64,000 bases of DNA from the human T2T-CHM13v2.0 reference genome, Homo sapiens, in the NCBI RefSeq assembly GCF_009914755.1, contig NC_060928.1. One strand, written 5' to 3'. Position 1 is the first letter of the stretch, and every line of letters begins with the position of its first letter. The notes under the pieces are model-generated. The model was not told the DNA's origin, did no database searches, and saw only the letters and a list, made by a program, of their open reading frames with translations. Positions 1 to 64,000 of the stretch are shown in pieces. A program made the translations under genes and the position numbers.

Positions 1-481
1 ATGTACAGTTAAAATGGGGTAATTTTTATTATATGTAAATTACAGCTCAGTAAAGAAATATGAACTTCATGATAAAAACATTTGTTGCACTTTAAGATTT
101 TTTTGCCAACTAATCCCTCTGTTGTGTTATCATTAAACAGTATCTATAATGGCAATCATTTGAAATCACAGAGTGTAATATAAATGCTCTTTAGAATATC
201 TATTTGTTAATTATTAAGTAATTTCAAAGTAGTAACAATAGTTATGAGTAGCACCCCCCAAAATTGATGGAACTATTAAGTAACCGAAAGAATAAAAACA
301 GTGCCTAAGAATTTGTAGTTAATACTTGCTTACTGACAATTCTAAAATTATTTTAGGATAAGGAGTAATTATTCTCCACTAAAGATTAATCTCATCCTTT
401 AAAGATTAGCCAGATCATATTTTAGTTATAAATATAAATTGTAAACATTCTATTTATAATGGCATAAATGAAATAGCAGAA

Positions 482-775
<294 letters not shown>

Positions 776-1204
776 GTAACAGAGGTATGTATTATGGTTT
801 TTTTGGGGGTTTTTTTGGCAAAAAAAAAAAAATACGAGGAGTGTGATCCACCTTTCCTTAAGGAGCTAAATGAGAATTAATGTTTGTATTTAAAGACAAA
901 TAATTTTTGACCATTTGCTTTGACTTTATTAAAGGTCTGAAACCACAATCTCTAGATATTTGTCATTTATACTGATATATAAACTCTGCATTATATATCA
1001 GCTATGGTAAAACTTTGATCCTTTCCAGTTCCTGGATCTTCTTTTGATTAATCAAACTTGATTGACTAATACATTGTCATTATGTGAAGATTGAGTTATA
1101 CCATTCACATAAAGATCCATTATTAAAGACTTATTTTTGTGTGTTGTACAATATAAAGAGGCAATTTTATGTCTTTTTAAACTTGGATTTAAAAAAATCT
1201 AACA

Positions 1205-1375
1205 TCAGCTATTAAAAAATACAGATTTTCCCAATAAATATTTTTCTACCTCTAACATACGTGTGTCCATATATATGTGAGGGTCTTTCTTATGATCTCT
1301 TGTCCACTTGTCTATCACCAATATTACTGTTTTAATTACTATAATTTGAATTAATCTTATGCCTGATATAACTAG
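1205..1375 (-). mobile_element. Ancient L1 (L1M) ORF2 fragment
   Basis: CCAATATTACTGTTTTAATTACTATAATTTG resembles the antisense of the ORF2 'YYKATVIKT..W' region; highly degenerate. Confidence 0.4.
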
Positions 1376-1735
1376 ACCATAAGGAAGCATATCTGGATCT
1401 GATGAAGAGGACTTTGTGTCATCACTATGGAATATATTTTCAAATGGATGAAGTGATTAGACAGTTTTTTGTGGTTATAATTTTTGGTGAGTTTGTGTGA
1501 TAGCTGCACATGGATAATGTACATGGACACATGAATAAAGTGGGAGAATGTTCTAGAAACTTTATTTTCCCACAATATTTCCCTCCTCCCACCCTATCTC
1601 TCTCATTCTATCTCTTGCACTTTATCTGTAGTATTGAGACTCCTGATCTTCATCAGGATACACAACCACCTAGAAACAATTATACATTTCCCAATTATCC
1701 ATAATGTTAGTTGTGAGCATGTTTATATTTCGTAG

Positions 1736-2111
<376 letters not shown>

Positions 2112-3955
2112 GTTTTATTTTTATTTTTTTTAAGTGATGTGATTTCTTTCCTAACCTGGTCTCCTTTCTTTTTAGCTAAAATGCAGACTCTAGGCCTGCA
2201 GCTCCCGACATCATTTTAGTCAGAGACATTACTTTGGGAATGAATATCGTGAAAGACAAAGCAAACAATAAATGTAACTTTATCTCTAACAAGAAACATC
2301 ATTTTAGTTCTAGACCAACTATGTGAAGTTTTCTTGCAATTGAAAGGAAAAGCAGCATCCTTCTTTTTTTAAGCAACTGTGACTTGAGGTGTTATGTTAC
2401 TACTTCGTGAGCTTAATCCCAACTAATGAAGATGACCAGTAAGAACTCAGATTATTTTTTAAAAAGTGTACTTTTTGTATTCAGAGAGAATATATTGACT
2501 GTGGAGCATGATAAGAAGTAATGGTGGCAACGGTGTTTCATCCAATATAATCAAAAGTTTTTATTTCAGAAATTTTTTAAAAATAACTTTAAAAGAGAGG
2601 TACAAAATATTTTACACAAAAGAATTATAGTTCAATGCATACAAATATAAGCAACATAAATAAAAGTGTGTGCATTTTTGAACAAATACTTCTAGTAGGA
2701 AGAAAAAAAGGAATTTCAAGTGTGTGTCAAAGGCTATAATGATTTCATTTTTAAATATCTTGTAATATTTATATTTTGTAAGAATTACTTTATATTATAC
2801 TACTTAGGAAAAACAATACAATGATAAAATCAATTACCTTTCTATTTAAATATAATATTACAGCTGCATGATAATGGGTTAATAATGTATTTAGAAAGCT
2901 TAGAACTTCTTTAGTTTCCAAGGCAACTAATTTTTCCATTTTGTATTCAAAGTTTAAGGGCTTTTTGAAAATTAAAGATATTGTAACACTACTTTCATTT
3001 AAGGATCAAAAACAAGAAAGTTGATTTTAAATTGTAGCATTTTGCAAAAAGTGTCATGAAAATTTTTATTTTTTCAACTCGTGTTGTATATAGACCCTTT
3101 AAACTATGTATACACAGAACTAAAAAACAAAACACTCTCACATAATCAGGCGAGCAAGACAAAAATATCAAAAACAAAATTACAAACAATATTTTCTAAT
3201 TGTCATCATTTTTTCAAATCATGATTTATACTAAAGTATCCATGAAAGCAAAAATACTTTGGTAACTCAATTCCTAATGTAGTTTCATGTTCACTGAGGA
3301 GGTTGTACATTTTCCATAACGTCTTGTATAATGTTGGCTATTTAGGCAAATTGAGCCTATCATCAGCCTTCAAGTTTTCTGCTTTCCTTTTTAGATCTAT
3401 CATAAATCTGTTCTAGATTTCCCAGTTTAACACCAAGTAATTAAATAAGTCCCATTTTTGCATGAATTATGTGCTGTTCTTTTTATGAAATAAACATGCT
3501 GCAGAATTAAGGTTCTCTTAAAAAGTTAGGAGTGAATAATCAGTGCTCCAAGCATTGTCACCTGAAGTAATCTATAGAAAGGGACGCTAGCCATAGCACC
3601 CTCAAGGGGTAAGGAACTTTCATCCACATGCCATCAGAGAGTGAAAATTAGTGAAATAATCTAGACAGATTTAGAGATCACAGAGTTATACTGAAAATAT
3701 TTTAAGTAAGTCAAGATTCTAAGTACTGTCTTATGCAGAATTTTTTTATTAGTCTTTAAGTAAAATGAGCCTAGAGTTTTCAAGGGTCTGGGAAATGTAA
3801 AAGATCTTAAAAAAATACTTAAAACATTTTATTTCTGTAATAACAATAGAACCCTGGAAATTAGAAAGTAATTCATATTTACTGAAATAAATATAAAATG
3901 TAACACTACATCAAATTAATTTAGTATATTTTATATTATAAAATTATATAACTAA

Positions 3956-4019
3956 TTTAGTATATTTTATAAATGCCAGATTGTATTAATAAAATCTGGC
4001 ATTTATAAAATATACTAAA
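3956..4019. repeat. 64-bp near-perfect AT-rich palindrome
   Basis: 3956-3982 TTTAGTATATTTTATAAATGCCAGATT is the exact reverse complement of 3993-4019; the centre TATTAATA is itself palindromic; one mismatch (3983/3992). Confidence 0.95.
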
Positions 4020-5318
4020 CTAGAAATAGTTTGGTTTTATTTTTTCACTTTGTAAAACTCCTCCAGATTTGATTTGTTTAGTTATAAATTATAGCCAATT
4101 GTGAATTTAATAAGTTCATTGTTACAGAATTATTTCAAAAGCAAGATGATTAACAGAATTCCTTTACATTCTTTATAGAAATAGGTATATCCATTACAGA
4201 TGCATTTCTATTCTTATGTTTGACATATTTCAGTCTATAAATTAAGCAGGCCTAAATTCTGCAAAAGTCTTAAATAGTCCCAGTATTTCAAATACCAACA
4301 CATTTATCCAAGCTCTAAAATATTGTGTTAAGTTTATAAACAGGTGGTCTCAATAGACAACAAAGCTCATGTGTTTTTATTATCCTTTTAATATATTACT
4401 ATTCTGGGCAAAAAAATACAAAAGACAAATTAGATATATTTACTTACTTCACAATAGTGTAGCAAAGAAGAAATACATGAATAGTTGTCATATAATATAC
4501 CTGGAGAGAAATAGAAAATTTTAGCACAGCTAATTTAGCACAATTAACCTGCTGTTAATTGTGGTACTTACTTGACTTTGCCTGACTATACACTTAACAG
4601 TATGCAAACTAAGGGCTAGATGATACTTGCACATGCAGTAGAGTGCATTATAGGTCTACTGATGACCTCTCTGTCTAAGAGAGAAAGAGAAAGCTTGTGT
4701 TTATTCTGGAATATAAAAGCATCATCTCCAGGATGGGGAATGAGACTTTACTATCCTAGAATATTTCTGAGGACAGAGGCTTTATCTATACTATAAAAAG
4801 ACTACTTTCTCTGACACAAAGGGAGACAATACATAAATCTTCTAAGAATATGCATTTGCTATGCGTAGCAAAATTCTGAGATTCAAAAATATATTCAACA
4901 TGTGTACTCCCCTCAGCATAGACTTGTAAAAGGAATATATTTCTGCAAATATACAAACATCATTGCAAGAATTATCAGTACTTTTGCTTAGAAAGTCCAG
5001 ACTGCAGAAGCATGATATGGCAATGAAAATTATGTATCCCAATGGACACATAATCTTGTTTGTGGTATTTAAGGTTTTATCCAGTGCAGTTATTTTTATA
5101 TAAAAATGCTTGTAGAGACTTATCAAAATAACAGTCTAAAAAGATAAGTAAAAAGAATAATATAAAATAATAACATGAATTTTTAAGAACACTAAATTCA
5201 TATTTTTGAACAACTGGAAACATTTTATTGTAGTCTAAATTGAAATATTTATTGATAGTTTAGTCCAGATTTGCAATCCATGTTGGAAACAATTCCAACT
5301 CACAGTTCTCAATCCTTC

Positions 5319-5670
5319 TGATATGGTTTGCTCTGTGTCCCCACCCAAATCTCATCTTGTAGCTCTCATAATTCCCATGGTTATGGGAGATACCTTGTGG
5401 GAGATAATTGAATCATGGGGATGGGTCTTTCTTGTGCTCTTCTCATGACAGTGAATGGGTCCCACAAGATCTGATGCTTTTAAAAAGAGGAGTTCCCCTG
5501 CACAGGCTCTCTCTCTGTCTGCCACCATCCATGTAAGATGTGATTTGCTCCTCCTTGCCTTCTGCCATGTGAGGCCTCTCCAGCCATGTGGAACTGTAAG
5601 TCCATTAAACCTCTTTTTCTTCCCAGTCTCAGGCATGTCTTTATCAGCAGCATGAAAACTAACTAATACA
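5319..5670 (+). mobile_element. THE1 (THE1B-like) MaLR solo LTR
   Basis: TGATATGGTTTG..TGTGTCCCCACCCAAATCTCATC start and ..CAGCAGCATGAAAACTAACTAATACA end, about 350 bp. Confidence 0.92.
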
Positions 5671-7918
5671 CTCTCATATCTGACAAAGATACCAGAATAA
5701 TTCCTTTGTAAACTGCTCAATCATTTCCTTCTCTTCCCATGTCTACCTTCTGCACAGTAGCCTAAGGAAGTAATTGTTAGTTTTTTTTTAAAGGAATTCC
5801 ATATATACCACAAGCCTTACAAAAAGGTACTCTCTCTATATATATATGTATATCACAAAGTATCTAATAACGCTATATTGAAGCTTTATAATAGTCTTTG
5901 TGTCAGTGAGGTTTGGCAAACAACATCATATAATTTATTGTGTTTTATTGCATTCAACAACTACATAAACTAGTGATGATTTACAGCATCTGCATGTGTA
6001 TACTGAATGCTATCAACAACTGTATTCATGACTTTTTTATAGAATCTACTTCAAAAAACCTCAGTGTATTTTTCCCAATATACATTTAAATTTCAAATCC
6101 ACACTGTTAAACTAAAATAATTAAGCATCATACATCACAAAAACTAATTCTTTATATTTAATTGAGATTCTTCTTTGACATGCCATAGATTCTAAAATAT
6201 TTGACATGAGCTCAATTTTTAAGCTGCAAATTGGCAACAATTTTTTCTTAATTCAGAAGTACTTTGAGAAAATATGTACTCCAACTGTCAAATGAACAAT
6301 GTCTCTTGCAACACATAGTTAATTGAAAATAAACAAAATTACATGAACTTTTAATATTTTAAATTAATTATAACTATTGTTAAAAAGATGCTATATTTAG
6401 TAGATAATTAACAGCTTAATTGATTTTTTACTTCTGAAAATATTCTTGGTCTTTACAATTATAGAATTGTCTAACAAAACTTCCATGAAACAAATAAATA
6501 ATGTATTTTATTAATTATCCATCCAAAAATAGTTTTTAGTTTGTGCAAAGACCAAGTCATTTGAAAGCTGGCCAAAGTCACACACTTTGATCTTGTTAAA
6601 TATGATTTACCTTTGTTGTTAAATATTTACTTTTGATTGCAAGTGACTAATTTATTTAATTTTCTTTTTAATTTGAAGGGCATTTCTATCCAAATTAAGA
6701 ATGTATCTTCTAAATATTTCTCTCTATTATTACTTTTATTATGTATAAATTTATTTTAGGCAAACAAATATTTTTTGCTTTTTCATTTTATTCACCCCAG
6801 CAAATTTCACATGGCACTTATAGTGAAATTAACAATATACAGCTATTGAAGATTTTAGAAAATTACTTCTCATGATATATTCACAGTTTTTCTATTTTTA
6901 ATCTATCATTATTTACAAGAGTTTTCTCATTTTAAAATCAATATGTACCTGAGGATGACATCAGCAATATGGCAGAATAGGAAGACCCAGCCCTTGTTCT
7001 ACCACAGAAATACTGAGTTAATAATAATATGAGAACTGAATATTTCTATGAGAAGTCTAGATATCAGTTAAGAGGTTGAAGTGCCCCAGATGAGCACAAA
7101 ATCACAAACAACTACGTTAAAAAGAAAACAAAAGAGCAATTTTACTTTACCTACATCAGCCAGGCCCCAAAGCCAACCAGCTCAATTCTGCAAGAGATCA
7201 CCCTGACCTGTAATTTATTTATTGGGGGAAAACAAAGAGTAAATCATCATCCTTTCAACTTCCCTGGTAATTTGGTGTGCTATCCAATGGGCTTCTGTTC
7301 ATCTCACATGAAGTGCTGATGAACCTGTCAAAATGTGGATACCTGTGGCAGCTAAGAAGAAATAAAAAGGAAGTGGCAGATTTCTGTGGCCTAGCATAAT
7401 TTTGCAAGATTGGGAGAAAAGATGGAACCTCAGGCTTCTCCCAAAGAAAGGAAATAGTAGAAGTTGAATGTGTGTCCCAAGTCCCAGCTTTTCAGGGTGC
7501 TGCTTATAGGGCCAGCTTATGTCTCATCTCATCTGTAATGCTGACAGAACTGGCACAATTATGGGGAGGGAGCTAAGAACAAAAGAAAAGTGTATGATGA
7601 TTGCTGTTTGATAGGCATTCAGAATTTCTAGCCAAAATAAAATACTTCCCGGTTAAGCCAGTCCATGAAGGCTGGGATGGTGGTCTTTTCTTCAAATACG
7701 CAATCACCAAAGCAAAGGTACATGCAACACAAAAAATCAGGGAAACATGATACAATCAAGGAACCAAAATAAATCTCTGGTAACTGACTCCTAACAAATG
7801 GAGATCTATTACTTGCCTGACAAATAATTCCAAATTCAAAATTCTTGAAAAAGCTCAGTGAGTTCCAGTAAAATAGAGGTAGACAAATCAGTGAAATCAG
7901 GAAAATAATACATACTAA

Positions 7919-7919
7919 T

Positions 7920-7970
<51 letters not shown>
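7919..7970. repeat. (TACA)n(CA)n microsatellite
   Basis: Directly visible. Confidence 0.95.
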
Positions 7971-7972
<2 letters not shown>

Positions 7973-9046
7973 TGAGAATACCAACAAAAAGCAATCATAC
8001 ATTAAAAAAATCTGAAATACTGGAGCTGAAGAATACCTCACTTGAATTTTGCAGTGGCAGACTTCATCAAGTAGGACAAAGAATCAGCGAGTTGGAAGAC
8101 AAATCATTTAAATTGCCCAAGCAGAAAAGCAACCATTTTTAAAAATAACATAAGAAATAAGACAGAAGCTACAAGTCTTACAGGGCACCATCCAAAGAAC
8201 CAAAATAGCATTATGGGAGGTCCAGAAGAAGAAGAGATAAAGAAGTAAAAAGATTATTTCAAAAAATAATAGCCCCCAACTTCTCACATCTTGGGAGGAA
8301 AATGAACATCCAGATTCATGAAACCAAGAAACTCCCCAAAAATAAAAACTGAAAAGGAAGTCTACACTGAGACATATTATAATTAAATTATCAAAAGGCA
8401 AAGACAAGAAGAGAATTCTGAAAGCAGCAAGAGAACAATGACTTGTTACATATAAGGGAGGTTATCTAAAATTATCAGGTTTTTTCAGCAGAAACCTTAT
8501 AGATCAGAAGGGAGTAAAATGATATATTTAAAGTGTTAAGAGGAAAAACAAAAACCTGCCCACCAAGGATACTATAATTAGCATAACTGACTTTAAAAAT
8601 ATAGATGAGATAAAGACTTTTCAAGACAAAGAAAAGCTAAGAGTTCATCACCCTGGATTTACTTTACAATAAAAGCTAAAGAGAGTGTTGCAAGTTGAAA
8701 CAAAACAGTGCCAAACAGCAACCAAAAAAATATTAAAGTATAAAATTCACTGGTAGAGATAAATGTGTATACAAAGAATACTGTAATATGTAATAGTAGT
8801 GATTAAATTACTTTTAATTCTGGTATTAAAGCTAAAAGACAAAAGTATTGATAAATATAAGTATAAAAATAAGTTCAGGGAAAAGACATAGAAAGGTATG
8901 AACTCTGTCATCAATAACAAATGTATGGGATTGGGAAAAAGGAAACATGCAGCTTTTGTATGAGATTAATGTATCAAGTAAAATAGACTATATAAAATGA
9001 TATTTTATGTTAGCCCCATGGCAACCACACAGAAAATATTTACAGA

Positions 9047-9047
<1 letters not shown>

Positions 9048-9078
<31 letters not shown>
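9048..9078. repeat. (CA)n microsatellite
   Basis: Directly visible. Confidence 0.95.
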
Positions 9079-9081
<3 letters not shown>

Positions 9082-10452
9082 AAGATAAAGAAATCAAAGC
9101 ACATCCATACAAAAGAAAATCAATTAAATACAAAGGGAGATAGAGAGGAAAGGGATACAAGAAATACAATAGAGAAAAAAATAACAAAATGGCAGTAGAA
9201 TATCTTTCTCTATCAATAATTACCTTAAATGTAAATGGATTAAACTCTCATTTAAAAGACTTGGAGTGGCTGAATATAAATAAAGTAAAAAAATATTAAG
9301 ACCCAACTATATGTTATCTATGAGAGAATCGCTTTAGATTTAAGGACGTACAAAGGCTGAAAAAAGAAGAAATGAAAAGAAATGGTCCATGAAGATGGTA
9401 AACAAAAAACAGCCAGAGATGGCTATATTTACATGAGAGAAAATAGACTTTAAGTAAAAAAAGAAAAGAAAGAAAGAAAAGCTGTCACTAGAGAGTCATT
9501 TTATAATTATATGAGTCAATCAACCAGGAATATATAAAAATTGTAAATACATATGTAGCCAACACTAGAGAAATTAAATATGTAAAGCAAACACTGACAG
9601 AACCAAAAGAAAATAGATAGCAGTAGCATAATAATAATAAATTTTAATAATACACTTTTAATAATAGCTAGAACATCCAGGCAGAAAGTCAACAAAGAAA
9701 AGTGGACATGAACAACATTGCAGGAACAAATTGACCTATGGGCATATACAGAACATTCTACTCAACAGCAGCAAAATATATATTCTGCACAAGCACACAC
9801 TGATCATTCTCCAGTATAAATTACATTACATCACAAAACAAGTGTTAAGAAATTTAAGATGATTGATATCATACGAACTATCTTTAACCCCAATTGAATA
9901 AAATTAAGACATCAAAAATAGAATATTGTAAATTCACAAATATGTTAAAGCAACATACTCTTGAGTGATCAATGGGTAAAAGAAGAAATCAAAAGGGAAA
10001 TTAGAGAATAACTTAAAAAATTAAAACAAAAACAAATCTATGAAATATAGCAAAATTATGAAATATAGCAAAAGTAGTTCTAAGGGAGAAGTTTATCATG
10101 ATAAGTACCTACATTAAAGAAGGACATCAAATAAGCAACCTAAACTTACCTTGAAGAACCAGAAAATAAGACAAACTATGCCACAAATTCAGAAAAGAAA
10201 AGAAATGATAAAGGGTAAGGCAAAATAATTGGAGAATAGAAAAATAATTTTTATAAAATAATTGACTTGGATATTTGAAATAATAAAATTGGCGAAGTTA
10301 GACTGTGAAAAAATGAAAGAAGTCATATAAATAAAATCAGATATCAGAAAGAGACATCAGTTGATGCACAAAATAAAAAGAATAATTATAGGGTAATGCA
10401 AACAACTATACACAAGAAAAAATGCTGCACTTGTATAAAAAATTTACCATGA

Positions 10453-10770
<318 letters not shown>

Positions 10771-10853
10771 ACTTACCATGAATGGAGCTTGCAGGACTGA
10801 AATTTTCTCTGAGTAAGTCAGGGAGTTAGTGCTGAGTGAATGTGAAGGTCTAG

Positions 10854-11301
<448 letters not shown>

Positions 11302-11359
11302 TATAATGTGTATTTTTAATTCTTTAGTAACAAATTGAATTTAGCTTGCTGTAATTTTT

Positions 11360-11660
<301 letters not shown>

Positions 11661-12748
11661 AGCTTGCTGTAATTTTTAATAAACTTTCTAATTGTTTTAA
11701 CTTTTTGTCTTTTAACACTTAATTTAAAACCGCTTTATACATCAACACAGGTTTTTTCTTTATATTCTTATTTTATAAGCTTTTTAAATTTTTAAACTAT
11801 TTATTTTACTTTTAAAACTTTTTTCTTAAAAACTAAAACACAAACACACATATTAGTAGATGCCAATACAGGGTGAGAATCATCAAGATGTTACTAAGCA
11901 AAATTAAGTTTCAGCTTTAATTATTATGGGACCACTGTTGTATATGCAGACCATCATTGACCAAAATGTTGTTATGTGGTGCATGACTGCATTTATGTGT
12001 ATACTACGAGAAAAAGGTAAGTGCCCTTCTCAGAGTGTAATAAAACCACACTATCATATACAATGAAATGGTTTAAATAAAATAAAGTGTGAACAAGACA
12101 GTAAGTTTCTGTTTATTATTTTCTAATGTTTCAGTCTTTAAAGTAGAAATTAATGCACGTCAAAAAAATTAACAATTTAGATCCTTGTTAATATTTGCCA
12201 CACTTCAAGGCATCATACCTGCATGTAGGCAGTGGGAAGTGCATCGAATAAGACAATGTTAGTGGGTTCTCTAGCATTTCTTAGTCCTGAAGTAGGGTTA
12301 ATGACATCTCTTTACATTTTAAGTCCGAAGTGCAGATATAATGCTGCAACTTTCAATTGAAGATACCTTATCAAATTCCATTTCAAAATAACTGCTGTCT
12401 AAATAACTAAAGGCCACAGGCATCCTAGGGTAAGTAACCCTGGTACCTTTTTAATTATTTATATGGCAGGCTTGGAATTGATTTTTTTCTTAGTCAGAAA
12501 TAATGGCACACAGGGCATGTAAATTTTGATGGAGTAAATGCAATTATGATGAAAGGCGAGAAAGGTCCAGAACAAGGCATTTTTTGAGAGAAACAGGCAG
12601 AATCAGAGTGTTATAGCTAATGCATCATGCAACTTGAGAGCCATGAGTTTCTGTGGAGGTTAAATGAACAAGAATCAGAGGGAAATTTTAAAAGACAAAA
12701 CAATCCTGGGTAAAACTGAAAAACAGAGTGTAGAAATGTATGTGATCA

Positions 12749-13137
<389 letters not shown>

Positions 13138-15055
13138 TTAATTCATGCTCAGTTCTCTAGCAAGATAACTTAATCTAGCAATTTCAATGTATTTCCTTAC
13201 TCCGATTCTGAAATTTAAAAAATTACTTCAAGGTTAAAATTGATTTGTTTGGCATTAATCTTTAGTTCATTCAGTATTGCTCTCTCCCCCTTATTCTTTT
13301 AACCCTAAGTCTTAGGGTTAACTAATTTCTTAGAATTTTATATTTAGATTATCCTTGTCTTCCCTCGTCTGCACTGATATCTTTAGGACACTGGCCTCTA
13401 TATTTCTTTTACCTAGACTACAGAACCTGCTAATCCCACTTTGGCCTTCACTTGCTAGACATCTTCCTCATCTGAACCATGGGATCCATTGGGAAGTGCA
13501 GCCAAGTTCTGACCGATATTTTGGTATGGACGGCTCAAATGTAGACCCTGGAAATATTTGAATTATGTCTAATCTCCAGCTCTCTCTCAAGCTACAGGAA
13601 GCTACCAATGGAGGGGCCAATCTCACATTTTCTTTTGATAACATGAACTTTTTCTGCTTTTATTTGGAGTTACTCCATTATGGCATGGTGTGCTTTGTGA
13701 GACTTAACTTTTTCTTGATTTTCAAAATCTATGAGGGAAATACATATCTACATTGTGCTCGGATCTCTAATCCTATCGCCTACAACCACCTTCAAGAGGA
13801 CTCAGATACCAAAAATATTTTCTGTTTTATAAACTCTCTGATGTACTCATGTTTTTGGAGGTTCTCCTTGAGCTGTGTAATTCTTACATCATTCGCCAAT
13901 CCAAAGGTTTGCTGGCCCCAAGGACTTCTGGTGCAAAAATAAGCATGCAAAAGATTTAGGGTCGTGTGGCTGACTGAAACTTCCAGAACAGCAATTATCA
14001 TTTCAAGAATCTTCCCTGTTACAGTGAGTAGATATAGAAATTTCTTGGTTATTAACATCTAGAGAGATAGAATAGTAGTGATGAAAACATTGCTCTCCAT
14101 CTTGTACTTCAAAACTGGCTTAGTTTCATTCTTTCCCCCATGTCTCCCTTCCCACAAAACAAATTTCATACATACCTTAGCTTTCCTCGAGAATAGGATC
14201 TATAGAGGATTGTTGACCCATAAATGCTAACATTCAAATTAACTTAAGATTTTACCCCACTATTGAGAATTTCAGTGTGGGAAATCTGGGAAACTAGACA
14301 TGGTTTGTGAACCACAGGGTTGATAAAATAAATTTCAAATCTCATTCCACAGTTATTTGAGTTCAGCAATGTGAGGCACGAGAAGCTTATGGGTTCAGTA
14401 ATTTTACAGATGAGGGTGTCATTTCTCCTTTGATGTCAAAAAGTGCATAATAGAGACAATAAAATATAATAAGTTCAAATTTATCTTCAAAGGAAAATTA
14501 CCTAAATTTAACAATTAGATGTGACAGAGTAGGAGTCAACAAGGAAAATATTCTTAGATTTTTTTGAAAAATAAAACACTTTTGGTTATGTGAATAAATA
14601 ACTAGCAAACAGTTAAAAATCAGTAGTCAAACTATACGAAAAATAACAGGTACCTGGAAATACCTGTATGAGAACACAGCAATTCAGTGACATCTTCAGG
14701 CTTTACTTCTAATTCTAGTTCTCTTGCTATTTTCACCACATCTAGTTACTTCCTTCACCGAAGCCTTGAACCCCTTAAAGTCATCCAGGAGGATGAGAAA
14801 CAATTTTCTCCAAACTCCTATTAATGTTATTATGTTGACCTCCTCCCATAAATCATGAATGATCTTAGTGGCATCAAAAATGGTGAATTCTTTCCAGAAG
14901 GTTTTTAATTTACTTTGTGCACATCCTATAGAAGAATCACTATCAGTGGCAACTATGGACTTACAAATGTATTCCTTAAATAATAAGACTCGGACGTCAA
15001 AACTGCTCCTTGATACATGGGCTACAGAATTTATATTCTGTTAGCAGGCATAAAA

Positions 15056-19231
<4,176 letters not shown>

Positions 19232-22200
19232 GAATAACATTAACCTCTGTGTACATCTCCATCAGAGCTCTTTGGTGAGAAAGGTGCATTGTCAATGAGC
19301 ACTTATATTTTGAAGGGGATCTTTTTCTCGTGAGCAGTAGTTCTCAACAGTGGGCTTAAAATATTCAGTAAATCATGCTGCAAAAAGATGTACTGTTATC
19401 CAGGCTTTGTTGTTTCATTTATGGAGCAAGGGTAAAGTAAATTTAGCATAATTCTTAAAGGTCCTAGGATTTTCAGAATGACAAATCAGCATTGGCTCCA
19501 ACTTAAAGTTGCCAGCCACATTAGCCCCCAGTAAGAGAGTCAACCTGTTCTTTGAAGCTTTGAAGCTAGTCATTGACTTCTGTCTAGCTATGAAAAGTCC
19601 TAGATGGCATGTTTTTCCAATGGAAGGCTGTTTGGTCTACATTAAAAATCTGCTGATTAGTGTAGCCATCCTTACCAATTACCTTAGCTATATCTTCAGG
19701 AAAACTTGCAACTTCTCCATCAGCACTTGCTGCTTCACCTCGCACTTTTATGTTATGAAACAAATTATTTTCTGAAACATCTTGAACCAATTTCTGCTAC
19801 CTTCAAACTTTGCTTCTGCAGCTTTCTCACTTATTTCAGCCTTCAGAGAATTGAACAGAGCTAGGGTCTTGCTCTGAATTAAGTTTTTTAGCTTAAAGGA
19901 ATGCTATGACCAGTTTAATCTTCTATTTAGACAACAAAAAATTTGTTCATCAATAATGCTATTTTACTTTCTTATCATGCACATTTTCATTAGAGTTGCA
20001 CATTCAATTATTTTTAAGAACTTTTCCTTTTCATTTACAACATGGCTAACTGGTTAATGCAAGAAGCCTAACTTTGAGCCTATTTTGGCTTTTGGCATAC
20101 CTTCCTTAATAAGCTAAATTATTTTTAGCTTCTGATTTAAAGTGAGAGACATGAGACTCTTCCTTTCACTTGAACACTTAGAAGTCACTCTAGGGTTATT
20201 AATTGGCTTAATTTTAGTGTTATTGTGTCTCAGAAAATAGAAAGGCCCAAGAAGAAGGAGAGAGCTAAGGGAAGTTCTAGTCAATGATACAGTCGGAATA
20301 CACAGCATTGAACAATCAAGTTTGCAGTCTTATATAGGCACAGTTTGTGGCGCCCCAAAACAATTACAATAGCAACAACGAAGATCACTAAGCACAGCTC
20401 ACCATAACAGATATACTAATAATGAAAAAGTTTGAAATATATCGGAATTGCCAAAATGTGACACAGAGACACAAAGTAAACACATGCTGTTAGAAAAAAA
20501 TGGCACCGATAGAATTGCTTGATACAGGGTTGTCACAAACTTTTGGTTTGTTAAAAACAAAAATGCACTATCTGTTAAACACAGTAAAGCAGAGCACAAT
20601 GAAACTAGGTATGTTTGAAAAGTATTATAATATAGACAATTTGAAAGATGAAAGATGTTTTTTCCCTATTTTAAGTGGTAATATTAGCATCCTCCATCAA
20701 GCAGGATTGAATTTCTGAGTAAGACCACCCTAGAAAAAGTTAGAAAATATTAAGTTGAGATAGGCAGCTTCTATAAAGTCTCTAATGCCCTGTCAGTCAG
20801 TTTTTGATCATTCCATAGGGTTGGCAAATATTCTTTAACTAAACAGACTGAAGGTGACGATAGAAAAGGTTAGTGAATTTGTCATTATTATGATAATAAT
20901 TATTATTCTACTCGTAGTGGCAGTAGTCATAGAAATAGATTTGTGGCTCCTTTTGTGCTACTCTGTTGGAGAAGAAAAATATGAGTATAGAGTACATACA
21001 AATAACATTGTATAATTTTATAATGGGAAGATATATATGGAAATTCAAGGTTGCAAAAGTAATAAGAACTTCAAAACAAAGGAATATAGAGATATCTTAA
21101 TGGTGGAGTGTTTGAAAGATTCTTTCTATGATTTATGTTATAGAAAGCAACGTTTTTACAGTCTTGATGAATTAAAAGTGCATATCAAAATGCTAGGTCA
21201 TTTTTCCTGAGAAACATTATAATTCTATGCATATATATTTGGATATAAAGAAGTATAAGGACAAGAAAACCTAAGGTTATAAAATAAAAATCCATAAGAA
21301 TAGGTATTTAGCCTATCATATCTACCCCGTATCCATAGTTCCTATGGCAGCATTTGTCAAACAGCAAGTCTAAAATATTTTACGAATAAATGAGTGAATA
21401 GAAGCTTTCATTTGCACACTCCATTGTAGGTAGTCTATAATTAATTATATCTAATGTAGTTATGTAACTGAAGAGCTTAAAATGCCAGACTTGAGTATAA
21501 AATAAAAATAATCATTAAGACAATATTACATATTTAATTGAAGTTACTAGAATATGGACAACTTATTTAAATGCAGAATCAAACACAACTTTTTGAAATA
21601 AGGTCATTCATGTAGCTTAATTCTACTAAAAGAGATTTATTTTCTATATTTGATGTCATTCAATAGCGCAGAGAATCAATGTTAGTAGTAGTTAATATAA
21701 CTTGAATGACATTTTTCATACTCACAAGAAAATTACTCTGAGTTTCAACTTTTCTGACAGTGGATAAATATAATAAATAACTACACACTCATTCCTACTA
21801 AAATAGACTACTATTTTATTGATTATATTATTTTCTCACATTGTTGTCTGGATATATAGTAAAATAAAGTATTTTTACCAGGCTATGAAAAATGCAAAAC
21901 GTGTATAGGTTGGCTTGACCAGATTGAGCTTCAACAGGGAATCAAGCAGAGGGCAAATTCTTTAACAATATTGCTTTGCATGCTCTCTTCAGGGCAGAAC
22001 ATCTCTTTATTCCATCTCTCTGGTTTTCAGTGGGGAATGGGAAAGCTCAAATGGTATTTTGAGAGTTGTTAGCATTATCCAAGGAGGGTGAGAAGGGAGA
22101 AGCAAGATGCTAAGGAAGAAGACATTGATTAAATGAGTTTCCAGAGTTTCCATGGCTTACATTATAAAATAAAACCTACTTTGTCGAGTGTTCAAACTTT

Positions 22201-24970
22201 CCTCAATCTTGTATCACCATCATTTTTATGTATGTATTTCCATAGGTAGCACTTAGAGCTCAGTTTTGCTTTTACCCTGTTATTGCTCTTACTAATATTA
22301 CAATGCACTAGAAAGAATATTTTCCTATTCCTTTCAGCTTCAAATGAAATACTATTCAACATTAAGGCTGTGACCTCTCTGACCATTTTCTCCATAAAGA
22401 AAACTTTTTATATGCCCCGTGTTGTCTTTTTTATATACTATTGGAGATATTTACTCTAATTTGATAGATTGTACGCTTACTTTCCTGTTTTCATCTTCCA
22501 TATACGATTACTATTTAATGATAAGGTGGGAAAATCTTAACAGGACTATCAGCTGAAGAGACAAGACACAGGAGATTGTATAAATAATTCTGGAGCATGT
22601 AAAGTAATGAAAGAAAAAGGCAGATAGAACAATAGTAAAATAAAGGGAGAGATTCAACTCTCTTTGCTGAAATCAAAGTTATAAAATTAAGTCTTTATTT
22701 ACTATTGAATATTGTACTTTTATATAATATGATTATTTTTACTATTAAATGGTAGAAGTTATACATGTAATAAAACAGACATGTCACTTGCATTATTGGT
22801 AATTGTTAGTATTATAATGAAATCTGTTAATTGCTGGTATTTAAGAACATACATTATTCATAAATTTTGATGTGGCCTTCTTAACAGATACATATATGAA
22901 AATGCAGAGTTTATGTAAATCCATAAAAATTATTTCCCTGGATGACTGTTAATATTTTCACTATTGTGGATTGTGATTTGTACATATTTTGCAAAGTACA
23001 CCACTGCTTTACAAATAATTTATATGCAAATTTAATATGACTATAGTTTGTGACTTAATATTTGGTAGAAATCACCTTTTATTTTTATCGTTATTATTGT
23101 CATTATTTATTGCAATTAAGGGAAACGATGTATTATTAATACTCCATGACAAGTTTAATTTTGATATCTTAAATGTTAACTTCAATATTTATTCTCTTTT
23201 ATACTCTGTTCTTTTTTAGCTTATCCAAAATCATGAGGAGTGATTCCTAAAAAAAAACACTTTTTATTCAAATAATTTTGTTTCTCAGTATTACATACAA
23301 AATATATCCTCTTCATTTATGTATATCTGTAAATATGTGGAGGCTCTTAAATAGCATTTGCCATAGCACATAGGAAGAAAGATTGTGAGACAGAAATATA
23401 AATTATGATTTGTGTACAAGCAAGGGAAATTATGATTCTGGCTATCTTACCAAATTAGATATTATTATAAATCTATTAAAAGCTCTGAAATTGAATGATA
23501 AGGCTGAAAAATTAGATTTGAAAATTACATAAAATTGAGGCAGCTCAGGAGGGTAGGAAGAAACAACTACATAACAGGAGCTGTGTGTTTAACCTATTGT
23601 ACTAGCAAAAATGATTCTTATCATTCTCTCAAGATCATCGTCGAGTATCTGGTTGAATGTGCCTTTGCCTTGGCTGTACCAGGAGCATGAGAAGAAGCAC
23701 CATAGAATGTCTCCAAGAAACCTTTTGTTTTCCATGGAGAGAGGGTAGGTAGCTGGATTCATATTTCTCCAAATCTACTCCAAATATACATAGTATATAT
23801 ACTATGTTGGATTCCTCAAAATGAATTTAGGCTGCTGATAAAAAGGTGGAATGGGGCTTTTGGTTCCAACTGGCAATGTGGAACCAAGCTGGCTTCACTC
23901 ACCCCCACAGAAAACCAAAACCAAGAATACAGTTCCAAGATTATCACCAGCAGTATCCCTGAACTCAAATATGAAGTGGACGTAGTTCTTGGGGCCATAG
24001 AAAGGGGGAAAAAAAAGCAGAAGTTAGAAGAATTGGACTACCATGTCCAAAACACTCCTCCTCCAAAACTGCTCAGCATCAAGCTCGGGAAAATTTCCTT
24101 CCCAACTCATGGTTTCTACAATGAAAAGAGTGAGATTGAGACAGACAACCAGCCTCTCCATCATCGTCAATTCCCTGGCAGGAGACAGATCAATTGGAAA
24201 CAATAATAACTATAGCAACCTGTTCAGAGTAGGCATTATAAAAATATGTAAATTGAGACAACATAAAACAAAATGTATGGGACATGATGTTGAAATGCAC
24301 AGGTTTTTTTTTCATTGTTTTTTTTTCTTTGTTTCTATTCTTTGTTTTAAGTTGTAATCTCTTTAAAATAAGTCATTACATCTATAAGATGTTTTTTCCT
24401 AAGCCTCATGGAAATCACATTGCAAAAACCTGTAGCATGTATTTTTTTTAAAACAGTAACAAATTAAACATTCTACCAGGGAAAATCACTTAACTACAAA
24501 GGAAGACAGTAAGAATGAAAGAAAGGAAGAGAGTGAGAATGAAAGAAAGGAAGAGGAGTTATAAAACAACCCAAAAACAAACAACATGGTACTCCTTACT
24601 TATCAATAAGAAAATTGAATGTTAATAGACGCAGTTTTCCAATTAACAGACACAGAGTGGCTGAATGTATAAAGCAGCAAGACCCAACTACATGCTGGCT
24701 ACAGGAAAACCACTTTACCTGTAAAGACACACATCCGAGAAAGTGAAAAAAAAAAAAAAAAGGAAAAAATATTCCCAGCAAATGGAAAACAAAAAAGAGC
24801 AAGACTAGCTATACTTACATCAGATAAAATAAAAATGTGTCAAAGACTGAAAAAAGTACAAAGAAAGTCACTATATCATGACAAAAGGGACAATTCAGCA
24901 AGGATATATAAAAATTATGCATATTTCTGCATTGAATATCAGAGCAACCAAGTATATAAAGCAAACACTT

Positions 24971-25144
24971 TTATATATATATAACATTATATATATATAT
25001 ATTATTTGAAAATGTGTAGTGCATCCTCCTTCACTCTCTTCCTCCAGCTCTGACCACGTAAGACATGCCTGCTGTCTATTATATATATAATATATATATA
25101 CAATTATATATTATGTCTATTATATATATATTATATTGTGTCTA

Positions 25145-25190
<46 letters not shown>
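24971..25190. repeat. (TA)n-rich tract containing a 70-bp inverted copy of the neighbouring MSTA LTR
   Basis: 25005-25074 matches the reverse complement of 26060-26129 at 66/70 positions by eye. Confidence 0.9.
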
Positions 25191-25192
<2 letters not shown>

Positions 25193-25901
25193 ATAGACTG
25201 CATACTATAATAATAGGGAATTTCAACAGCCCACTCTCAGTAATGAACATACCATCCAGGCAGAAAATCAAGAAGGAAACATTGGTGTTAAACTACACAC
25301 TAGCCCACATAGGCCTAAATGACATTTACAGAATATTTTACCCAACTGCTACAGAATACTATTTCTCTTCATCAGCGAAGAAAACATTCTCCAGAATAGA
25401 ACATATATTAGGCCACAAAACAAGTCTCAATTTCAAATCTTTTTCTGGTCACCGTGAAATAAAACTAGAAATCAATAATACGAACCCCGGAAAGTGCATA
25501 ACCACATGGAAATTAAATAACATGCTCCTGAAAAACCAATAAGTCAGTGAAGAAATTAAGAAGGACATTTAGAGCTTTTATTGAATAATGAAAGTAAAAA
25601 TCCAACATATCAAAATCTATGGGATACAGCAAAAGCAGTAGTAAGAGAGATGTTATAATAATAAACACATATCTGAAAAAAGTAAAAAGACTTTAAATTA
25701 AAAAGCTAATGATGTACCTCAGGAAGTAGAAAAATAAAACCAACAAAACCAAACCCCAAATTAGTAGAACAAAAGTCATAATAAACATCAAAGAGATATA
25801 AATAAAATTGAAACTAAAAAAAGATGGAAAAAATCAATGAGATGAAACATTGATTTTTTGAAAAGATAATCAAAATTGACAAAACTTTAGCAATACTACC
25901 T

Positions 25902-26285
25902 TGTATTAGTCTATTCTTGCACTGTTATAAAGGACTACCTGAGACTGGGCAATTAATAAAGAAAATAAGTTTAATTGGCTCACAGTTCTGCAGACTCTAC
26001 AGTCTTCTTCTTCTGGGGAGGCCTCAGGAAACTTAAAATCATGGCAGAAGGCAAAGGGGCAGCAGGCATGTCTTACGTGGTCAGAGCTGGAGAAATAGAG
26101 TGAAGGAGGATGCGCTACACACTTTCAAACAACCAGATATTTAAGAATTCACTCACTGTCTTGAGAACAGCAAGGGGGAAATCCACCCCCATGATCAAAT
26201 TACCTCCCATTAGACCCCTGCTCCAACATTGGGGATTACAATTCAACATGAGATTTGGGTGAGGACACGAATGCAAACCATATCA
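25902..26285 (-). mobile_element. MaLR solo LTR (MSTA-like) inside L1 ORF2
   Basis: TGTATTAGTC..ACCTGAGACTGGG ... CAACATGAGATTTGGGT..CAAACCATATCA termini. Confidence 0.9.
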
Positions 26286-27560
26286 CTAGCTAAGATTAAA
26301 AAACAGATAAGAGCCATAAAAATAAAATCAAAAACAAAACAGCAGGCATAACAACTAATGTCACAGAAATATAAAGACTCATTAGACACTATTATAAACA
26401 ATGATATTCCAACAAATTGGAAAACACAGAAGAAATGGATAAAATTTTGGACATATACAACTCACTAAGATTGAACCTTTAAAAAATAGGAAACCTCAAC
26501 ACACTAACAGTTACTAATGAGATCAAAACCATATTTAAATGTCTTCCATCAAAGAAATGCCAAGCACCTGATGCCTTCATTCCTGAAATAATATCAAATC
26601 TATTCAAGCTCTTGAAAAATTTTAAAGAGAGAATACTTACAAACTAATTCTATAAGGCCAACATTACCATGATGCCAAAACCAGACAAGGATACAACAAC
26701 AGAAAAAGAAATCTACAGGCCATCACTACTGATTAACATAGATGCAAAAACTCTCAACATGATACTAGCAAACCAAATTGAATAACACCTTAAAAAGATT
26801 ATTTACCATGATCTAATGGAATTTGTCCCAGGGATGCAAGGATGGTTTAACATATGCAAATTAATAAAAGTGATACATTATGTTAAGAGAATAAAGAATA
26901 AAAGACAAGATAATTTCAATAGATGCTTAAAAAGCATTTGGTTATATTTAATATCCCTTTATGATAAAAATTCTCAAAAAATTGTGTATAGAAAGCATGT
27001 ACCTCAAAATAATAAAGGTTGTATATGACAAACCCAAAGCTAACATCACACAACATGGAGAAAAATTGAAGTCCTTTCCTCTAAGATCTGGAATAAGATA
27101 AGGATGCCCACTTTCACCACTTATATTAAACAGAATCCTAGAAGTCCTGGCCAGGGCAATTAAGAAAGAAAATGAATGAAGGGCATCTAAATTGGAAAAG
27201 AAGATGTCAAATTAGCATTGTTCACAGATGACATAATCTTATATTTGGAAAAACCTAAAGACTTAAAAAAAAACTGTTGGAATGAAGCCAGTGATGTTGC
27301 AAGATACAAAAGCAGCACAGTAAAATCAGTAGGATATATAAATGCTAACAGTGAACTACCTGCAAAAGAACTCGAAAGTAGTCCATTTACAATAGCTACA
27401 AAGAATAAAAATACATAGGAATAAATTTAACCAAATAAGTGAAGGATATATAAAAGGAAAACTATAAAACAGTGAGGAAAGAAACTGAAGATGACACAAA
27501 AAATGGAAAAATACTTCATGCTCATGATTGGAGGAATTAATATTGTTAAAATAACAATAC

Positions 27561-28151
27561 TAAAGCGGCTACATTGTCTGGGGTTAGTACCTGGGGTTTG
27601 TCATCACGTGCTAGGAAAACTTAGAACATGGACACACATGAGGAGTTTAGGAGCAGAGGTTTAATACGCAAAAGAAAAAGGAAGAAAGGAAAATGAAAAC
27701 AGCTCTCTCTGTAGTTAGAGAGTGGGAACTGCTGATGGGAAGATGGGCCGACAGCAGATGCACTGGATTTTACAGTCAGGCTTGAGGAGGTGGTGTCTGA
27801 TTTACACAGGGCTCACAGATTGGTTAAATCAGGTATGACGTTTATATAGTTTGCAGGGAAGGCTGGCTGCCCCAGCTTAATCTTATAATCCAAATGAGCC
27901 TTCCAGTTGACTAGTGTCATCTTCTCTGCTCCTTACTGTACGTATGGCTGACAAAGAAATGGGAAGATGGAGCTGCCATCTTGAACATGATTGGCACAAC
28001 TGTCATCATCTATGTCTGCAACTCTATTTTACAGGCTGCTCTTTGTTAGAAAGGAAAACCATTTGGGGCTGCTTTTTATTAAAAGGAAAACCTTACTGAG
28101 GACTTCCGGACCCTCACTATCTACCTAAGTAACTTCTTAACTCTTGTATCA
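27561..28151 (-). mobile_element. ERV1-class solo LTR (LTR9/MER61-like) inside L1 ORF2
   Basis: Minus strand starts TGATACAAGAGTTAAGAAG..TTAGGTAGATAGTGAGGG; 4-bp TSD ATAC (27557-27560, 28152-28155); L1 resumes on both sides. Subfamily uncertain. Confidence 0.8.
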
Positions 28152-30678
28152 ATACTACCCAAAGCAATTTATCAATCCAACGCAATCCTTATCAAAATAC
28201 CAATGACATTATTCACAGAAATAGAAAAAAATCATGAAATTTATATGAACCCATAAAAGGCAGGCACTGAATACCCAAAGCAATCCTGAGCAAAAAGAAC
28301 AAAGCTGAAGGCATTACACTACCAGACTTCAAAATAAAATACAAAACTATAATAATAAAATCAGCATGGTGTTGGCATAACAATAGACACATAGACCAAT
28401 AAAGCAAAATAGAAAAACTAGATGTTAACTCACATATTTACAATCAATTCATTTTCAGCAAAAACACCAAGAACCTACAATGGAAAAAGGATAGTTTCAT
28501 CAATAAATGATGCTGGGAAAACCGCATAACCATATGCAGAAGAATGAAACTAAACCTTTATCTCTCACCATATATAAACATCAAATGAAAATGGAGTAAA
28601 GACATAAATCTAAGACCTGTATCTATGAAAGTATCAGAAGAAAACTTTGAAACTTCGGGGAAATGCTTCTGATCATAGGTCTGGGCAAAGGCATTTTGTA
28701 CAAGACCTCTAAAGCATAGACAACCAAGGCAAAATCAGACTAATGGAATTATATCAAGTTTTATAAGCTTCTGCACAACAAAGGAAACAATTAACAAAGT
28801 GAAGAGGCAACCCACAGAATAGGAGAAAATATTTTTAAACAAGGGATTAATAACCAGAATATATGAATCTTAAACAACTCAATAGCAAAAAATACAAATA
28901 ATCTGATTAAAAATTGGCAAATGATCTGAATAGACATTTCTCAAAAGAAGACATACAAATGGCTAACAGGTATGTGGAAAAATGCTGAACATCACTAATC
29001 ACCAGGTAAATGCAAATCAAAACCACAATTGCATAGCATCTCACCTCAATTAAGATGGCTTTTATCAAAACAACAGGGAATAAGGAATGCTGGCAAGAAT
29101 GTAGAGAAAGAGGAACATTCATACACTGTTAATGAGAATGTAAATTAGTACAGCCACTATGGCATACAATATAGAGGTTTCTCAGAAAGCTAAACATAGA
29201 CTCACCATATGATCCAGAAATTACACTTCTGAGTGTATGTATCCAAAAGAAAAAAAATCAATATATCAAAGTAATGTCTGCACTGCCAGGTTTATTGCAG
29301 CACAATTTGCAATAGCCAAAACCTGAAATCAAGCTAATTGTTCATCAACAGATAAATTAATAAAGATTATGTGGCCTCTATATACAAATATATATATAAA
29401 ATAGAATATTATTCAACCATAAAAAAGAATGAAATTCTGTCATTTGCACCAACATTGATAAAACTGGAGGTCATTATGTTAAGTGAAATAAGCCAAGCAC
29501 AGAAAGACAAATATTGCATGTTTTCACTTATTTTACAGAGGTAAAAAATGAATCTCAGGAAGACAGAGAATAGTTTGGTGGTTACCAGAGGCCAGGAAGG
29601 GTTGGGGGAGGAAAAGTGAAGACAGGTTGATTAATGGGTACAAATACATAGCTTGATAGAAGAAACAGGACCTGGTGTTTCATAGATCAATAGGGTGACT
29701 AGAGTTTACAATAATTTATTATATATTGCAAAATAGCTATAAGAGCATAATTTAAATGTTTCCAGTGTAAAGAAATGAGAAATATTTAAGGTGATGTATA
29801 TCCCATTTGCCCTGATTTGATTTGTACAAATTATATGAATGTATTAAATTATCACAAATAGTCCCCAAAATGTGTACATATATTATGTGTCAATAAAAAA
29901 TAAAATCTTAAAAATTAAAAAAAGGATGCATGAGACATGAGATCATTAAAAACAAAGATTATAGTAGGTGAGATTTTTATATATATTATCTATTTCACCT
30001 TTACATGCTATTATCCTAGTTGGTATTTTTAGTGTTCTCAACCTAAGCATATTATTTAAAATTAAAGATTAATGCTAATTTAGAAATTCATTGAGGAAAG
30101 AAAAGAAATTGCTAGTAGTTAGTTGATTATCCAGAAGCTTCTTATTTTCTAGATCTTAATGTAAATGTAGTTGGTTTAAACAGGTGAAACTTTCATGCAT
30201 TATTCCTCCTTCAAGTTACTATTTTCATGTAATCCTCTTTCCTTTTGCAATACAATGCATATTTTATAGATATATCATTTATTTATGAATAGCTTTCTGT
30301 TTTTATTCCCCATGAAATTCATATTTTGAAAAGTATTTTCAACCAACTTTTCTGAACAGCAAATGATTCAAGTTTTATCACATAAATTAATATCAATCCA
30401 GAGAAAAGTTAAAAAAAAATAAAAACCATATTTAAACTGTACAGATTTGTGGTAGGAAAAGATAATGTATATACTAAGGTTTTATGGTTGTTAATATTAA
30501 AAAGAGTAAATATACCTTCCTCAAAAATATTCTGAGGTTAAAAAAAAAAACAAAGCAACCCACAGTTTAGGTACTAACAGGCTAAGTACTTTCTTAGCAC
30601 TACATTAGGAAATTTCAGGATCCCATTTGTGTCTGTTAGTATTTGTCTCTCCTCACTCCCCCCTCCAACTTTCTGCCC

Positions 30679-31740
30679 TATCAGGGGAAATTCAGCCCCC
30701 TATATTTCTTCGTAGGTCCTTTTCTATTTTTCCCTAAGTGTCGGCTGGTCTGAGAAATAAAAGGAAAGAGTAAAAAAGGGAGAAATTTTAAAGCTGGGTG
30801 TCCAGGGGAGACATCACATGTCGGCAGGTTCTGTGATGCCCCAGAAGCCGCAAAAACAGCAAATTGTTATTAGTGATTTTCAAAAAGAGTGGGAGTGTAT
30901 GAATAGGGTGTGGGTCACAGAGATCACATGCTTCACAAGGTAGTAAAATATCACAAGGCAAATGGAGGCAGGGTGAGATCACAGGACCCGGGCAAAATTA
31001 AAATTGCTAATGAAGTTTTGGGAACGCATTGTCATTGATAACATTTTATCAGGAGACAGGGTTTGAGAGCAGACAACTGGTCTGACCAAAATTTATTAGG
31101 CGGGAATTTCCTCATCCTAATAAGCCTGGGAGCGCTACGGGAAACCGGGGCTTATTTCATCCCTTATCTACAACTGTAAAAGACAGATGTTCCCAAAGCG
31201 GCCATTTTAGAGACCTTCCCTTAGGAACACATTCTCTTTCTCAGGGATGTTCCTTGCTGAGAAAAAGAATTCAGGGATATTTCTCCTATTTGCTTTTGAA
31301 AGAAGAGAAATACGGCTCTGTTCCACCCAGCCCACAAGCAGCCAGACTTTAAGGTTATCTCCCTTGTTCCCTGAACATCGCTGTTATCCTGTTCTTTTTT
31401 CAAGGTGCCCAGAGTTTATATTGTTTAAACAATTTGTGCAGTTAATGCAATCATCACAGGGTCCTGAGGTGACATTCATCCTCAGCTTACGAAGATGACG
31501 GGATTAAGAGATTAAAGTAAACACAGGCATAGGAAATCACGTAAGTATTGATTGGGGAAGTGATGTGTCCATGAAATCTTCACAATTTATGTTCAGAGAT
31601 TGCAGTAAAGACAGGTGCAAGAAATTATAAAAGTATTAATTTGGGGAACTAATAAATGTCCATGAAATCTTCACAATTTATGTTCTTCTGCTGTGGCTTC
31701 AGCCAGTCCCTCTGTCTGGGGTCCCTGACTTCCCTCAACA
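30679..31740 (-). mobile_element. MER11 solo LTR (HERV-K11/HML-8)
   Basis: Minus strand starts TGTTGAGGGAAGTCAGGGACCCC..; internal GTCCATGAAATCTTCACAATTTATGTTC repeats; 6-bp TSD CTGCCC (30673-30678, 31741-31746). Confidence 0.93.
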
Positions 31741-32146
31741 CTGCCCTACTATATAAGTGAAGGAATATGCTTAAAATAAATATTCTGGCAGGCTTATTAT
31801 GTTTATAATATTACATAGAAGACTATTCTACATTTATATACTTTAGTCAATCACCTGCCTTCCCATTTTCATGTCTGTGCACTTCTATAGGCCCACTTTG
31901 GAGTAAATCTCCAAGCTGATCGACACAATTATCTGATTTTTAACCCCAAAATTATATTCTACGTATTGGCTTCTGAGTTCATTGAGTTCACTAACATTTG
32001 ATCTTCTTAGACCTCACATCCATCTGCAACATTTACACTAATTAGTACAATAGTGGGCTTTGGAGCCCAATGATGCTTCTTTCACACCTAACTCTACCAG
32101 TGACCTCACTTGCCTGTTCATTAGATTCCCTAGGAGCTTCTTAAGA

Positions 32147-32582
32147 GTACATATTTTTATGATTCCAACCATATGACACTCTGGAAAAGGAGAAACTGTG
32201 GAGATAGTGAAAAGATCAGTGGTTTCAGGGGTTCAGCAAAAGAAGAGAGTGGAGTACAGGGGAATTTTAGGACAGTAAAACTATTCTGTTTGATCTTGTA
32301 ATGGCGGTATCATTGGACATATTTGACTAATTTGTCAAAACCCATTGAAGTATATAGTATAAGGAGTGAACCCTAATGCAAATGATGGACTTTGATTATT
32401 AAATTGTATCAATGTTGGCTCATCAATTGTAACAAATAGAACACACCTCATCTTAGCCATGGAATGTTAATAACAGGATAATAGGAGAATAGAGTGGAGA
32501 GGAAGAGGATAGATGGAAACTTGGTCCGTTCAACTCAATTTTCCTGTAAACCTAAAACTGCTCTAGAAAAATAAAATCCATC
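32147..32582 (+). mobile_element. L1MC-type 3'UTR fragment
   Basis: ATGATTCCAACCATATGACACTCTGGAAAAGG..AAAAGATCAGTGGTT ... TGTAAACCTAAAACTGCTCT. Confidence 0.75.
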
Positions 32583-35500
32583 AATGTTTTGGTTTTTAAA
32601 TACATGATCTAGGGCCATGACTAGAATCTGTATATTAATAAGCTCTATGAAATAATTCTGATTTCTGGGCCCAGGCAGATAGATGTTTTATAAGGTGTTC
32701 TGACTTGTGTTTTGCTGTAAAATTTGAAGTTATAATATCTAGATATTTGATATTGTAAAGAATCAGCAATTTTCAATTTGATGATAAAATAAGTTGAATG
32801 GTCAAAATATTTTACTTATCATCTTTGTTCACCTCACTCTTATTCCACATGATAGTCAAAAGAGATTTCTCCAGACAATTGCTCACACTCCAATTCCCAG
32901 AATGAGAGCCAGATCTTTCAGTTCACATTCTTCTTCTTTTTTTTAAATGCCTTTTCACTCCTAAAAATGCCTGTTTTCAGCAAAGAAAACTTTTCTTAAC
33001 AATGGAATGCCATAATTATAGTTTTGTCTAGTCCCTCATCCAAAATAATATTATAAAATTATCAATAACTATTTCTGGATGCTGGTTATTCTGTCACAAT
33101 CTTAAAAAATATACATTAAAAATGATAAATATTTAAGAATAGGAATGTTTGTAAATAAATTTAAACAGGTTTGTATCAGTCATTATATAAAGACACTAAC
33201 TATAAAAATTTTGAGAATAGAGAATTTTAATAAGTAAAAATAATACAGTCTAATATGTAAACAAGACAGATTTTTTTCCCCTTGATCAGTCCCAAACCTT
33301 GTTCTATTATTATTATAGACACATTTCTCTCCTATAATTGACATCGTATCTTAAACAGTTTTTCACAAGATCACAAGATCAAATGCATTCTTTTATAAAT
33401 ATTTGTTTACCATATGACTGACTTAGCCACTGAATGTCAAAACTAAATAGTGATCAATTGTAATAATCTATAAGCAGAAAGTATTTTGTGTTCTTGAATC
33501 ACTTTTCCAATTTAAAAACTGAATGGGTAATGAGTTTTTAAAAAATAAGTTCTGGCACTGTACATACATAATAAATGAGGCTACTACTTTTCAAAACTGT
33601 AGCTCTCAAGAAATCGTGTGCAATGTCACGGCACTGTTATATATTCTTGATTAGTCAAAAAGAGGAAAAGGTTTAGATTTTTTTAAACAGCCTTTGGTTA
33701 CCCTGGAACATTTACATTCTGATGTCTTTACAAGTGTTAGTTTCAAATGCAGATGTTGGTGTCAATCATTAGAGAATGTCTATAGGACATCTGGTAAGGC
33801 TATCAATAATAATATATGCCTATGCCAGTAAAAAGAAGAACAGGCAGCACTGTTTCTCATATTGCAGATGAAAAGGGAGCCGTAAGTCAAGAAATAGCTT
33901 TTCAAATGAACAGCAAGCCCCTATTATTTGATTTTAAAGTTACCATCTTGGAGACAGTTATTCTTAAATAGTTAAGATTTTCTGAAATATTAGAGTTCTC
34001 AAAATATGGCATTATATTTATTGTGTGTCATTTATGCCATGGTTATTTTATGTAGAATTACTTCTTGAAAATTCTTTTTTTTACTATTATCAAGTCATCC
34101 CAGAAAAATAAGCCCCTCCTTTTTCCTCATCAGAATCACTTTATGCTGTAATGATTTATTTATTCATATGGGTTTAGGCATTGAGAGGAAAAGACAGGCA
34201 GACATAGATTATGGCATGGAGAAATGTATATTGGAAGAAATATTGTGGGTTAAGTAATTAAAACTTGACCTCTGTTCTTCTGGTCTTTCAAAATCAGTCT
34301 GAAGTGTTAAACTTCAGTGACTTGTTTTTGTTTTTTTTTTAAATCCAAAATGTCTAAATGTACTAAAGACATTTCTGAGAGAAGAATACACCTCTGCTTC
34401 CTTCTTTGTTCTTTCTTTCAATCAGGCTTATAAGTGACTTCAGAGGAGCCCTAGCCTGGAGCCAACTGTTGTTTGTATGCTGTGGGAAGGAGAGTATAGC
34501 TGTATTCACACCAGACCCAATACATATATTCCACAGGCAAAATCATTACCAGAATTTTACAGTTTTATATTAAAAGGTACAAAGAACTGCCAGCAAGTTT
34601 CTAATTGGCTGAATAAGTGCATGTGGTTTTCCCCTTCAAAGTCACATAGCCCACGCATTCTTTGACATCCCAATAATACTTAGCACAAATGTAGAAAGAG
34701 GGTACTTATTGTTTCCCCTCAACATAAATATATATATTCTTTACCATCTTATGCTAATATAATGGTTAGACTAATGTAGTCTATCACTTTATATTAATAG
34801 TAAATATTGCTATTCATTCTCCATTTTGTGTGAAATACTGTGATGAAATGCTGAATACAAATACTGTGCGTATTCACAAGGAAAGAAATCCCAGTAGTAA
34901 TGATTAACCCATCCTACCTCACCCACCGCTTTACCCACTGCTCTGATTTTCTACTGTGTAACTTTTCCAATATATGGAAAGGACATAAATCCATTTCTAT
35001 TAAATATAATGGGAAAAATCAAGGCAAATAAAAACAAATATCTTTGTGTTTATAAAGATTATTTGCTGCCTGGTCACATATGGGGTTTATTGATTCAGTC
35101 CAAGGCTGGACTGCTATATTTGCTGTGAGTATCTGCTGGCAAAATTTTCTCGCCTCATTATTTTGTGATATTATGCATTCTCTGCAGCACATTTATATTC
35201 AGCATGTGAGGTACCCGCCATGCTTCCATATATACCCTTTTGTACCTATACTTCTTTATTACTTGTTTAATAAAACCATCGCAGAAACAAGCAGAGCAGA
35301 CAAAATAAACAAGAGTTCTTCATAAAAATGACTTGCAAATTCAATACATAGTTATACCTGCTGGCAATATGACTCTATTCACATATGCACCTGTGTTTCT
35401 TAAAAGGTGGTGGGTCTGCAGTTAAAGTGGGCTTAATTACAAAAGGAATATGAGAATATTAGGAAACCCACCACAAAAGCCCTCTAGAATCAAAATCAGT

Positions 35501-35749
35501 ATGTTCGTTTATGGTGTCAGATTACTTTAGTAGAATGAACAGATCTGGGTGAAACATTAAAATAATTAACTTGGATAAACTTCTGATCTGTAGAATAAGG
35601 TGTAAAATATGTACAAGGCAATGTAATATAATAAGAAATGCATCTGTCATTTTATTATTAGTACTGATGCTAGAAAATATAGCTGAAAATTTTTAAGCGA
35701 GTTAGTTACTAGTGAATTTCTGAAATAAAAGTCATAAAACAAACATCAT

Positions 35750-36077
35750 TTTATTAGTCTATTCTCATGCTGCTATGAAGAAATGCCTGAGAAAAGAGGT
35801 TTAATTGACTCAGTTCTGCATGGCTGGGGAGGCCTCCGGAAACTTGAAATCATGGCAGAAGGCAACTCTTCACAGGGCAGCAGGAGAGAGAATGAGCAAA
35901 AGGGGAAAAGGCCCTTATAAAACCATCAGATCTTGTGAGAACTCACTATCACAAGAACAGCATGAGAGTAACTTCCCCCATGATTAAATTACCTCTCATA
36001 TGGTAATACCCACATGGGGATTATGGGAACTACAATTCAAGATGAGATTTCAGTGGGGACGCAGCTAAACCACATCA
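35750..36077 (-). mobile_element. THE1 (THE1D-like) LTR, 3' LTR of the chimeric element
   Basis: TATTAGTCTATTCTCATGCTGCTATGAAGAAAT ... GGAACTACAATTCAAGATGAGATTT..AAACCACATCA, followed by TTCCACCCC (PPT complement). Confidence 0.88.
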
Positions 36078-37651
36078 TTCCACCCCAGTGAAACTATCAT
36101 TGGGCCTCTCCCAAATCTCATGTCCTCACATTTCAAAACACAATCATGCCCTTAAAACAGTCTTCCAAAGTTTTAACTCATTCCAGCATTAACTCAAATG
36201 TCCAAGTCCAAAGTCTGATCTGAGACAAGGCAAGTCCCTTCCGCCTATGAGCCTGTAAAATTAAAAGCAAGTAGGTTACTTCCTAGAAACAATGTGGACA
36301 CAGGCTTTGGGTAAATATACCTCTTCCAAATGGGAGAAATTGTCCAAAACAAGGGACTACAGGCCCCGTGCAAGTCCAAAATCCAATAGGGCATTTATTA
36401 AGCTTTAATGTTCCAAAATGATTTCCTTTCACTACATGTCTCACATACAGGTCATGCTGATACAAGAGGTATCTTCCCATGGTCTTGGGCAGCTCCACCC
36501 CTGTGACTTTGCAGGGTACAGCCTCCCTCCCAGCTTCTTTCACAAGTTGGCATTGAATATCTGTGGCTTTTCCAGGTGCACAGTGTAAGCTGTTAGTGGA
36601 TCTACCAATATGGGGTCTGAAGGACGGTAGCCCTCTTCTCATGGCTACACTACACAATGCCCCAGTGGGGACTCTGTGTGGGTTCTCCAACTCCACATTT
36701 CCCTTCTACACTTCCCTAGCAGAAGTTCTCCATGAGGGCTCTGGCCATGCAGCAAACTTCTGCCTGGACATCTAGGTTTTTCCATACATCCTCTGAAGTC
36801 TAAACGGAGGTTCCCAAATCTCAATTCTTGACTTCTGTACATCCACAGGCCCAACAGCATGTGTAAGCCACCAAAGCTTGGGCCTTGCACCCTCTGAAGC
36901 AGTGGTCTGAGCTGTATGTTGGCCCCCATTAGCCACAGCTGGAGCTGAAGCATCTGGGACTCAGGGTACCATGTCCAGAGGCTGCATAGAGCACAGGGGC
37001 CCTGGGACCCATAGAGTACAGGGGCCCTGGGACCCACCGACAAAACCATTTTTTCCTCCTAGTCTTCTGGACCTGTTATGGGAAGGGCTGCTGTGAAGGT
37101 CTCTGACAAGCCCTAAAGACATTTTCCCCATTATCTTGGTGAGTAACATTTGGCTCCTTGTTACTTATGCAAATTTCTGCAGCAGGCTTCTCCCCAGAAA
37201 ATGGGTTTTTCTTTTCTATTATGTCATCAAGCTGCAAATTTTTCAAACTTTTATGTTCTGCTTCCTCTTGAACGCTTTGCCACTTGGAAATTTCTTTCAC
37301 CAGATACCCTAAATCATCTCTCTCAAGTTCAAAGTTCCACAGATCTCTAAGGCAGGGGTAAAATGCTGCCAGTCTCTGCATAGCAAGAGTGACCTTACTC
37401 CAGTTCCCAACAAGTTCCTCATCTCTATCTGAGACCACTTCATTCTGGACTTCACTACTCATAACACTATTAGCATTTTGGTCAAAGCCGTTCAACAAGT
37501 CTCTAGGAAATTCCAAACTTCCCCACATTTTCCTGCCTTATTCTGAGCTCTCCAAACTCTTCCAACCTCTGCCTGTTTCTCAGTTGTAAGGTCGCTTCCA
37601 CATCTTTGGGTATCTTTATAGCACCACCCCACTCTCTGCGATACTAATATC
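36078..37651 (-). mobile_element. THE1/MaLR internal region, approximately full length (~1.57 kb)
   Basis: ORF remnants such as RDLLNGFDQNA..ELVGNWSK..RDLWNFELERDDLGYL; CAAAGTCTGATCTGAGACAAGGCAAGTCCCTTCCGCCTATGAGCCTG. Confidence 0.92.
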
Positions 37652-38387
37652 TGTATGAGTCAGGGTTCCCTAGAGGGACAGGACTAACAGTGAAACCATC
37701 TTTGCAAAATTATGACTGAGACAGTGAAAGAGATCTAGCTTAACCGACTCCATCTCGTTTCTAACCTCCAAGCTGTCCTTGTTCATTGCTAGGCATAGGC
37801 TGAACTAACTTTGAGAGAAACTTAGTTTATACTTTGTAGTTTAAACAAAGCCGATACACAATCCTTTAACAAGGCAGACCTCCTTCTTGCCTGGGGACTA
37901 GATTACCTTTGTAGGACTAACAACATTAGCCACAAAGTTAGTAATTATGGTTTAGGAGTCATGCAGCTGGAGGCTATAAGATTCTGACCTTCCCTAAATT
38001 ACTCCTAAATTAGTGCTTGAGATATTTTGCAGACTCTGCACTTGACGGATGAGCTGGCACCACCCAGACTGACAAACTAGCTCATCTGATCTTGTGGCCT
38101 CCACCGGGCAACTGACTCAGCACAAGAAGACAGCTTTGACTCCCTGTGATTTCACCCTAACCAATCAGCACTCCTGGATCACTGGCTTTCCCCACATCCA
38201 CCATATTGTCCTTAAAAAGTCTGCTCCTCAAATGCTCAGAGAGACTGATTTGAGTAATAATAAAACTCTGGTCTCCTGCACAGCTGGCTCTGTGTGAATT
38301 ACTTTTTCTCTATTGCAATTCCTCTGTACTGAGAAACCAGCTCTGTCTAGGCAGTGGGCAAGGTAAGCCCCTTGGGCAGTTACAATA

Positions 38388-38434
<47 letters not shown>

Positions 38435-38925
38435 GGGAGTTTATTAAGGATTATTGACCCACACAATCACAAGGTGAAGTCCCACAGTAGGCTGTATGCA
38501 AGCTGAGGAGCAATGAATCCAATCCAAGTCCCCAGATCTCAAAAGTAGGGAAGCCAAAAAGTGCACCCTTCAGTCTGTGGCTGAAGACCAGAGAGACCCT
38601 GGTAAATCACTAGTGTAAGTCCAAGATTCCAAAAGCTGAAGAACATGGAGTCTGATGTTCGAGGGCAGAAAGTATCCAGCATGGGAGAAAGATGAAGGAC
38701 GGAAGACTCAGCAAGTCTACTCATTCCAATTTCTTATGCCTGCTTTATTCTAGCCTCGCTGGTAGTTGATTAGATGGTGCTCACCCAGACTGAGGTGGGT
38801 CTGCCTCTCCCTGTCCACTGACTCAAATGTTAAGCTCCTTTGGCAACACTGTCAAAGACACACCTAGGAACAATAATTTGCACCTTTCAATCCAATCAAT
38901 TTGACACTCAATATTAACCATCACA
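37652..38925 (-). mobile_element. MLT2A (HERV-L) LTR occupying the 5' LTR position; interrupted by LTR8; contains (TA)n at about 38390-38431
   Basis: TGTATGAGTCAGGGTTCCCTAGAGGGACAGGACTAA..ATAGGATATATA..GGGAGTTTATTAAG ... TTGACACTCAATATTAACCATCACA. Confidence 0.9.
37691..38384 (+). mobile_element. LTR8 (ERV1, HUERS-P1) solo LTR
   Basis: TGAAACCATCTTTGCAAAATTATGACTGAGACAGTGAAAGAGATC start, ..GGGCAGTTACA end; 4-bp TSD ACAG/ATAG. Confidence 0.88.
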
Positions 38926-40061
38926 ATCATGAAATCCTGGCTACACCTCAGGGATGTAACACCTAACGATATTAGTGATACTTAACACATTTTCATGGGA
39001 CATGGGAGAAAAGTGGAATGTCATTATGTCAAGTGCAAGTCCAGATGAGCTGTTCATGAAGAATCTATGGAAATGGCTTACAAATATTATGGGTGGGTAA
39101 AGATGTTACAGGAAGAAAATAGCAATTACATTATGTAAAGCAATTCTGTGCTATAATTTAAAGTTGCTTGCAGTTCGGTATTTCCCAGAGAAGTTTTTAA
39201 TTAGGAAATATAAAAACACATCTCAGAGAATGATTTTAAAATCTTCCATCCTCCAAAATGAAAAATGGAAGATATATTTCTTCAATATTGCCAATTTATC
39301 TGAGATTAGATTATTATTTGAAAACATAAAATGTTTAGATATTTTATGAGTAATAAACAATAAACAAATGTCTACTGCTCTACACAGTAGATTACCCCAT
39401 TTCCCCTTTATTTCAAGGTTAGGGGACTAAAGGATATATCACAGAAACAAGGAGCTTTCTCATGGATATACAAGAATGGAGTAAGTTTAAAATAACTTCA
39501 TGGAAAATTGAAAGATTAGTTGACAAACCAAGCTAAGAGATGTAAAGAATGATTGACAACAACAGTGATGCTCAGTTGAGAATGAAAAGCACAATTTTTA
39601 TGTAATGATATGAATGTACATGTTTATGTGTTATTATCTCCAAGTAATCAGCAATCCTTATTCACGTTATAATATCCAAACTCATACATGTTAAATAATC
39701 CTCCGAAATGTTTTTATAATTTGTCAAAGAAACAAGATGGATCATAGAAGCAGTTGAATTTACAATTTTGCTACTCAGAAAAAAAGAAATATCAGATGTA
39801 TACTATCCACCCACTCCTTTGCAGAGATTTTTTTTTTTTTACAAAAACTTGTTTTTAATAGGTTAAACATATTATGGTGTCTGTGTAAGTAGTTGTAAGC
39901 TCACGTTTAAATGTAAATAATTACTTGGAATTTTATATGACATATCACACTTCTGAAACTTGCAACAGTGTACAACCAAGTTTGGGAAGAGAAGGAAGGC
40001 ACCTGGTGATTCCCAAGTGGTGAATGGAAAAGCAAGGCTTCCAAAAATTATATTCAGCCAT

Positions 40062-40250
40062 GTAAGGCCATATAACGCTATGGTTAAGAATATGCAGACT
40101 CTAGCCAGACTGCCTCGAGTAACTGCAATACCATCTTTACTTGGTCAGGTCACTTAGGCATGTTTCACGCTGCAATATTCTCATCTGTGAAAGAGAAATT
40201 ATGACAATACCCATTCAACGTGTTTTATGAACATTAAATGAGTTAGCCTG
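40062..40250 (+). mobile_element. MIR SINE
   Basis: TGGTTAAGAATATGCAGACTCTAGCCAGACTGCCT ... TCTCATCTGTGAAA ... ATTAAATGAGTTA. Confidence 0.65.
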
Positions 40251-40409
40251 ATCAGTCATTTAACAAATATTACATAACTGCTGTCCAAAATGTTTATTAA
40301 ATCTTTTGTCTCCTAACAGAACACAAAATATATAAACACCACCACTTGGCAATAATAACACTGCTTTTATTGCTATTGAAAAGAACTGTGATTTTGTTGC
40401 CAATATATG

Positions 40410-40491
<82 letters not shown>

Positions 40492-40612
40492 TATATATAT
40501 ACACATATATATATACATATATATATACACATATATATATATACATATATATATACACATATATATATATACATATATATATACACATATATATATATAT
40601 ATATACCTATAC
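40410..40612. repeat. Compound (CT)n(TA)n(TATATATACA)n microsatellite
   Basis: Directly visible; explains the overlapping YI/ER/SL ORFs. Confidence 0.97.
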
Positions 40613-40724
40613 ATAAACACCATAATATAGCCACCAGTTCAGAAGTCGGATTTCTGTAGGTATTTGGGTGGTTTCTCATTCTTGACAGAGTGGTTGCCAT
40701 CATGATCTTCGACAATTATTTTCC

Positions 40725-40860
40725 CTGTTTGACTTAGTTTACTCATCTATAAAATGGAAATAATAATAGGCTCCATCTCATTGGGTTTTTGTAAAGATTA
40801 ATTAATTAATGTAAAGCACTTATAAATACATAACACTGTAAGTTATTGCAGTTGTTATCA
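40725..40860 (+). mobile_element. MIR fragment
   Basis: CTCATCTATAAAATGGAAATAATAATAG..GTAAAGATTAA..TGTAAAGCACTT core. Confidence 0.6.
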
Positions 40861-40896
40861 AAACAGTTAATTTAAAGGCACAAATGAATCAGAAGG

Positions 40897-41270
40897 TATA
40901 TTAGTCTATTTGTGTTGCTTTCTATAAAGGAATACCTGAGACTTGGAAATTTATAAAGAAAAGAGGTTAATTTCACTATGTTTCTGCAGGCTGTACAAGC
41001 ATAGCACCAGCATCTGCTTGGTTTTACTCATGGCAGAAGGTGAAGGGGGAGCAGGCGTGTCACACGGCGAGAAAGGGAGCAAGGAGGGGAGGTGCCAGGC
41101 TGTTTAAACAATTAGCTTTTGTATGAACTCATTATCCTGGGGAAGGCACCAAGCTTTTCATCAGGGATCTGCCTCCATGACCCAAACACCTCCCCCTAGG
41201 TCCCACCTTCAATACTGGGGGCCACATTTCAACATGAGATTTGTTGAGGACAAATATCCAAACGGTATCA
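40897..41270 (-). mobile_element. MaLR solo LTR (MSTB-like)
   Basis: TATTAGTCTATTTGTGTTGCT..TATAAAGGAATACCTGAG ... ACAAATATCCAAACGGTATCA; TSD GAAGG/GAGGG. Confidence 0.88.
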
Positions 41271-42759
41271 GAGGGAAAGGGTTATTTTCTGATGTTTCCA
41301 CTTTCTGTTATTTACTACCAATGTCAATAAAAGAATGATTGTTATGAACTTGCCTATTACCATGCAGTACATTCGGAAATGGTGTTTATGAGATAAATTT
41401 GTGGCATTTACCCCAGTAATATCTACATTTACATAGATTTGATGGCAGGTGATATGAATTAGTAAACTTTGGTGTGCATATTCCTTTTTCATATTCAGCA
41501 TCTTCCAAGTTTTGAGTGAAATTTGGTAAATGTATCATGGCAGCGACTGGTGGCCGCCTTCTTTACAGCTGAGTTACTGCATCCAACACAGTCCTTTCCA
41601 AACAGTTCCCATGGGAAATTTGCAATAGGAGTTTCTGGAAATCTTTGTTAGAAAGAAATAACTTTCAAGGAGAGTTCTCTCCCTTTTTCTTTTTGCCCTG
41701 GGAATTAACTGGCCGTCATCATGGGAGATCATGTTGCTTAGGGTAGCAGAAGTCAGCATTAGGTCTTGGAGAGAAAGCCAAGAAGACCTCAGAGAAACTG
41801 ACACACAAAATTATCATCGTGGTTCTGTTGAATTACCTAATCCTGAACCATTTGCTTCATATTGTTTGTCTGTAATTAAAATTATTTTTTAAAAAATCTT
41901 ATTTTACCAGTTACTTACTTTTATTCATATATTCTGTTACTTGTTTTGAAAATATTGTCACTGGCAAATGCACTGTTCATGTACTCTGGTTTAGTCTGAG
42001 TTTTTAGTTTTGATGTCAAGATCCTCTCACAGACCAAAAAAAAAAGATGTTTCTTTTGCATAGGCAATTGGAAGAAATGGGAGGTACACAAGGACACAAT
42101 TAACTGTGTTTATTTCTTTAGGAAGAAGAAAGAAGCGGGAAGAAGAGCGGGTAGAGGAAGGCAAAAGGGAAGGAGAGGGGAGAGAATGATACCACCCCGA
42201 TAAGTGTCTAACGAGATGGTAAGTACTTAATTTAACTTTAGTGAATCTTTAGCGCATTCACTTTCCCAGAAATCATCATTCTGGTTCAGTGAATATTAGT
42301 CACCTGCTGTGAAATAAAGAAGATAATTTAGTTCTTCATCTTTGAATGATTTCAAGGTATAATTTCATATAAAGACAAAGACCCAAAGCCATTTTTAAAG
42401 TAAGGCAATTCATAAATTTCTTTTGAAGGTCAGTTATAAACATAGAGTAAAACCTCATTAATTTAAATAATTGAAGGAGAAGCTTTTTGTTGTGTCAGTC
42501 TGGAAATTAGGTTTGCAAAATGTAGCCTGTTATAATTCCTCCTGGACCTACTCTAATAAATAAATATGAATAATGCAATTATCACATTGTTTGTATGTAA
42601 ATGAATGCTGCAAAAGCATGTAAAAGTGCTTCAACAAGTTCAATATTTTGTGGTTTTTGCTTTGTTTTGCTTCCCCTGGCACTGCTGAGACATACCTTTT
42701 AAAATTTGAACAAGTTACATGAAATCTCTTGAGCTTAGTTTATTCATCGTTAAAATGCA

Positions 42760-43080
42760 GGCTAGGCACGGTGGCTCACATCCGTAATCCCAGAAATTTG
42801 GGAGGTCGAGGTGGGCAGATCACAAGAGGCCAGGAGTTCGAGACCAGCCTAGCCAACATGGTGAAACCTCGTCTCTACTAAAAATACAAAATTACCCAGG
42901 CGTGGTGGCCTATACCTGTAATCCCAGCTGCTTGGGAAGTGGAGGCAGGAGAATCGTTTGAATCCAGGAGGCGGAGTTTCCAGTGAGCCGAGATCCTGCC
43001 ACTGCACTCCAACCTGCGAGTCTCCAGCCGGATTCTGTCTGTCTCTGTGTCTAAAATAAAATAAAATAGTAAAAATAAAA
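42760..43080 (+). mobile_element. Alu (AluS) with aberrant 3' end, inserted in a MIR
   Basis: Standard Alu body; (TAAAA)n tail; flanks TAAAATGCA / TAAAATGGA. Confidence 0.92.
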
Positions 43081-43419
43081 TGGAATGACATGTAACGGTT
43101 TCTAAACTCCATTGCACATCTACCCAATTTGGTCTGTGATTTACTACATTGAAAACTTTAAATTACTTGGAGATAAATATCTGGTTCCTTGTTTCTTGAC
43201 GTACTTCTCTCTCTCTTTCCCTCTCTAAGGAAAACAAATAACAAATACCTGGGTTATCTAGCTGCCTAGCATGATGTACTCTGCTCATGGCATACATACA
43301 CAGCAGCTGAACTGTTTGCTTACCTGAGCCTCCTAGTCAAGAAAGGCAGATTTAGATTTATGTTATTCTTGTATTTTGTATGTGAGTGTAAATACACATT
43401 TTAAAAAATATTACCATTC

Positions 43420-43512
43420 CCAGATTGTGTTTATGTATCACTATTCACCCAGTGCTTAACATAATGCCTAGCAATAGATGTTCAACATGTATTTCTTGAA
43501 TGAATGAATGAA
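43420..43512 (+). mobile_element. L2 3' end
   Basis: CCCAGTGCTTAACATAATGCCTAGCA..TTGAATGAATGAATGAAT terminus. Confidence 0.7.
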
Positions 43513-43734
43513 TATGAAGTGAAATGAGAATAGTGTCAGTATAAATTACATCCAATAAGACGATGAGACTGAGAGATGAGATGGAGATTTCAATTTCCCA
43601 TCTATACATTTTAAAAAGAGAAAATGAGAAGCAGAGCTAAAATTTTAAGTGATATTACCAAGGTTATATCAAAAGAAACTACCAAATTAGGATTAAAACA
43701 CTAGTCCCCCAATTTCAGCACTATTTCGTATGTT

Positions 43735-44450
43735 TAATTTTATTGTAAAATGTCAGACATGTAGATAAGCACATAATGCATTTTCAGTAAAAGGAATAAT
43801 TATGAAAGAAATTCCTTTGGAATTATCAAATAAGTCAAGAAATGGAATATTGTCAGCAACCCAGAAGCCACTCAAATGGCCTTTCTCATTGACAACCCTC
43901 TAATTGTCTACAAGAAGTAATCATTATTCTAACATTTTTGGCAATCTCTTTCATGTCTTTATTATCGTTTTACCAAGTCTCAATGTATCCTTAAACAGCA
44001 TAGATTTTTTTTCTAGAATTCAGTGATATATGAATAGATAGCAAACACCGTATATATTATTTTGTGTCTGGCTTCTTTCACTTAATGTTATATTAGCTAG
44101 CTACGCAAGTTGTTTGCAGCTCTCATCGTACTTTTTACTTGCTATGCATTATTCTATTTATTATTGCACCACGAATAATTTATTATTTCAACTCTTGATA
44201 GAAACATGGATATTTACTGGATTGGGGAAATTTTAGACAATGCTGTTATATTCTTCACATGCCTTTTGGCGCACATATGCATGCATTTTTAGGGCATAAA
44301 GTTAGAAATGGAATTGCTGGCACATGAGTTATTTCTATAACCAACCTTACTAGATGACCAGAGAGCATCCAGCTATTTTCTAAAGTGGCTATACCAATTT
44401 AAACTGCTAACAGCAATGTTTCCATTGCTCCACATTATCACCAAAATAGT
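43735..44450 (-). mobile_element. Ancient L1 (L1ME-like) 3' region
   Basis: TTTTGTGTCTGGCTTCTTTCACTTAAT ... AGAAATGGAATTGCTGG ... TTTCTAAAGTGGCTATACCAATTT antisense motifs. Confidence 0.7.
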
Positions 44451-44457
44451 TTTATAA

Positions 44458-44948
<491 letters not shown>

Positions 44949-45499
44949 CATTTTAATGTTTTTGTAATGTGTGTATTTATCCCTTATTTTTTCCTCCTTT
45001 CTCACGTCCTACCTTGTGAAATATTTCACTGTTTCTTTTGGAATTCATAGTCCATTATTTGCAAAATGATCCACATCCTCAATCTTCTCTCCAACTGTTT
45101 CGTTCACCTGGCTTTTTCCAGAGAGAGAAGATACCTGCATATTCCTGTTGTGGTTCCTTTTTATGTCATAGCATTTTTGACTCTGAGCCTGAACATAGGC
45201 ATTCTCTTTGCTCTTAATTAATCCTTTCAGACCATTTTTCGTCTGCCCATCCTTAAAAACTCCATTTTTCATTCTCCTGTCATCAGATTATATAACTCAT
45301 TACTATCATCTATCATTCTATCTATGAATAACTGATCTTTCACTGGAACTTCTAGATGAGTCAAACTGATCAAAGTACTATGTCTAATTCCAATATTAGT
45401 TCTTATCTATTTCAGTTTATGTGTAGATAATATTTACAGCAACTAGAATTAAGTCCCTTAAATTCCTCCATTCAACACCAGAGTCATCCCTGAGGTGCT

Positions 45500-47545
45500 G
45501 TCATTACTAATAACTGTAATGCTTTTATGGTATTACCATTTCATGCATAATACTCCCTAATACCACCTCTGTCTTTCTAAGTTAGTTCCAGTGTCCCCTA
45601 ATTCAACTAGAACTTCCAAACTATTGTCCATTCCATATTCCCGTGGTCCTGCACTACTGGAGGTGCTCTCCATCCTTCTCATCCTACTTCAATTCCATAT
45701 GCAATCATTACTACTACTCCCTCATAACTATTGTTGAATTCCAGGGACCTAGCTTACGCCTTCATTTGTTGACAGAATAACATCATGGTTTATTCAATCT
45801 CTTATTTCTCTTATCTTGCAACTATGCATTGCTGATTGTGACTAAAGAAAATGCACATAAATATTTAAATATACGACCAAAAAACAAAAGTGGGTTCTTG
45901 TGCTGCCAGACAACCAAACCATACTATTTGCTCTCCCGTTGTTCTAGATGTTATCTTACACTGCCTTTTCTTTACTAAAACTTCCAACATTTTCTACCTC
46001 ATTTACCCTCATATAATGCCTATCGTTCTTACTTTCCTCGGGAAGTTGAGGCAATCACAAGAGAATATTGACAGACTGTCACCACTACACCTATTCATAT
46101 GCCATCATCTATATTAGTATAAAGTAACTTTCTGCCCTTCATGAGAAATGAAATCTTCATTTACCTATGTAATGCCAATTACTCAGTCTATGTCCCAAAT
46201 TTCCTTTGTCTTCCTTACACAGATATTGCTGTAACATTTCTCTACTTGCTTTTTTAGTTACTAAAATTTCCCTCTCTGATAGATTGTATCAGTCATCATA
46301 GGAATGTATTTAAACACTCTTTCCTATCTTAAATAAAACTTTTTGGCCCACAACTCTAATAAACTTCCTCCTCTTTGTAGCAAAACTCCATGTGAAATAA
46401 TTGTCTATACTCGCTGTCTTCAAATAACTCTCTCAAATTATGTCTTAAATTGAGCATTTACTCTGGCCATTTTGCCAAAGCTGCTTTTCCCAAGGTCACC
46501 AAAGTACTTTATGGGTTATCTAAATTCCAATAACTATGTGTGACATTTGACACAGTCAATACTCTCACCTCCTTGATACACTGTCTTACTTGGCTTCTAA
46601 CTTAGCCTACACTGTTAATTTTCTCCTACCTTATTGATTATTCCATATCAGTCCTCTTTTCCTATTACCTCTCTTCTATCCGACATTTACTATGGTAGTA
46701 CCTTTGGGATATCAGTTCTTGGTTCTCTTCTCTGTCTAAACTTACCCTTGTATTAATCTTATCATATGTAATGATATTATAAAGAATACACAGGATCATA
46801 TTATTAACTAGGCTCATATGAAACAGAAATACTACCCAGTATCAGGGTAACTAATAAATATTGAGGCACAAATAAGTAGGAAGACCTCTAGGACTATCAA
46901 CACAGTTCCAATGGTTCTTTTATTCTACACTGGACCTGCTCCGAACTAATTAAAAAATTAACACAAGTAGTCTCTAAGTGATGTGTGAGGTTGAGATTAT
47001 TTACAAAGAAGGAGTCATTGTGGTCAATAAGTTAAATCATGTATATTCAGATTATTAAATAATTTATATGACATATCCCATGGGCCACCCACATAAATTC
47101 ATAGATGACAGGTTTACTGTAATCAATTCTAAATCAGGTATATCCTTTTAAAATCAATCACAGATAGAGCCTTCAACTAGCAAAATCATTTGTTTATTTT
47201 TCAGGAAAATTATCATTATTATATTTATAAGGACATTTACCAAGTAATTTGCCTTCTTTATTTTCCTTAGTAAGAGGAAACTGAATGAAGGGAAGACCAG
47301 CTGTTTAGCTGCATACTTTCCAGCATTGTCTCATATTTTAATATTAATGACTTCCAATTTATATATCCAGCTAAATCTCTCTCATGAATTGCATAATATT
47401 TTACCAAAGGCCATTCTCAATATCTCTATTAAGATGTTAAATCGTCATCTCATGCTTAACACGTCAAGCACTGAATTCTTAATACTCTTCCTGCTAAAAT
47501 CTCTCCCATAATGACTGATAGCTATTCTCATCTTCAAGCTCAAAA
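45500..47545 (+). mobile_element. Degenerate L2 LINE, interrupted at about 46770-47330
   Basis: CTGCTTTTCCCAAGGTCACCAA..CATTTGACACAGT..CCTCCTTGATACACT; ATGACTTCCAATTTATATATCCAGC..CATCTCATGCTTAACACGTC. Boundaries approximate. Confidence 0.6.
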
Positions 47546-47574
47546 ATCATTAATTTAGGCCACTTGAGTCTAAT

Positions 47575-47770
47575 TCAGCCCACTACAACCATGTACTTTG
47601 GTAATAGAAGTCTATTGCAACACGATTACAGTCTTTAGCTTATGTATTCTCTGTGGCTGTTTTCAGGATACAGCTGCATATTCTAATAGTTTCAGTGAAG
47701 ATCATAGGCATAGAAAGTTTAAAATGTTTACTTTCTGGCCCTTTAAACAAAAAGTTGGCAGATCACTGAT
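47575..47770 (+). mobile_element. MER58A-like hAT MITE
   Basis: TATGTATTCTCTGTGGCTGTTTTC ... AAAATGTTTACTTTCTGGCCCTTTAAACAAAAAGTTGGCAGATCACTG. Confidence 0.7.
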
Positions 47771-47816
47771 ATAAAATAGTCTATAATTGTTCTGTCTTCT
47801 AATCTCATTGTGCGGT

Positions 47817-48663
47817 TTTCTTTTTTCTTTTCTTTTTTTATTATGCTTTAAGTTCTAGGGTACATGTGCACAACATGCAGGTTTGTTATATATGTATACA
47901 TGTGCCATGTTGGTGTGCTGCACCCATTAACTCGTCATTTACATTAGGTATATCTCCTAATGTTATCCCTCCTCGCTCCCCCCACCCCACTACAGGCCCC
48001 GGTGTGTGATGTTCCCCTTCCTGTGTCCAAGTGTTCTCATTGTTCAATTCACACCTGTGAGTGAGAACATGCAGTGTTTGGTTTTTTGTCCTGGTGATAG
48101 TTTGCTGAGGATCATGGTTTCCAGCTTCATCCATGTCCCTACAAAGGACAGGAACTCATCATTTTTTATGGCTGCATAGTATTCCATGGTGTATATGTGC
48201 CACATTTTCTTAATCCAGTCTATCATTGATGGACATTTGGGTTGGTTCCAAGTCTTTGCTATTGTGAATAGTGCCGCAATGAACATACATGTGCATGTGT
48301 CTTTATAGCAGCATGATTTATAATCCTTTGGGTATATACCCAGTAATGGGATGGCTGGGTCAAATGGCATTTCTAGTTCTAGATCCTTGAGGAATCGCCA
48401 CCCTGTCTTCCACAATGGTTGAACTAGTTTACAGTCCCACCAATAGTGTAAAAGTGTTCCTATTTCTCCACATCCTCTCCAGCACCTGTTGTTTCCCGAC
48501 TTTTTAATGATCGCCATTCTAACTGGTGTGAGATGGTATCTCCTTGTGGTTTTGAATTGCATTTCTCTTATGGCCAGTGATGATGAGCATTTTTTCATGT
48601 GTCTGTTGGCTGCATCAATGTCTTCTTTTGAGAAGTGTCTGTTCACATCCTTTGCCCACTTTT
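47817..48663 (-). mobile_element. 5'-truncated L1PA (L1PA4/5-like), about 850 bp
   Basis: ORF 48044-48646(-) is the ORF2 C-terminus ([23 protein letters not shown]); 3'UTR and T tract at left. Confidence 0.95.
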
Positions 48664-51385
48664 ATAATTTTTTTCTACTTTCAAAACTGAGTTCATAAAC
48701 CCTCTTTTAACTTCTTTGAAATAGTATTTTAAATGATAATATTTTCCTATTTCTATTATGGTTTTTATTGAATCCACATAGTATTTCTAAATTGTTTTCT
48801 TAATTTTTAAGAATATAAGTATCTTCAACTTAGTTACAATGTATACAGCAGAAACATTTGGTAAGCTATTAGTCCTTTTGAAATTTTGGAGACTTGCTTT
48901 ATGGCAAATCTATGTTTGTTTTCTTTCTATGCTGCAGTGTAGATAGTTGTATGTGCTCTATCTTCAAGTTCACCAATTTTCCATTCAGCCCTGCCTAAAC
49001 TTCTGTGAAACATATCCGTTCAGTTTTTAATTTTGGTTGTGTTTTGGTGTGCATTGGTTTATTTTTTAAAATATTTTATGCCTTTTAAAATTGTTTTATT
49101 GTTTTCAAGTCTAATAAAAGTGTGAAAACGTGCATTTTATTTCTTACTACATAGTAATCATAATTTGTATTTGTAGGCTGTGGTCGATATTTCCAAATAG
49201 TCCTCGGGGAAATATTTCAATTTGTGGATTATGCTCATTCTTAATTACAGTGTCTTGTTTCCTTTTATGTCTGGTCATTTGTACTCCATATTAGACCTTG
49301 TATAAAAAATACTTTTAATTATCCTTGCTTATTTCACTTTTGTGTGATTATATCTTCTTTCAAAGATGATATCCTTTACTTATATTTAATGCAATCTTTG
49401 ATCATATTAATGTAAGTTTGGGATTTGTTTTTTCAGCTAAAGCTTTAAAAGACCATGTAAAGACAGGCTTTAATGCATGGCAGCCTGCTTTAATCCAGTT
49501 AAACCTTAACTGATGACAAAGATCTTTGAGTCCTACATTAACATACTGAATGGTTCATCAGCATCACAAAATGTTTCATATCTCATTTTTTTTAAGTTCC
49601 ATAGATGAAAAACAGATCCATTTGTAGTTCTTTCTTCCTTGATTATAAATGCTTTCAGAATCCATGGTTATTAGTATGACTTTTTTTTGTTTGTTGTTTG
49701 CTTGATTTATTCCTCAAATCATGGCCTAGAAATTCTTCATTGAATGGTTAGATCTTTGGTATTTTCAAGAAGATAAAATATGTTTTTGAATGAGCTTGGT
49801 TGTTCTCAAGGAGAACATTGACCATATTATACATTGTTTTATCCACCATTACAGGAAGCAAGGATTCCGAGTACTCTTCTGAGTACATGGCTATTTCAAG
49901 GAAATTAAATTCATAGATACAAGTGGTTCAAATCCAGGCTGCATTAGTAACTGTGCAATCACAGGCAATTTTATTGTCCTCTCTTAATCTTGTTTCCTAC
50001 CTATTTAATATTGGGATGGTAACAGAGATTTTCAGAGTTTATGTGAGAAATATAAATGTATATAGAGTAACTAACATATGCATATGTCACATAAAAGAGC
50101 AACCAAACAGATGGCTCATTATTCTGGTCAGTATTGCTACTATTAATGTAAATTTAAAATTATAATTCAAACTGAGTAAATCATTTATCATTGTCGTGTA
50201 CTACATAAATACTTGTAGAGAAAACCCACCTATCTTCAAAAAAATAGAGAAAATATGAAAGTGAGAGAGAGAGAGAGAGAGAGCACAGCACATTGGGTAT
50301 ATAACTATTATGTAGAAATCTTAATATCCTCCCATTACACTTAGACATTGTTCGGTAATTTTCTAGTTTGGTTTCTGATATTATAAATCTAAAAATGGTG
50401 ATACAGAGTAGATTAAAAAGTTAGAACAAAAGACTTACGAGAAAAAGTTTAAAAATGGAAAAATTCTTAACCTGTTAATAGGAAACACTTGTTGTCCTAC
50501 ATATGAAGAGACGTGATTTAGAGATTCTCTCTTCAAGTCCTTGGAAAGCAAAATAAGAAAAGAGCTAAAATTAAGTGAGAGAGATTTGTTTGAAGATATG
50601 TTTTTGGAATGTAAGTGGTGTTTAAAAAAATGACAGAGCAATTTGAAGAAAGATGTGCCTGGTCTTTCCCTGGAGATTCTGAAAATATGATGAATAGTCA
50701 CAGGTTAAAATCTGTTAGAATCTTTTTTAAAAGGTAGAAAAAACGTTAGATGATCTCACCGGGGTTACTTCAATCCTTTAATTCTATTTTTGTAGGACTC
50801 AAAATTATAACTGTATTCTTAGCATAAAATGGCCAGTTACAAATACATCCTAGTAATTTCAAAACAAATAAGCAAACAAACAAAAAATCTTACTATACAA
50901 AGTAATTTAAATTATATTGTGTATCTTGTAGCAGATAAGATCTGAGCTTTGGCATCTTAAATAATTTGCTTTGTTTCAGGTCAATGCTAAGCAAAAATTA
51001 TTTGGAAAAAATGTTTAATTAACCTGTGAAAGATTAACTTTCTCATTGATAAAATGAGGACAATAATTCACACAATTGATCTTAGAATTTAATAAATAAA
51101 ATAATACATATAAATCAAACTTTCACCATGCCTAATAAGCATAGTTTCTTAAAAATTACTTCATGAAAAAACAAATACAACAAATAAAAGCAGGCAATAA
51201 ATTAACTAAGAATATATAATCTCATGATAAAATTGAATAAGAACTCCATGCTTTACTAGGAGAAGTAATCAAATGGTTAAGTCAAATAATTAAAAAGTGA
51301 ATTTATCTTTTTTGTTATCATTGAATGTGACCTTGATTTTTTCTAATATTTAAAATTAGATGCATTTGTATAAACTGCCTCAAAT

Positions 51386-51510
51386 CTTTCTCCTCCTGCT
51401 GCTCCTACTTCTCCTCCTTCCTCTTTTACCCTCTCCTTTTCTCTCTCCTCCTCCCTTTCTCTCTCTTTTTCTCTCTCCTCCTCCCTTTCTCTCTCTTTTT
51501 CTCTCTCTCA
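51386..51510. repeat. Polypyrimidine tract with a perfect 30-bp tandem duplication
   Basis: CTCTCTCCTCCTCCCTTTCTCTCTCTTTTT at 51441-51470 and 51471-51500. Confidence 0.9.
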
Positions 51511-51598
51511 TTCTACTTGATTTTATTTTTCTTTATCACTAGATGGTTTTGAGGCCTAAGGCACAGAATTAATCTCTCTATTTCAGTTTCCTAATGTA

Positions 51599-53097
<1,499 letters not shown>

Positions 53098-53802
53098 TAA
53101 TTGTAAATATTAAAGTATTTAATATATTTAAAGCATTTAAGACAGTTTCTCCATCTAGCAAAAAATAAGGAATTGTTAGTTATCATCTTTGCATCTTATA
53201 AAAAGGTATGGCTCTGCTTGATTTCAGCTTAACAATGTAAATTACAGTAACATAGGGTTGTTATGAGGCAGGAACAAATTAACATTTAGAATACTGCTTG
53301 GCACATAGCAAGCATTAAATGTGTTTATTTTAAAAATTAATATACCATGCAGTAATCATACAGTAGACTTAATTTTCAAGAAACTTAGCCATCTAACAAA
53401 ATATGTATATGTTCGTGTCTATGTGTACAAAAGGCAAGCTCTAGATGTATTGAAGATATTAACATTTAATAGAATTTGAAAATTATTCTAATAAAGATTT
53501 GGCATATCATGTGATATAAGGGATGTGTAAATAAATAAACATAATCCAGGAAATTTATTTTTAGAAGTTTAATTACTAATGTGATTTATTCTTATAAGGT
53601 TAAAACTAATAACCACATGCTAAGTCACCAGATTCATTATAATTAATTTAAAATTAAAAGTATAATTGTTTCAATTTTATATTTATATACATATATTATA
53701 TCTTTGTTGGCAAGGCATTGGTATTCATGACAGTTTAACATTTCTGGAGGAGGAGTTAGCTGTGTTGGTTTATATCCAGAGAGTTAATAGCAATGCCTAT
53801 GC

Positions 53803-54472
53803 TTGAAGTTCCCAAAATGTGTGCTGAGGTGCTCAGGTTGCAACAGTGAATTCACCCAATTCCCATGGAATAATGCATTGCATTTCATAATTTTCAAGAA
53901 AAACACAGCAACACTCAACAGAGTTACTAAACATCATACATCACACGATACTTCACAGTTCAGTATTAATGCACATTGAATTCCTTTCAATGGCATCATG
54001 TCTTTGCAAATCTGTGTTTTCAGAAATTGCTATAATAAAAATCAAGTACTGAGGGAAAGCTACCACAAAACAGATTTTAGGGATACTGGTGTCCAATCTA
54101 ATTCCAAAATTTGAGAAGCTATAAAGTGTGCAAAAGGTAAATATATCCATTTTATAAGACATTGTGGTTTTTTAATAATGAAATAAAATATTTTCTTACA
54201 ATTTATATGTATTGTTTTAAAATGGCTGTACTGTTTAGGTTAACTACTTAATAAATAAAATTGATTAGTATTTATTTTATGGAGAAGAACCATTTTTTAC
54301 TGTACATAAGTGTATGTGCTGTACATTTATTGGAAGTACAGTAGGTTTATTTCACCACAGACATGTGAGTAATGCCTTGCACTATGATATTATGATGGCA
54401 ATGACATCACTAGCTGGTAGTGATCAGGCCAGAGTAAGGACTCTGTTAGCTGCAAAAGTTTGGGAACCTCTG
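53803..54472 (+). mobile_element. hAT-Charlie element (Charlie4a-like) carrying a copied Tigger3 segment at 54298-54420
   Basis: Inverted termini GTTCCCAAA / TTTGGGAAC(CTCTG). Family assigned from memory. Confidence 0.6.
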
Positions 54473-56169
54473 GTCTACAGCAAAAGTGCTGCTCCCAGAT
54501 ATCTCAATCCTGAATGTCAGAATAGTTCTCTATTCTTTTCATATCCAGAGAAAACATTTTGCTACTCATTTTCGTTATTTTTCCACCCAAGCCACAGTGT
54601 ACATATTAAAATTCTCTCATTAAATGTTCTTTCAGCTTTGGAATTTCACTCTGAGCAGTGTTTTAGTTAATGTCTGTAGTAGAAAACAAACAAATAACAT
54701 CATCAACAACAACAAGGAGAAAGTTTCTGGTCTTTATTCTCCTAATATCAATATTTTTTCTTCACCGTTTGTTACTCCTTGAGGTTCCTGAAGTAAACTA
54801 GAAAGATGCCTTGGCACAACACTCTGCCAATACATAAGGGGATTCTATCATTGCAAGTAACAAAAAAAAAACTAATGAGAAGTGGACCTGGCAGCATCTC
54901 AAATCTGTATCAATGTTATGCATTTTGAAGAAACACAATTTTATTGGTAAAAATAAATCCCTTTAGATTGAACTAATTTTAGTCTATGTACTTCACATAG
55001 GCCTCTGTGTTATGATACAGGAGCAGAAAGAATGAGGCTTCTTCGCAGTAGACAGATTGAAACTTTCACTCTAATTTGAGAGTTTCCCTCAAATCTCTCT
55101 GTCCAATTGACACCTGTGTTATTTCCCATTGTTAAGTTCTGAAGGAATGAATGTTACAAAAGACCTGGGTGATATGATCACTAGTCTATGGCCAAACACA
55201 TACCAGAATTATAGAGATCAAATATAGCAAATGGAAGAAGGGAAAATAATTCTAAAACAATGAGAGAAGTATTCAACCCACTTTTCTACGTAAGGCAGCA
55301 ATATGTTTAACCGCACAATGTCAAATATTGAAAATATTTCTTACCCTTGGGGAAGGAATGATGTCAAATATTCGATATTTTATTAGGGATTTTGGAAAAT
55401 TCCCTGGATTTTGACTGCAGACATCAAAATGAAAATAGAGGCTCAAAATCAGTCTGGGAGTTCAAGAGGGGTGAATAATGCTCAACTGACAATTTTCTCT
55501 CCATCCTTTTCCTCTCCACAAAGCCCATTTCTATTAAAGGTAAATGTGTCTCTCCTTTATGTAAGTAGCGAAGACCTCAAAGCAGTTTTGATTTGTGCAG
55601 CTTCTCGAAGCTATTCCAAAAATTCTCTGGACTACAGAGAATCTTTGCTTCATGTGAGTACAACTGAAAGGTGCTCTTATAGTTTCTTTTTATTTTTTAA
55701 CAGCAACAAAGAAACTTACTACCCCAGATTATTAATTCCAGTTTTAAAAATAGAAAAAAAGTTGAAAATTTCAACTTATATTTCTCTTTTACCCCAGAAT
55801 TTGACACAATACATATTCCTAATCAATATTTCAAGTATCTTAATATCCATTTTTACTCTATTCTTAAGTTCAAGCTGTCTGATTTCCACCCTCTGTTTAG
55901 CAAGCTCTGTGTAAAAGATAATTTTCTTAAGCATCTATGTTTCTAGAGATAGTCCTGAGGATATGGAGGTTAAGTGCTAAAAATGCATGTGAAATGCATA
56001 GGAAAATATTTGACACACAGCAGGCACCTAATGGAACCTATAGATGCAAGCATTCCTCCCCATTAGAAGTAGAAGTTGGCTCCCCTTGGGGACTTGTGAC
56101 AGTTTCATTAAGGTATAAACCCTTGGAAATTCTGGTGAGGGGGAGGGAATAAATCTCCTTCTGAGATTG

Positions 56170-56420
56170 AGGAAAATTTTCCAGAAGTTCATTTCGGATG
56201 ATCTTGCTTATGTCTCATTGGCTACAGGTGGTTTATATTTATGGTGCTCCTAAATTATTGTCACAAAATGAGAATGGACTTAAAATGGTTAGCTTAGAAT
56301 AGTGAGTCTCCTCTTGAAACTCATCTTCATCAGGAGATGGACAAATGAAATCACAGTTCTGTTTAGAAAGAGAGAAAGAGAGGGGAAGTGACTGTCAGGT
56401 TGTCAGTGTGAATTGTAAAC
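56170..56420 (-). mobile_element. Old MLT1-type MaLR LTR fragment
   Basis: TTTTCCAGAAG..CTTATGTCTCATTGGCTA ... GTTCTGTTTAGAAAGAGAGAAAGAGAGGGG; very degenerate. Confidence 0.45.
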
Positions 56421-59400
56421 TGCATAATATACTTAATTTGTACTTATCTCATGTTCCTAGCAAGCTATAACTAAACAGAGGTGGTGCACTCTATCAGGCA
56501 TAGCCTCCACTTCTCTGTGAACAATGCACCCCAACTTTATGCAGAAAACTTTCTAAAGAGGGTTTGTACATTCTTCTCTGTCTTGACTTTGCATTGTCTC
56601 TGAATGTCTCTATCCATAGGGTTCCCTAGACAATTTTTACCATTGTACCATTGAGAATCATGCTTTGCATTTTTTTTAACTAATGAGTCTTCCTTCAGGA
56701 AAAACATTTTATCCCTTTGTGCTCATATCTGCCTTAAGTGATTTTAAATAGAAAGGGTTCTTAACTTTTCTCAGTGCCTGTGCCCCAGAGTACAGCTGCT
56801 TTGCCAAGGTCTGTTCTTAAGACCTTGCTTTACTTCATCTTTAAAACTTACCATAAGTGAGCAATTTGTGCTACTTCAACAATATCAGAGGCATTCATTT
56901 CTGTCCTTTATTTTTATTCAGCAGTGACATATTTCACTTATGTTCCACTTCCCATTTATTTTTCAACTATATCTGTAAGGAAGACTTTTAAAGTTATTAA
57001 AATGTTAACTGTTTCCTAAGAGCGTTCCTTTGCTATGGCCCGAAATCTTTGTCCTTTTATTTGTCTCTCCTGCCTTTAGGCATAGACATTTGTTTTGCTA
57101 AAATTTTTCTCCATATTTTTCATTGAGAATCCCTCACAGTGAAACCTATGAATTCTACAAATTCTCACGTTGATAGAAACATTCATTTTTCAAACAAATC
57201 TTTTCTATCCTCTCCTCCTAAGTTGTATAATTCTACCCAAGAGGTATCATTTATCCATTTTATATCTCTCCCCTCCATGGAATACATTTATTGTTCTACC
57301 TTCCTTCCCCAAAGAAAGATTTGTCTTCCCTGAGACATACCTCATGCTTCTAAGTAATAGATGTCCCTCAGCATACGTATATAACCTATTGGTCTCCTAC
57401 CTAAATGTTTGGATTTGTTTTTCTTCTAATACCATATCAAGCATTCTACATTGAGAATAATACTAGTCTTTTCCCAGGAAATCTGACATGATTTTCAGGA
57501 ACCTATAAGTGATGTTCTCCTAATCAGAAAAGAGAGGGACAAGGCAGTTGTCAGGGAAAATATTAACACCTTTATAAGATAAAAACACACGAAAGAGTTT
57601 CTTTAGCAAGTAAGTGTCTCAGAGAATAATTTCACTTTTCTACCTGAGATTTCCCCTTTTCTTCTTTTGAAATGCCTTGTAATTGTTCTCTTGAGAATAC
57701 ACTATCAAATCTCTGAACCTCCAATTTTCCCCAGTTCCATATTGATGAGCAATTTATCATTGAATAAAACACATTCACAGTTATGAATGTGTTTTATTTG
57801 TCATTATATACATATTTATCCTATTCTTTAATATTTCAACTCTTATACTAAGGAAAACTTTCAATTCCTACTGTGAATATTATTTTCTGGACCTACTAAT
57901 CAATTTATTTTTAACATTAGGTTAATGTAATGTTAAAATACTGGAAGCATTCAGAAAGTTGTGTGAAATCTTGCTTCTACTCATCCCTCTTCCTCTATTT
58001 ACTCCCAAGTGCCCTGCAATGGGCACTTTTATATTCTTGCAAGAAATTATTCAAAAATAAATTATCTTATTACCAAAGAAATGCTCACTGTTTCTATCTG
58101 ATTCTTATATGGAGATGGCTCTGTAACTTACATTAATTAAAAGAGAATTTATCTCCTGATTGTTGAATGTTTTTGACACTATTAGTACTATTGTCCTCCT
58201 GCATTTTAAACTTCAGTTTTCAGGTTCATTAATACAGGAATTTATTTCTCTTTCTCTCTGGACTTAATATCCATGCCTACCAAGTTTTATCTTTTCTTTC
58301 CCTGCCTGATTTTGCTAATGTGAGCTTGTTTTCTTGGTAGCATACTGCATATTGCATGTCCAATCAGTGGCTACTTAGGAGGCTCTGCCCACATTTTCTC
58401 TCTGTTGCCTATTTCTTCTTTTGTGTGTGCTACTGAACATATGCAGCTTTTTAACATTGAGGGGCTTTAATTTATCAATAAGCAACTACTATTTTATACA
58501 AGAGATTCATGCATTGAACCTCACTTCAGTTGCTTAAGACGTATGGGGACCTTTTAATATCAATTACTATATTGGAATCAGAACCCTCCCTGTTTGTTTT
58601 GCTTCTAGATCTGGATACAATTAATCCCATAGTTTCAGTTCCTACATACTACTGTCTACTTTTGATCCACAGGCATATTTCTCTAACATTAACCTATGTA
58701 ATTCTTTGGTCACTTTCAAATTTCATATCAATATAAGCTTGCTTTGGAAAACCCACCCAAATATACACCCTGTGCCTTAATGAAAAGAGGCAACTAGGAA
58801 TTAAGTAATTAGGTATCAACCATATGTCATATTTTTAACAATACCACTCATATTCAATTTCAGATCCATGCAAGTTTACAGCATAGTATCCTTCAACCTT
58901 CCGCAAGTACAACACAACATTTAATTAAACAGAATTATTTCTCTTTATCTTTTTGGCAACTGCAGATATTTTCAAATGCGATTTGCAATCTCTATGCTTA
59001 AGGTTTTTTAAAAAAGAGGATATTTCAAGTGAAGATTGACAAGAGTAAAATGTTTCTTTCTAATTTACAGACGTTAAAGAACAAAATGAATTTAGAAGCA
59101 TTTTCAATAAACTCTTGGGAGCTAGGTACCTGAAAAGTCTCTGTTGTTACTAATGAAAAAAGCATAAAACATTCTGCACATATCATTTATTCATTGTGTC
59201 ACATTTAAATCTTACTTTGGTGACTATACATACACAACATCTAAATCATGATTTCAAGAAAATTAACAATTATTTTGCCCATAACATCTTATCAATTGTG
59301 AGTTCACTGTAGTAGCTATCTTCTAAATCCCATGAAGTATAGGACTAGAGTTATCTCTATTTAATACATTATTTTATTATTCAAATTATTCTTAAATCAT

Positions 59401-60049
59401 TATTTGTAAGATTCCCAAATTAGGCATTCTGACATTGACTCAACTTGAATATAGCAAAGATAAATTATTTATATCTTTACATTGTTTCCTGTAATCGATG
59501 TTGTCATTATGATGGGCATTATATATTTTTCGCTGTCTCTTTTCACAAACTTCAAATATTATGAAAGCTTTAGCTCATTCTTATGATTTAACTCTTCAAG
59601 CTAAAAATACACAAAGGATATGAAAGGTAAAGATACATCCTCTGAAAGTTTATAAGCATAAACTGTATTAATTGAATTTTCTGTTTTTATACTTATTTCC
59701 CATTGTGCATTATATTTAATTTTGCCCTAGAACTTTTATGTTCTTTTTGGTTACGCAATATGAATAATGGTATTATAAACAGGCTCTTATATGATATGGA
59801 ATGAGAGGATTAAATATGCCCTGACTAAACTTAATTTTACAGTTATAGTAACCAATAAATATTCAATTTATTTTCAACTAAATTTTGTTCAGGTAAAAAA
59901 AAAAGATAAAGTTTGAATATGATTGTATAATTATGATAAATAAAATGCCATAAATTTTGTGCTATATTAGATTTCAATTTCAATTTTCATATCACACCCA
60001 TATTGATTTCACTTATAGAAAGGTTTCTTTCCAATCAATATTATTTTTA

Positions 60050-61540
60050 TTTTAATATTTACTATTGCAATTTTTTTGTTCCAAAACAGCATTTTTTTTC
60101 TTTTTTCCTCCACCATCTCAATACAGTATTGAACAGAAGTAGTGTGAAAGGGCATCTTTGTCTTGTTCAATATTTCATCATTAAGTATATTATTAGCTGA
60201 GGTTTTATGTGACAGCTGTATATCGACTTGGGGTAGTGCTCATATTTCTCAAATTTTCTGAAGTTGTTGGCTATGAGAGTGTGTTGAATTTGGTCCAACA
60301 GATTTTTCTTCATTGTTGAGATTATCATATGAATCGTGTTATATGTTGTTTTAATGTGGTATATTAAATGGATGTAACCAATCTTCCATTTCTGGGATAC
60401 AAATTAATTTGTCTTCTGTCAGAAATATGTTGCCAAATTCTTTGCATTAATAATTTCATAGGACTTTTACATCTAAATTCACAAGGGATGGTTCTCTGGA
60501 AATTTTTTCTTGCAGTTTCTGTCAGGTGTTGGTATGAGTTTTGTACTAGGTTCATGAAATTATTTGGAAAATGTTCCAGTATCCTAATGGTGATTGTGTG
60601 AGATTAAAAGTGTTAATTTCTTAAACATTTGGCGGAATTCAGTAGTGAAATATCTTGGTCTCGGGTTATTTTTTTGTGTGGAGATATTTTGTAATACAAA
60701 TTTAATTTATTAAATATACATGTGACTACTTAGAATGTCTACTTATATTTGTGTATGAGTAAGTTGTGTTTTACTGAGAAATTTATCCATTTCATCTAGT
60801 TGTTGAAGTAATTAGCATACAGTTATTCAAAAATTGGGATAAATGTATTCTTTCATTGTCTGGAGAATATTTGGTGATATTCCATCTTTAATCCTTGATA
60901 TTAGTGTTTTCTGTTCTCTCTCTTGTTCTCTATTAGTCATATTTAAGGGTCATCATGTTAACAAACCTTTCTAAAGTATCAGATTTGTTCTCTTTGTCTC
61001 TCTACTATCCATGATTTCTGTTTTTATATTCAATTTTTTAGTTACTTATACTTACTTTGGTTTAATTTGCCTTTTTGTTTCTACCTTTACAAGATGAAAT
61101 AAAAATCTCTGGTTTTCAGGTTTTTCTCTGATACAAGAACATAAGGCTATAAATCCCTCTTTAAAGGATAATTTAGATGCAACTCGTGAATTTTATTATG
61201 TTCTTTATGTATTCTGTTTGTTTCGATAAACCTTATAAGCCATTTGTGACATCTGCTTACCCAAAAGTTAATTAGAAATATGTAACTCATGTGTGGTCCA
61301 GTATGGTTCAATATATTGTTTATATTCACAAATAGCAGTGTGCACTAAAAAGAATGTGTGTTTTTTAAGGTGTTGGATGTAATGGTTTACAAAAGTCAAT
61401 AAGTAAAGTTGGTTGTTAGTATTAAGATCTATAGACTTACTCTTTTTGACTACTTGTTCTACCAATTGTCAAGACAGAAATGTTACAATCTCCAACTATT
61501 GTTGTGATTTTTCTATTTCACATATAATATTTTTATGTCG
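60050..61540 (-). mobile_element. Ancient L1M ORF2 fragment (EN to RT region)
   Basis: AAAGGGCATCTTTGTCTTGTTC (antisense of RQxCPL), AATTCAGTAGTGAAATATCTTGGTC, AATTTATCCATTTCATCTA, ATCTCCAACTATT. Confidence 0.75.
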
Positions 61541-61959
61541 TGATTGCATGACCTTTTATCTTTATGGATTATCAGAGAGAAAAAGAGAGAGAAAAAATTA
61601 ATCCCACTAAAGAAAAATTGAAATGATTCTAGAAGTCTAATGTAAAAAAAAAAGTAATTTCTGACAAAAGTTTTAAGATGCTGCAAAAATAAGAAGGTAA
61701 GTGGTAAATATATGAGCAAAAGACGCAAATATTTACTTAAGAAATAACAATATGAGTGATTAAAAATTTGTAGAATGCTAACTTCTAGAGAAATTAATAA
61801 AAATACAGCAGATATATTAGTTTAAAAGGTGTTCCATATTTAGATGAAAATATAATAACATATTTATGTTATGTATTTAAATCCAAATAACATATTTATG
61901 TTATGAATTTAAATCCAAATTCACAAAGATTCTTAAACATATGTTTAAAATAGGGTACA

Positions 61960-62910
61960 ATCATATCATATATCCACCAGAAGAACTATAATTAGAAGAC
62001 TGACTTGGTGATATCTTGGAGCAAGAAGACCTCTCAGGCATTGGTAGTGGTAATGTAAAATGGTAAAATCTCATTGGAAAAAGCTCTAGATGCTTCTTAT
62101 GAAAAATACACTTACCCTATCATACACAATTGCACTTGAAGGTATTTCCTTACCAGAAACAAAAATACTTGCTCACACAAAACTTCTATAAGAGTGTTCA
62201 TGACATCTTTATTCATAATCCACAAAACTGGGAACTACCTAAGTGTCTATCAACAGGAATTGATCAACAAATTGTGGTATAGTCTTACAATGAGATACTA
62301 CTCATTTCAATGAATTAAAAAGGAAGAAACTACTAGTATAACAATAATATAGGTAAATCTGAAAGATATTATGGTGAGTGAAAGACACCTTAACCAAATG
62401 AATACCTTATGTATAATTACGTGTATTAATATATTAAATTTTAGAACAGGTAAACCTAATTTTCAGTGGGAAAAATAATGATAATGGTTGTCTCTGGAAT
62501 GAAATGGGTTAAAAGTTAAAGACTGATGTGAACATTTGTTCATATTTTATACAATGATGAAGATCTGGATTAAAGTATATGCACCTGACAAAAATAAAAT
62601 AATGTAAAAGAAAGATTTGTGTATTTCATGTAATGTAAAGTTTGTTTAAATACCTATAAATAAATATTGAACTATATTTTTAAATATATATGCTGAACTT
62701 AAGGTGGAATTGAACTGCTATCAGCAATTTTCTTTGAAATACAACACAAACTGTATTCATTGATAGAAGTTTGGGTAGATGAATAGATACGTGAAGAAAC
62801 AAGTATAGTAAAATGCAAAGGTTTATTCTAGGTGCTAAATATGACAGTGACCAGAGTAAAACCTTTTAAACTTTGCTATAGGTTTAGTTTTTAAAACAAA
62901 GTATTAAAGA
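61960..62910 (+). mobile_element. Ancient L1 (L1MC/ME) ORF2 end and 3'UTR
   Basis: AATGTAAAATGGTA..TTGGAAAA; TTTATTCATAAT..AAAACTGGGAACTACCTAAGTGTCTATCAACAGG; GTGAAAGA..AATACCTTATGTATAATT. Confidence 0.7.
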
Positions 62911-64000
62911 AAAATAGAGTGAAAATATGACGAACTGACAATCATTTAAAACAATTGAGTTTTAAAGCTTAGCACCAAATGAGTAAAAGAGTAATAAAAT
63001 TGGACAACAGCAGCAACCACTTTAGTGGTTAATGCTCTTCTTCCCTTATTAACTTAAAATATTTATTTTCTTTCAGAAAGAAGATTCAAACTGAAACTAC
63101 ATTAGGCAATTCTTTGTATACAGTTTTGCCCTTGGTAAATATGTGGCCAACAGAAAAACTAATTTTGTTTTTCTGTTTCAGAAGAAGGGATGTTTTATTA
63201 TAAGCATCTTTTCAAAGACACCTACTGACCAAGAATAATATTGATAGTGAGAAGGAAAAGAAAAAGGTAACAGCCTGGAATAATCAATAAATACACATGA
63301 AGCCCATAGAGAAACACATGATAGAAACACCCATTTATGCCTATTATTTAGTTATAAAGAAGTTACATACTTTACTTTCTCTTATGTAATTTGGAGCCCA
63401 CTTTGCTCAATATCTGAATTGTATGAAGTGATAATATTGATTCCCAGTAATTCTAAAAAATAGGAAAGCACATTCTCCAAGCAAACTTCTAACCATGAAA
63501 TAGCCAGAAAAGGCTCCATCTCTTCCCTCATTGCTACATATAATAAGGCCTTTGCCACATATAGGCAATAAAAATTACAAAATTGATAATTTATTAACTC
63601 ATTTTTCTAAACATGTATCCAAAGTCCATTTTTGTGACAGTAAATAATCTCTACCGCTGCTATTAATATGTTCATTACAATACAAATAAATGGACATTTA
63701 TTAAGTAATTAATATGTGATCGATACAGCAACACATTTTCTATTCCTTTCCTCCATAGAGTGAAAGACAAATGTAGAAATAAAAATAATTAGAAAATAAT
63801 CAATTTTAAAAAATGGAGCTGGCCACACATGCAGAGACATTGCAAACTAAAAATTATGAATTCTAGTGTGAAGAAATAGTGACATCATCATAGAAAAAAT
63901 GGGAACTTAGCTAAGCTTTACTAATAGCATTTGGCAGAAAAATATATAAAAGAGAATGTAGTACAAAATTTAAAATAGTCTTCCAAAAAGAAGAAAGGAA

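What the first reader, a model, noticed from the sequence alone, without database searches (positions are those of the whole stretch)
35745..38930. Chimeric retroelement with two different LTRs (HERV-L MLT2A and MaLR THE1) inside one TSD
Seen: on the minus strand, an MLT2A LTR (38925-37652) abuts exactly the start of a full-length THE1 internal region, which ends in a PPT and a THE1-type LTR (36077-35750). There is no second THE1 LTR and no HERV-L internal sequence. The same 5-mer ATCAT flanks both outer ends (35745-35749 and 38926-38930). Established: normal reverse transcription gives identical LTRs; ERVL/MaLR elements make 5-bp TSDs; non-autonomous MaLRs are thought to use ERV-L machinery. 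Inference: one integration of a hetero-LTR molecule, for example HERV-L plus-strand strong-stop DNA transferred onto a co-packaged THE1 minus strand at the primer-binding site. This would be a direct fossil of MaLR/HERV-L co-packaging. Similar junctions may exist elsewhere; I cannot say whether they have been described.
Basis: partly seen in the sequence, partly recalled or inferred. Interest (0 to 1): 0.8.

Follow-up and report, generated by a model that had tools for sequence, protein, structure and literature searches.

The report
Retroelement with two unlike LTRs
This is a fossil retroelement that entered the genome in one piece with a HERV-L repeat at its front end and a THE1-type body and tail, and it is one of at least 18 such human insertions, which is direct evidence that the two families were reverse-transcribed together.

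Summary
On the minus strand a HERV-L-type LTR (38925-37652, split by a nested 694-bp LTR) is followed by a spacer, a primer-binding site, a THE1-type internal part, a purine tract and a THE1-type LTR (36077-35750). ATGAT flanks both ends.

It is not unique. Searches of the same assembly found 17 further independent loci with the same junction. Flanks match at 4/5 or 5/5 bases in 7 of 9 testable loci, against a null of 0.018. In trees the chimeric LTRs and internal parts mix with ordinary HERV-L and MaLR copies, so these are separate events.

Exact whole-genome scans gave:
- 3 reciprocal junctions (MaLR LTR then HERV-L interior), against 73 normal HERV-L 5' junctions.
- 0 unlike junctions on the 3' side, against 1508 and 187 normal ones.

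The mechanism is inferred. Family names were not checked against Dfam, and no outgroup empty site could be tested. Four full-text searches found no description of this class.

The parts
38926..38930 (-). Upstream copy of the 5-bp target-site duplication (ATGAT on the minus strand, ATCAT on the plus strand).
   Evidence: It scores 5/5 against 35745-35749.
38385..38925 (-). 5' LTR, first 541 bp. It is of the HERV-L type (MLT2 group), starts TGTGATGG, and contains an (AT)21 run at 38390-38431.
   Evidence: It is 84-86% identical to both LTRs of the pol-bearing provirus L027 and lies among HERV-L LTRs in the tree.
37691..38384 (+). Later nested solo LTR-like insert. It runs TG...CA in + orientation and is not part of the original element.
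   Evidence: relatives L003 and L009 are 82-88% identical over the whole 695 bp. The flanking 4-mers CTAT and CTGT (minus-strand reading) were read.
37652..37690 (-). 5' LTR, last 39 bp, ending ...GAACCCTGACTCATACA.
   Evidence: it aligns with the LTR ends of HERV-L proviruses and of the other chimeras.
37627..37651 (-). Spacer GATAT (37651-37647) plus the primer-binding-site-like stretch. This is the interval in which the sequence changes from HERV-L type to MaLR type.
   Evidence: Upstream it matches HERV-L LTR ends. The primer-binding-site variant and everything downstream match ordinary THE1-like elements (L002, L004, L006-L008).
36078..37626 (-). THE1-type (MaLR) internal part. It carries a 25-bp tandem duplication at 36985-37036 and ends in the purine tract GGGGTGGAA at 36086-36078.
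   Evidence: It is 75-84% identical over nearly its full length to ordinary MaLR interiors and lies among them in the tree.
35750..36077 (-). 3' LTR of THE1/MaLR type. It starts TGATGTGG and ends CTAATAAA.
   Evidence: After the L016 3' LTR, its best matches are the 5' LTRs of ordinary elements that carry the same primer-binding-site variant (L006, L007, L002, L004, L008).
35745..35749 (-). Downstream copy of the 5-bp target-site duplication (ATGAT on the minus strand).

Best explanation
The element is one retroviral-type integration of a DNA molecule whose two LTRs came from two different families.

Inferred course of events:
- A particle made by HERV-L proteins packaged one HERV-L RNA and one non-autonomous THE1/MaLR RNA. 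Both were reverse-transcribed.
- The HERV-L plus-strand strong-stop DNA (a whole LTR, the spacer and the primer-binding-site copy) annealed to the primer-binding-site complement at the 3' end of the THE1 minus strand, instead of to its own minus strand.
- Extension then gave HERV-L LTR, primer-binding site, THE1 interior, purine tract, THE1 LTR.
- The integrase inserted this molecule and made a 5-bp duplication.

Such a copy cannot breed true. Its RNA would have unlike R regions, so each locus records a separate accident.

Shown here: the anatomy, single integration, recurrence, independence of the events, the reciprocal products, and the restriction to the 5' side.
Inferred: co-packaging and the strand-transfer step.
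For: (1) Anatomy and 5/5 target-site duplication at the window.

(2) The 5' LTR is of the type that flanks a two-LTR provirus with RVT_1, RNase H, rve and a dUTPase behind the integrase (L027). Vargiu 2016 (PMC4724089, passages seen) pairs HERVL with MLT2 LTRs and a dUTPase at the end of Pol.

(3) Eighteen independent loci including the window carry the junction of a HERV-L-type LTR with a MaLR interior. Ten of them show the HERV-L-type 5' LTR, MaLR interior and MaLR 3' LTR in the fetched DNA.

(4) Flanks match 5/5 in 3 of 9 testable loci and 4/5 in 4 of 9. The null for 4/5 or better is 0.018, giving a binomial tail of 2.4e-11.

(5) Independence:
- LTR tree: 16 chimeric and 15 HERV-L rows need 9 label changes, against a shuffled mean of 10.7.
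- Interior tree: 14 chimeric and 11 ordinary rows need 8 changes, against a shuffled mean of 8.5.
- At least three primer-binding-site variants occur among the chimeras.

(6) The change-over lies at the primer-binding site. HERV-L and MaLR interiors share nothing detectable beyond it. The spacer has HERV-L length and form (GATTT, or a one-base variant) in 16 of 17 independent loci read. It is GATTT in 70 of 73 normal HERV-L junctions. In the 100 ordinary MaLR rows printed it is mostly GTAAAT or GAAAAT.

(7) Reciprocal products: 3 exact-pattern hits with a full MaLR LTR upstream and 320 nt of HERV-L interior downstream.

(8) Side bias, same motifs and whole genome:
- MaLR interior end to HERV-L LTR start: 0 hits, against 1508 ordinary.
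- HERV-L interior end to MaLR LTR start: 0 hits, against 187 normal.
- 5' side: 9 true chimeric hits (5 independent) against 1740 ordinary, and 3 reciprocal against 73 normal.
Against: - The strand transfer is inferred from products, not observed. From memory (not checked here), cell-culture work on retroviruses found plus-strand transfer to be almost always intramolecular.
- L018 has the MaLR-type spacer behind a HERV-L-type LTR. Its change-over therefore lies in the shared LTR end, not in the primer-binding site.
- Six of 17 chimeras, the window included, have GATAT rather than GATTT, against 2 of 73 HERV-L junctions. A few ordinary MaLRs also have GATAT or GATTT (L058, L062). The spacer is therefore not fully diagnostic for the window itself.
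- Two of 9 loci (L016, L028) have only 2/5 matching flanks.
- Pattern counts depend on motif survival, so the rates are rough.
No Dfam or RepeatMasker was available.
- No orthologous empty site was examined.
Confidence: 0.7

Rival explanations
1. Complete HERV-L and MaLR DNA copies recombined before integration. Host repair or annealing joined two unintegrated linear DNAs at the roughly 16-18 nt shared primer-binding site, or at the shared LTR end. The hybrid was then integrated.
For: This also gives one target-site duplication, a junction at the primer-binding site, reciprocal products and independent events. L018, whose change-over lies in the shared LTR end, fits a looser homology-driven join. 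The purine-tract side offers less shared sequence, so a 5' bias could also follow.
Against: It needs two finished DNAs in the same place plus an extra host step. The strand-transfer model uses only a normal step of reverse transcription. The tight clustering of the change-over at the spacer and primer-binding site in 16 of 17 loci is exactly what the strong-stop DNA carries.
Confidence: 0.15
2. There were two separate insertions, a HERV-L provirus or solo LTR and a THE1, followed by deletion or unequal recombination at the primer-binding site. The matching ATGAT flanks are then chance.
For: A primer-binding-site-to-primer-binding-site deletion between neighbouring elements in the same orientation would give the same internal junction. 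A 5-mer match alone is weak for a single locus picked from a large scan.
Against: A 5/5 match has chance 0.0011. Seven of 9 loci with this architecture match at 4/5 or better, against a null of 0.018. Neither HERV-L interior nor a second THE1-type LTR is left at the site. The architecture recurs at 18 loci, always with the unlike LTR on the 5' side.
Confidence: 0.02
3. A self-copying chimeric family arose once, with a HERV-L-type 5' LTR and a MaLR 3' LTR, and then spread.
For: Many copies share the same architecture.
Against: - Chimeric LTRs and interiors are scattered among ordinary ones in both trees.
- Both the long and the short HERV-L LTR forms occur among the chimeras, as do several MaLR primer-binding-site variants.
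- By the standard replication scheme (reviewed in PMC6894440, passages seen), progeny get two identical LTRs, so unlike LTRs cannot be inherited.
- The only tight clade is one locus copied by segmental duplication.
Confidence: 0.03

Closest known systems
Ordinary THE1/MST MaLR elements (non-autonomous ERV-L-related LTR retrotransposons)
   Same: The internal part, purine tract, 3' LTR, primer-binding-site variant and 5-bp target-site duplication are the same. PMC2836564 (passages seen) reports 5-bp duplications for MaLRs and the same integration-site bias for MLT2 LTRs.
   Different: The 5' LTR is not a MaLR LTR. In an exact scan, about 1740 ordinary 5' junctions were found against 9 chimeric ones.
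HERV-L proviruses (MLT2-type LTRs, pol with a terminal dUTPase)
   Same: The 5' LTR, the spacer form and the start of the primer-binding site are the same.
   Different: There is no HERV-L leader, gag or pol, and the 3' LTR belongs to another family.
Inter-element recombinants of LTR retrotransposons made during reverse transcription of co-packaged RNAs (Ty1/Ty2, plant families; reviewed by Drost and Sanchez 2019, PMC6894440, passages seen)
   Same: Two families are joined in one insertion, and the explanation is cross-packaging plus a strand transfer.
   Different: The cases cited in that review are described as giving new lineages with identical LTRs through minus-strand switching. Here the two LTRs stay unlike, the join is at the primer-binding site, and the copies are dead ends.
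Mosaic HERVs (Vargiu et al. 2016, PMC4724089; passages seen)
   Same: The paper reports that recombinant forms are common among human endogenous retroviruses, and that MaLR pieces occur in HERV chains.
   Different: The passages read describe MaLR fragments on class I and class II backbones, mostly judged secondary or artefactual, and leave MaLR analysis out of scope. They do not describe a class with a HERV-L 5' LTR, a MaLR interior and matching target-site duplications.

Membership tests
Single retroviral-type integration | Terminal TG...CA, and a short direct duplication of target DNA flush with both outer ends. | tested here: met
   The element starts TG at 38925. Its 3' end reads AA where CA is expected. 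ATGAT is flush at both ends. A 5/5 match has null frequency 0.0011.
Single retroviral-type integration | A primer-binding site just inside the 5' LTR and a purine tract just before the 3' LTR. | tested here: met
   Spacer plus primer-binding-site-like stretch at 37651-37627, and GGGGTGGAA at 36086-36078. That the tRNA is Leu comes from recall and from PMC4724089, which reports that 35 of 87 HERVL chains use L. It was not tested here.
HERV-L provirus | MLT2-type LTRs at both ends. | tested here: not met
   Only the 5' LTR is of this type. The 3' LTR matches MaLR LTRs.
HERV-L provirus | An interior with gag-pol, including a dUTPase behind the integrase. | tested here: not met
   The L027 interior matches the window only at the LTR end and primer-binding site. 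Pfam hits for RVT_1, RNase H, rve and dUTPase were found in L027, not in the window element.
THE1/MaLR element | A MaLR internal part of about 1.6 kb. | tested here: met
   1574 bp, 75-84% identical to ordinary MaLR interiors across nearly the full length, and nested among them in the tree.
THE1/MaLR element | Two LTRs of the same MaLR family. | tested here: not met
   The 5' LTR is of the HERV-L type.
THE1 and MLT2A as named Dfam/Repbase subfamilies | Best match to the curated family models. | not testable with these tools
No Dfam or RepeatMasker library was available.
Strand-transfer recombinant from co-packaged genomes | The change-over lies within what plus-strand strong-stop DNA carries (LTR, spacer, primer-binding site). 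| tested here: met
   16 of 17 independent chimeras read have a spacer of HERV-L form and a MaLR-type sequence from the end of the primer-binding site onward. L018 is the exception.
Strand-transfer recombinant from co-packaged genomes | Independent recurrence, reciprocal products, and unlike LTRs only on the 5' side. | tested here: met
   (no clade). (3 reciprocal loci). (0 hits on the 3' side, against 1508 and 187 normal junctions).
Strand-transfer recombinant from co-packaged genomes | Direct demonstration of co-packaging and intermolecular transfer. | not testable with these tools
   This needs an experiment or outgroup genomes. See the next steps.

The most novel reading that the evidence does not exclude
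Elements with unlike LTRs are a regular, countable by-product of HERV-L particles that carried one HERV-L RNA and one MaLR RNA. The two reciprocal forms arise in similar absolute numbers. MLT2-like LTR ends joined to older MaLR-like leaders (L039 and eight more loci) would extend the same partnership far back in mammalian history. If so, the class gives the first direct, quantitative sequence record that MaLRs were packaged and reverse-transcribed inside ERV-L particles. It also shows that intermolecular plus-strand transfer happens in nature.
Probability: 0.45. Interest if true: 0.75.

Novelty: new variant of a known kind. Interest (0 to 1): 0.62.

Why it matters
MaLRs are the most numerous LTR elements of the human genome and encode no proteins of their own. 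That they were moved by ERV-L has been argued from sequence kinship and shared integration preferences, for example in PMC2836564.

A set of insertions in which a whole HERV-L LTR is joined to a MaLR body at the primer-binding site would be physical evidence that the two RNAs shared a particle. The set has three supporting properties:
- each insertion has its own target-site duplication;
- reciprocal partners exist;
- the unlike LTR is only ever on the 5' side.

The class also offers natural examples of an intermolecular second strand transfer. Such copies cannot collapse to solo LTRs by LTR-LTR recombination, and annotation pipelines are likely to split them into unrelated fragments.

For this locus alone there is no sign of any host function.

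Tried and rejected
- L025 was taken as a HERV-L example. None of the 36 forward ORF pieces scanned, nor the 5 longer ORFs, gave a retroviral Pfam hit, and its sequence behind the primer-binding site is unique. It was replaced by L027. One search, which asked for whole frames containing stops, returned an error.
- I first treated the spacer as a clean marker (HERV-L GATTT against THE1 GTAAAT). Pattern hits then showed ordinary MaLRs with GATAA, GATAT or GATTT (L040-L045, L058, L062). It is now used only as a frequency argument.
- The pattern (58 hits) proved a mixture. By the 110 nt upstream it held ordinary MaLRs, young chimeras, older MLT2-like chimeras and 2 chance hits. It was not used for rates.
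- The idea of one self-copying family was rejected on the trees.
- Literature. Four full-text searches and passages of PMC2836564, PMC2672092, PMC6894440, PMC4724089 and PMC6466679 gave no description of this class. A fifth search failed on a malformed term and was not re-sent. Smit 1993 (PMC309426) and a guessed identifier for Benit 1999 were not held, so an older description cannot be excluded. Supplements of PMC4724089 were not opened.
Only 8 full loci and short stretches were obtained.
Full report
WHAT IS THERE

Read on the minus strand, the stretch 38930-35745 has this order:
- ATGAT.
- An LTR starting TGTGATGG at 38925.
- A nested foreign LTR at 38384-37691.
- The last 39 bp of the first LTR, ending ...CTGACTCATACA at 37652.
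- Spacer GATAT.
- A primer-binding-site-like stretch at about 37646-37627.
- A 1.57-kb internal part ending in GGGGTGGAA (36086-36078).
- A 328-bp LTR starting TGATGTGG at 36077 and ending CTAATAAA at 35750.
- ATGAT.

The apparent 1274-bp length of the 5' LTR comes from a later 694-bp insert, which has relatives at 82-88% identity (L003, L009). One search adds an (AT)21 run in the 5' LTR and a 25-bp tandem duplication in the interior. The window holds no HERV-L interior. Its only other MaLR-type LTR lies 30 kb away, at 5319-5668.

WHAT THE TWO LTR TYPES ARE

No Dfam library was available, so I anchored the types on copies from the same assembly.
- The 5' LTR is 84-86% identical to both LTRs of L027 (chr12:120.596 Mb). 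L027 is a two-LTR provirus whose ORF pieces hit RVT_1, RNase H, rve and a dUTPase behind the integrase. That is the HERV-L layout as described in PMC4724089 (passages seen).
- The interior is 75-84% identical over nearly its whole length to interiors flanked on both sides by MaLR-type LTRs.
- The 3' LTR best matches the LTRs of ordinary elements that carry the same primer-binding-site variant.

THE LOCUS IS NOT UNIQUE

A search of the genome with the window junction gave two hits that span the join from LTR end into the interior. A search with one of them (L005) gave 13 more. More came from a second LTR-end search (L028) and from exact pattern scans.

One locus is present in six copies by segmental duplication (chr2:92.13, chr22:17.13, chr10:38.73, chr10:43.13, chr16:34.65 and chr4:106.24 Mb). 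The four copies placed on the tree form a 100/100 clade. Counting that locus once, there are 18 independent loci including the window.

How much of each was seen:
- Ten loci show the HERV-L-type 5' LTR, MaLR interior and MaLR 3' LTR in the fetched DNA: WIN, L012 (5' LTR cut by other sequence), L013, L015, L016, L017, L018, L020, L021 and L028.
- In four the interior is cut short or no 3' LTR was in the fetched stretch: L011, L014, L019 and the duplicated locus.
- Four were seen only at the junction: L052, L054, L071 and chr1:49.38 Mb.

SINGLE INTEGRATIONS

Nine loci have both outer ends readable. The 5-mers flush with the ends match as follows:
- 5/5 in three: WIN, L013, L020.
- 4/5 in four: L015, L017, L018, L021.
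- 2/5 in two: L016, whose LTR start is degenerate, and L028.

In 1800 offset comparisons at the same loci, a match of 4/5 or better had frequency 0.018. Seven of 9 therefore has a binomial tail of 2.4e-11. This rules out two insertions plus a deletion as a general explanation, and makes it very unlikely for the window.

SEPARATE EVENTS, NOT A FAMILY
- In a maximum-likelihood tree of 31 LTRs, the 16 chimeric 5' LTRs are scattered among 15 HERV-L LTRs. The tree needs 9 label changes, against a shuffled mean of 10.7, and 101 of 500 shuffles were as low.
- In a tree of 25 interiors, 14 chimeric rows are scattered among 11 ordinary ones. It needs 8 changes, against a shuffled mean of 8.5, and 238 of 500 shuffles were as low.
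- Both trees are star-like. The window's end branches are 0.12 (LTR) and 0.13 (interior).
- Chimeras include both the long and the short HERV-L LTR form and several MaLR primer-binding-site variants.
- By the standard replication scheme (PMC6894440, passages seen), progeny receive two identical LTRs, so unlike LTRs cannot be inherited.

WHERE THE JOIN LIES
- HERV-L and MaLR interiors share nothing detectable past the primer-binding site.
- In 11 of 11 HERV-L loci read, the LTR end is followed by GATT, the primer-binding site, and a leader unlike MaLR. In the whole-genome scan, 70 of 73 normal junctions have this spacer and 2 have GATA.
- The 100 ordinary MaLR junctions printed mostly have a one-base-longer spacer (GTAAAT or GAAAAT).
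- Of 17 independent chimeras whose junction I read, 16 have the HERV-L length and form. Six of these, the window included, read GATAT. L018 has the MaLR form.
- Caveat: a few ordinary MaLRs carry GATAA, GATAT or GATTT. The spacer is therefore a frequency argument, and for the window alone it is ambiguous.
- Downstream of the spacer the window has the THE1-type primer-binding-site variant seen in L002-L008.

RECIPROCAL PRODUCTS AND SIDE BIAS

All counts are exact-pattern scans of the whole 3.1-Gb assembly. The reversed-pattern controls gave 0 in every case.

5' side:
- HERV-L LTR end to MaLR interior: 10 hits. Nine are true, of which 5 are independent.
- MaLR LTR end to MaLR interior: 1740 hits.
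- MaLR LTR end to HERV-L leader: 3 hits.
- HERV-L LTR end to HERV-L leader: 73 hits.

The three reciprocal loci have a complete MaLR-type LTR upstream and 320 nt of HERV-L interior downstream at 80-90% identity. One of them carries an internal deletion.

3' side:
- MaLR interior end to HERV-L LTR start: 0 hits, against 1508 ordinary junctions found with the same interior motif.
- HERV-L interior end to MaLR LTR start: 0 hits, against 187 normal junctions.

At the rates seen on the 5' side, roughly 4 to 7 hits would be expected in each 3' scan. This is my estimate from motif survival in the loci at hand.

MECHANISM

A complete foreign LTR on the 5' side only, joined at the primer-binding site, is what results if the plus-strand strong-stop DNA of one genome primes on the minus strand of another. 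The 5' LTR of a provirus is copied from that strong-stop DNA. The 3' LTR comes from the minus strand.

Minus-strand switching cannot give this product. It would put HERV-L sequence into both LTRs or into the 3' LTR. The swap requires both RNAs in one particle, so it implies co-packaging of MaLR and HERV-L RNA.

The similar absolute numbers of the two reciprocal forms fit a rare accident in mixed particles in which MaLR RNAs far outnumber HERV-L RNAs. Chimeras make up about 0.3-0.5% of MaLR 5' junctions, and reciprocals about 4% of HERV-L 5' junctions.

Recombination of finished DNAs at the same short homology is the main rival and is not excluded. L018 and the GATAT spacers show that not every join sits strictly inside the primer-binding site.

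COMPARISON AND NOVELTY

Inter-element recombinants from cross-packaged RNAs are known in yeast and plants (review PMC6894440). Mosaic HERVs are common (PMC4724089). I found no description of HERV-L/MaLR elements with unlike LTRs and matching target-site duplications in four full-text searches or in the passages read. Smit 1993 and Benit 1999 were not available, and supplements were not opened, so prior notice cannot be excluded. I rate it a new variant of a known kind.

LIMITS
- No Dfam names.
- No outgroup genomes.
- Incomplete ends for seven loci.
- Rates taken from exact motifs.

Noticed in passing
window 37691-38384 (+): A 694-bp LTR-like insert (TG...CA) is nested in the 5' LTR. The flanking 4-mers CTAT and CTGT (minus-strand reading) match 3/4. 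Relatives elsewhere are 82-88% identical over the full length, and its last 70 nt match other copies at 94-97%. The family was not named.
   Followed up: partly
window 38390-38431; L052, L054, L078, L038: The AT-rich spot near the end of the HERV-L-type LTR has grown a different microsatellite in different copies: (AT)21 in the window, (CTAT)n in L052, (TG)n in L054, and long (AT)n or (TA/TG)n runs in L078 and L038.
   Followed up: no
window 36985-37036: A 25-bp tandem duplication (2.1 copies, 96% match) lies inside the THE1-type interior.
   Followed up: no
L039 (chr16:68.66 Mb); L046, L047, L053, L064, L066, L067, L075, L082: An older version of the same thing. MLT2-like LTR ends of another subtype are joined to an older MaLR-like leader. 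L039, the only one seen in full, has an MLT1/MST-like 3' LTR, so it too has unlike LTRs. It is not settled whether these are chimeras or an old ERV-L leader that MaLRs inherited.
   Followed up: partly
chr2:92.13, chr22:17.13, chr10:38.73, chr10:43.13, chr16:34.65, chr4:106.24 Mb (L022-L024, L038, L056, L078): One chimeric locus is present in six copies, most of them near centromeres. This was presumably spread by segmental duplication. The four copies placed on the tree form a 100/100 clade.
   Followed up: partly
chr3:147,251,449-147,254,852 (L054 and a hit): A normal junction of HERV-L interior end to LTR start lies 3.4 kb downstream of the L054 chimeric 5' junction, on the same strand. This may be a three-part recombinant, or simply two neighbouring elements. 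It was not fetched.
   Followed up: no
L091 (chr15:56.0097 Mb): In this reciprocal chimera the HERV-L interior jumps from about position 1000 to about position 2400 of other proviruses, which is an internal deletion.
   Followed up: no
whole genome: Exact-pattern hits for 5' junctions are uneven by strand: 19 forward against 39 reverse, and 24 against 49. The 3' junctions (100 against 87) and the ordinary MaLR junctions (857 against 883, 771 against 737) are even. This is unexplained and may be chance.
   Followed up: no
window 5319-5668 (+): A separate MaLR-type solo LTR, 69% identical to the element's 3' LTR.
   Followed up: no
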